A stretch of DNA of 62,398 nucleotides, counting the filler, from Globobulimina sp. (taxonomy: Eukaryota): assembly GCA_003354225.1 (NCBI GenBank). It is 28 parts of 28 records of this genome, joined end to end, with 100 filler letters (N's around TTAATTAATTAA, not from the genome) between each part and the next. Parts side by side here need not be neighbours in the genome. Positions count along the whole stretch, not along the records: positions 31,264 to 33,395 come from PIVH01008748.1; 27 more parts are not named here. One strand, written 5' to 3'. The notes under the pieces were generated by a model. The model searched no databases, had not been told where the DNA came from, and saw nothing but the letters and a program-made list of their open reading frames with translations. Of this stretch, positions 1 to 62,398 are shown in pieces (the first letter of the stretch is position 1; each line of letters begins with the position of its first letter). The position numbers and the translations under genes were made by a program.

Positions 1-237
1 TACCTGAAACGTGGTACATAATAATAATGCCAGTATCGAGACGCCAGCCAATAATGGGAAATATTATAAAAGGGAAAGTAGGCCAGCCTAAATATGTCGA
101 TAGACAAGAAAAGAGTCGCGGATAATGTCCAAAAACGAGATTTTTGAAAACAGGTTATAGATAGAGATTGGGCAAAAACGCAAGGGCGTCAACCTACCAA
201 TATGATGTACATTGCCAGAAACTACATGACGATAACG

Positions 238-769
238 CCGCTATGATATATAGCAGAGGCGATCTGTATATTTTATAGTAAAAAACAAACATAACAATGT
301 AACAAATAGCAATTTTTTTATATCAAAATCCCAAAGTCTCAGAAGTGAGACAGAAATCGTATGAGCACTCGGCGATCGACCGTTTGTTATGTACTAATAT
401 TAATAATAAATTTGTTCAATTTTCAAATCTGCTTAAGATGTCGCCTCTATAATTGACCGGTAGTTCCAGAATTTCTTTTAAAAAGGTTATAACGTGCACA
501 GACCCTTTACTAATGATATGTAACGTATCCGACACGAATTTGTCTTTGTCAGGACCGTTTCCTAACTTGAAACGCTCAGCAATGTCCACATATACACAAT
601 TGAATTGCTCACATAGAGATTTTAGGATTTTACACAGTCTCACCAACGTTTGGAGTGTATTTTCCGGAAGCGAAGACACGACATCACTTTTCCTGGTTAA
701 AAAAAGTTATAGCACGTCAACCAATGTTTGACGGCAACCCCCGCTATGATATATAGTAGAGGCGATCTG
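238..769. repeat. 29-bp direct repeat pair (238-266 and 741-769)
   Basis: CCGCTATGATATATAG(C/T)AGAGGCGATCTG, 28/29 identical. Each copy is followed downstream by GTGAGACAGAA and GCGATCGA. Confidence 0.85.
416..679 (-). pseudogene. Fragment resembling the C-terminal half of an SGNH/GDSL hydrolase
   Basis: LKSLCEQFNCVYVD...F...DTLH...G resembles SGNH block V (DxxH). No N-terminal GDS motif and no ATG start. Confidence 0.35.
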
Positions 770-2134
770 GAGGCGCACCTACCGATCTTGGTTAAAAACA
801 CCCTAATCTAGCCAAAGGTTTATCGCATGTGAGACAGAAGCAAAACTAGCTACTGACAGCATTTCACTATAACGCGATCGAGAGCGTTTTGACCGTAGAG
901 ACGTCTGGCGCGGGGCGACAGAAAATAACGAGTCAGACATTTAAAAATATCTCTTGTTAAAATGATCAACTCACGTTAATGAATAGCTCAGCTGTAGCGT
1001 GTATTACTGAAAACGTGATGAGTATACGTCAAAATACCCATAAAATCACAACGTTTACAGAAATGCACACCACAACTAAGAATTTAAGTGAAAATAAATG
1101 TAGAATTCGGTATGATTACAGAAATACTAGACTGATAGCCAGTTTCTTGTGTTTAACATTTAGAAACGGGTGTATTACTGTAAACGTAGCGAATATTTTA
1201 TGGTTATATGTAAACATGCCATTTAGTAACGGAATTCATGCAATCAATATTACAGGCGTCAATCGATTAATATTTCAGGAAACATTTAAATTATTAGATT
1301 GGCAACAGCTATTTCACGCATCAATCTCTACCGAATTTATAAAAATGGGGTGCTATGCACATGTCTGCATTGTCCTACACCATTTCATCGTTCTGACATA
1401 GGAAGATAACAGACCCTAGAACGTGTTTACTAGAAGTATAGTAACAAAACGTTTTGACAAATCTAATTTAATGATATTATCAGACCGAAGTGGTATGACA
1501 CAGCTCGATCCACCGCTATATACTATTACTGCAAGTATTTATTGCATAAATAAATTTACCCATTTCAACGGTATGAGGTTTTTGTCAATAATAAAACCTA
1601 GTCATTTCCAAATTTTTATTAACCAAAGAGTCTGTCATGTACATTGCCAATAGCAAATGATGTAAAGTTATATAAATATAATGCAGCATTATTCAACATT
1701 TCAAAAGTGAGGTCTAGTATTGTGAATAGAGGAGGTCTAACAGACACGTAGTCGATATAAGCATACAAGTGTAGGACCCCCACGCTAGATCAGTACCCGG
1801 TCGATATCACCCCTTACATATAAATCAGACACAGTGATAGCGAATAAGGCGTTCGGCTTAAGGCCCGATAGACCGGCAACGCAACGATACACGTAACCCA
1901 GCATATAAAACCTTTACAACATTTATAAAGTCAAACGTATTCGACCAATTCTGGATGAATAAATATGTAGCACAAAAATACTGTAGCCGACTATAATAAG
2001 GTGTATATTAGTAATGAAATCCTAAATAACATGGACGAAGAAGAATTATCAATTGCAGAATGATGCACCGTTATATAAATTTATTACAACATTCTTCATC
2101 ATTTCAAATCGAGAGTTCTAGTAATGTGTACAGA

Positions 2135-2234
2135 NNNNNNNNNNNNNNNNNNNNNNNNNNNNNNNNNNNNNNNNNNNNTTAATTAATTAANNNNNNNNNN
2201 NNNNNNNNNNNNNNNNNNNNNNNNNNNNNNNNNN
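2135..2234. other. Artificial contig linker (44 N + TTAATTAATTAA + 44 N), first of 27
   Basis: Identical 100-bp linkers start at 2135, 4369, 6603, 8837, 11071, 13304, 15537, 17770, 20003, 22236, 24468, 26700, 28932, 31164, 33396, 35628, 37860, 40091, 42322, 44553, 46784, 49015, 51246, 53477, 55708, 57939 and 60169. The 12-mer puts stops in all six frames. Contig lengths fall monotonically from 2134 to 2130. Confidence 0.99.
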
Positions 2235-4082
2235 ATCATTTCGTAAGTTAACGCCTTTTCATGTTTATATCTCTTTTCATTATACTTCCGATATAATAAA
2301 TAATATACTATGGTAAATATAAGAAATCCAAATGTTAAAAATATATAATACGGATGATCGCGAATAACCAACACAAATAAAGTTACCACCAATATACATT
2401 TGACCATAGTAATCAGCCATGCTACAAACATGCCGCCAGGCACTTTATATGGCCGCGGTGTATTTGGTTCGGTATATCTTAATCTTAAAAACGAACATAA
2501 CTCCACCACCCACGTAATAGCATTAATCAGTACCGATGCTTGCAATAAAAGCTCAAAATCAAATGCGACCAAACCACAACATATCACTGATTGTAATATA
2601 ACACCGCGGACCGGAGCGCCTGTTCTATCCCAAATAGTGCCACATAGCCATTGAGGCAGCATCCCTATACGTATTCGCCTCATAGCCTCAGTATCTATAT
2701 TTCCACCATAAAAAAGTCCATCTCTCGATTCTATATTTCCAACTATATCCATATTATCATCATAAAAAAGCCCATCACCCGATTCTATATACATTTTGCC
2801 GTTCTGTGTCAACAACACAAACGGCTGAGATAACGCCCAAAACGCACGTGCTTGCACACTCATCTCAGCCACGTATATTGCATAATTGGATACGAATCCG
2901 CTGACTGCGACGGCCCAACCCAAACCTGGCAATATTTGATGATATGCCGTGTATAAATAGCCGTCATCCCAACAGGTATCTGTATCCTTACAGGGCACTG
3001 TCAGAGCACCTAAAACCGGGAGAGTATAACCAATATAATCCAACAGCATTGCTACGACAAATGCGGCAAAAAAGTTAGATTTTTTAAACCCAATCTCTGC
3101 CGACAAACAACCTGTAGAATCCCATCCTGTTTTGGTTGCTTTTTGCTGTCAAATTATGTATCAAATAGTATCAGTACAATACCTGTATGCAACCACACCA
3201 TTGTTGCTAAAAACAAACCAAACTGATACTGCTGCTCTTCATTCTGAGGCGTTGTGTCAAACCACGCACTCACATTGGTCTGCGGCAACGCGTAGAAGAA
3301 GCCAATAAAAAACGGCAACAGTATAATAACAGCAAATAAAATTGCCGAATTGCCCAATGTTGTGATGTTTGCGATATTGAACAACGCGCCGATTACAATG
3401 AGGAAAACACATAATAAATACTCTTCGATCCACGTAAATTCAAAATCAAAATCATTGAATATCAGTTTCTTGAAATAAAACAGCATTAATATTATATATA
3501 TAGGAATATCTAGGTATGTGTGTAATTTTTTTTTGTTGAAAAAGATAAAAAAAAGCAAGTGTAAAATATGTGAGTGAAACGAATATACCTTTTGCCATTC
3601 CAACAATACATCCGACAGCGTTATAAAAGCCAAAAAAATGGCCAAGTTTGTCATGTTCAAACCCACGAAAAACCCAAACAATGTACCCGTGATGGCTTGG
3701 CATCATTGACCCTAATTCTGCACCTGAGTGTTTTTCACTTTTTTAAGAGCAGAGTGTGGACGGCATAACAGAGTGAAGAGGGCGTACTCACACATTAATG
3801 ATTGAGGGATTGAATAAATGAATGGCAATACCATGAGACCAATTAGAGTGTATAACACACCGCCGGACTGCACTGCTTCTTCAATACCATATGGTCCCGC
3901 ACCTATTCACAGACACAGATTATAATCAATTTCAATATGTACGTGATAACATGCAAAAAATAAAAATAAGTTAATTGAGTGCATGCTTAACATGTGAGCG
4001 TAAATATGACCATAGATAACTGTGCAAATGATAATTTTTTCTGTTTCGAGTGTTGTGTGTTTGCTGCGTCGGACTCTTCCAT
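2235..4082 (-). CDS. APC-superfamily polyamine/amino acid transporter (PUT/RMV1/POT1-like), 5 exons, 3' end cut by the contig edge
   Basis: ATG at 4082 (MEESDAAN...). GT-AG introns 3903-3991, 3724-3791, 3510-3588 and 3127-3182 splice in frame to give CAGPYGIEEAV, IPQSLMCAELGSMMP, GWDSTGCLSAE and FLRLRYTEPNTPRPYKVPGG, with many hydrophobic segments. Confidence 0.9.
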
Positions 4083-4468
4083 GATTGGCCAAATTAATTC
4101 GATGTACGCTCTGTTTGATGTGTGATCGATTGATATTTTAAGAACAAAGAGCAATGTTAAATGTTAGCTTCCTATGTTTAATATAATTATTACAAAGAGC
4201 ACAGCAACGTATATCATTGCAGACGTATTGGGCTATACTTTTAATCTGTCAATGCATGAGTGACATTATGTTGCTCTTCGATGATAATAAGTGACATTAT
4301 GTGCTTATGCTGATTTGTATAAAATCAAACCTTTATACGTCTGATTTTGATTTGATTCTATTTTTTTTNNNNNNNNNNNNNNNNNNNNNNNNNNNNNNNN
4401 NNNNNNNNNNNNTTAATTAATTAANNNNNNNNNNNNNNNNNNNNNNNNNNNNNNNNNNNNNNNNNNNN

Positions 4469-4719
4469 GATTGAGTGTGGAGTTAGAGTTTTGTGGTAAT
4501 TACGAAGAACCGAAATTGGTGATTTGTTTAAATGAATTTCTGGATGGTTTTGTTAAATGTGATGGACAAATTGTATTGAAAATGATGATGGAGCCATTGA
4601 CAAAGATGTGGTGTGTACCCAATAAGAATGAACAAATGCAAGATAAGGATGTTAAGTTGTTATGGCGTGTTGGTAATGATAATGATAATCAACAGGATGA
4701 TGTTAAAACAGATGAATGA
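4469..4719 (+). CDS. 3' end of a protein; resembles the C-terminal tail of some protist class IV sirtuins (tentative)
   Basis: Open from the contig edge. Motif LEFCGNYEEP...MEPLTKMW. No catalytic domain is visible. Confidence 0.3.
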
Positions 4720-4894
4720 AACCATTTCAAATTCACCCACGCATATTAATATTTTATGTTCGTTATGACAAAATATGTATTGTTGTAATCGAATAAAGCA
4801 ATAATTAAATTATAATTTGTGTGGCTTCCCAGCAAAAGAATCCTTTGCGCACGCTTTCTGGAACTTGCATGATCCACAGATCCACAGACCCAGC

Positions 4895-5812
4895 ATGTCT
4901 ACAAAGAAAAGGAGATTTGATGAGATAGACATAACATCAGATATCGATGTGCTCACTGACGATGATACTCTTCCTCCCAAAAAACAGCGAAAGAATCCTG
5001 TTCATGAAATGCTGCCAATATTCCAAGATGGTTATGATTTGGATAGACAATATTTTGCAAAATTATTGAAAACCATTGAGCAATGCGAATTGATCAAGAT
5101 ATTAAATATTCCACATGTTATTACCAGCCAAATGGCTGAATTTGCAACAGGACAATTTCAAATCTGTTCAACTACAAATTGTGCGGAAACAATATCCATT
5201 TTATATCAACATCAAGAATTTGATTATTCTGATTTCCCAAAGAAATTTGGATATAAATATAGTGCTGTTGGGAATTCTTATTTTTGTAATAAATGCATGG
5301 ATACGGTTGGACGTTCTGAATGTGGATGTCTTAAGGAAGGATGTGGTGATTGCATTTGTGTAACAGGTGGACTTTTTAGAATATCAGAATGTGATCAATG
5401 TGTTAAATGTAAGAGTATATATCCAAACTGTGAGTGTGGTTGGGAATGTCATCAGTTTATGGAATGTGCGAATTGTAACTCAATATATTGTAATTGGAGC
5501 GACGACTGTCATTTAGGCGGCAAATCATGCATAGGATGTACTGATTGGTTTTGTAACATTGGTGAGTGTATGAATAAATGGAAAAATTATACAGAAGCAA
5601 TTTGTAATGATTGTTATTGTGATTCAATTATTCAATGCAAGAAATGCAACACGGAATTTCAAATGAAATGTAAAACTAACACATGGATTGAACCGCGTCC
5701 TATTTCGGACCATGACTGTCAAGTATTTCTATGTAGGAATTGCTCAACAAAGTTAAATGTTTACGGTATTGTGATTTGTGAGATATGTAATAGATTATGG
5801 AAAGTTAAATAA
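4895..5812 (+). CDS. Cysteine-rich hypothetical protein with an NLS-like N-terminus
   Basis: First ATG 4895 (MSTKKRR...PPKKQRK). More than 30 Cys in the C-terminal two-thirds, many as CxxC. Confidence 0.75.
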   Translation: MSTKKRRFDEIDITSDIDVLTDDDTLPPKKQRKNPVHEMLPIFQDGYDLDRQYFAKLLKTIEQCELIKILNIPHVITSQMAEFATGQFQICSTTNCAETISILYQHQEFDYSDFPKKFGYKYSAVGNSYFCNKCMDTVGRSECGCLKEGCGDCICVTGGLFRISECDQCVKCKSIYPNCECGWECHQFMECANCNSIYCNWSDDCHLGGKSCIGCTDWFCNIGECMNKWKNYTEAICNDCYCDSIIQCKKCNTEFQMKCKTNTWIEPRPISDHDCQVFLCRNCSTKLNVYGIVICEICNRLWKVK

Positions 5813-5889
5813 TAAATACATCCTCTTAAAGTTTTTGCTAGAAAAGTCACTCAGTTTACAAACAGCACTCACCCATATAAATACCAAAA

Positions 5890-6602
5890 ATGGATATCAT
5901 ATTACCTATTTTCCTTTTATTTGTATTTATTTATTGCATCCAATACAACATAGCAACAACAGCACCAGAAACACCATTACCGCCAACAGCAGCAAATATT
6001 GATTTTACTTCAATCAATTTAAAGTGGGATCATCCGCCGAGTATTACAAATATAACAGAATGTGTAGTAAAAGGCACCAAAACCACAGATAACAGTTTAC
6101 AGACAATATATCGTGGAATAGAAAGTGAATTTAATTATACAAATTTAGACAATGCAACGGCGTATACTTTTGCATTAATTTGTGAAAATACCTGTTGTTG
6201 GTCATCCTATTCACAATCGGTTGTATACAGTACATTATCAGCACCACATTTCTGTGATGCAAACGTTAACGCAGATAACATATGGGAAGAAATATGGTCT
6301 TCCAATTATTCCAACAGCACCAATATTAATAATATATATACAATTACTGACTTATATAATGATGAATGCATATTATCTCATGATGGCGAAACAAATCCAA
6401 GATACCAAATAGATCCACTTTGTTCATCACAATGTGCCGTTGAAGAAGCAACCGATTATTTTGAATATGTGAGACAAACTGGAATCAAATTAATTGCCAC
6501 CAAATCCTCTACAGAATCATATGTTGTTGCTGCAAATTCAAACTATAAAAATAACAATATAGCACCGATAAATGTACTCACTGTACTAAATAGCGATGAT
6601 TT
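5890..6602 (+). CDS. Secreted or surface protein with a fibronectin type III domain, 3' partial
   Basis: Hydrophobic signal peptide. APETPLPP...SINLKWDHP...IYRG...NLDNATAYTF...WSSYS matches the FN3 pattern. Confidence 0.8.
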
Positions 6603-6702
6603 NNNNNNNNNNNNNNNNNNNNNNNNNNNNNNNNNNNNNNNNNNNNTTAATTAATTAANNNNNNNNNNNNNNNNNNNNNNNNNNNNNNNNNNNNNNNNNN
6701 NN

Positions 6703-8635
6703 TTGTTTAAATTATTGAAATGTTATCAGTTAAGTGGCTACAATGCAGCTGAGGCGATGGGGGATGATTTATATGATAATCAGTTTGTAAATAAGGCATT
6801 TGTCAAGCAAATGAATCCTGACTCAGACTCCAGTGACGCGGATAAGGAGATGGTGAGTGTGGAGATATTGGCGTGCAAGATATTGCATAAAATATTGTCA
6901 TATTCGGACATTGCAGATAAATTATTGCTTTCTGACGAGTTGGATGTGATCGGTATATTGGTCGGCTTATTATTTCAACATCAAAACAACATCGATTTGA
7001 TAATCTATATACTGGACATATTTAGTAAGGTTAGCAAGGATAATGAAGACATTCGAGAGCTGTTGTTATCGCCGGATTATTTCGATAAGTTTCTGCGGTC
7101 ATTGGATGTTTGGTGGGTTGTTTTCATTAAATCATCGCTGTTGGCGCATGGATTGGATGTGGATGGAAGTATGAATGTAAAAAATGCCATGCTAGGTCTG
7201 ATATATTTTATTTTTAACAAAAACAATGTCAATATTTACTAATTTACACAAAGGGTTCCATGTATTATCGACGGAGTGTATGGGTGCGGTGGGTACCAAA
7301 AGCAGTGTGAATACAGAATTGCATATCGAAGTTGTGAATGCAATGCTGAAATTTTTCCAGATTTTATCTGAAACGAATGGGTTTGATATGGTGGCGTATG
7401 GTATCAATGACCGCATACTTGTCTTATTGGACTATTATGTAAATATGTCGTCGCAGTATGATAATGAGGGCGGCGATGATGATGATTTGTTTATTTTTAA
7501 TGACAAACAACATCAGGAATGTTTAAGTTTGTGTATGGAATGCATTTCTAACCTGGCCACAGATATCAATATGTTGTTAGAATTTGTCTGCAGTGGAACG
7601 GTGGAAAAGTTAAGTACGATTTGTTGGAGCTTCCGGCATTGTTCTGTGATGATTAAGAAATGTTGCAATGTGATCAATAAATTATTAAAATTACAACAAT
7701 CGGGTCGAGAAATTGTAAAAAGGAAACAAAATGTATTAAAACCGCTGATATGTTGTATCAAATATTTGTTTAAAAAAGCATTTGTTGACAATAATATTAA
7801 TGGTGGCGTGCAATTAATTATTGCATATAAAATATTTCCAAATAATAATAATAGTGATATGTTGAGAGAGTATGAGAGCGACGATGATGAATACGAGTAT
7901 GAAACAGATGAGTATGAGGAGGATGAGAGTGAATATTCAGACTCAGAACAAACAGACAGCAAAGAAGAAGAAACATTCGCACAAAATAAAAAGGCAATTT
8001 TTCAACGAAAAGTACGCGTTGCAACTGGCACTACGAACAGACACAGCCAACATATGTCACGTGGGATACATGCAAATCTACGAGATTTGAAAGATTTATT
8101 TAGTGTATTTACAAATATTTCATGTTTCGATGAACTTTGTGTGGAAACCATTGAATCGGATTTAATGTTGTTACTAATCGAATTATTGTCAAATAAAATG
8201 TTATTAATTCACAGTCATATGATGATGTCATTGGTGGTTAGTGATTTATTGCAACATTTGACTAAAAATAAGAAAGGGGCCAAGTTATTGATTGAATCCA
8301 ATCAGTTTGCAATCAGCAAACATATTTGTAATGCCATTGAAAATAATATCGATAATCGAGGTGTTGTGCTGAAATATTTGCGAGCTTTGCAAAATTTGAA
8401 AAATGCGAATCCACAAATATTAAAACAACAATTAATCCGAAATAAATGTATTGATTTCTTAAATAACGTTGATGTTCAATATCAAACTGTATTCAATCAA
8501 ATGATTCACCAAATATTAAATGATGATCGTCAAAGTGCTGAGGAATGTGATGAGGAATGTGATGAGGATGAGGAGGAGGAGGAAAGTGAAGAAGAAGAAA
8601 GCAATGATCCTCATAGTCATAGTCAAAAACAATAA
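6703..8635 (+). CDS. Armadillo/HEAT-like alpha-helical repeat protein with acidic tracts, 5' partial
   Basis: ORFs 6703-7242 and 7226-8635 join in frame through GT-AG intron 7196-7253. Leu/Ile-rich amphipathic helices and D/E runs. Confidence 0.7.
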
Positions 8636-8936
8636 ACCAATTCATATTATTTTTTAATATATTTTTATAAATATTTTTTTGAGATATTCAGCGTATATTA
8701 TCATCATTATTAATTTTTGTTGTTTTTTTTGTGTATCTTGGTGTATCAAATTGTTATAAAATTATATTTTGCTAACAAGTAAACAAGATACAAAAACAAA
8801 TATATTATCTCTTTTTTGTTAAATTAAAACTCTTTTNNNNNNNNNNNNNNNNNNNNNNNNNNNNNNNNNNNNNNNNNNNNTTAATTAATTAANNNNNNNN
8901 NNNNNNNNNNNNNNNNNNNNNNNNNNNNNNNNNNNN

Positions 8937-10830
8937 TTTAAAATATGGGTGTTTGGGTTATAATGTGAATGAAAATGATATTGAATGTTGTGTTAAATAT
9001 GAAATAAAAGTGTTTGGGTGGAATTATAAGAATGAAAATATAATAACAAGAGAGAATATAACAGTAATTGAAGCATTACAGAATGGAATTGATTATAAAT
9101 TTAAAATCAGAGCATTTAATAAATATGGTACGTCACAATGGACCCCATTCATATTATTAATACCATTAAAGAAACCATACAAACCATCTAATTTACATTT
9201 AGTTGTTGGCGCAGAATCGATTTCAATTTTTTGGGTTTCTTTCGATAATATGGCTGAAAAGTATCTTTCTGCCAAATTTCTGCTTATTTCTGATCCACAA
9301 ACTGCAGATATTATAAGTGAAACAAAATTAAAAGCTGAATTTAAGAAATCTGATGGCTTACAGGATGATATTGATTATAAATTTAAAGTAATTGCATTGA
9401 ATAATAATTTCAAAATCGAAAGTGATTGGACAGAACCAGTTAAATTGGAAAAAAATAAAATACACAGTATTTACAGACAAGAAAAGCGAGAAACCATGCA
9501 AAGAATATATGAAATCCATACAAAGCTATCAAAACAAAGAAATACAGCTTTAGAAAACAACGATGGTGATTCTGCAGAACAGGATAAGAGAGCTGCCAAT
9601 TTAAAGAGAGCACAACAACAATTAAGAAAACAACAAAGAAGTAAACCCATAATATTTGCAGCAGAAACTGAGGATACATTAGCGCTGGAAACAGAAATCA
9701 AAAACAATGAGTTAAAGTATGGCCAGCCACAAAATGATGAAAACAACGATGATGAAAAAAAAGAAAATCAAAATAATATTAATAAAAACGGAGGGAAAGT
9801 TATTGAAAACATAAAAAAACGAATGAAACAAGTTAAACAACATGAAAATTATAAAAAAATGCGAGAAAATAATAAATTAACAGATAACGAGTTGATGGCA
9901 CTTGTGTATTATTGTGATGACGAAGGTAGAAATAAAACAAACCACTTTGACTCGCAAGAACATTTTAAAAAATGGCCAAAAACATATTATTATGCATCTG
10001 CTGCAATGGTGAAGATCCATAAAGTTTTTCATTTTGAAAATGATGAATTTAAAAAATGTTCCACAAAGAATAAGCGGAAAATGCTATTTCATGGCAGTAT
10101 AATCAAAGCATTGGATACTGTTTCTAGGAATGAATTGGATTTAAAAACACTTACTTGGTTTACTGGTAAATTTGCAATGGCCAAATCATTTACAGGCGAT
10201 ACAGGATTAATATTAGTGATTGAGGATGCTTATAATGCATTGTATCGTGGTTTATTAAAAGGCGGCGATGTGGGATGGCTTTCAAAATGGGGAGAAGATG
10301 AATTTATTGTTTTACCGGCAAAATATAAAGGATTTGAAAGAATGGAACAAAAAGAAACTGAAGGAACATATAAATGGATTATTAATGCAGAGCAGCAGCA
10401 TGTTTATATATGTTCCGAGTATTCGTTTAATAATTCATTCAATGTAAGGGAAGAATTGAAGTTATGGTTGATTAATGAGGTTAAATTGGGTCAGTATTAT
10501 GGGATTTTGATACAAAATGGATATGATAGTTTAGAATCAATGAAAACAGTAAGAACCCAAGTTCTGCAACAAATTGGTGTTAATGTACGTGGTGATTTAC
10601 TCCAACTAATGAAGCATGTGGCGAAATTGAGGGACGATGTGGACGATGCAGTCAAAACTTGGCTAAAAAGATTAAATATGGATCAATATTATAAATCATT
10701 TGTGGACAATGGATATGGTGATTTAGAGTCTATTTCGTATGTTACGAACAACAATTTGCAACAAATGGGTATTACTAACATGGAACATCGGAGTAAAATC
10801 ATTGAAAATGCTAACGAAATTGGGCAGTGA
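8937..10830 (+). CDS. FN3-FN3 / coiled coil / ADP-ribosyltransferase-like / SAM-SAM protein, 5' partial
   Basis: FN3: YKFKIRAFNKYGTSQW and YKFKVIALN. ART-like: ELMALVYYC, LFHG, LTWFT...AKSF, LILVI, DVGWLSKWGEDEFIVLP. Two SAM-like repeats: WL..VKLGQYY..L..NGYDSLE and WLKRLNMDQYYKSFVDNGYGDL...LQQMGI...HRSKI. Confidence 0.75.
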
Positions 10831-11294
10831 AATGTTATTATTTGTATGTTCTTTGTTTTTTATTGTTAATTTTCAACGTATTATTGTTAATTTTCAACGT
10901 ACTAATATTTATGCTTGTGTGCTCAACTAACGAAAAACTTTGAATCATGCAACTATGTCAACTTGGTTTCAAACGTAGTGTCTCAATTAGTCCAAGCATC
11001 TATTGTACCACTCGTAATTGCTCCAAGTATGCCAACTATCAACGGAATTATAGATATAAACATAAATATANNNNNNNNNNNNNNNNNNNNNNNNNNNNNN
11101 NNNNNNNNNNNNNNTTAATTAATTAANNNNNNNNNNNNNNNNNNNNNNNNNNNNNNNNNNNNNNNNNNNNGAGGTGATTGTGGGTTGTGACTCTCACAAT
11201 TCTTGTATGAGGTCACCAAGATACAGCGTTGCTTTAAAATAAAGCTTTTTTTCCTTTCAAGACTCTCTCGAACGTCGAGCGTATGGTTTAAGTA

Positions 11295-11441
11295 AAGAGC
11301 ATCCGGTCTTCAGCGTCAGATTTTTATTGGGGTAAGGTGTCAGCAAACCGTTTCTGGTGACTGATAAAGGTAAAAATAATATAGGTTTGCTTTCGTTTCT
11401 CAGAAACAATAAAAATCTGACGCTGAAAACCGGATGCTCTT
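11295..11441. mobile_element. MITE-like element with 35-bp terminal inverted repeats
   Basis: 11295-11329 (AAGAGCATCCGGTCTTCAGCGTCAGATTTTTATTG) and 11407-11441 are 34/35 reverse-complementary. The 77-bp core is non-coding. No clean target-site duplication. Confidence 0.6.
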
Positions 11442-11772
11442 ATACTTTACTTGAAAGGTTTTCACAGAATCAGGACTTACAAACCCTAGGCAATTTTTGG
11501 CCATTGCGCGAAAATGCTGATATTACCTTCAAAAATTCTTAAAGCAATGGTTGCAAGGAAGAAAAATGAGCAATTAGTGAAATGAAATCTTAACAAACAA
11601 TGAATACATCTACAGAATATTATTTTAATTCTGGTTATGCAATTTAATGTAGCTGGTGTTACTAACCGCTGTTTCGCAACTTATAACCTCGCGTGCATGA
11701 AAAACAAATAAAAGTGTTCAATTGCAAAACCACAACAGAATTAAAAATTAAACTCAACATTTAATCTGACAA

Positions 11773-12585
11773 ATGATCATGAAGTGTATTCTTACTTTAT
11801 TCTGTTTGATGTATTTATCATTGATTTATGCAGTAGACAGAGAGGATGACATTTACGAATCAAACTATTTACTTTATGTTCGGCTGCCCGACATCGACAC
11901 ACCATTCGCAATACAAGTATCAAGCAGTGGAAAAGTGTCAGAAATTAGAGATAAGATTATTAGAGATGAGATTATTTTGAGTTACATGAATTCAACAGCT
12001 TTTAACATAATCACAATGTTTGGTGGACAAAAATGTGATTTTAATGATGCGTTATCTGATTATGGAATTGGTGCGGGCACAGAAGTAGGAATTGAATATT
12101 GTGAATCCCAGGACTTATCAGAGCTTCACCAGATTGAATTTAGTGGGGAGTATGATTGGGACAAATTGGGACCAGCCATAGTCGAACAATTAAGTTCTTT
12201 TGAGGGTGAGAGAGCAGCAACCCGTATTTTTGCATTTTGGCATGGTACAATTAGCGTATGGTATATTCGTAAAAATGAGTATGGGAAATATCAATGTTTT
12301 TGGGATTATGATGGACAACTTGAAAATCCACCATACAAACGCAGAGATGAATTTCTCGAAGGTATTCCAGAGGAAAAACGCTTTTATTTACCATTTGATG
12401 ATACACATCAGATACCACCACCAGATTCGGAAAATGAATCGAAAAATATGCTGATTATCGGGTGCCTGTTGGGGAGTGTAAGTGTTGTGGCATTATCAAT
12501 GCTGGTTATTATATTTATATGTATGAAATGTGAATGTGAAAAGACATCAGCAGTGCAACCAAGCAACACTCCCAATACAGTGTAA
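11773..12585 (+). CDS. Type I membrane protein with a ubiquitin-like domain after the signal peptide
   Basis: Signal peptide, then LYVRLP...IQVSSSGKVSEIRDKI...MFGGQKC...DALSDYGIGAGTEV (Ubl pattern), then a C-terminal TM helix (LIIGCLLGSVSVVALSMLVIIFIC). Confidence 0.7.
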   Translation: MIMKCILTLFCLMYLSLIYAVDREDDIYESNYLLYVRLPDIDTPFAIQVSSSGKVSEIRDKIIRDEIILSYMNSTAFNIITMFGGQKCDFNDALSDYGIGAGTEVGIEYCESQDLSELHQIEFSGEYDWDKLGPAIVEQLSSFEGERAATRIFAFWHGTISVWYIRKNEYGKYQCFWDYDGQLENPPYKRRDEFLEGIPEEKRFYLPFDDTHQIPPPDSENESKNMLIIGCLLGSVSVVALSMLVIIFICMKCECEKTSAVQPSNTPNTV

Positions 12586-13015
12586 TTAATATTGTTGTTG
12601 TGTTTGATGGTAAAAATAATTGATTAAAGTTGTTAATTTTGACAGTAAATTGATTCTTTGTTTAAATTGTTTACTCATTAGACCCCAGTATCTTTTCCAT
12701 TTGTTTTTTAATTCCTTAAAAAATTACCCATTTCAAAAATGACAGACGCCATCAAATGACAGAGGGCCTCCGAATGTTGAAGAAACGTTGAATTTTTATC
12801 AACATTTAGGCGGCGAATTTGCAAACGCAAATATTGTGGCTTCCAGTTTCGATGATTACATTAATATTTTGCTCCTCGTGAAAAACAAGGGGATTGGAAT
12901 GGTATCCAAAAGGCAAAGCCAACAAATCTGTAAATTTAAGTTTAAATAGCAACAAACCGCAAAACAAAAATACTCACACAACAAAAAAACACTCATATAT
13001 ATATATATAATATAT

Positions 13016-13303
13016 TTAAATTTGTCGATTGTAATACATTGCTTGTGCCGGGGCAATATTCCCGCCGGGTTGGTATTGATTGGAATGGATTAATGGTTGC
13101 ATCACAACAACAGTTGGCTTGTTTGGTTGAAATGATTGTTGTAATTTGCTGTCTTTGTCTTCTTGCTTTTGTTTTTGAAACCACTCCACCTTTCGCACCA
13201 ATTTGACACTCCAAATGCAACTGAATAAGGACAACACTGCAATGACAAACATGGACACTACGATGCGAGACAAGGCCCCCAACACAGCACTACACATAAC
13301 TGC
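13016..13303 (-). CDS. 3' end of a membrane protein with a Q/P-rich tail
   Basis: Hydrophobic helix followed by a QP-rich tail; open toward the contig edge. Confidence 0.45.
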   Translation of the reverse strand, partial: AVMCSAVLGALSRIVVSMFVIAVLSLFSCIWSVKLVRKVEWFQKQKQEDKDSKLQQSFQPNKPTVVVMQPLIHSNQYQPGGNIAPAQAMYYNRQI

Positions 13304-13636
13304 NNNNNNNNNNNNNNNNNNNNNNNNNNNNNNNNNNNNNNNNNNNNTTAATTAATTAANNNNNNNNNNNNNNNNNNNNNNNNNNNNNNNNNNNNNNNNN
13401 NNNTGTGATAAAGAAAGCAGTTGATAAAGTTCGTTTTAATTTGGATGTATTAAAACAATATGTTTGTATGAAACAAATCGACTTTTTTGTAGCTGAATAA
13501 ATATTAATTGAAGCTATATTTTTAAATTCGTGTTTTTTGGCATTTGCTTGTAATGTTTAATATATTTTGATCATTGCCACCCTAATATCATAGATGTGCG
13601 AAGTATTGAAAAACATTTGTTATATAACTCTCGGAA

Positions 13637-15536
13637 ATGATTGCAGCCACTCTAGCAGCACCGGTTGCATTTGGCATGTATGGTAAATACAAATATGATG
13701 ATTACAAAAAAAAACCAATAAAAGAACAATTCGCATTGGAAAATGCCAACGCAGCATCCTTGTATTTTCCTCAAACTGTTACATTCGATGGAAAAATAGA
13801 CATATTAGATATCAAAGCTATCGATCCCAATCTTGTGGACAAACTCATTGATGAAACACCCAGCGATAACACACAAACTAACGACCATGACACCAATAAC
13901 AACGATGATAACACAGAGCAGAAAAATCCAGAAGAACAGACAACAAAACAACGTTTTCGATCGTTGAGCAAACAGGGTTTTAAATGGTTTAATAAAATGA
14001 AGGATGAAGCCACAAAAATGAAAGAAGAAGCAATTCAAAAAATTGATGAAGCTAAAAAAGAATATGACAATAAAAAAAAAGCAAAAACAGAACAACAATC
14101 AGAGGATAATATCGATAAAAAACAAGAAGAACAGGCAACACATTTTAGTGATAATGTCCATTTGCAACCGCAATTTGATATTCCTTCGTTTTTCAAACCA
14201 TATATAATTAACTCTGAAGTCGTTCGAACCGCACAAGATATACAAACTTTAATTGTATCGAACATGTCATTGCAATTTAAATGGAAACAATGTCAATGTT
14301 GCATCCATGAACATTGTATGTATGTATTACTGGACGATGATGAATGGAGATATCTATCATTTTATAATGATACCTTACAGTTTATTCCGTTAACTATAAA
14401 TTTACCAAACAGAAACCGCAATTTCTCATATTTTTATTTCTGTGATGAGAATAATTATTTAATTGGACGTTGTCTGGCAAATAATAACACTGAACACAAT
14501 TTTGTGAATGCTTTCATTGCATCGAAGACAGAGATCGTGACAAAAAATATTAATGTTACAGCACATTATAGAAAATTATGGATAATGAATGAAAATATGT
14601 TGAAAGCCAGGAAAGATACATTGGACAACAATGGTAACAACGCAGCAATATATCACCGGAATGAATTTGAATTAGATTTAAAATTATTAATCAAATCAGA
14701 GGCTGACATACGATCTGATTATTGGGGCAAATTTGAGGAGGTTTCTGTTTGCGATTTAACAAATTGTCAAAATAAATTTACTCGGTTTGCTGGCAAGCAT
14801 CATTGTTATATTTGTGGCAAAGTAATTTGTGACGAATGTGGCAAGAATAAGTTCACAAATCCTGTGAATAATTTGCAGCAAAGAGCTTGCAATGATTGTT
14901 TCAGTATTTTCTATCCAAAAATGAATGACAAAAATGATATTTTTAATTTAGATTTGCATGATTTATTAATTGAATATAATGATCGAAAAGAAAATGCATT
15001 CGAATGGGATGAGGAGGAAGAAAGTGTGATTTCTGAATGTGGCGTATTAAGTCATTGGATATATGACGGTCATTGTGATGATAAATTGATTGGAATGTTA
15101 GGCTTTAAACAGGTTGAATTGGTGCTGTATGGTCAAGAAAACCAACAGGTACAATATGCAATTGTCGAATCATTAAAGCACACAGATATTATTTATTTGG
15201 TATTTCGTGGAAGCTACGATTTTATGGATTGGATGACCAATTTCCAAACCAACCCATTGAAATTGAATGAGATTGGTTTTAAAGTACATTCTGGAATGTA
15301 TTGCGCTTTACAGCAACATGCTTTTGATATAATTATAAATAATTTATGTAAAAAAATCATAATTCCAACAGATAAACGGTTGATAATAACTGGTCATAGT
15401 TTAGGTGGTAGTTATTCATTGTTATCAGCAATGTATATATTATCACAAAAACAAAACAATTGCAATGTTTCATCGTATTTTTATCAGAAGGATAAGTTAA
15501 AAATAGTAACGTTTGGAGCTCCGTTGGTTTTACAGA
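13637..15536 (+). CDS. FYVE zinc finger plus class 3 lipase, 3' partial
   Basis: FYVE: W...C....C..KF...KHHCYICGKVICDEC...RACNDC. Lipase_3: LVFRGS...DWMTN, KVHSG, ITGHSLGG, VTFGAP. Confidence 0.9.
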
Positions 15537-15636
15537 NNNNNNNNNNNNNNNNNNNNNNNNNNNNNNNNNNNNNNNNNNNNTTAATTAATTAANNNNNNNN
15601 NNNNNNNNNNNNNNNNNNNNNNNNNNNNNNNNNNNN

Positions 15637-15936
15637 GATGCTGCACGGTATTAAACCAATTTTCCTGTTATTGTCGATAATGTCTAATTGTGCAATTAAT
15701 GTCGCAAACGATAATGCCGGACCAATACCACATTTATCCGGTTTGTCGTAATGTATTGGGTCTTTAGCTGGGATCCATTTGTTATTCGTGTCAAATGATA
15801 ATATCTCATGGCCATTTATTATCGTTTGAAATAAACCATTATTGTCATAAATATTTGTTGAGCGTCGTGATGCATCTTTGGGGAGATCACCACGTCCGGC
15901 CATGTTGGATTGACCTACTAACAGAAACACATCCAT
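15637..15936 (-). CDS. Carbohydrate esterase family 6 / sialate O-acetylesterase (SASA) protein, 3' partial
   Basis: VFLLVGQSNMAGRG, W.PAKDPIHYDK, GIGPALSFA, IGLIPC. Confidence 0.9.
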
Positions 15937-15993
15937 TCTCGTCGTTATTGGTGTATCAAAACAAATAAAAAAACTTTACTGTTATAATTCACA

Positions 15994-16700
15994 ATGCAAG
16001 ACGTCAAGGTTTGTTGTACCGCGTGCAGACCAAATAAATAATAAAATAAATTCCCGTGCACATAATGTTAAAAAAAGTGCGTAGTGGTTGGAGATGGAGC
16101 CGTCGGCAAAACCTGTTTACTCATATCGTACACCACCAATGATTTCCCAAAAGGTATTTAATTTTGCGATGAAGAATATAATATTTTGTTAGTAATTAGT
16201 ATAATAAAATAAAATAAATAAATGCAGATTATGTACCGACAGTATTCGATAATTATAACGCAACAGTAATGGTGGAAGGGCAACAAATCAATCTGGGCCT
16301 ATGGGATACCGCCGGCCAGGAAGATTATGATCGATTAAGACCATTATCCTATCCTCAAACCAATGTATTTTTAGTCTGTTTTAGCGTAATATCCAGAGAT
16401 TCCTTTGCCAATATTGCAGAGAAATGGATCCCTGAGATTACGCATCATGCACCGAGTGTGCCTAAAATATTAATTGGGACAAAATCTGATTTAAGACAAG
16501 ATTCTCAATTTAAATCGAATTTAGTTTCGGCTGAAGAAGCAATGGATAAACAGAAAGAAATTGGTGCTATAAAATATATTGAATGCTCTGCATTGACTCA
16601 AGAATGTTTAAAAGAAGTTTTTGATGAAGCCATAAAAGCCGCATTGGTTGCAATTAAAAAAAAGCAGAAAAAAACGAAAACTGGATGTCAAATTTTATAA
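15994..16700 (+). CDS. RAC: Rho-family small GTPase (Rac-like), 3 exons
   Basis: Exons 15994-16008, 16078-16153 and 16228-16700 give [53 protein letters not shown], a polybasic tail and CAAX CQIL. Confidence 0.97.
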
Positions 16701-16930
16701 AAAATGATTTAAATTCGTTATTATACAAATTGTAGATGGATACATTGTATGTTTTTAGCTTATTAAGTTTGTATCCTCCCACACTTTCCTTTGGGCTTTG
16801 TTGTTTTTTATTTTTTTTTGATGTAATTTACTTGTTTAATAGCTTCATCCTTACAGTTAATTTGTATTTATATCCTTGCACAAAAAGCTTTCATTTATAT
16901 AATACATTCGCAAATTGTCGTAAAATGAAG

Positions 16931-17389
16931 TTACAGCTTATTTTTCGGTTTTACATGCACAGTGTTGTTGTTTTTATGTTTGACGGCAAAAAGAAAAGCA
17001 TGGGAACCATCACAAAATGGCATTGCCTTTGATAGTCTACAACCACACAATAAATGTATCCCCTGCTTTTTAATTATTTTAAATTTTAGTGGTCCTTTAC
17101 CATTTTTTACATCATCAGTTGTATGAGAATGGTCACAAAATGGAAAATTATCACTTCGACCGCATCTGCAATAATCATATATTCCATTCAATTCCAAATG
17201 TCTACTAAATGGAAAATAGTATATTTTTGATTTTTTAGCATCACAATTCTTACATTTTTGTGCAGTATTCATTCCATACAAATCCTCAATATCAGCAACT
17301 CCGTTATCCATACATCCACCTTTCAGTATTATATGCGTTGTATTATTCGCCGTATTCTGTGATGTTGCTTCATCTGTAGCCATACACAT
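16931..17389 (-). CDS. CDGSH iron-sulfur (NEET) protein with two CDGSH motifs, CISD3-like
   Basis: CRCGRSDNFPFCDHSH and CGCRLSKAMPFCDGSH. Confidence 0.9.
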   Translation of the reverse strand: MCMATDEATSQNTANNTTHIILKGGCMDNGVADIEDLYGMNTAQKCKNCDAKKSKIYYFPFSRHLELNGIYDYCRCGRSDNFPFCDHSHTTDDVKNGKGPLKFKIIKKQGIHLLCGCRLSKAMPFCDGSHAFLFAVKHKNNNTVHVKPKNKL

Positions 17390-17869
17390 ATACTACGGCC
17401 TCTTTGGTATCTATCCTTGCACATTGTTTTTATAATATATTCACAGCACACACACTCAAAATCGAATAGCAACACAAAAAGATCGACAAAACAGTTAAAA
17501 AAAAATAAACAATGTTAGCTACAAATATGCCTACAATATTATCATGTAATAAATAAATATATTAAATTAATGCATTGCTCTTTTTTTAATTTTTTTTGCT
17601 TTTTTATTTTTTATGGTTTTCTTCTTAATTCGACAAATCATTAATTGTGCATCATTTTTATTGCAAGCATTGATAAGCCATTGCTCCTACAGTTGTATCC
17701 TTTTTTTCCCTCTGTACTCTGTTGGTTCTTTATTTCTTGAATCTAAGTCATACCACACATTATTTATACNNNNNNNNNNNNNNNNNNNNNNNNNNNNNNN
17801 NNNNNNNNNNNNNTTAATTAATTAANNNNNNNNNNNNNNNNNNNNNNNNNNNNNNNNNNNNNNNNNNNN

Positions 17870-18092
17870 TATTAGTACTAATATATATATGATCTATATA
17901 TGATTGCATAATATATAGAATCTAATCATATATAAATCATGTATAGATCATATATATATGATATTTTCATGAAATTATAAAAAAAAAATAATATATATTA
18001 TTCGAATTTTAAATATATAATAAGAATCCTAAGGGAAACTTCGCAGTCTAATATATATATTAGCTGTATAATATATAATATTAGTACTAATA
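17870..18092. repeat. AT-rich low-complexity region
   Basis: (TA)n runs; TATTAGTACTAATAT occurs twice. Confidence 0.6.
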
Positions 18093-18308
18093 TGCGTACC
18101 TCTTATCGGGAACACTACTGTACGACAAAAAATGATTCAACAAAAAATTTTAAATTTTTGTATTACATCATGGTACATAGAAATTTGGTCATATTTATGT
18201 ATGATCATATTCGCACATATGCCTACATATATCCGTACATAGAAATTTTGATCATATATCTGCCAACACCACAAAAAATCATGTTGCATATGCGAGCGAC
18301 TCGTCCGC

Positions 18309-18470
18309 GTTAGCCTAAGGGGAAGGTGTTTTTACACGCAAGCTATGCCCGACTTATCCTAAGGTGATTTGGTCGAGCGAGTCTCCCGAGTTAGCCTAAG
18401 GGGAATGTGTTTTACACGCAAGTTATGTCCTACTTAGCCTAAGGGAAAGTGCTCTTTTTTACACGCAAAA
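18309..18470. repeat. Degenerate tandem repeat of about 37-44 bp with a CCTAAGG core
   Basis: CCTAAGG at 18314, 18358, 18395 and 18438. TTAGCCTAAGGG...TTTTACACGCAA occurs three times. Confidence 0.8.
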
Positions 18471-18677
18471 CCCTCACCCTCACCTGATTTATCAAAATTT
18501 CAAATATTACCAAAATAAAATATTACCAATATGATCAATATTACCAATATGACCGGACAGGATCCCATTTTTTTTTTGGTAATATGTAAATTTTTTATCA
18601 TAGCGTCTTCATCTTATCTGATACATCACTGTATAACAATAATGACAGTGATGTACATAATATCAATTTCATACATT

Positions 18678-18787
18678 CCATTCCATCTCATCAGTCATCA
18701 CCGTAGGATTCGAACCTACATCCATTTGGTTTGTAATTCATTCAAACAAATGCATTTACCATTTTTGAAAAAGTAAATCTTGATGAG
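18678..18787 (-). mobile_element. tRNA-derived dispersed repeat (SINE-like or tRNA pseudogene), copy 1
   Basis: Minus strand reads AATGGTAAATGCATTTG...TTACAAACCAAATGGAT-GTAGG-TTCGAAT-CCTAC-GGTGATGA, followed by TGGAA-like repeats. 18695-18733 is identical to 40278-40316. Confidence 0.6.
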
Positions 18788-20102
18788 GCAATTTTAGATT
18801 GCTTTGAATCGGTTTCATATGAATTTAATACTTAACTGTGTTAAATTCATTAATGGAAAACCGATTCAAAGTTGGCAGACTAAAGCGTAAGTGTCATGTA
18901 ATTAACTTTGAAAGTATTAGCACTCAGAAAAAGTTAGTTAGCACTAGTCTAATAGTAGGTTGAAAACCACTCCAGTTAACCCAAAAACTTTGCTAATCGT
19001 TGAAATGAAACGAAACGAAACTAAGCCAAAAAATATGGTATTCCTTAAGTTTAGTAAGTGATGGCTAAGTAAGTAAGTAAGAACTTAGGTTAAGAATAAT
19101 ACAAAGAGGTTTTCAGTTATAGGGGGGTTTATTTTCTCTTTCTAATAAATAATATTTTGTTTAATAATATTTAGAATGAGATAATGCGACAATAATGAGC
19201 TGAAACTGTCTTCATCGTTAAATACGGCGAAACTGTTTTCATCATTAAAATTATGATAACTTGAACCAGTTCGATATTTTATGATTACGCAAATTCGCAA
19301 ACGATTGGATTCGATCGTCCGATATATAACTTGGAAACAACTAATAATTCGGGAACAAGATAATAATTCGGAAACAATGATGTCGAGATCAATTTATTTA
19401 TTTTAATAAGAACATTTCATGCATCTCATCGTAATTAAAGTGAGATTGCATCATCAATAACGAATTATTAATGGAGTTGAATTTGTTCGGGATTGTGTTT
19501 GCTAATTTGTTATACAAATCGAATTGTTTTTGGATTGTTATCGGCGATAATGAGGTTGGTTTTATTTGTTTCTCCTCACTCTCTCTTTTTATTTGTTTGT
19601 ATGTGTTTGATAATACACATAGTTTAGATTCGAGCGCTAAGATAAATGGTAAATATGGATAATACACATGGTAAATATGGATAAGATAAATGTTTTGAAG
19701 GTATCGAAGCGGTTTACTTCGAGGATATATTTTTGTTTTTCTTTATCTTGTTCCTCCACCGATAATTGATTAAAATTCGCATGAGCGGAAATTTTATCAT
19801 CAATAGCATGATTACGATAATTTATCCATGCCTGGACACGCGATCTTGGAATTTGTTTGATGACACAATCGATATAGAATTATAGTAACAGTTTTGTGTG
19901 TTCTTATAAACAGCTTACTACGGTGACATAAAAAATGTTATCCGTGTGTTATAAAAATTACATAAACAGCTTAATACGTCAACGATGTTGAACGTGTGTC
20001 ATNNNNNNNNNNNNNNNNNNNNNNNNNNNNNNNNNNNNNNNNNNNNTTAATTAATTAANNNNNNNNNNNNNNNNNNNNNNNNNNNNNNNNNNNNNNNNNN
20101 NN

Positions 20103-20227
20103 ACATGATTCGCGGGAAATGGGAGGCGCCGGAACTGAAGCGTCGCGCCATCGCTTTCTGGAACAAACACCGCGCGCTGGAAGACAAGACCATGGGTCGG
20201 CTCCGAGAAATGAAGGTCGAGGACAAG
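20103..20227 (+). other. Fragment of a bacteriophage terminase large subunit (C-terminal nuclease region)
   Basis: GC-rich segment translating MIRGKWEAPELKRRAIAFWNKH...LREMKVEDK. It stops just before the expected ASG..LIQ motif and switches to AT-rich DNA. Confidence 0.75.
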
Positions 20228-20733
20228 AAACAGAATCAAAACCGCCGGTTCGTAGAAGAAGAGTTGGAGTTGATATGCATTGTGAATTCCTATTTGAATG
20301 TATAGATAAGATACAGCCAAATATTACAGTGCATCCTAACGCAACGTCTCTTGCTGGCTCTAATGCAACAAGTGAGTCTTTTGGTGGTACTCTTTCCATT
20401 GCAACTATCGGCGGTGATGATTCCGATAGTGATGATTCCGATGGTAATCCATATCCACCAATATATTGTGAATCATGCGAAATGCCGAAACAATGGGCAA
20501 ATCCGAATGGGGGACGTTTAAATACCTCAAAAATCATAGCACATGGATTAATCCATTCTCGTACAAGCGAACATGCTAATTTTGCGGCCAAACTTCGTGG
20601 CAAATCGTATATGTTACCGAAACAAAATGCATTGCTTAAAACGGATTATTTACGGATACGGCAAGAAATTAAGAAAAAATTAAAAAAGAAAAAGAAATTA
20701 AAAATGAAGATTCAATCTAAAAAAGAAAAATAA
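20228..20733 (+). CDS. 3' part of a eukaryotic protein with a C2H2-like finger and Lys-rich tail
   Basis: YCESC...H...H....H followed by a KKKLKKKKK tail. The 5' end is lost at the junction with phage-like DNA. Confidence 0.5.
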
Positions 20734-21052
20734 ATACATGCTCAATATTATCAATCTATATCACGACTTAAAATGACGTGCTTATATTTATATTATCCTT
20801 TCGTGCTTTCGTTGTAACAAATTTTCTTTTTTCCTTTACTATTTTTATAAAAATATTACTTGTATTTTATGGTTATTATGTTTTCCTTTTTTTCTGCAGT
20901 ATTAAAGAATTACTATAGACAGACACAACAAATAAAGTGTTTTCGCTTAATACATCAATGAGGCTGATTTGTCACAAAGAAGAAAGCTGCAAATATGAAT
21001 CCAAGGTTAAGTCTTGCATTGTGATCCAAACAGAGCAACAATGAGCTATCTA

Positions 21053-22235
21053 TCATGTAGTATTGTGATCAGCAAAATGTCTCATGAATTTAGCACATGA
21101 TTTGATTGACTGATGAGGGATTCCGGTATACAAACTGACTCTCATTCCGCCAATGGATTCATCTCCTCGCAACTCTTGCAAATACCATTCATTTTCTGCT
21201 TCTTTGATAAACCTATATTCCAAAACACTATCAACTCGTTGTTGTTTATAATCATATATTCTAAAAGGTATATTCATCATAGATCTACAATCCGTATTAA
21301 TTTTATTCTCATAAAATGTCGGATATTCATCTATTATTTTATAAATAGTATTTGCTCTCCTTTTTACCCATTTTGCAACCATATCCATATCATATCCAAA
21401 CACCTCACCATAAACCTTCTGCATTATCAGATCTATCATATATAACTGGAATATTGCCGGTGTATTATATATACTGTGTGTTGGTGTACTGTTTGCGAAT
21501 GTGTTCCAATTTAAAATTGCGGGCATTCTATGCTGATTTTCTTTTGATTTTTCAATCAAATCTTGTCTGACAATGCATATACAAACACCAGACGGACCAA
21601 CATTGTATCCCGAACTTGCATAGATCATTCCGTATGATTCAATATCAATAGGTCGCGAAAACAGTGTTGAACTGAAATCCGCACAGATTGGCACTGCATG
21701 ACTTGCTAAATATGGATCTGTCAAAAATTCAATTCCATTGCTTATGTCATTTGCACAAAGATGAATATACTCACAATTAGGAGGTACGCGCCAATCGTCA
21801 ACATTTGGTATTGATACGCCATCTGTTTTGCAAATATCCGTTGTGTTTATAAATTTATTTGCTTCGTTTCGTGCTTTTTCGGATAAATATCCACTGTTTA
21901 CATAGCCGCCAATGGCTGACTTATTATCACAAAGATTCAAAGGAATAGCTGCAAATTGAGAATGTGCGTCGCCGTGCATGAAAAATATTTGATAATTTTG
22001 CGGGATATTTAATAATTTAGAGATTCGAAATGATAAATTTGTGATTAATTTTTGAACTTCACCTGTCTGATCAAGATGAGACATCTCAAATATACCCATT
22101 CCAGTGTCGTTATAATTGGTGAAGAACGTTTTCGTTTCTTGCAATACATTGAAATCAATTGCTGATGGACCTGAGCATAAATTAATGCTTCGGAAATTTG
22201 CTGCTTGCAATTCTTTGGCTGCTTTAACCTTTAAT
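21053..22235 (-). CDS. serC: Phosphoserine aminotransferase homologue lacking the catalytic Lys (probable pseudoenzyme), 5' partial
   Basis: NLCSGPS, FEMSH, QFAAIPLNL, ADFSS.LFSRPID, YNTP, RSMMNIPF and GGMRVSLY match PSAT along the full length. The PLP motif reads YASSGYNVGPSG. Confidence 0.9.
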
Positions 22236-22335
22236 NNNNNNNNNNNNNNNNNNNNNNNNNNNNNNNNNNNNNNNNNNNNTTAATTAATTAANNNNNNNNN
22301 NNNNNNNNNNNNNNNNNNNNNNNNNNNNNNNNNNN

Positions 22336-22824
22336 ATATTGAATAACTTCAGTTATAATGACACAGTGATTAACTGCGCCAGAGCTGTTCTTGCAGCAAC
22401 CATGGTTTTTACATATCCGATGGAACTATTTGTGGCGAGATATTCATTGATGCAATGTTTGAAATTAAGGAAAAGCATAAATACACAGAATGAGAGTAAA
22501 TGGTTTTACTCGCTAACGATTCTGTTATGGATGATTTCATTGTTAATTGGGGCATTTGTCACTGATTTGGGAATTGTTTTGGAATTTATCGGAGTTGTTT
22601 GTGGTGCATTGATTGGATTTATTTTCCCGGGATTGGTATTATTGAGAATTTACGGATACCATTATTTAAAAAATAATATGCTTGAAACATATGCGCGGAA
22701 TTCGAATAAAACAGTGAAAGACAAATGTATGGCCGCGTGGCATTTCTTATTTCCAATGTTTATGTCTTCGTTTGGTGTTCTCATTATGGTCATGGGATTG
22801 GTCGAAATATTCATCAACATGTAA
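22336..22824 (+). CDS. AAAP/SLC38-family amino acid transporter, C-terminal part
   Basis: LNNF...ARAVLAATMVFTYPMELFVAR, DLGIVLEFIG, IGFIFPG. Confidence 0.85.
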   Translation: MLNNFSYNDTVINCARAVLAATMVFTYPMELFVARYSLMQCLKLRKSINTQNESKWFYSLTILLWMISLLIGAFVTDLGIVLEFIGVVCGALIGFIFPGLVLLRIYGYHYLKNNMLETYARNSNKTVKDKCMAAWHFLFPMFMSSFGVLIMVMGLVEIFINM

Positions 22825-22919
22825 ACTGCGTGTCGTCGAAGATGTTTTTACTTAAAACTTTTCCTTACTTCATAAAGAAATGAACATTTAATAAAGCAAT
22901 CAGACACGAACACGAACAC

Positions 22920-24394
22920 TTACATTGATTTAAAAGTGAACACTATTAACTTCAAAATATACCAATCAATTATAACAATTAATATAATCCCCCAATCAGG
23001 ACACCAAAATAAAGCATACTCATTTTCTTCATTATAAAACTCCGTTTTCTCGCTATTATATTTCAAATAATCTTTCCAAAATACATGAAATGCGTAATAA
23101 TAAACAGCACTCACAATTGTAAATGATAACCACTCAACAAAAGCGATTATAACAATAATAAATTTACAACATCCAATGGCATGAAACGTTACAATTACAT
23201 AATACAAATAAAATAATGTCAAAGCATTAAAAATCAATATAAACGGCAACAATATAGAATAAAATATCCAACAAATCGAGACAAAATTGCCCGCTGCTGA
23301 TAAATCCGTATATTTTTCTCCCTCAATAGCCACTTTATCATTTAATAAGCCTTGAAATTGAAAAAACAATGAAAAAGATTGTGTGCTTTTATCCCAATCT
23401 CCGATCAAAATGAGCCCTGAGTTATGAAATGCGATCAACATCACCGACGCACAAATAATAACAATTCGAATGCAATGAATCGCCGCTTTCAAGTAATCCA
23501 AACGTATATTCATACACGCTCTGGTATTAATTCTCCGCACATGATCAGGATAAAAATACTGAATCGTTTTGTTATTGAAAGCTTTATCCAATCTCACCAC
23601 TCTTTTCATCACAAAGCAATTGATCACCACACCAATAAGCACAAATGCTGCCGCTCCATAATGCGGAACACCAAAGTTGGTACATGCTCCACCTATATAT
23701 ATCAGCATATATTGCACACCGCACAGAGAAAAGCAAACAGTGAATTACCTAATACTGGACAGGCAAAATTCGCATAGAAATTCATTTCTAACATGCCATA
23801 CAATATGACAAATAAATATAAATAAATGGCACTCCTCGAATAATGTTTGATGGTTGAAAGTAAAATATATAAAGTCGGTGCTTGAGGTATACGAATACCG
23901 CAACATAATATATATAAATATACCTCATTCGTGCATCTCGCACATAATATAATCATTGAAAACAATAAACAGGCAATGATTATCAAGGCAGAAACAATAA
24001 AAAACCTGCCGGCATCAACAGCGTACCGTTGAACAAATTTTAGTGGCACCTGATCTTCAATCAAGGCAGTATCGCCTGGATGGAATATGGAATTTGTCCA
24101 TCCAAAGGTCCAGAAATAAAAGCCAGACTGCGATGAATGGCCATATATGTTTATGACATGCTGGTCAATGCAGGTTGCGGCAGTACAGGTGAGTATGAAT
24201 AATAATATAATACCGAGCCATATACAGGTTAACTTTTGTGAGGCTTTTTGTTGTGAGGAGATATGGTTTGCTTTATAAATATCGCGTGGTTCAGCTGCTA
24301 TGTGCATATCAAATTCGTTGTTGGAATGTAAGCGTTGTTCGAGTTGAGATTTCATCCTGAGGTCACTGGCTGGAGCGCTCGTATCCAATGTCAT
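22920..24394 (-). CDS. Multi-pass membrane protein of unknown function, 2 exons
   Basis: Two ORFs join in frame through GT-AG intron 23693-23748 (PVL-G-GACT). Many hydrophobic segments. Confidence 0.75.
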
Positions 24395-25371
24395 TTCAAA
24401 TGATGCTGCATTGCTTGATTGTCGACTAAATTTATTGTGTGAGTGTGGTTTGCGTGGTTGTGGCTCTNNNNNNNNNNNNNNNNNNNNNNNNNNNNNNNNN
24501 NNNNNNNNNNNTTAATTAATTAANNNNNNNNNNNNNNNNNNNNNNNNNNNNNNNNNNNNNNNNNNNNATCTTGAAAGAGGTGATTTTAAAATGAAATATT
24601 ATAATACTAACACATAAAAAATAATTATGTGATGAGTTTCCTTCTCTGTCGAATGATTGTATGCTTAATTAATTTGGAAAATTGGTGTTAATCTTCATAA
24701 TCATTTGACTTTTTAGGTTCACACTTCTAAACACTTCTAAACACTCACCTCATAGACGACAGTGCAAGGATATATTTTTCCAGGATTCTAGCATATGAAA
24801 GAAAGAAGAGACAAATCTATGCAATAAAGGTAAAAATTTGTCGTCTATGAGGTGAGAACCCTGATATTAAGATTTTCTTGAAGGTGGCAAAAATATGGCT
24901 AATAATCGGATTATGATCATTGCTGCAGATGATATTCAAAAAAATGAAGAAATCGTATATGAATATTTTTAGCAATACAAATTTTGATCGCTTATTAAAA
25001 GGATATGGCATTACTTTAAATCCATCCATAAATTATCAAAAGTCAATTGAAATGAATTCTTTTTCTAAAGATATGGCAAAAGTATACAAGAATTACATAA
25101 CAACAGCATGGATTCTTCCTGCTTGTAATACGGATTTAAATGAACAGGAAGTGAGTGTTAATATCGCAGGGGCAAATAATGCAATATGCTCTTGGTAGCA
25201 GAGAACCAAAACGATGGATGGGCCAATCATTTATAGATAGTAAACTTTCCTTGCGACTATAACTGACATGCTATTTATGAGAATGTTTTTTGTGTCAGAG
25301 CTGGAACACTAAAAACATTGACATCATGGCCTAATCCGGCCCTGTTCTCAGTACTCTAAACAAATAAAAAT

Positions 25372-26475
25372 ATGTTTGGAAATCCCTATTATCAGAACCC
25401 ATTCACATCCAATCCACTGCTAATGATGATGATGGGAATGGGCAATCAAGACATGAATCCATACGAAGGAAATGGTTTATTGCATCCAGTGTATATCACA
25501 CCATCAATGATGCATTCATTACAACGTTCAGTGCCAGAATGGAAAGACCCCGCTTTAGATAATGCAAAAGAAGGCAATATGGATTGTATCAAAGGTGCCA
25601 CGGTCTCCTGTACTGATTCTGGTAAAAAAGCACGTACATTCGACCCAAGCACTGGTGCCATCGTATTAAAAGAACTACAAATCCCGGAGAAAATATCATG
25701 CTTTGCTGGCTGTGCACGTATATAATACCTATGACACACATACACACACAAAAAATGTACAATATACATAGAGTTTAATCCATGTAATACCAACTTATAT
25801 TCTTCCTTTGTGAAATCTGAACATTCCTGTGATGGCAGCGAGTATTTTTATTATACCTGCGAGTCCTTTGAGGAGATGGCGCCATTTGTCTCAGATTGTG
25901 CTAAACACGAAAAAGGAGCCAAAATAGATGCACCTATGACTACCATCTCTGGTGCATCAAAGTATAGAATATGGGAGAAAGTAGTGATGCACAACAGGGA
26001 GGAAGGCAAAGGGAGAGAGATTATGTACGATGATGACTCTGTGGAGCCAGGCATGGGAGTGTCTGTTGGAGGGGGCAATGCGGGGAATGCACCCATCACT
26101 GATGAGGAATTAGGCAATGTTTTGGATGATAAATATAAAAGCGATCAAGCCGGAATACAACCATTTTATAACTATATTGTTAATATGGATGGAAATATGC
26201 AAAATATGAATGTGATGGGTAATGATAATGAGAATGTTTATAATAATCATCGGGATACATTGGAATTAGTACTTGTTTGTGTTTGGGGCGTCTTATTTAG
26301 TGTTTTATTTTTGTGTTTTTGTTGTGTTATCGCTGGGTTTTGTGGATTTGTAGCAAGGGAAATAAGGAAAAAAATGAGGAATAATAAGGTGGATTTAAGA
26401 GGGTATAGACAAGATATCAGATATATTGATATGAGTGAAAGTGGAAGTGATAATGGGGATGACTCACTTGCTTGA
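25372..26475 (+). CDS. Single-pass membrane protein with a Cys-containing ectodomain; start uncertain
   Basis: ORFs 25372-25725 and 25810-26475 join through intron 25718-25771 (CA-Q-FNPC). TM helix LVLVCVWGVLFSVLFLCFCCVIAGFCGFVA followed by basic residues. Confidence 0.65.
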
Positions 26476-26820
26476 TAATGTTTTCTTTGTTTAGAAGAAA
26501 AAGTATTTTTTGTCAGTAATATAAATTTTTTTATCTTAGCGGTTCCACCGTGTAAAGATAAGCATTCATAGATCGGAGTTACAATAATAATTAAAAAAAA
26601 ACCATCGGAGTTACAATACAAAGCTAGATTAAGCTGTAATTATTGATTTCTTAGACGCGTCTTTGTGTGCGAGGATATTTAAAAACAGATCACAACAACN
26701 NNNNNNNNNNNNNNNNNNNNNNNNNNNNNNNNNNNNNNNNNNNTTAATTAATTAANNNNNNNNNNNNNNNNNNNNNNNNNNNNNNNNNNNNNNNNNNNNT
26801 AACGACCAATTATATTCTTC

Positions 26821-27141
26821 TTAATCTAGATAACATTCAATAAATCCGAACATATCGTCGCAGTGACTACATTTTACAGAAAGCGTGGCCTCGTATTCGG
26901 CAATTAATTTTACCAAACACTCACTGAATTTCTCCAATAATAACGCATCCAATGTATTATAAGTATTAATTGTTGATTCAATATATTTAGACTCAACATC
27001 GAAGTGATTAAACAGAATTAACTTATTATCGTTTGCGTTTACGTGAATAATATGAGCATTATTTCTTTGTTTATAATATATAAAAACGCTGAACGTCACA
27101 CATATGGCGGTTACTGATATTAATACAATATAACAAGCCAT
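26821..27141 (-). CDS. Hypothetical membrane-anchored protein, possibly truncated
   Basis: ATG 27141 (MACYIV), N-terminal TM helix, motif LIAEYEAT..VKCSHC. Confidence 0.4.
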   Translation of the reverse strand: MACYIVLISVTAICVTFSVFIYYKQRNNAHIIHVNANDNKLILFNHFDVESKYIESTINTYNTLDALLLEKFSECLVKLIAEYEATLSVKCSHCDDMFGFIECYLD

Positions 27142-27381
27142 TTTTATCTTTTGAGCCTTTAATTTTGTATATATTAAATATAACCGATGGCAATTGAAAA
27201 CCACTCTAGCTAACCAAAAACCTTGCCAATCACAAAAGAGTTTAGAAGTGTTAACCTAAAAAGTCAAATGTTTTACACCAACACACACAAAAGAATTAAT
27301 CAGATCAGAACATTTATAATATGTAAATCTGTAAATTTGTTGAATTATGGGATATAACCACCGGGTATCTTTATAAAGACA

Positions 27382-28749
27382 TTACAGAGGAACATTAAAA
27401 ATAGCAGTACTTTTAAGCGTATTATAATTCTGAGACCAAAACTTGTTATCGCAATTTTTACGATGTATATTTTTCCAATGCTTTTTTTGACATTTTTTAT
27501 TGCAATACATTACTTTCATGCATCCAGTGCATGATCGCAATTTTCTTCCTTTTTCCATTCCACAATATCCACATTTCATTTTATTCAATTCTTTGATAAA
27601 TAATCTCTTTTTTTTACCATATCTCTCTACAAATGATGGCGTAATACACATTTCATTATCAATATGGCATAATTTATACGCACGTTTTAAACATTTCAAA
27701 CCAATTCCATATTCACCAAAATATTTACAAATTTTACTTAAATATCGCAATGAAAAAGATATGAGCACAAATGAACCCGCTTTATCAATCGCAGCAATAA
27801 ATGTATATTTTGCATCCAAATATCTTTTATTTTTTAAATACATTTTTCCATAAAGAAAAGCTATACCTCCTGCTGTTGTGGGATCATTTGCGTCGAAGGT
27901 ATCTGGTTCAAATTGATCAGATATAAACATTTTGCCATATTTCTCAATATCTATATGGTTACGCCAACTAATTACCACTTTCCATAATTTTATTGCAATC
28001 TCTCCACCCACAAATAAAACCATTTCTTTTTGCAATTCTTTCTCAGTTATACTGAACAACATATTCCCAATGCATTTTGCACCAAAAAACAACGCAAATC
28101 CAGATATTGTGTTATATGTCAGATTAGGACTCCAATTCGCATTATTCAATAGATACAGTGCGTGCCATAATATGATTTCCCATTGTTTAGCATTGCATTG
28201 CCCCGTAAATTCGGTAGCTAATATCATATTGTTTATAGAAACATGTTTCCGACAATGTATGATCAAATCAAATTTCTCAAAGGCGGTGCAACAGTAATTA
28301 TGTGCCACCAAAATCACCACTATCATGTGACTCATATCTATAAATGCAGCTGGCCATGGTCGTTGCACAGTGGATTTGGGAGTGGCAGATATATATTTAA
28401 TAATACTTGCTATGAAATGATGATTTGTATGAAATATAAGATGTTTTAAAAGTTGTTCGACAGATTGTTTATTTGTAATCCATAATTGTTTTTGTTGCAA
28501 TATTGCTTTGTTTAACTCATTGTATGGTAACACACCAAATCCACGCATTTCCAATTCATGTCCAATTTTTTTCATTGCAATGAAGCATTCACTCCAAAAG
28601 TTTGAACACGTATTGTCGTCGATCGGTGGTAGTATAGTTTGTATTTGAAGGTGGCGTTCAAGTAAACCCATTTTAAAACCAGCCTCATATCCACGTTGAT
28701 ATGCTGCCAAAAATTTGTATAATTTAAAAGTGTCATGAAGCCATGCCAT
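27382..28749 (-). CDS. MYND-type zinc finger protein with TPR-like helices
   Basis: C-terminal CGYC...LRSCTGCMKVMYCNKKCQKKHWKNIHRKNC. First ATG at 28749. Confidence 0.9.
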   Translation of the reverse strand: MAWLHDTFKLYKFLAAYQRGYEAGFKMGLLERHLQIQTILPPIDDNTCSNFWSECFIAMKKIGHELEMRGFGVLPYNELNKAILQQKQLWITNKQSVEQLLKHLIFHTNHHFIASIIKYISATPKSTVQRPWPAAFIDMSHMIVVILVAHNYCCTAFEKFDLIIHCRKHVSINNMILATEFTGQCNAKQWEIILWHALYLLNNANWSPNLTYNTISGFALFFGAKCIGNMLFSITEKELQKEMVLFVGGEIAIKLWKVVISWRNHIDIEKYGKMFISDQFEPDTFDANDPTTAGGIAFLYGKMYLKNKRYLDAKYTFIAAIDKAGSFVLISFSLRYLSKICKYFGEYGIGLKCLKRAYKLCHIDNEMCITPSFVERYGKKKRLFIKELNKMKCGYCGMEKGRKLRSCTGCMKVMYCNKKCQKKHWKNIHRKNCDNKFWSQNYNTLKSTAIFNVPL

Positions 28750-29141
28750 GAGAGAAGTGCTGTGTATACCAAATCTGCGGAAACATGCAAAGGGAAAATA
28801 ATTAATTCGGTTCAAGAACAAACATTTACTAATATTAATATAATTATCGCAAATGATATCAACAATCTTAATGTATTCGCCATTATGATTCTACTAGTAC
28901 TTGTGCAAAATGTAAAGTCTAATTTTGGATGNNNNNNNNNNNNNNNNNNNNNNNNNNNNNNNNNNNNNNNNNNNNTTAATTAATTAANNNNNNNNNNNNN
29001 NNNNNNNNNNNNNNNNNNNNNNNNNNNNNNNGTATATGATTTGAGGACTGGGTTATGGCGTTGGTTGGAGATCGATAGTGTGACATCTCGATAAATTTGA
29101 AGTGCCGAACATTTCCAAAACTTCACAAGTGTGACTGTCAG

Positions 29142-31064
29142 ATGGCATCTAAATCAAACAACCTGATCAAAGATACAGATTTAGAAAGGTGGTTAGTTGC
29201 TGTTAAACAAAGAAAACAAATTATAACAGATTTTACTCAAATTGCTCCTAAATTGCAATATGCGCTACAGAAACAGCATAAATATATGAACCAGCTATCT
29301 ACGCAGCTAATAAGTACGTGTGAAAAATCCATACAACATCTGTCTATTACAAAGTGTTTTTTGTTGGAAGGTACATATATATCAGCTGCCAATGCAGATA
29401 ATCCATTTTCGAATCCAGAGGATTCATTTGCTTCACAATTAATTGAAATGGGATATGAAATGCAAAAATTTGAATTAAGCGAAAAGGACCACTTACAAAC
29501 AATTACTAAACATTTAGTTGACGCAATGCAGCAATTTAAACGCAACCAATATAAGAAAATCACTCCTTTGAAAAAAAAATATAGAAATCTTAAAAAGAAA
29601 CATAAAAAAACTAAAGATAAGAACGTATTGATGGAAGTCAATAACACTAAAAACAAATTAATCGCTGAACTGTATGCACTGAAATCACGTCAAAACACGG
29701 ACTTATTAAATGACGTAGATTCATATTGGAGATCATATTCAAACCTAATAAGTACAAAAAATAATATAATGCAGGACAGTATTAATCGATTAAAAAAAGA
29801 AGACGACAAAAAAGATGATGATGATGAGGAGGATAATAAATTTGCGGTGGATTTTGATATGAAAGAAATAGATAAAAAAGTTGGTTTCAACGACATTCAA
29901 ATTAAAGTTCTCAAATTTCTGATTAAAAGAATTCATATTAAAACATTAACAAAATATAATCGCGTTATTTATATTGATTCCACCATTGACAACAACAAAA
30001 TTATTAAGTTTTTATCGTTAAAAAATCACTTAAAACAATATATGTTGAAAGATATTGAGAAAGTAGAAAAAGTATATAATGACTCAATGAGTGAAATCAA
30101 ACTAAAATTCAAAGATAAAAAAGAATATCATTATCAATTTGAATCAGCGGTAAAAAGAGAAGAATTTGTTGGCCAATTGTTGGAATATCATACTTATAAA
30201 ACAAAAAATAATTTAATGTCCATATTGGTCGGCAGTTGGAACGTCGGAGACAGTGCTTTCAATATAGATGCTGTGCGGAGATGGTTTCCATCCGCAACTG
30301 AACAATACAATGATTTGTATATTATTGGATTGCAAGAAGTAGACTATAAATCGAAAAATAAATGGATCTCTGGTATATTATCACATATTGATACTAAAAA
30401 TGAGTATATTGTATTAATTAAAACATGGTTAATGGCTATTGGTATATTGGTGATAATTCATATCAATCATATTGCAAAAATATCACATTTGCAGTCCTCG
30501 ACGGTTGCAACCGGCAAAGGTAATATTATTGGTAATAAAGGTGGGACAGCGATATCTTTTCAATTCATGGAATCTACATTTTTGTTTGTAAATTGTCATT
30601 TGGCCGCTCGCGCAGAACGCTTTACAAAAAGAGCAAAAAACTTCACCCGCATTGTTAAAGAATTGAACTTAGGAATTATCAAAAATGTTGATATTTTGCA
30701 CCAATTTACGCATGTTGTATGGTTTGGCGATTTGAACTATCGAATAGAAAAAGAATTTGGTGACGTTTTGCAATTGGTTGACAAGGAGAAATGGAGTGAT
30801 TTGGTTAAATTTGATCAGTTATATCATCAAATGAGATTTGATACTGTTTTCAGTGGTTTTTGCGAAGGGCAAATATCATTTTGTCCAACTTATCGATGGG
30901 AGCGAAGTAAAAATATTGTATCAAATAAAAGAAATCAACCGCCGTCATACACGGATCGGATTTTATACCGCACGTTGCCAAATACATTTGATTTGTGGCA
31001 AGAAACATATTCATCATCGCCGAATTGTTGGAGAGATTGGGCTGGCTTCGGAGCGTACTGCTGA
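29142..31064 (+). CDS. Inositol polyphosphate 5-phosphatase with N-terminal BAR-like and PH-like regions; true 3' end apparently replaced
   Basis: GSWNVG, IGLQEV, GNKGG, FVNCHLAA, WFGDLNYRI, PTYR and PSYTDRILY are present. The final SDHxPV motif is absent and the sequence turns GC-richer after about 31027. Confidence 0.9.
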   Translation: MASKSNNLIKDTDLERWLVAVKQRKQIITDFTQIAPKLQYALQKQHKYMNQLSTQLISTCEKSIQHLSITKCFLLEGTYISAANADNPFSNPEDSFASQLIEMGYEMQKFELSEKDHLQTITKHLVDAMQQFKRNQYKKITPLKKKYRNLKKKHKKTKDKNVLMEVNNTKNKLIAELYALKSRQNTDLLNDVDSYWRSYSNLISTKNNIMQDSINRLKKEDDKKDDDDEEDNKFAVDFDMKEIDKKVGFNDIQIKVLKFLIKRIHIKTLTKYNRVIYIDSTIDNNKIIKFLSLKNHLKQYMLKDIEKVEKVYNDSMSEIKLKFKDKKEYHYQFESAVKREEFVGQLLEYHTYKTKNNLMSILVGSWNVGDSAFNIDAVRRWFPSATEQYNDLYIIGLQEVDYKSKNKWISGILSHIDTKNEYIVLIKTWLMAIGILVIIHINHIAKISHLQSSTVATGKGNIIGNKGGTAISFQFMESTFLFVNCHLAARAERFTKRAKNFTRIVKELNLGIIKNVDILHQFTHVVWFGDLNYRIEKEFGDVLQLVDKEKWSDLVKFDQLYHQMRFDTVFSGFCEGQISFCPTYRWERSKNIVSNKRNQPPSYTDRILYRTLPNTFDLWQETYSSSPNCWRDWAGFGAYC

Positions 31065-31263
31065 CACGTGGTTCGATTGCAGAATGGTGTCTGGGCACGC
31101 TGTTTAGCTTGCCATTTAACGACATTGGTGGTAGTCTCATCGGTGTTCTTTGTTCGAGCTGGANNNNNNNNNNNNNNNNNNNNNNNNNNNNNNNNNNNNN
31201 NNNNNNNTTAATTAATTAANNNNNNNNNNNNNNNNNNNNNNNNNNNNNNNNNNNNNNNNNNNN

Positions 31264-33080
31264 ATTCAATATATTCCAATCGGAATTTTCTGCAAAAATC
31301 ATAGGTTTTAATGCTGCAAAATATTGATAGGTTACGTTAAAATTAATTATAATTTTCTTTTTTCTATCACAAAAATATGAGAATGATTTTTTCACATAGT
31401 CACTAAATTTATTATTCTCTTTTTTGTTTACTTTACATTGTATCAATTCATTTATAATAATAATATCATTTTGTTTAATATTAATATTAGCGGCAATTGT
31501 TTCTTTCAATTCCGACCCACTTAACATACACTCCAAGTAATATAACAATCTACAAAATCGTTTCAACGCTTGTTTTGTTTGCACCAATAAAATATTAAAA
31601 ACTCTTAAAGGATATCGCCCGCCAATCCATATTCTTTCATCTTCCGCAGGAAACGCTGAAATCCAGCTCGAGTCAAAACAGATTAGTCCTCTTCCATTGT
31701 AACTAAGTGATTGCTTCAATGCGATTACAATCCCAGTTGACTCCGCAAAACGTAATGCCACTGCAACCTGCATAGTAGTGGAGGTTGGCGCATTCAATCG
31801 AATTTGAAAAGATTCCATGAAAATCAATGGCATTCCACAGTAAAACGTAGCATTCTTATTCCTGGCTTTATTTATTTTAATACCGAAATATTCGATAGTT
31901 TCATATAGTAAACGTGCCCAATGCGCAAATTCTTTATTTCTGTTTTTAATGGAATTGACAGATTCTTTTTCGTATATTGCACGGAATGTAGCTGAGAAAT
32001 GGCGGCTTAATTTTGATAAATCAGTGTATAGAATAACTGACAATATATGCGGTGCATCAATAAATGAATGTTTTTTAATTTCGTAATGTAAGACACGATT
32101 TAAATTTGCAGCTCTTAATTTTTTTGCAGTCTTACTTTTACATTTCTTGCTTGCTTTTACTGTGACAGTATCGTAGACCAACTTTGATTCTTTAAAGATG
32201 CTATTTTGTAATATTTCTTGTTGAATATTTTCATATTTTGCTGCAACAAATAAATCTTTATATGTTAATATTTCATCACTTTCGTTGAGTGGATTTGTTT
32301 CTAATTCTGAATGAGTATTTATTTTATTTTTGTAATAGTCCCAATAATAAAATTTGTATCCAATTTTGAATACATTGTTATTTTCTAATTTTTCTTTCTC
32401 ATCGTCAAATGTTTCATGTTTTACTGTTAACAGTGGACATTTTAATATTATTAAGCAAATTGAATATAATTTTTATGTATACAACAAAACTCAAACAAAC
32501 CTTCATTGTTTACATCAGAATCATTCGTATTATCTGGTAATATGATATTAAATTTCTTAATACGATTAAACGTAATACGATTTGATTTCGATTGTTGTTG
32601 TAATATGGAAGTAATTTTAATATCATTATCATCCGATTCATCTGCATCCAAATCACTTGATTTACTTTCTATACTTTTTGGTTTTGATTTTGATAATGTC
32701 CTTAATCTGACTCCGGTATCAAATGAATGAAATAAAAATGTATGAATTTCATCCATAAGATTTTGAGCAAATTGTAATTCTGCATCAGATGTAATATTTT
32801 GATTTATTTCCGATCCATAATTTGTTTGTTTCATTCTATTCAATGAATGACAACTTAATACGTTACAATCAGTAATCAACGAATTCCAATTTAATTCGAT
32901 ATATTCATAAATATTATCCAATTGATTGTTATGTTGGATAACAATATGCGCAAAATCATCTAAAATGCGTGGATATGTTTTATTGGTAAATATTAACAAC
33001 TTATGTATATCTTTTATATTTTGGTAATATAATAAGCAATGTATAATTCGTGTTAATGCTGTACAATGCTGTATTACTTT
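31264..33080 (-). CDS. Large protein with an N-terminal His/Cys helical domain and a C-terminal ADP-ribosyltransferase-like domain; partial at both ends
   Basis: Intron 32424-32500 joins the ORFs in frame. Motifs: GYKFYYW, HILSVILYTD, FSATFR, WARLLYETIEYFG, FYCG, PTSTT, VALRFA, GIVI, WISAFPAEDERIWIGG. Confidence 0.75.
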
Positions 33081-33747
33081 TCATTTCTTGCAGTGATGGA
33101 GATACACATAGTATAACATATATGTCACCATAGTAACATCAATTGGTTGCCAGGGGTTACCAGTAGGTCACTGCCAATAGTGGTCACCATTTAGATCTGG
33201 TCACTATGATAGCTGGTTAAACAATCATTACTGTGTCACTGATCACACTTAGACTTAGAGGAAACAGCAGCTAGAGTGTCTATCACAAGGCACACACTTT
33301 ACTGAAGAAGATATTTAATGTAAAGCCTACCATGGCTTTCATGCAATTTTCCTGAAACTAGAATGGATTATTAAAATGAAATTACATAATTTATANNNNN
33401 NNNNNNNNNNNNNNNNNNNNNNNNNNNNNNNNNNNNNNNTTAATTAATTAANNNNNNNNNNNNNNNNNNNNNNNNNNNNNNNNNNNNNNNNNNNNCACTT
33501 TACTATATCTTTCAAATAACATTGATTATAATAATTTTATTTTTTTATTTATTCAATTTATTAATATTGTAATAATTTTATGCTTATAATTTATTTACAT
33601 TTACAGTTGGCGCGTACAGCATTGTCAGACATAAAAATTAAAACTTTTAAGTTATTATCTTCAAAGTCCAGCTGTGACTTAATAAAGCTTATCGCGAAGC
33701 AAATATAGTAAACACATCCACACGAATTTGTAATATAACCATTAATC

Positions 33748-35116
33748 ATGTCGATTGTATCGGAGTCAACAATGTCCGCAGGAACAATCCCACAAAAGAA
33801 TTCTACACTATGTATGAATGATGATAGTACGAATACAAACAACAACTTATCCCAATTTGCATTATTAACATCACCCAATACATTGCCAGTTTGGCCCATG
33901 TCCTCCCCGTTAGATGCATTATTCCCATTTAATGCGTTCCCAGGAACACCAACAACAATGACCACAAATCAATTTCTCAACTCGCCGATATTTCAGCATA
34001 GCAACAATCAGCCACCAATTATCCAACCAATACAAATGATGAATAACGCAAACAATAATATTAATAATAATTTATTACAGCCATTGACTCCATCAACTTT
34101 GTCCATGCTATATTTACCAACATCTGCCATCACAGATAATATGTTCTCGATGGAAAATATAAATAATATTACTGCTATGGATATTAATCAATTGAACCAA
34201 CTTGCAAACATGCAAAATTTTGGCGATGTCAATATGAATATGAATATCAACGATCCCGTTAATCTTTCAAATCTTGTCGCAAATAATTTGAACACTGATA
34301 ATAAACCAAAATTGCTTAGCAATGATATTCAAGGATTAGTGCGCAAATCAAAACGCGGACGAAAACGAAAGGTCGGTCATCATTTCTTTTAATTTATAAT
34401 TTTTCTGAATCAACCAAATTAGAATTTTCTTGTTTTTTCGACTTTGCAACATCATCAAACACCAATTTGTAAATTGTTAACGTTATAAAACGAGATAACT
34501 AGAAATTTCTGACAAATAATTTATAAACAGATAAAACAGGAAGATGAGAGCACAGCGTTTGGTCAGCCAGCAAGGAATAAAAGAGGCCGCAAAAAAAAAC
34601 AAAGCCACGCTGGAGAGAAAAGAGACGATTTAGAATTATTAAGTGAGCGAATGAAAGAGCGAAATGAAAAATTAATGACAAATGACAGTGAAACTGGATT
34701 TATTGGCATCAGGACCATTGATGGTGAGATTAAAGTGCCTATTCCTGCAAAAATTAAAATTGAATATGAAATATTTGGAGATGCGTGCACTGATAAAATA
34801 GAAGACATATTACAGGCTAAAGGTAGGACGAGGTATGTTCGCGGCTTGTCCGAAGAAGAAAAAAAAGATAGGCGGCGCGAACAAAATAGAAATGCTGCGG
34901 CAAGGTCAAGGGCAAGAAAAAATGCTATGATTAGTAAAGTTATTCAGCTCCATCAAGAAAATTTGGGATTGAGGGCGTATACTGCTGTTAAGTTCATATT
35001 TGTTTTCAATATTTCGTTTTATTTTTGTTTTGTTTTTTTTTGTATAGAAAACGATTTTGACATTAAAGAATTTAAAAGACGAAGTTGAAACATTACGAAA
35101 TATGGTAAAAAAATAA
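33748..35116 (+). CDS. bZIP transcription factor, 3 exons
   Basis: Introns 34372-34530 and 34987-35047 splice in frame. Basic region KKDRRREQNRNAAARSRARK, heptad zipper, N/Q/P-rich N-terminus. Confidence 0.92.
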
Positions 35117-35727
35117 AATAAAACAAACACTTTTCGCACATTGTTCAATTTTTTGGTTTGTTATTGTTGTTTGTAAACTTGTATTTATTTTAATGGGAAT
35201 TTTATTTTGTTCTTTGTTTGGAAATGTTATATTATATAACATGGTGATTAGACAAGTATTTGTATTGTCACTACTTACTATTTTGTTCGTCGTTTAAAAT
35301 GTGAGACAGTGATCCCAAAAGCCAAAGTTAAAAACTTTTTTATATGTGACTGAACCAGAAAATGTCGGATTATCGGATTCATTAGTTTTTTCGTTGTTAT
35401 ATGTTATGCACAAAACAAATGACAGCAAAAAGCAGACAAATGGACTATTAATGAATCAAGCTTCAGGTTTATGTGAATGTGGAGAGTCGACAATAAATGT
35501 CGACAAGGTATTTAGTGGTATTATATGACGATTATATCATATTTTAGCTGTAAAATTATACAGTGTTTACCGATTTTTGCACAGTATTTTGTGCAGCATT
35601 TCGATTGTTAAATAAAACGTGAAATGANNNNNNNNNNNNNNNNNNNNNNNNNNNNNNNNNNNNNNNNNNNNTTAATTAATTAANNNNNNNNNNNNNNNNN
35701 NNNNNNNNNNNNNNNNNNNNNNNNNNN

Positions 35728-36135
35728 AGAAATCGAAGTCCATTTTTTCGGGGTGGTCAGGATGGAAAACAATGTTGCGATTTGATGATGATTTCTTATT
35801 GTTGCTGTTGTATGGTTCGTCTTTGGCGTTATTGTCAATCTTGGCCTGTTTGGATGCTTTGGTTTTAGTGTCTGATTTATCACTCTTTGGAATGTTGTGA
35901 TGGTTATGGTTATTATGATGCAATGGTGGTTTTGTGCCACCTCTATATTGTATTGTTGTGGTTTTGTGTGGCGTATAAATTGAAGGCAAGTCAAGCGAGA
36001 TAAGACATACCCTTTTGAATCACCAGCTGCCTGATCCACAATTGGTTGTATTATGGACCTCGCGATCTCATCAGAATTCGTTTTAGGCGAATTGTCTGTA
36101 TTTTTCTGCGTGGATTGTGGAAGGGTATTGTACAT
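35728..36135 (-). CDS. Hypothetical protein, 5' part; frame or exon structure uncertain
   Basis: ATG 36135. Two overlapping open frames run into the linker. Confidence 0.3.
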
Positions 36136-37155
36136 AGAGTTGATTTGTATGATGTATGATGTATGTGACTAAACAGTTTGAGACATTGTGTATGAAAGAG
36201 ATTAATCTTTTGAAACAATTAATAAACAGGAAAACGGATTTCACAGTCTCAATTATTAGAGAAAGGATGGTTTTGAATTTCAATACAACTGGAAAAACAA
36301 AAAAAAAACACTAAAGTATATTGTACAGTTTTTTTTTTAGCTAAAGCAACATTATTTATAATTTATAATATCAAAAGATTGTCTCGCCGAATTATACATT
36401 CACCATATAATCATAATTAGTATTAATTACAACACATAAAGTAATCAACAAAAAAAAGGTAATAATTCCCAATACAATACTGTAACAAAAGCGAATGGAA
36501 AAGGTCTGGCCTTGCATTGGTTTACTTTATCTCCTTTTTTGTGTTTGGCACATAGCTTTTGATTAATTTGGTTTAAGATAATTTATTGAGGTGAGAGATT
36601 AACTCCAAAAGTTGAAGTCCGATCACCACAATGAAAATTAGCTCAATAGTTGTGTCTGCAGTGTTTGTACTTTGTATGTAAACCAATGAAGAAGTGAAAA
36701 GTCACTTCTTTGCTACAACTAAAGACATACTTGAACGATTTCTTCAAGCTACAGTTGGGTTAAAAGGTATTAGATATAAGTAATTCGAGTAAAAAAGTTA
36801 TATAGTTTCTTGAAAAGCAGATTTTACTTATCTGTTTTGTTTACATTATGTTTGTTTATGGGATTTGTTTTTTGTATCACTATTCAGTTTCGATAATGCT
36901 AAATATCTGACTGTATGTAATATTAAAAACAAAACAACACAAATAATAAAACAAAAAATATCGTCCTTATAATTAGTTGAATTATTTAACATATAACCTG
37001 GTGAGCAATATACTGCGTTGAGTGAGGAAAAGTATGTGATTGATGCCATTGTATGTAACTGCTGTTTGAACACAATGGGAAATAATAAAAAATAATAATT
37101 TCACTTCACAATATAAGATTGTAAGAACACGTTTTTCGCCAACATCTTCAATAGC

Positions 37156-37599
37156 ATGGCTTCAGTTTTACAGCATTATCTATATGATAATAATGGGGTC
37201 TCTCCCCCAAATGCGCATATATTGGTCAACTATTCCGAAACTCATTCGAAGCTCGAAAATATAGAATGGATGGATGCCCATATTGCAATTGAGAGTTACA
37301 TGATTCATGGTATAATCCTTGGATCAGACAAGGAAAACAGCACAAAGCACATTTTAGATGAATACGATGTTGATGTACCCGATCAAAATGTAATTCACTT
37401 CTTATCAAAGCAATATATTAATAAACGAAAGAAACTTCATAATAACCAAAAATATCAACAGTATGTACCAATGATAAACATTGATCATCGCATTGCAAAT
37501 AAAGAAGAAGATCAAACTAATTTAATCAGCGACAACGACCACAAATCAGAGAAACTGGAAACAGAGACAAAAACAAAAAGTTTTGACATTTACGCATAA
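37156..37599 (+). CDS. Hypothetical protein
   Basis: 147-aa ATG-initiated ORF with coding-like composition. Confidence 0.45.
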   Translation: MASVLQHYLYDNNGVSPPNAHILVNYSETHSKLENIEWMDAHIAIESYMIHGIILGSDKENSTKHILDEYDVDVPDQNVIHFLSKQYINKRKKLHNNQKYQQYVPMINIDHRIANKEEDQTNLISDNDHKSEKLETETKTKSFDIYA

Positions 37600-38235
37600 A
37601 TTAACTTTGTGATATATTTACATATTAATCGCCAGATTGTGCTGAATTGAAAAAGTGGCAAGAAGTTGGAAGAAGATACATTACCACACGAGCTTGGTTT
37701 ATCTATTTGATCATGTCATGCATACTAATAAATTGTGTGTTTATTGCCATTGAAGATCCAACGGCTTCATCCAATGCAGCCATCAATAAGTTTTGTTGAT
37801 GTATAATATGACAATGTCATATGGCTCTTTTCGTAAAAACGTTACCTTTTTGAATTGTANNNNNNNNNNNNNNNNNNNNNNNNNNNNNNNNNNNNNNNNN
37901 NNNTTAATTAATTAANNNNNNNNNNNNNNNNNNNNNNNNNNNNNNNNNNNNNNNNNNNNCCTTTGATGGTCCATGTTGTTAATGTTTTGAAACACCACCT
38001 TCTTCTGTCTGCAGAACCCATTCAAACCGCTGTCCTTCTGAAGTAAACAAAAAGTTTTTTCTAAAAAAACAAGATCTGCGAACCTGTTATGCAAAAATTC
38101 ATTATACAGAATATCATTTACATATTCAATAAATTAATTATATAATTAACATAAATTATTTCGGTATACAGTAGGGGGTGTTATCTGTCTGAATATTTCG
38201 TTCAATTAAGCCTAGCTTCTCTGAAAAATAATCAA

Positions 38236-39579
38236 ATGGCAACCGGTAGTAAGAGAACTAGAGAGATAGCACTAACCTCAGATGATGAGGCATCATCTCC
38301 TCCAAAAAAAAGAAAGAAAATCACCGGATTTAAAACATTCAAATTAGAAATGGTCAATGCAAAATGCATAAAGCTGTTGAAACCTACGAAATTCTGGAAT
38401 GCAAGTTATGAGGCTTTGTTTGACGAAACTATAAATTTTTACAATGCACCGGATTTAGCGTCAGATGATGAAGATTCTGATGACTCACTGTATACATATC
38501 TTGAATACCTGTCCGATAAAATAATTGTGCAAATCTTGATGTTATGCAATCTAAATATTAGAAATAAAGAACATTATATACATAGCGGACAACTCCCAAC
38601 TTTTGGTTTTTCCGAAAGAGTTTATGGTTTTATAGACGGCGAAGATAATTTATGTCTGATCACTGATAGTTATGATGATCAAAATATTGGCTCAAAAATA
38701 TTTGAAGATTCTCCAATTCGTTTTGAAATTACTCGCAATCCGCACAGATCCATCGCAGACTGTCCTTGTATTGATATAGGATTCAAACGGATCACTTTGC
38801 ATCGATCCTATATCGGAATTGCCAGAGTTCCAACGTCTTTATGGGTAAATAAATATGAGTTTAGTTTCTGGAAAGCATATCTTGAGTATTATTTTGAAAT
38901 TATTTGCCCCCAACATCAACAATCTATAAACAACAATTTCTTATTTGGTTTGTATATACATCAAATGTCATCGATTTGTATATTGATTTGTGAATAATTC
39001 AGAAACATTAAAATATGGTCATAGGTTTTGCCCAATATATTGTGGAAGAAGCTTTAATTTCGCACATTGTGCTGTACCGACATCCACTCCCAACAGTTAT
39101 GAAAGGATATTAATTCGCAATATTTTGGAGGAATATCACTGTCTCCAATTGCTGGTATTATTATGAATATGTTACCCGATATTTATTATGCAATAATACA
39201 TTCGGAGTTTGATAACGGAATTAATGATGATTTTTCCACGCCATTATTTGCTGTCAGTTATCATCAGTATCAAAGGAAAGTGATTGAAAAAATTGTTTCC
39301 GAATCTTCATTATCTTCAATTAAATCAGTTATAATGGATATGCTTTGCGATGATTTTGTTGAATATCCGCAAAATGAGCAGGAATTATATTTTCCATTGT
39401 TAAGAAATTCAGAAATTAAACATTTGAAAGAAACGGGACATTTTATTTTAAATCCGTTCGAAATTCAATTTTTGGAGCAGAGTGAGTTAAATAAACTGAG
39501 TGATCTCGGATATAGAAGAATGTGTGAAAACGATCTTTCTTTTTTAACAAAACAACAAATCTTAGACTGTATTCGGTGA
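38236..39579 (+). CDS. Hypothetical nuclear protein with one intron and an apparent -1 frameshift (error or pseudogene)
   Basis: NLS PPKKRKK. Probable intron 38948-39002. A frame change near 39133 restores an internal repeat. Confidence 0.55.
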
Positions 39580-40254
39580 TTGAATCAAATGATTACATTT
39601 TTATTTAACATATGCTATTTATAAGCATGTTTTTTTTAAAATCCAAACTCGTGAAAATTCTACAAATAAAGAGAATCTCCTCATGGATGTTCGAGCAATC
39701 TGATTTAAACACCCGATTGAATTTTGTCAGAGCCTGGCTTTTTCTGAATAATTTCATATTTGACAGCTCTGTCAATATCCAATTTCTGCTTGCAGTGTGC
39801 CAGGATAAATCTAAAAGATCCCTCTAAAGTATTCAACTTTGTTTAAATACATGCTGATTAGTAGAAACTGAGTGCAGGACCTTTATTTTTGAAGGTTTAA
39901 TACCCTCTACCTTGTGATCGTCTACCGAAACGTTGTAAGTTTCGGAACTGTTGATAAGGGAATGATGATAGCCTACGAATGTGTGCTTACCCGGAACGAG
40001 TCCTTCAATTTGCACTTCCATCACTGGTAAATGATCACACTGGGAGTATATAAATTGGGGGTTTGGAGCTATCAGAGCTCGGCCAGGGACNNNNNNNNNN
40101 NNNNNNNNNNNNNNNNNNNNNNNNNNNNNNNNNNTTAATTAATTAANNNNNNNNNNNNNNNNNNNNNNNNNNNNNNNNNNNNNNNNNNNNGGAGCATGCG
40201 TGTCATAGCAGAGGCTCCATATTAATTAAATAATAAAATAATATAATAATATCC

Positions 40255-40316
40255 ATATAATCCATATCCATTCCATCTCATCACCGTAGGATTCGAACCT
40301 ACATCCATTTGGTTTG
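40255..40316 (-). mobile_element. tRNA-derived dispersed repeat, copy 2 (3' half)
   Basis: GCAAACCAAATGGATGTAGGTTCGAATCCTACGGTGATGA followed by GATGGAATGGATATGG. 39 bp identical to copy 1. Confidence 0.6.
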
Positions 40317-40637
40317 CTTTCCAGTTGACTTTTTGCTTCCTGTGAAATGGTTGGTGGTTAGAACGATTTTACTGTTTTCCAGTTTTTGCAGACTGGCTTG
40401 CTTTTAACCGTTTAATTTAACAGAGCTGGTCATTTCTTAACGCCGTATATATACGGCATTAGTATGCATATACAACAAGTACAATCCAAACGAAAATAAA
40501 GACACACAAATTTGTACTCAACCATTGCGTCTCCTATTATCTCTATCTATTGATCATGATCTAGTGACTTTCGACTCAATACCTGTATTGATCACATACG
40601 CAGAAACATCGCAAAACTATTGATAACAACTGTAATA

Positions 40638-42258
40638 TCAATATATTACATAAATAACGTTGCAATCAATACAGATATTTTTGGTTTGTTTGACTGTGTG
40701 TTTTTGTGTTTGGTTGGTTGGTCTTTGCGTGATGTGATGATTGGGATTTGAACCCAAATCTTCTTCAATAAGATGCTTTTTTAAGCTATCATCACATAAA
40801 ATAAATTGTATAAAGCGACTTCGTCGCTCATATTGCATGACAAACCTAAAAGAATATGATTGTGAATAATTAAAAGCTATCAGTCCTAAATCAACGCTTG
40901 TAATGGATGCATACGCATTATTTATTAGATGATGACATGGATTGTTATGTAGCATATCAATACAACGCCAATTCCAAACCAAATGATCGGAATTGCCTCT
41001 ATTATTTGTCATACGTTAAAATATCACCATTTAATTGTAATTGTAATCCACATCAAATAAAGAAATATCATTTGGGATAATATCGCAATAAATATCATTA
41101 TAATCATATGTTACTTGATGTATTGCAGTAATTATGACATTCATATGGGGAGACACAGTGTAAATACATTGTAAAAGTGTATATTAAGCCATTTTGCATA
41201 TATTTATACGCATCAATCCGCAATTCAGTTACTCGGGAAACTGAGTTTTCAAAAACAATAAATTGCTGTGGATTGATATTATGTACATCGTTTTTGTATA
41301 TTTTGGTGACATTTACCGTCCAATTTATAGTATAATCTAAATCAGCATTAATCGCATCAATACATTCATTGTCAAATTGTATATCTGCATAAATATGAAC
41401 CATACCATTTAGATTTAAGTTATTCAGCGAATATTCAGATATTCCATGCAATGATACCATGGGTATAGCTAACGACGACACATAAATATCAAATGATTTT
41501 ATTGATATGCCTCCATACCAATTGGTAACAGCTAATTGTATGTTATATGTTGTTCCTTTGTGTAACTCATCACTAACAATCTGAATATATTTGCCAGTAA
41601 AAAATGGATTCCCTTCGATTATTGGTGAGAATGTCCAGTTAAATATGGCATTATCTCTGCCACCTAAATTCGTAGTGGATCTGGCATCTAATATTAAATC
41701 ATCACAGATGCCAATTTGTGAGGGCAATGATGATATTATAATATCTGGTTTGTACGCATTCATTGGCGCCGATATATATGTAATATATTCATACAATTCA
41801 TATTCATATACGGCATCATTAAAATTACATTTATATTTGACGGATGCCATTGTAATTACTATCGGAGATAATATATCTACACTCGACAAGGATGATAAAA
41901 CTATCTTTAATTGTATTTGCATATTAATATTATGCTCATCCAATACTATCCAATTACATACGGATTCGTTATGCAGCAAATTCCACGTATTATCATCAAA
42001 TATATATCGACAATCATTTACCAATGAATTCATGTCAATTATGGACGCTGTATTACTATTTTCCATGTAAATATATATATTCCTATACGAATTTGACCAT
42101 TGTGTACGCAGATTTATGTCAGGTACACATTGTGCAGTTGTTTGGGGTGCTATTGGATAATATGTGGGTTCGAGCGTAGGTGCGCTAGGCGATAATGTAG
42201 GATCTAGTGTCGGTTCCATTGTCGGACTGTTACTCATTAAACCTTGCAATATATGCAT
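40638..42258 (-). pseudogene. PT-repeat plus REJ/PKD-like surface protein gene, frameshifted toward its 3' end
   Basis: PTMEPTLDPTLSPSAPTLEPT; ICDDLILDARSTTNLGGR...FNWT...YNIQLAVTNW. Coding-like sequence continues in changing frames at about 41135, 41040 and 41010. Confidence 0.6.
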
Positions 42259-42421
42259 ACAATATATAGTGTATGCAATATGTATATTAACTCAACTCTG
42301 TCCATACTGGAACACATTTTCNNNNNNNNNNNNNNNNNNNNNNNNNNNNNNNNNNNNNNNNNNNNTTAATTAATTAANNNNNNNNNNNNNNNNNNNNNNN
42401 NNNNNNNNNNNNNNNNNNNNN

Positions 42422-43403
42422 CGGCTAATTTGTATTTATTTTCCAATTTGAATTCCTTTTTTTGCAGTAATAATTTATTCACTTTGCTTGATTTCCGGCG
42501 TGGCTGCACTGTGACGGATGTCTTTGTGCCTTATATATGTACAACATTTATCATAATGGGTAGTTTAAAACATTTTTATTGTCCAATTACAACTTAACTC
42601 GTCTCGATGTGTGTGGAGAATTTATTATTTTTCCATCTTTTGTGTCCCCGCAGCGAAATTAAGAACTTTTTTTTGTGTTTAATGTGGTTTTTAATGGCAA
42701 TAATTTGTTCATCTAAATAGAATTCAGAAGAAGATAATTTTGAGATTAATTTTTCTTCTCTGTTCGTGTGAATATCTTTTAATATTTCAATAATTTCATT
42801 TGCATCGTTTTTGTTATTCGCGCACCGCATCGCAGTGATAATATCATCTCTGTCGCCGAAATTAAATAATAATAATTGATTTAGCATTTCTTGATCAACT
42901 GATTCGTTTTTTGGATCTGACTGGATTGTATTTGGTGTGTTTGTATATGATATCGACCGAAATCCGGCATCGAAGCTATGAGCAAAATGTATATGAATGG
43001 AGGACAAATATTTTAGGTAAAATGATAATTCTTTGTCGAGAATGTGTGGCATTTGTAAATTATTTTTGTTGTGCGTTATATAGTCGTTACATGTGTTGAT
43101 GTTACATTTCACGATTTGATTATTTATAAAATTAATATTTTGAATATTTTTGGAATGGTTTGAATGCGATAAATGTTTGATGAGTATGTGGTGATAATCA
43201 TTTATTAAATGTTTATAAGATGTCAACAATTCTGTGATTTTTTTCGTTTTTCTTGATGTATTTGTTGTTTTGTTGATGTTGTGATATGTATCAAGAACGC
43301 TTGCAATACGTTCTAAGGATGCACATTTTTTTAAATGATTGCAATTGTTGGAATAATCCGACGTTAGAATTTGGTAATTTTCTGGTTTGTGTGAAGCTGA
43401 CAT
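42422..43403 (-). CDS. N-terminal part of a protein related to the 31264-33080 gene, with a UBA-like insert; 3' partial
   Basis: C.SLERI..VL..YH...LINDYHHIL.KH...C....C...IH.HF.HSFDAGFR, then MLNQLLLFNFG.RDDII.AM. A probable intron after TH-IET leaves the frame open to the contig edge. Confidence 0.65.
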
Positions 43404-43610
43404 GTGCTCTCAACTAAAAAAGAATTAGTGGTTTTGTGTCTTATTTCGAATAACATTCTCAGTTGCCCAGATTTGTCTTCTTCTACAACTATAAGCCATG
43501 CTCGTTTGTGGGAGAAAAGATTTATATTTAAGCGGTTTTTAATAGTATTCTGGCAAACAAATTAAAATGAATACACACAAATTTATGGCTATATTCATCA
43601 CAAAGACCGA

Positions 43611-44552
43611 TTAATCAGCCTCCTCTTTGTCCGATCGCTTTGATTTTATTCTTTTACTCCTTCGAATAATAAGTCTATTTTCGCTGTCATTTTCACTCTC
43701 ATTCTCATCATCAACATCCATTTTCTTTTCGTCTTCTCTTTGCTTTATATTATTTATTCCATTCCGAGCACCACCACTTTGAGCACTGGTTAGCACACAA
43801 TTTTCCATTTGCGAGGTGTAGATGAAATTATATACATTACTTTCTTGATCGTATGATTGTATTCGTGGCACGATATCAATTAAAAAGTCATACATATGGT
43901 CACTTTGCACCGCACGGCAAACATCCTGCAATTGCAACGACCTCCGATTGTCTTTGATGGTGTATTTATAAGATCTGCTGATTAAGTCACGCACAAACAT
44001 CTCAATCAAAACCGCCATTAATTCCAAGGTAATACATGATATTTTAAAGGAGGTCGGATCCAATTTCATTATTTTAGCAATTCGCCTTTTCGGCAATGAC
44101 GAGGGTTTATTGATAAATGGATGCAAATATGTTCCATTATTTATTGCATTTGTCACCGACTCAATGTATTGCTGCGTGTCATATTTGTCCATGCCACATA
44201 ATCGTTTTTTTAATTGCTCGGAAGTTTCTCTGTTTCTGCGTTTTGAGGATATGTCAATGTGGTTACTTTTCTTTTTTCTACGTTTTGATTTTGGCCGACC
44301 TCGTTTTTTCTGAGTGGTTTTGGGCTCATTGCTATTTGTATCGACAGGGACATTGTGTGGAGCATCAATATTAATGCTGTTATTGGTATTACTCGAATTC
44401 CGACTTAACACGGATGTACTCCGCGTTTGGTATCGATGTTTCTGACGATTTGGTGAATTTGTTTTATTGGCAGTGTTGCTGTCTGGTTGTGTGTCATCCA
44501 TTTGTAATTCGTAAGGATTGAAATCGGAATCACTGTCATCATCGTTGTTGTT
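43611..44552 (-). CDS. NFYC: NF-YC/HAP5-like histone-fold protein, 5' partial
   Basis: LPKRRIAKIMKLD...EMFVRDL..RS......RRSLQ..DV..AV...YDFLIDIVPR. Confidence 0.85.
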   Translation of the reverse strand, partial: NNNDDDSDSDFNPYELQMDDTQPDSNTANKTNSPNRQKHRYQTRSTSVLSRNSSNTNNSINIDAPHNVPVDTNSNEPKTTQKKRGRPKSKRRKKKSNHIDISSKRRNRETSEQLKKRLCGMDKYDTQQYIESVTNAINNGTYLHPFINKPSSLPKRRIAKIMKLDPTSFKISCITLELMAVLIEMFVRDLISRSYKYTIKDNRRSLQLQDVCRAVQSDHMYDFLIDIVPRIQSYDQESNVYNFIYTSQMENCVLTSAQSGGARNGINNIKQREDEKKMDVDDENESENDSENRLIIRRSKRIKSKRSDKEEAD

Positions 44553-44668
44553 NNNNNNNNNNNNNNNNNNNNNNNNNNNNNNNNNNNNNNNNNNNNTTAA
44601 TTAATTAANNNNNNNNNNNNNNNNNNNNNNNNNNNNNNNNNNNNNNNNNNNNAATATATTTTATTTAT

Positions 44669-46102
44669 TCAGAATGTAATTAAATTAATCACATATACAA
44701 CAATTGGAAATAACAAATTTATGCTACTTCCAAATAAATATAAAGGTAACAGAAAATATGATATTATTTTCTCAGATATCCTTCCACAACAATTTGAACT
44801 CTGTGTGTTATCCGCAAAAGTAACTTGTTTTACAAAATCTTCTCTATGAAGTTTTGTCCGCAATTCACTAAAATCTTTAACATTCTCAAATGAAGTGTCA
44901 GCTTGCATAGTTAACCAATTTTTAAATTCAAGCGGTGCAGCTCCAGGAAAACATAAATTTGCAATCATAACTTTGACTAATCTGTCTTTATTATTTGACG
45001 AATTATGAATAAATTTAAATATCGGTGCCCAATGTTCCCCATTTTTGATATCCTGACACCGAGTTAATCCAAACTTTGCTACATAAAAAGCAACAAATAT
45101 ACAGCATAAAATATGGCCAATAACTATACCAAAAGGCAACACAATGACACAGCCGAGGGCTATACACATTATCTGGCATCCGTAACACAAACAATTTATG
45201 CAAGCATATGCATAATCAGAATAACGAAGGTTTTGATTATTTGACTCAGGATTTATTGTTGAAAAGGTCAGAAATGTGAAAAATATTGCGATGAATGGTG
45301 CAGTTGTAATAAGCAACAAAAACAATGTAAAATATTGTAAATTAACAGTTTGAGTGATCGTGTCATTGCCATCGATTTCTAGAAATAACCACGAAGTGAT
45401 GACAAATACAGCAAAAAAGTCAATAATTGTGGCAGTCCAATTAAATATTGATGTCCATAAATCAGCGACAGCCAATAACATAATTGACTTAAATGCGATA
45501 GAAAGTAATGATAAAAAAATAGAGGATACAATAATTATATTTGATATCGTATCGTTTGATGATGAAAATTGTAAAATAGCTACCATTTGAATGCAAGACT
45601 GCGGAAACGACTCAATAAATGTTTCTAGTATAAATCCAATGTGGCACTCAATTTTGTCTTTTAAAATATCTTTAAATACTAAATCAAAGTTATATTCATT
45701 TAGTTGGGACAATGCATCGTGTAATGCTTGCGGTATTTTCCTATTATTTACATAGGAGCGGCTCAGTTCAAATGTATTTCGAACGAATCGACTAAAACCT
45801 TTGCAAATATGTGGCGTTTCATAAAAATAAAATAAATACGGCAGAATAAATGTTATCGGTAATCCAATTATTACGCAGAGTAAAAATTTAAAACAAGACA
45901 TTACACTATTTCGCAAATAACGTAAATACATTATATAATATGATATATTTGCTAAAATCAAAATTGATAATGATAAATAAAAATATGTCCAATGATGCGA
46001 AATATACCATTCATACAACACAATTATATCTGTTACAACATCTGCAAAAGATATGACAATGGTTAATATGTCAAAGGCCACAAACAAAGTTGCCGACACC
46101 AT
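44669..46102 (-). CDS. XK-related multi-pass membrane protein
   Basis: DVVTDIIVLYEWY...YF.LS and ILETFIESFPQSCIQ match XK-family signatures. May continue after an intron at the contig edge. Confidence 0.75.
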   Translation of the reverse strand: MVSATLFVAFDILTIVISFADVVTDIIVLYEWYISHHWTYFYLSLSILILANISYYIMYLRYLRNSVMSCFKFLLCVIIGLPITFILPYLFYFYETPHICKGFSRFVRNTFELSRSYVNNRKIPQALHDALSQLNEYNFDLVFKDILKDKIECHIGFILETFIESFPQSCIQMVAILQFSSSNDTISNIIIVSSIFLSLLSIAFKSIMLLAVADLWTSIFNWTATIIDFFAVFVITSWLFLEIDGNDTITQTVNLQYFTLFLLLITTAPFIAIFFTFLTFSTINPESNNQNLRYSDYAYACINCLCYGCQIMCIALGCVIVLPFGIVIGHILCCIFVAFYVAKFGLTRCQDIKNGEHWAPIFKFIHNSSNNKDRLVKVMIANLCFPGAAPLEFKNWLTMQADTSFENVKDFSELRTKLHREDFVKQVTFADNTQSSNCCGRISEKIISYFLLPLYLFGSSINLLFPIVVYVINLITF

Positions 46103-46347
46103 CTTTAATTAAAAGGTGCACGGTGCAAAACTTTGTTTTCTTGTTGTGCTTTGAATAGGACTCTCTAGAGCACTGTTAAAAAACTTTAATTATGGGCTCG
46201 TCATTTTGTATACGGCCTTTTTCATATCATTGAACACACATATATGAAAAACTAAACATTTCTAAACTGACTCCAAATTTAACACCGAAATACAAAAAAA
46301 GAATATCAGTATAATACATATTATAATTATTCCAAACAACAAACAAT

Positions 46348-46783
46348 TTACAATTTAACCCCAGGCATTGGAAACTGCGACGCAAATTTGATAACCTCCT
46401 CTCTCAATGCCTTGGTTCCAACATGTTTATCCGCCAAAGGTCGAAACACCTTCATTTTCTTGATGGCGCATTGCGAATGAATCTCAATGGCATACTTGCA
46501 GGCCATATCCAGAAACACTGCGATCTGTTTGAATTCCTTCTCCATAAACCCTCGCGTAGTCAACGCAGGCGTTCCAATCCGAACCCCGCCCGGATTCAAT
46601 GCAGATTTATCGCCGTGCACAGTATTCTTATTAATGGTAATATTGGCTAAATCGCACACATACTCCACGCGACTGCCATTCACGCCATGCGGCCGCAAAT
46701 CCCAGAGCAACAAATGCGTGTCGGTGCCGCCAGTGACAATGTCACAACCACGCGTTTGCAGTACTTCTGCAAGAATCTTGGCG
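46348..46783 (-). CDS. SHMT: Serine hydroxymethyltransferase, C-terminal part
   Basis: IVTGGTDTHLLLWDLRP, ITINKNTVHGDKSALNPGGVRIGTPALTTRG, FASQFPMPG (eukaryotic type). Confidence 0.97.
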
Positions 46784-46883
46784 NNNNNNNNNNNNNNNNN
46801 NNNNNNNNNNNNNNNNNNNNNNNNNNNTTAATTAATTAANNNNNNNNNNNNNNNNNNNNNNNNNNNNNNNNNNNNNNNNNNNN

Positions 46884-47951
46884 AAATTGGGCGAAAATGG
46901 CAGAAATGAGTGTTTTCATCATATGGGCGCAATATATTTCAATTACTTTTCAGATTATAAAAAAGCGCTAAATTGTTTCTCCAAAATCACCGACGAAGAA
47001 ATAAATCGCAGGAATTTAGAATCTGCCATTGCTTCTTGCTACGATCAGTTGAACCAATCAGGAGATGCACTGAAATGGTTCAAGAAATACGAGATGAAAT
47101 ATAAAAACAAGCCCTCTGTTTTAATTGTGATCGCATTGATTTACTACAAAAGTAACAATAAGAAAAAAGCAGAGAAATATTTCCATCGCGCATTGAAATT
47201 GGACGTGAATAAAAATAATTGGATGGTCCATAGCAAATATGGCTATTATTTGTTAAATGGCAAAAAAAATTATAAATTGGCATTAGATTTTTTTGAGCAA
47301 TCATTAGCAATTTCGAATAATTTGCATGAACGCTCAGAATCGTATAAATGTATCGGAGCTTGTTATGATAAATTGGGAGACCTGGAAAGTGCGATAAAAT
47401 ATACACAAAAAGTATTGGATATAAATTCCAACGATGCGGATGCTTTAAATAACGCGGGATATTTCTATCTGACAATGAAGAAATATCAATTGGCTTATTC
47501 ACATTTGATAAAATCATTAAAAATATACCCATCGGGCGAGCTGACCAATGGTAATATCGGTATTTGTTTGTTTGAAATGGGTCCCAGTCGATACGACGAA
47601 GCTATTCGCTTTTTGAAGAAAGCTATATTTGAATTAAAGGCAGATATCCAACACAAAGATGTGGGTCCTCGGTGTTTGCAGTGTTATGCGGTTATTTTGT
47701 ATGAGAAAGGTAATTCATATCCGGAGTGTATTGAAATATTAAAGCAATTAATAAAACATAAAGAATTTAATAATCGATACAAACATAATAAGGATGAAAT
47801 ATTTTATTTGTTGTCAAGAGTGTATGTGAAATGTATGGAGTTTCAACAGTCGTTAAAATTTTTGAAAAAAGCGAAGAAATTTAATCCAAATCGACAAATT
47901 TATCAAAATCAAATAAAAATATTAAAAAATAATCATTTGAGTCTTATGTAA
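46884..47951 (+). CDS. Tetratricopeptide repeat protein, 5' partial
   Basis: Multiple 34-aa TPR-like units, e.g. SYKCIGACYDKLGDLESAIKYTQKVLDINSND and ALNNAGYFYLTMKKYQLAYSHLIKSLKIYP. Confidence 0.9.
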   Translation, partial: KLGENGRNECFHHMGAIYFNYFSDYKKALNCFSKITDEEINRRNLESAIASCYDQLNQSGDALKWFKKYEMKYKNKPSVLIVIALIYYKSNNKKKAEKYFHRALKLDVNKNNWMVHSKYGYYLLNGKKNYKLALDFFEQSLAISNNLHERSESYKCIGACYDKLGDLESAIKYTQKVLDINSNDADALNNAGYFYLTMKKYQLAYSHLIKSLKIYPSGELTNGNIGICLFEMGPSRYDEAIRFLKKAIFELKADIQHKDVGPRCLQCYAVILYEKGNSYPECIEILKQLIKHKEFNNRYKHNKDEIFYLLSRVYVKCMEFQQSLKFLKKAKKFNPNRQIYQNQIKILKNNHLSLM

Positions 47952-48436
47952 TATATAATTTTGTGCAAAAGTTAAAATATATTTTTGACTATGTTGATTT
48001 TTTTTTGTTTGACGATCGTCAATTAGATATATTATATATGTATGTTTTTTTTGTGTTCATGATTGTATAATTAGTACCACACTCTGTATATATATATCGT
48101 ACATATATTAATATTTTTGTGTTTAAAAAACAACGTATACGGTATACGTATATTTATTATTTCTTAAAATTATCATTATTTGCCACTTAGTTTTTTGTTG
48201 ATTTTTGTTTGTTGTTGTGTTAATTATTGTAAATTTGTAATTAAGTTTTTAAATTTGGTTCACAATTTCATCAATTCACTCTCGAAAACAGGTTGATCAC
48301 AAGTTTCTATTTTGTTATGCGAATTAAGAATATATTTGTTGTTTTGAGTAACTAATATAGAGAATTTAGGTGATATAATATATATATACAATTTAATTTA
48401 ACATTTATGGAGGACATAAATATATAAGAACAACCC

Positions 48437-49014
48437 CTAAACTGCCTCATTAGGCAAAGCATGTTCATATATATCATCGTCAGTATCTTTTCTACTCGTA
48501 GTGTCATCATCATTCATGAGATCAATTGGCGGTGCATGCACATTTGCGTTCAATATTTTACGATTCTCAACGTGTTTTCCAGTAACAATCACATCCGGTA
48601 ATTGTACATAATTATTATTGTCTTTACCAACATTGAGTGTTTCCATTTTTATTTGGTTTGCTTTCTTGTAATAAACAATACAAACTGAACAGATCAACAC
48701 CAATGAAATGCATAGTATGATAATTAATGCTTTATATTCATCCATTACTTTATGGTTTGAATGTGTTATGATTGACATTTGAGTTGATATCATTGATGAA
48801 TTTGTTGGATCTTTTGTTGGAGCTTTTGTAGGATCAAAAGTTGGGTCAATTGTTGGATCTGAGGTTGGATATGAAGTTGGATCAATTGTTCGATCAAAAG
48901 TTGGGTCTTTTGTTGGATCAAAAGTAGGTTCATTGGTTGGATCAATTGTTGGTTCGAAAGTTGGTTCAAAAGTTGGATCTGCGGTAGGATCTTTTGTAGG
49001 ATCAAAAGTTGGAT
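48437..49014 (-). CDS. PT-repeat (mucin-like stalk) type I membrane protein, C-terminal part
   Basis: 12-bp tandem repeats at about 48800-49014 encode PTFD/PTKD/PTID/PTFE in frame with TM helix ALIIILCISLVLICSVCIVYY. Confidence 0.85.
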
Positions 49015-49268
49015 NNNNNNNNNNNNNNNNNNNNNNNNNNNNNNNNNNNNNNNNNNNNTTAATTAATTAANNNNNNNNNNNNNNNNNNNNNNNNNNNNNN
49101 NNNNNNNNNNNNNNATGCCAAAAAATACGTACATTGAGAATATATGATCAATGATTTTGATTTTTAGCGAATCTTTTACTCCATTTTCAGATAACCACTT
49201 CCCAAAATCTGTCATCTGAGCAGATCGATGTAAATCCAGATAAAACGTTTTTTATATATATCAAAAAC

Positions 49269-50717
49269 ATGGCAATTAAAAAATGGAATCAAAGCATCAA
49301 ACTATGTGCACAATGTTCATTCTTTGCACTGATGATTATTTTCCTTTGTTTCAGTTTTATATTATTGATGAAGGATGAATCCAACTCGAATATAATGGAG
49401 GACAGGAAAGTAATTATTATTAATACATTAAAGCATTTAAAGCATTTAAACAGAAATAGTACACATTCAAAGATAGCTCGATCAAATCAGTCAAATCGCC
49501 ATCGACTAAAGAAAAAACAGAAAAAAGTAAAGAGAATTAGAAAAAACAGAAAAACATTTCGAGAACACAACCCTTTATATGGACGTCGACGTTCTTTTAT
49601 AAATATATCAAATAGAAATGGCACCATTTATTCCAGCAACGCTTTTTTTACAGGACCATCTTTCCAATTTTACTCAAATTATTCAATGAATAAATACGAA
49701 GAAGAAATGCGAAGTAAACAATTAAATAGAAAAAAAGGTGTAGGCCCGGAGGTAAATCCTAATTATATTTCAAAATACAATTTTTCCATTTGTCTCATAC
49801 CCAAAAATGGCATCACTTTGTGGAAAATGGTTCTGCTCAGAATGTTGTTCCCTGACAGCGAGGCAAAATGGTGGGAATTAGGTGGACAAATTCATAAAAA
49901 TTTCGCACTCAAAAAGAGCAAACTGATCCCCATCAATTTCAAAGTCGAAGATATTGACAATATTTACAGAAACAAAGCAAATCAATTTTTTGTGATTGTG
50001 CGCGATCCATTGGAGCGTGTTTTGAGTGGTTATTTATATTTTGATTGGTATTTCAAAGTGGATAATTTCTCGATTTTTGCAGATTATTTATGGACTTTAA
50101 GGAATGCTGCAAAGTCTATTAATCATCACGTGCGAGAACAGCATTTGTTTTGTGATTTGGATCATTGCCATAATAGATACAAACAGATATCTTTTAGCAA
50201 TTATACGCAACGCAAGGACTTATTAGATGCGTTGGGCGAGAATGTGTGGAATGATATTGGTAAAAATGGATGGCATCCGGCTTTGCATCATGCTATAAAT
50301 CAAAGATTAAAAACAAAGAAAAAGGGAGCTGTTGTTTTTAGGGAATATTCGATGGATCCAAACGTATATCAAAAGCAACAATCTTTAGTTGATTATGGTT
50401 CACCAACACAACATTCAAAGTTAGCAAATACAAAAGTTTTGCAGTATTATGACATATTTTCTGTTAAGGAGATGTTGAGATTTTATCAAAGAGATTATCA
50501 GTTATTTCAGTTGAAAATACCAGATTGGATTTGTGATGTCATAGCAAATGAAATGATATACAATGGAAACATACATGATTTGCTGAAGCAGTTATTGGAA
50601 GTAATTGAAAACGTGTTCGATTTGAAGCAATATCCAATTTGCTATCAGCAATTGACAGTTTGTGTAGCATCAAATTTGCAAACCTGTGCCATGAATCATT
50701 CATATGTTCTGAAGTAA
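49269..50717 (+). CDS. Golgi-type carbohydrate sulfotransferase (Sulfotransfer_2 / CHST-like)
   Basis: Type II anchor; 5'-PSB CLIPKNGITLWK; 3'-PB VRDPLERVLSGY; H...Q..FC; YQRDYQLF. Confidence 0.9.
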   Translation: MAIKKWNQSIKLCAQCSFFALMIIFLCFSFILLMKDESNSNIMEDRKVIIINTLKHLKHLNRNSTHSKIARSNQSNRHRLKKKQKKVKRIRKNRKTFREHNPLYGRRRSFINISNRNGTIYSSNAFFTGPSFQFYSNYSMNKYEEEMRSKQLNRKKGVGPEVNPNYISKYNFSICLIPKNGITLWKMVLLRMLFPDSEAKWWELGGQIHKNFALKKSKLIPINFKVEDIDNIYRNKANQFFVIVRDPLERVLSGYLYFDWYFKVDNFSIFADYLWTLRNAAKSINHHVREQHLFCDLDHCHNRYKQISFSNYTQRKDLLDALGENVWNDIGKNGWHPALHHAINQRLKTKKKGAVVFREYSMDPNVYQKQQSLVDYGSPTQHSKLANTKVLQYYDIFSVKEMLRFYQRDYQLFQLKIPDWICDVIANEMIYNGNIHDLLKQLLEVIENVFDLKQYPICYQQLTVCVASNLQTCAMNHSYVLK

Positions 50718-51781
50718 TTATGCAAAATATTTATGAAAGTTATATTCCATATTTTCAAACCTAAGCAGAAGATCTGCTTATTTTGAAACTTCATCAACTT
50801 TTTTCCCCACCCACCTTCCCGTGGGTTATATATATACGTTATTATTTTCAATTTGTTGTTTCTTTCAACATAATAACATTATTCCGAAATTAATTTTAAT
50901 TTAATTTACAATTCCTTTCTCCCGTTACTAGCTCGTTTAAAATAAAGTACAGTTATAAGTATTATGACAGGTTTTTATGGCATATGACAGCGTGGTAAAA
51001 TAGATATTTGTGTCCTCAACAATAATAGGATAGAATTAGAATAGAAAACATGTGTTTTTTGGTATTTATGGGTTGATTGTAATCTATGAACGGTTTATAA
51101 TTCAACAACATAATAAAAATTTAATTAAATTAACATACAGTATACAAACTAAATCCGTGTTATCGTTTCAGTATTCACGAAATAGTACGTATACTTTGAA
51201 TGGGCAGCTCCGACAATTTCGCCATCAACAAACTAGTATCAGTATNNNNNNNNNNNNNNNNNNNNNNNNNNNNNNNNNNNNNNNNNNNNTTAATTAATTA
51301 ANNNNNNNNNNNNNNNNNNNNNNNNNNNNNNNNNNNNNNNNNNNNTATTATTTTCATTTGTTTGGATATGGCCGTGTATTAACAATTATTGGGGGTTTAG
51401 CAAAACTACAGATCCACATTGGGGTATCGTGGCAATGCATCATATTTTATTATCATCGATTGGCTTGGGAAATTTTTTCATTTGGACATGTTCTTGTTCT
51501 AAACTGTCGTCGTCCATTGGCGGCCTTGGCATCGGACTGTTTTCAAACAATAGTACTAGTGACCTCATAGTAATGCAAGGTAATCAGTTGTGCGTTGCGC
51601 CTGCGGAAGATGATCGTAATGATCCTAATTATAATGTTTAACTCGAGTTAGCGCATAATGCGCTATCTTTCTGACTGACCAGCTCTTAATATCAGGGTTC
51701 TCACCTCGCAGACGTACAAATAACAAATGTGATTTTCTTGAAGTGAGCTAGTCCTCGTTGTCGATCGTATAAAAAGAGAAA

Positions 51782-52954
51782 ATGTTTGTATTGATAATAT
51801 TCATTTCGGCAATATCTTGTCAATCATTCCAGGTTGACTCCAAGTACAATGTGTCAATGTACGATTCGTTAACTGTGCCAATAATTACCTTATCTTCATA
51901 TGATTTTGCCTCATCACCATTAAATCAAAAAATTATTGATTCAATTACCTTCTCAGAATCAATGAACAAATATGGAATTGTTGCAATACATGTTAATAAT
52001 ATAGCAAGTCAAAAAATCTTCGATGAATCTTATTCAAACATTTTACATTATTTTGTAAATACATCAAGGAAATACAAACAGCAGTTCTTTACCAACGAAT
52101 TTCCATCACCCGGTTGGATACCATTTAAATCAGAAGGTCAACCATGGAAATATCATTTTTTATTAGCTTCACCATTTTATAACGATCCAGTATTAAAAGA
52201 TGATAATATCGATATGTCGAATTTGAATCAAACATACGAGCCAATGGAATCATTTTTGTTTGCTTCGAATGAAAATAAATCATCAAATGCATTATTTGTA
52301 CCAAATCTGAATCATATCCCAAAAGAATTTAGATCCAATGTTGAACAGTTATGGAATGAGTATCATACTATTTTGAATTATATTTTTGAAGTTGGCATAT
52401 ATTCATTGGGTGTCAATAAAAGCACCAACGATGTGGTTAATTTGTTGCAACGAAATGAATATTTCAATGTGTTAAAATTTGCGTATTATTATGGATTTGA
52501 CGATGATGGTACAAATAAAGTGTATAATGCGAGTCTTAATGATTATGTATATCGGTATGGCATACATTATGATGTAGACATGTTTACAATTTTAAAATTG
52601 GATCAGACAAAAGGTTTCCAATTGCGATATAATTATAAATGGTATAATATCGATGTGAACCATTATCCACCAAATACATTTTTTGTAATGAGTGGAAATT
52701 TAATGCATTTTTTAACAAATGGATATTGGAAACCTGCACCACATCGAGTTTTAAGTATGTTGCCAGCAAAGTTAACCATTGTGTTATTTGCTCACGTTCC
52801 AATGGATACAATTTTTAATCAATTTACAAATTGTTATTCATGCAATCAACAAAAGAATAATAATGAAACAGCATTGTATTTTAAAGAATGTGGTGGGAAA
52901 TCAGAACACGAACTTATTAGTGAATTCTTGGATGCTTCGAGAATGATGCAATAA
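51782..52954 (+). CDS. 2OG-Fe(II) oxygenase (IPNS/DIOX-like) with a predicted signal peptide
   Basis: HYD...H facial triad (GIHYDVDMFTIL; GNLMHFLTNGYWKPAPHRV) and a hydrophobic N-terminus. Confidence 0.85.
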   Translation: MFVLIIFISAISCQSFQVDSKYNVSMYDSLTVPIITLSSYDFASSPLNQKIIDSITFSESMNKYGIVAIHVNNIASQKIFDESYSNILHYFVNTSRKYKQQFFTNEFPSPGWIPFKSEGQPWKYHFLLASPFYNDPVLKDDNIDMSNLNQTYEPMESFLFASNENKSSNALFVPNLNHIPKEFRSNVEQLWNEYHTILNYIFEVGIYSLGVNKSTNDVVNLLQRNEYFNVLKFAYYYGFDDDGTNKVYNASLNDYVYRYGIHYDVDMFTILKLDQTKGFQLRYNYKWYNIDVNHYPPNTFFVMSGNLMHFLTNGYWKPAPHRVLSMLPAKLTIVLFAHVPMDTIFNQFTNCYSCNQQKNNNETALYFKECGGKSEHELISEFLDASRMMQ

Positions 52955-53132
52955 ATATATTATTTTGCAATTTGTTTCGTTTAACGATGAGTTTTGATCG
53001 ATCAATATAATTATAAAGTTTGCATTGGGTTTGCAAAAAACCAATTGTAAATGTACAGTCTGCATTCACTTCGACAATGACAAAAAAACACTTCAAAACA
53101 CTAAGAAATCAATTTTGCAGAACCATCAGTCA

Positions 53133-53476
53133 TCAGTGATATTCAAAGTATCGCATGCTGTAAGATATCAATTTGGCAAAACCAAATACAATGATAATAT
53201 TTATCACATTTTTTTTGGTTACAATTAATGATCCAACTTTGTCTGAAATTCTATATTTTTGTGTATAAGTGATTAAATACAATAAATCATTCTCAATTCG
53301 TCGCTCAGCATCACTCAATTTCCATATTGCTGTTGAAAGCTTTTCAAACGTTTCATTCAATAATATTGAAGACACAATATATATAATAGGCGTCCATAAA
53401 AACCACGAATATAAAACCATCCATAATAAGAAATGGATCACAAGCAATGAACCATGATTGCATTACGATGGATAAT
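53133..53476 (-). CDS. C-terminus of a multi-pass membrane protein, possibly gustatory-receptor-like
   Basis: TM helix, amphipathic linker (LLNETFEKL...LLYLITY), then G...VTK and a terminal hydrophobic helix. Confidence 0.5.
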
Positions 53477-53895
53477 NNNNNNNNNNNNNNNNNNNNNNNN
53501 NNNNNNNNNNNNNNNNNNNNTTAATTAATTAANNNNNNNNNNNNNNNNNNNNNNNNNNNNNNNNNNNNNNNNNNNNAGGGTAATGATCAATACGGTTGTA
53601 AATGTCATACAAGAAATCATTCACCAATGATAGACCAATTAATTCAAATACTTTATGGATTGTATTGTATATTACGGTTACTAACAGAAAATACACTCCG
53701 CGGAGCATATTGACTCACGTTGGTTGGTTGCTGTTTGTATGTAGGTGATATTATGTGGAGTTCAGTTCAACTCAGAAACGATATCTTTTTATTTAAATGA
53801 ACTACTCATTTTTTATATATATAGCTGTGTTGTGGGAATAGAATAAAACAGATAACAAATTGAAACAAAAGAAAAAGACCAAATCATAGTTTATT

Positions 53896-55707
53896 TCAAC
53901 ATTCTACACCTTGAAAATGCCGATCATTCCATGGATCATTTGGGAGGTTACGACAAAACATATTTGACGATGGAGGTTCACAACTAATTGGCACTGGATT
54001 CCCATTGCTATTATTAGCAGATTTGACATTATCGTTATCTGTTTTATGTTTATTGACTTTATTTGCAAACTCACTTCCAATCAAAGGTACTATTCTAATA
54101 ACTGTCGCGATTTTAGTTCTTTCCCAATTTTTATATGTTGCAGATTGTATAAAAGTAAATAATGGCATTTCCATGTTTTCCTCCTTACACTGTATACCAA
54201 TCAGACCATAATCACTGTCATACTCATTATTACCATTCGCCAGACTCTCTGCCTGTTTTGTAACTTGTGCCACCACATACTTTGTATCAAAACTGCCATC
54301 GACATTCGGTGTTAATACTAACACATCGGTTGTGGCGACAGTATCACACTTTAAATATTGCGTCTTATCCACATATGGCACCATCAAATAACATAAACCA
54401 TACTCACAACTATCCACTGTCTCTGTTTTATAATCCCTATACCAAACACTGTGTATATAAATATTTAACAATTAAATCTAGCAATATGCCTGACACAAAT
54501 ACATAAAAAAACAAACTACAAATATATCGCGTCTTTTTTATTGCATACATATAAATATATACATACCGATCGCCAATACGAGTAATAACACCGATACTGA
54601 CACCATTCTGCAACCCGCCTTTCTCTGCAATACCAATCAATGAACCTATCTCCATAAAAGCTTCCGGATTGGGATACATTATTTTATTGTCATCATTATT
54701 GTGATCCGTCCTTCTCTTTTTTGTGGGAGGCGAAAATGTTTGCAATTCCTGAGTGGATTCCGGTGCATCTATGCTTTCCATTTCGTGCCGCCTTCGTTTC
54801 CGACTGTTATGTGGCTGTGGCACTGCCGGCTTTTTCCCATTAGCTCCGGTTAAGTCAATCACATTATTCGTGGTAGTATTGTTATTATTGCTATTCGCCA
54901 TATTATTATTATTGTTATGTTGGGCAAAGAATCCAGTGGATGGTCTGCTTTTTATTTCTTGCGTAGCAGCATCGATGTCATTGGGTACCGGGGTTAGCGG
55001 CGGAGGGCTTACTATCATTTGTTTATTATTTGTTAGATCAACCACTGGTTTTTCCGGACGAAAGGATCTCTTTGGTTTTTTGCGTGGAGTCTTGTTTCTT
55101 TTCTCGTTTCGTTGATCCTGTTTAATTCTTTCAACCACTAAATAGGAATAACAATAACTTCCGTTAATATTGGTGGCGAAGGCTTGTTTCTGTGCATTGT
55201 ATCTTTTTTCAATATCTCCCATGCTCACACCGGCATTACCAACCTCCAAATATTTGCCAATCGAGTCTCGCAAACTCATATGGAACTGATGGCGCGCTTC
55301 ATCGATATCGTTATCACTGTGTATATTATAATGATTGCAGTATTTAACATAGATATATTTATACAATAAAATGTTGTTTGTAGTGATATTCCGATGGTAT
55401 TTAGCAAACAACGCACCAGAAATTGTCTACAAGCATCAAATCGAATGTCAAGATCATGAGTCACCGCCGACTCCACACCAAACAATATTTGGATTTAGTT
55501 ATCAGGCAACCAAACTAAATCTATCTCTGCAAAAATAAAACTCTCAGAGACAGACTTTCGACATTGCGTACATACAAATATAAAGACATAAGCACTAAAC
55601 GCTAAAGCAGCAGTTTCCATGCAATAGCAGGTGATCAGGAATACATCGCTCACAATGCTGTCCCACGGGATATCACTGGCTTGCGCCAATTTATCTTTTT
55701 TGCCTTT
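53896..55707 (-). CDS. Multi-exon hypothetical protein, probably nuclear; 5' partial
   Basis: Intron 54437-54566 joins two ORFs in frame (GD-R-DYKTE). NLS-like PPTKKRR and SIM-like VVDLT and VIDLT. Upstream exons are uncertain. Confidence 0.6.
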
Positions 55708-55807
55708 NNNNNNNNNNNNNNNNNNNNNNNNNNNNNNNNNNNNNNNNNNNNTTAATTAATTAANNNNNNNNNNNNNNNNNNNNNNNNNNNNNNNNNNNNN
55801 NNNNNNN

Positions 55808-57938
55808 GCAGCGAATAGTTTATGTTCAACGAATATGAATAGATAAAAACAGTAGCATTGTGATGGATTATTCCTTTTGTATCATAATCGAATGTAAACA
55901 ATAGTTTGCTTTGTGGATAAAATAACGAAGTAAGCAATGTTAACTGTTGCTGTCGTGCATAAAAAGTCCAGTCACAGATCTCATTCTTGTTACATCCAAT
56001 ATTTATGGCTTTAATGCCAGAGATATTATCCATTTGTTTCGAGAGTATAATGCTTTGTCCAATTAACTGATGATTACCAATTTGTAACATACCGTATTCA
56101 CTCCATTGTATCCAAAACAGCAATGTATTTGCAGTAATATCATAATCATTATATTGACTGCATTCATTATTCATAATAATATAATAATTTATATCATCAC
56201 CTCTCGAATCACAAACATTTTTCGCATTTTTTTTACCAAATTCAATGATATATTGATTATGTGTTTCTGTTTCAATCTTGATCCATGTTTGTGCGCTGGC
56301 GGAGAGGTCAAACATTAAATATTTACTATACCATAAATAATCTGCGATATGTATCGATGTCTCGTCATCAAATAATTGATATTTATAATCATAATTCAAT
56401 ATATTTTGTGTGATATTATACTGTCGAATAAAATGTAAGTCACAAAGGGTTGAATTATAATAATCATAAAATATCCAATTTGTAGATGCTGCTGACGATG
56501 ACGATGATGTCCCAATCCATCCATATGCTAAATCATTATATTCATTTGTATTATTATAATCAAATGAAAATATAATATCCGCTTTATTTCCAATCAATGT
56601 GCCCATACCAATTTTAATGTTATTATTATCTGTGGATGTTATCCATATATCGATCCATGGCCAATCATTAATATTCGCCAGCTCCATTTTTATATTTACG
56701 CCATCTCCGTCACAGTTAAATGGAGCTTTATATCCACTGACTAAAGTACCACCATTTATGGTGTACAAATCCTGTTAAAATAAACACAAAATACAGTCAA
56801 TTCACATACAAACAATCGTTTCTGCAAAGTAAAGACTTAACGTTTTGACTCATATCCTTTGTTAATTGGCATGTTCCTGCATCATACAATGCTATTTTAT
56901 ACAAATTAAATCGAATATCACCTGTTTCTTGCATATAAAATCGAGTAGCATTATTAGCCATGGATAGCAATGTAAGTTTAGCATTAACATCATTCATATC
57001 ATAGGTTAGATATCTCCTAACAATATCATACTGATTATAAATTATTTTTGTGTCATATTCATAATACCAAATACATTCGCGTTCATTTCCACAGTTCCAA
57101 AATACATTAAATTCATTGTCAATATCTAGAAAACAATCCGCTTCATCTTTAATTATAAATTTTGTTGGAAATATTGTTTGTGTAACTTCATCATTTGATT
57201 TATTTTGAACTATAATTTGTTTCTTATTTAATGCAAATAGGATATTCCAATACCAATATTTATTCACACCAAAATGAGATAATTTTAATTCTGTATTTGT
57301 GGCTGTATATTGTAACGAAAATATAAGCAAATTATTATCCATTGTGTTGAATTGGCCAATGTTACTTTTACTGTTTGAATTTGTATAATATTTCTTACAC
57401 AAAAACATCTCATCTCGCTCAATAATGTTTGTGTCTGTCACACAATCAATTTTAATATCAAATATGACTATATTTTTAATTACGTTTACTTGATGCAAAA
57501 TGCTTTCAAATTTTAATTGGAAGGATTGCAATGCATTTATAACTGGCACGGAATGTGTAATGTTTCGAGAAACATACCAGTTACAGTTTGAAGTGGATAA
57601 TAAAGTATCATGCAATATATCTTGTTGTGTGGCTGAATTATATTGCAAGATTATGTTATTATTTATGTGCAATATTACTTTGTCTGTAAATGCCACATTG
57701 CAGTCAAACGCAATGGAAAATGAGATAAATGCTGTAGTGGATGGTTGATTGCATTGAAATTGACGGAATAATAGGTTTGATTGTGTTTTATTGTTAATAT
57801 TGTTAAATGGGCCATGGTATTGGGAGTTGATGTTATTACAATTTGACCAACCGCTAATTGCCTGGTTTCGGTCACAGGAAAAGCCATCAATGAAATGCTT
57901 GTCGATTTTTGTGGAATCTGTTGGTGACGTAGTTGTGG
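55808..57938 (-). CDS. Internal part of a large extracellular beta-rich protein, including a farnesoic-acid-O-methyltransferase-like (lectin-like) segment
   Basis: Successive same-strand ORFs rich in N/I/Y/W/C. FWIQW...LQIG..IGQ.IILS resembles the Methyltransf_FA pattern. Exon joins are not fully resolved. Confidence 0.55.
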
Positions 57939-58038
57939 NNNNNNNNNNNNNNNNNNNNNNNNNNNNNNNNNNNNNNNNNNNNTTAATTAATTAANNNNNN
58001 NNNNNNNNNNNNNNNNNNNNNNNNNNNNNNNNNNNNNN

Positions 58039-60168
58039 CCGTAAATAATATATCCGCGCACTTCCACCACATTTATCAAATAAAAGGCCACACTCTCTGC
58101 GATTTGCGGGAAGATCACACTCAAATCTTTGGGATAGATGCAAAACGAAGGGAATATGCTCCAAATCATATGGCTCATCGCATTGAACTGTTTGCCGGCG
58201 ATAATCATATTGTTCTTCAATGCCTCGCTGCGTTGTTTCATTAACATGTCGGCGATGGGCAGCAATTTACTGCCAAAAAAAGACAAATTGGTGCGATTCA
58301 CATTGCTTTTTAACAGAGGCAATATCCATAGGTTTGCTTTCAAGATGGCTTTGTCCAAAGTTATTAACTGCAGCACATTGCAAGTCGGTAAGTTTAATGG
58401 TATCACATTTAACACATTCTGAGGTCCGCAGTATTTAATTGCCGCCGATATGGTGTCTTCTAAATGAGTGAGGAACACTGGTTCGTCCATGCAACGAATC
58501 TCCGACAGTTCGCATAATATGTTACACAATAAAAAGAAGCCAGACCCCGCAAAGATTTTGAACACATTCTTGCATAATTTATACACATAGATCCAGCTCG
58601 ATTTGTATTTGAAATCCAACAAACTTTCGATTAAAATGGTGATACGTTGCAATATGGGCAATTTCTGCCGGTTTGTGGTGTCATTGGGCGTGCTGAGAAA
58701 GGATGCTTGCGGCGATAAGGTGGGCAAATCCTCAGTGGCGCCAATCTTCCTCTTTGTGTCTGCGATGAGCTCCTCATTCACAATGAGCTGTAATATCTGC
58801 ACCAAGCAATTGGATGTTTTCTCTACAATGACTTTTTTATTTGACTCAAAACCGTCAAAAATTATAGTGATTATAGATATGCATCGTTTCAATGCCTCTG
58901 TTTGGTCGAAGACATACAATGCGTCGATGACCGACACCATGCAATCAAAATAAATGGGTACACCGACGGTATCGGTCTGTTTACAAAATAAATAAATAAT
59001 TTTTGATTACATTGCAAATAAAATAGAATGGAGACTCGAACTTTTTGCGGTTTTAGCTGTTGTATGACGGCAAATAACTGCGTGATAAATTTGACATATT
59101 TGCTGACATTTTTATCGTTGTCATCCGGCTCAATATCATCGATTTTCATTCTTTTCACCAACTGTTTTAAATCGATTTTATGTTTCAATTCTTTTGCTAA
59201 CTCATCGATATTCGCATCGATTGCAATGGCTTTGTTTTTATTGACATCGACATTGATTTCCGTCTTATATTTCTGTGGCAGCGCTTGGATAAATTTATAA
59301 ATCAATTTCAAAAACATTTGCTGTAAGTTAAGGTGTTTAATTTGAATGGTATTATCGCCATAAACCTGCATGCAATGCGAGATGACATTAAATAGCAAAG
59401 TTATGATATAACTCGATTCCAATAAGCTTAAATATGGCAACGTTTGCATCAATAACTCGGAGATGAAGCCAATTACATTCAACTCTATTTTCTGCCCGCT
59501 ACGCACCGTCAACATGCCCTCAATTTGCCGGTCGATGAAGCAGCGCATTAATCGCTTAATGATTGTGGGCAATGTTGCGATTGTGTAGCATTTGAATATT
59601 TTGGCCAGATGTTTCAGGGCTAATTTCCGAATGTTGCCCATTTCGTCGGTACTTAATACAAACAGTCCTTGCAACATTTTCTGGCATAATATCTCGTTCC
59701 AAAAGGTGGTGTTTTCTTTGTTGTGCGAGATGCGCGCAATTAACAGCGCAGACATACAATGCATGCAATATTCCACGCCGATGGTCGTGGATAATTTGCT
59801 GGATTTTACATATAAATATTCTCCTAATTTGCGCGATAATTTGTCAAATTGGTTCAGTAGTACATTGATGGGGATATGTGCGATTAAGTGGGATAATAAT
59901 ATTACGATACTCATCTCGTGAGATTCACTGGTTTTGTTCTCTAATAAGGTCATGAAGACGGCAAATAATTCTGTGCTGCTCACAGTGACTGATTCATCGA
60001 CATCTGTATCCATTGCATTTTCATGGTCATTGTCATTGTGGTTGTGGTTGATTGGGTTTTTTTTGTTTACGATAGTTTCAATGACTGTGGATAATGTACA
60101 ACAAATGGATGATTGTGTCTGTTTGGGTAAGCTGTCGTGTTTACTGATTAATTTATTGAATGGATTTG
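58039..60168 (-). CDS. RRP12: RRP12-like ribosome biogenesis protein (NUC173 domain), partial at both ends
   Basis: AAIKYCGPQNVL..IPLNL, WILPLLK, LSFF...LLP and IWSIFPSFC.YP.DL. Intron 58977-59041 splices in frame. Confidence 0.9.
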
Positions 60169-60336
60169 NNNNNNNNNNNNNNNNNNNNNNNNNNNNNNNN
60201 NNNNNNNNNNNNTTAATTAATTAANNNNNNNNNNNNNNNNNNNNNNNNNNNNNNNNNNNNNNNNNNNNACAAAAGTATACAAGTAATGAATTAGTAATAT
60301 ACAAAAGAATTATATAATAATATAATAAAAGTAAAG

Positions 60337-61603
60337 TTAATTTAATTTGCCGTCTAAATCCGCCACTTCCATTAACCTCGCAACCACAGAAAACCAATAT
60401 GCAATCTCACCGGTTTGGTCAATTACTTGTGCCTCACCATACACCGTAGGTTTGCCCGTTTTATCCTTTTCAAATTGCCAATTTTTAACTTCACCGGTCT
60501 CAATTTGTCCGACATTCATAATATGCGATGCAATGTCTCTCGACAAGTCCCAATATTCTTTTTTACCGGTTATTGAGCCGACCATTGCCGCGCCCCACAT
60601 CACTTTATGAGATACAATATTATTCCGAACATCCTCATTACATCGCATTACAAATCCCAATATTTTCTCTGCGGCATCCAAATATGTCCTATCCTCTGTT
60701 TTCAAAGTACATTATAACTATTATACGTATACGCAATGCGAGTACATACCAACACCAATACAAACCTGTATATTTATATAGATTCGCTAAATACGCAATG
60801 GGATATCCCAAACTCCACCAACACTGAAATGGTTCATCTCCTTTACAAATGGCAGCATTTTTAACCCCGCGGGCTCCCTCCGGATAACCTTTAATTAATT
60901 CAAAATCATCCGTAAATCTCATATAAAATCTTAATTTCTTGCCAGTTTTGGCAATATCAGGCTGGGCATCAACCATTTTGACAATCGTATCGCCCACAGC
61001 TAATGCTTTCCGCTTATCGCCCATAAATAAATATGTATTGCCGAGATGCGCTGAATTGAATATACAATGTTCATTCGGACCATCGGGATTCTCATTTAAC
61101 GGATCTTGCACAACTTGTGCTTGTGTTGCTGGATTATACCAATATTTATCAACATAATTATATGCTTTTTCTACAAAATCAAATCTGCCCAACCGAACAC
61201 CACATGTTATCCACCATTGATTTAAATATGGATAAAAATCCGCAAACTCCCAATGTAAGGTTTTAGTGACTGGGTCAAATGAGGTACATTTGTTATCATT
61301 CATAAAATCACCAATTGGAGTTAAGAAAGTATTTTTGCAATATTCTAACATACGATCAGCTTCATCCACGCGGCCAGATAATAATAAGCCTAATGGCAAT
61401 TTGCAATAATAACACGAATCTTCATAGCCTTTCATCTGACCACTGGGGAGTTGTTGCGCTACATAAAAATCTAACATTCTATCACGTGAAGCTCTTAATG
61501 TTTCTGGTGTTACTTGTATTTTTTGCAGCTGTGCTTGTGATGCAAATGATCGATTCCAGCATGGAAGTGCACTTTTGCTGTAAATTGATAAGCGTTGTAA
61601 CAT
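60337..61603 (-). CDS. Uncharacterised protein with a mitochondrial-type presequence and probable (alpha/alpha) barrel fold, 2 exons
   Basis: ATG 61603, MLQRLSIYSKSALPCWNRSFAS (R-x-F/A-S cleavage-like site). Intron 60696-60765 splices in frame (YT-E-DRTYL). L..LYKYTED..YL.AA and Q..SG/Q..TG motifs. Confidence 0.75.
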
Positions 61604-61782
61604 TGTTTGCGTTTTAATATTATTACGCAAACTGGGGAAGGAAAGGATCGAATCAAAGGATGCTAAAATAAAATGTTAAAAGAGTTGGTTGTAGTAAAAA
61701 TCTTTTGTTTCTTTCAACGTCTTCTCATTCTCCCTTCAACATACTCAACAACAAAGATAATAAAATAATAAAGTACGCGTAA

Positions 61783-62398
61783 ATGTTGGGTTTAATTTCA
61801 ATTCAATGCATGATCATATGCTTATATTTATCATTACAATATATTTCTGCTGCAGGTGACGATTCAGATACAATTGGATATGCTGGGATGGTATCATCAA
61901 CGCATTATCTCGCATCGGAAGCAGGACGAAAAGTATTATTAATGGGGGGTAAAGCTGCTGATGCTGCAGTTGCTGTACAAATGGTATTGAATGTAGTTGA
62001 GGTAAAGTAAAATTTATATTTCTATCAGAGAATGAAACAACAACTCTGCGTAAGATAACAACAACTCTGCGTAATTTTTATTTTTATTTTTACGGAAGAT
62101 AACAACAACACTGTAACAAAAACATCACAAATATATTATAAAAAAAGCCAACATCATCAGGTATTGGTGGTGGTGCATTTATAATGTATTACGACTCTGA
62201 AACTGATAGTGTTGTAGCGATTGACGGCAGAGAGGAAGCACCGAATGCATTTAATCCCTATGTCTTTTGCGCCAATATAGCATGTTATGATAGCTATAAT
62301 AATAACAGCGTATTACCATCAGAATGTAGAGATTGTGATGTTATTCCATGGCCAGAACGAGCTGTCGGAGGATTGAGTGTCGGTGTTCCAGGCACCTT
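61783..62398 (+). CDS. ggt: Gamma-glutamyltranspeptidase with signal peptide, 3' partial
   Basis: GMVSS.H.LASEAG..VL..GG.AADAAVA; intron 62002-62147; then EPTSSGIGGGAF, IDGREEAP, SVGVPGT. Confidence 0.95.

Follow-up and report, generated by a model that had tools for sequence, protein, structure and literature searches.

ADP-ribosyltransferase (ART) clades are defined by their H-Y-E or R-S-E triads. A gene of the foraminiferan Globobulimina sp. shows the motif order of an R-S-E ART with cysteine at the position of the first arginine, which raises the question of what such a domain is and whether it could still act on NAD. The window analysed here is a stretch of 62,398 nucleotides in which 28 separate contigs of ~2.13 kb, sorted by size, are joined by N44-linker-N44 spacers. 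ORFs that enter the spacers are cut and, as the 28 contigs are separate records, adjoining genes in the stretch are not linked. The target gene lies on the minus strand of a 2.1-kb contig (G000:C8748) from a 70-Mb assembly of 48,370 contigs.

The motifs ILYTD, FYCG, PTSTT, VA-x-x-FA, GIVI and WISAFPAEDER were all located in a single open minus-strand frame in the R-S-E ART order with STT and E-x-E intact, as the original prediction had described. The exons of the gene are two minus-strand frames joined across a 77-nt phase-1 GT-AG intron (32424..32500, minus strand), and the closest paralogue is interrupted by an intron at this position too. Contigs of runs X2 and X7, which come from two studies, join 32423 to 32501 with exactly 77 bases skipped, and run X1 reads across 32424-32500 without mismatch, the intron being kept. 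Spliced transcripts would be the simplest source of the intron-less X2 and X7 contigs. The GT-AG borders, the paralogue intron and the skipping in X2 and X7 support the proposal of a spliceosomal intron in a host-encoded, nuclear gene.

The upstream end of the gene differs from what had been proposed, which was a coding sequence starting at 33080. Positions 33076..33395, which are non-coding for the target gene, have zero cover in all four runs, are single copy in the assembly and show no homology to the continuous ORF of the paralogue. Both X2 and X7 were observed to diverge at 33075 into different letters, and the loose end of X7 past this point is in frame and, read by eye, matches the N-terminus of the paralogue. 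Since X2 and X7 leave the contig at 33075 and X7 continues in frame, the stop found just upstream of the visible frame lies outside the gene. The 33075/33076 junction is probably an assembly chimera; an intron or an insertion would be the other explanations.

The upstream exon encodes an N-terminal Cys/His/Asp-rich, all-helical domain (32676..33074, minus strand), a candidate metal-binding domain that was delimited by a 63-copy alignment and a model and that starts on the far side of the 33075 junction. The remainder of this exon is an acidic low-complexity linker (32501..32675, minus strand), which is shorter than that of most relatives and is without the E-Y-D-x-D helical segment common to many of them. 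The downstream exon, also on the minus strand, contains an ARTC fold of the ART2.2/HopU1/Tre1 kind with an N-terminal helical lobe (31561..32379; model residues 1-273 against 1gxy_A), followed by a helical post-ART region (31264..31560) that is the start of a C-terminal domain of ~200 residues and ends at the contig end.

The fold was assigned from a 372-residue model of exon 2 built on 30 sequences (mean pLDDT 84.4). Its best structural match in a search of 48,161 chains was ART2.2 (1gxy_A; Z 13.3, rmsd 3.7, 193 aligned), with further matches to Tre1 entry 6drh (Z 11.1), HopU1 (10.8), XopAI (10.7) and ExoS (9.4). Every one of the 21 rows with Z of at least 5 (VIA) was an ART fold, and PARP-type folds were found at Z 2.6-4.4. 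Foldseek also placed ART2.2 at the top rank, with E 1.4e-3 and nothing at 0.001 or better, and ESM Atlas features gave 0.96 to PF01129/PF03496 clusters. The ART fold proposed for this gene is therefore the one that the structure searches return. At the level of sequence families, Pfam gave none for the target, and none of 30 close members matched an ART family at the curated cut-off; L043, a distant family member, passes PF01129. The ART domain was undetected in the PDB by sequence profile, where the N-domain and ART searches gave weak unrelated matches, the best being YNG1 (E 0.008, one helix pair).

The link to Pfam-detectable ARTs was made by aligning a profile of 102 family domains to one of 12 such ARTs from the same genome (13 matches, L043 being left out as a member). 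This profile-profile alignment (probability 97.9, E 3.7e-13) puts the Cys/His column on the arginine of Y-R-G, PTSTT on STS and E-D-E on E-x-E, and one of the genome's own Y-R-G ARTs aligns its Y-R-G with that of Vis in the PDB. The Cys codon at 31837-31839 thus falls in the beta-1 Arg column, in agreement with the predicted cysteine at the Arg position. Judged from the model, the target domain has the ARTC (cholera-toxin-clade, R-S-E) fold, and it is filed as an ARTC-fold variant outside R-S-E because the defining beta-1 arginine is missing.

Other elements of the site were found to be in place. The cysteine belongs to the beta-1 motif F-Y-C-G (31834..31845), where it occupies the arom-R arginine column, and the STS-equivalent motif P-T-S-T-T (31774..31788) has a serine in 151 of 151 copies. 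The ARTT loop W-I-S-A-F-P-A-E-D-E-R (31633..31665), with glutamates at 31642-31644 and 31636-31638, fits X-X-aromatic-X-X-E-X-E; the general pattern is given as X-X-aromatic-X-X-E/Q-X-E in the accessible part of PMC8120803. The alpha-2/alpha-3 motif ILYTD...SATFR (31981..32034) has its arginine in 124 of the 151 copies (7 gaps) and in 41 of 42 covered Cys-type copies. From the profile alignment, and from the 'aliph-R' NAD-binding motif as described in the available text of PMC6829252, the last Arg of SATFR would be the expected site of that motif. A family-specific helix motif, K-x-R-[N/H] (31936..31947), has Arg in 121 and Lys in 12 of 151 copies and is a candidate substitute charge for the beta-1 Arg. 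All these motifs are on the minus strand. Just before the ARTT loop, five successive codons (about 31678-31692; P0001 residues 260-264) all carry non-synonymous differences in the near-identical X6 and X2 copies, as read from 40 of 102 difference rows; a fast-evolving substrate loop or gene conversion is possible there.

The identity of the beta-1 residue was surveyed over 205 loci, from which domain hits of more than 40 bits spanning beta-1 to STS gave 170 domains, 151 of them distinct, in 140 clusters at 80% identity; the copies are 25-50% identical to one another. This census is biased to its three queries (one each of Cys, His and Arg type), with most loci reached through the Cys query and the His and Arg shares slightly less well sampled. 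Position beta-1 was observed to be His in 72 of the 151 copies, Cys in 44, Arg in 13, Thr in 9, Tyr in 5, Val and Ser in 3 each, and Ile and Gln in 1 each, so that His and Cys dominate, as anticipated from a variable first residue. The following glycine is found in 140 copies and a phenylalanine after STS in 126. The two glutamates of E-x-E occur together in 38 of 40 Cys-type copies that cover them, in 65 of 68 of the His type and in 6 of 7 of the Arg type, and conservation of E-x-E is thereby upheld. Among 165 outside domains from the best 150 of 4,644 hits, Cys was found in 85, His in 34, Thr in 18, Ser in 16 and Arg in 3, with the two glutamates in 155 and 157.

Trees place the cysteine within the history of the family. 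With FastTree (102 rows), the target falls in a 45-row clade with support 97, in which 37 rows are Cys and 8 have T, S, V or I in its place. In an IQ-TREE subset of 68 rows (22 His, 15 Cys, all Arg-type own rows and sampled outside rows), a branch with SH-aLRT 92 sets 22 Cys rows apart, own and outside sequences being interleaved among them, and these rows are nested with His-type rows (support 94); a 7-row Arg-type (Y-R-G) subclade lies within the family (SH-aLRT 98). In these sequence trees Cys is nested among His-type rows (support 92 and 94, unstarred), and an order from Arg to His is not implied, the Arg, His and His+Cys groups forming a fork at the root. Because the Cys rows form one clade in which own and outside sequences interleave, the cysteine is taken to be ancestral to this clade rather than the product of recent decay. 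The T, S, V and I replacements in 8 of 45 rows favour a small residue over thiol chemistry, and a role for the cysteine as catalytic nucleophile was considered unlikely on the same replacements. A cleft thiol by which activity in the Cys clade would respond to oxygen, sulfide or nitric oxide could serve species of low-oxygen sediment; such a switch is improbable.

The interchange of small residues at beta-1 is also what would be expected if the Cys clade, and perhaps the His-type copies too, were NAD-blind pseudo-ARTs that bind Arg peptides or ADP-ribosylated partners and serve as receptors, decoys or regulators of active Arg-type copies. XopAI offers a precedent: in the accessible part of PMC6829252 it is described as an ARTC fold with F-T-G at beta-1 and an intact ARTT, in which an Arg peptide is bound in place of NAD and arom-R, aliph-R and STS are lost. 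XopAI ranks within the first five structural matches of the target (Z 10.7), Arg is kept in just 13 of the 151 sampled copies, and hundreds of diverse copies would fit a receptor repertoire. However, the aliph-R and STS elements that XopAI has also lost, on the same partial account (PMC6829252), are retained here in 124 and 151 of 151 copies, and an invariant Ser with both Glu across deep divergence would be unusual for dead enzymes. We regard this reading as a real but minority possibility, somewhat doubtful on balance.

The family itself was found to be large. Matches listed from the assembly lie on at least 260 distinct contigs; three single-protein searches each gave at least 150 matches, with 150 of 474-514 candidates scored, and a search with the N-domain, in which 150 of 193 candidates were scored, yielded 101 matches. 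A public profile search against 1.84 billion representatives returned 4,644 hits at E <=0.001, 1,781 of them at 1e-30, as 50%-identity clusters. All 21 named relatives among 30 looked up are foraminifera (17 Bolivina argentea, 3 Nonionella stella and 1 Globobulimina), and the sole single-sequence relative is a EukProt protein labelled Globobulimina turgida with 72% identity over 58% of the region. Searches of viral contigs gave 11 pattern matches and no confirmed relative, and those of prokaryote genomes gave 82 matches and no confirmed relative with a single-protein query that reaches close relatives only. Among named relatives the family appears to be confined to foraminifera, and the lineage-specific expansion that the original prediction put forward is well founded in the own contigs, the public clusters and the named relatives. 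No published account of the family was found in the foraminiferal ADP-ribosyltransferase literature covered, most subscription papers and supplements falling outside that coverage, where a mention is possible. A recurrent match, PMC4245714, deals in its accessible part with PARP systems, and PMC12957317, as far as its text is available, concerns a diphtheria-type Crinkler ART that is unrelated to this family. The foraminiferal H/C-S-E family thus appears to be undescribed.

It could be objected that decaying copies, alleles or contamination imitate a family, as the assembly is fragmented and could contain more than one species, the 33075 junction is likely chimeric, and internal stops occur in a few matches. 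Against this, the 151 copies form 140 clusters at 80% identity, the intron is spliced out and the same clades are found in other foraminifera. The dN/dS ratios also stand against it. Compared with its nearest paralogue, the target has a dN/dS of 0.11 in the ART core (Nei-Gojobori, 167 codons; dN 0.10, dS 0.95), with ~0.44 for the N-domain and ~0.25 for the post-ART part, and all 11 listed pairs (at least 62% identity, shared-word prefilter) are below 1, from 0.11 to 0.59. The target gene is under purifying selection, and imitation of a family is barely credible.

Two other contigs of the window also carry related sequences. A gene on contig 5 (8938..10830, plus strand) has the layout Fn3 - ART-like (H-W-E) - SAM - SAM and matches the family ART profile at E 2.9e-6, with His at beta-1 and Trp in the column where relatives hold the STS serine. 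A further copy of the N-terminal domain lies at 42597..43409 (minus strand; N-domain profile E 1.5e-20), any ART part of which is off the contig. A short helical stretch after this N-domain presumably resembles UBA, with Pfam UBA unmatched there; UBA is carried by four outside Arg-type members. The count of three in 28 contigs touching ART-associated families holds at these E-values. The contig-5 gene, which the original prediction had named alongside the target, belongs to a distant, small and separate subfamily (9 matches; relatives of both Arg and His type), one relative of which falls outside the main family in IQ-TREE.

Some further loci were noted in the genome. L035, L040, L041 and L042 form a second ART-like group, in which beta-1 reads Y-T-G or Y-S-G and the upstream regions are rich in Cys and His, and as this group sits outside the main family in the tree, it suggests that the beta-1 arginine was lost more than once. 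At L031, L038 and L039, Pfam-detectable ARTs lie beside or are fused to ubiquitin-like or ankyrin-like repeats, as read by eye. At L005:105-584 a short ORF, whose N-terminus resembles that of type IV pilins (also by eye), overlaps a family member encoded on the opposite strand at its 3' end, which suggests bacterial DNA joined on to this contig.

In 63 own copies of the N-domain, D40, H43, H48, C70, C75, R80, D108, H111 and H116 are each conserved at 90% or more, and from these residue types the domain likely binds metal. Its model is a helical bundle (pLDDT 88.6), for which the best Z among 48,161 chains was 3.8 and Foldseek gave nothing under E 6, blanks that fall short of proving a new fold; no ESM Atlas match was found, nor any Pfam match in the 63 members. 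The modelled domain is put forward as a candidate new metal-binding fold. It lies upstream of the first ART domain in 112 of 120 testable outside proteins, these being the ones, out of 212, with at least 300 residues before the first ART domain (top hits, biased to the query layout). The idea of swappable partner domains is accordingly mostly not borne out: as a rule the N-domain, ART and C-terminal domain form a fixed core, to which accessory domains are added in a minority.

An accessory Pfam hit of any kind was observed in 5 of 30, 8 of 56 and 5 of 59 proteins of three sets, the domains including CAP-Gly, UBA, Ras/Roc + IBR, PITH, PH, WH1, MYND, Fn3 and ricin-B. One set of 52 had PITH in 7, UBA-type domains in 4 and PF03366, which we take to be YEATS, in 2. 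Several long relatives have two or three ART domains. As an example, the outside proteins P0009, P0012 and P0014 (2,400-3,000 residues) have three, of which the first two are degenerate at beta-1 and the last is His-type; pseudo- and putative active domains would then occur within one chain. The accessory domains also bear on the suggestion of a toxin-like function in prey handling. Secreted toxins directed at prey or competitors would be in keeping with the bacterial effectors that dominate the fold neighbours and with the ricin-B lectin domain in one relative, and the family expansion was counted toward this reading as well. However, most of the accessory domains are of cytosolic or nuclear types, a crude hydropathy test detected a hydrophobic N-terminus in 2 of 85 relatives with the N-domain (the target's own start lies beyond the assembled frame), and the Pfam hits of relatives revealed no delivery domain. 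Because of the cytosolic domains and apparently rare signal peptides, a secreted prey toxin is very unlikely, and the toxin-like suggestion finds little support.

Taken with the intact site, these features favour the reading that the family consists of intracellular arginine-directed mono-ARTs with a remodelled NAD (phosphate) site, to which we give about an even chance. This reading rests on the loss of only the beta-1 Arg, a PARP-like H-G in about half of the sampled copies and the conserved K-x-R; every other recognisable NAD-site element is retained in the target. According to the accessible text of PMC8120803, NAD is positioned in ARTC enzymes by the beta-1 Arg, the pocket is stabilised by STS and catalysis falls to the last Glu, and E-x-E, with a Glu at -2, is associated with arginine acceptor specificity in that of PMC3102197. 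On this reading, NAD would be held through the beta-1 Gly, the STS serine and the aromatic residue after STS, with its phosphates gripped by the alpha-3 Arg and perhaps by the family-specific K-x-R; the second Glu would be the catalyst and the first would select arginine. In much of the family the beta-1 residue may have become His, as in the PARP-type H-G motif, and in one clade it would then have turned into a small residue (Cys, at times Thr, Ser or Val), with NAD affinity or regulation probably altered. The putative metal-binding N-domain may serve in regulation or recruitment, PITH, UBA, MYND, PH, WH1, CAP-Gly and Ras domains could target some copies to the proteasome, to membranes or to the cytoskeleton, and the ADP-ribose mark would be removed by ARH hydrolases; ARH (PF03747) has 24 matches on 21 contigs of the genome, the origin of which may include bacterial DNA. 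Doubt on the arginine-directed reading comes from the replacements in 8 of 45 clade members, which amount to tolerance at a normally essential site, and from XopAI, judged NAD-unable with Thr at the beta-1 position where Arg positions NAD.

The proteins may also bind NAD but chiefly hydrolyse it as glycohydrolases or generate ADP-ribose signals; alternatively, their targets could be nucleic acids or a residue other than arginine. In other ARTs an altered triad goes with altered chemistry, for example RES phosphorolysis in the available part of PMC9503650, and NAD hydrolysis is described for rat ART2, likewise from a source available in part. Such cases change the Ser or Glu positions or carry Q-x-E, whereas E-x-E is kept here, and we consider this reading unlikely.

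The purpose of arginine-directed activity would be cell-autonomous defence or internal signalling, at about even odds; eukaryotic ART domains have been proposed for defence in the accessible part of PMC7955679, and arginine-specific ARTs seemed to be lacking in unicellular eukaryotes in 2010, as far as the available text of PMC3102197 goes. In its boldest and tentative form, our proposal is a large intracellular foraminiferal network of arginine ADP-ribosylation, an H-S-E + C-S-E branch that bridges both textbook signatures, is active without the beta-1 Arg and has each member gated by the new-fold metal domain, with a possible redox-sensitive thiol in the Cys clade. The thousands of Pfam-missed H-S-E and C-S-E sequences allow a test of whether the beta-1 arginine is required, and natural Arg-, His- and Cys-type paralogues coexist in one genome. 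Should they prove active, a major group of marine protists would possess an extensive signalling or immune system that has gone unrecognised; inactive, they would make up a pseudo-ART receptor repertoire of unusual size. The N-domain is a candidate new metal-binding fold in either case.

Rotifers also have expanded ART repertoires. The eukaryotic PF01129/PF03496 clusters of the ESM Atlas, in which rotifers and haptophytes are commonest, are detected by Pfam, unlike the target. With ART2.2 (PDB 1gxy; PF01129), HopU1, Tre1 and ExoS-type R-S-ExE enzymes the target shares the fold with its helical lobe, the STS serine, E-x-E and the alpha-3 Arg. It differs from the ART2.2 type in that its family has Cys or His in place of Arg at beta-1, extra N- and C-terminal domains and hundreds of paralogues, and in that the target has no Pfam ART match and no signal peptide was seen. 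From H-Y-E (PARP/diphtheria-type) enzymes the family borrows in appearance the beta-1 His, present in 72 of 151 copies and mostly as aromatic-H-G, but its fold, STS serine and E-x-E are ARTC-type and the second position is Ser in 151 of 151. The LRRC9 pseudo-ART family is, in the accessible part of PMC7955679, PARP-like with its catalytic residues lost. XopAI from Xanthomonas (PDB 6k94; PMC6829252, as far as its text is accessible) has in common with the target an ARTC fold, a neutral beta-1 residue and an intact ARTT, but it has lost aliph-R and STS, whereas the foraminiferal family keeps both elements and is eukaryotic, multidomain and multicopy.
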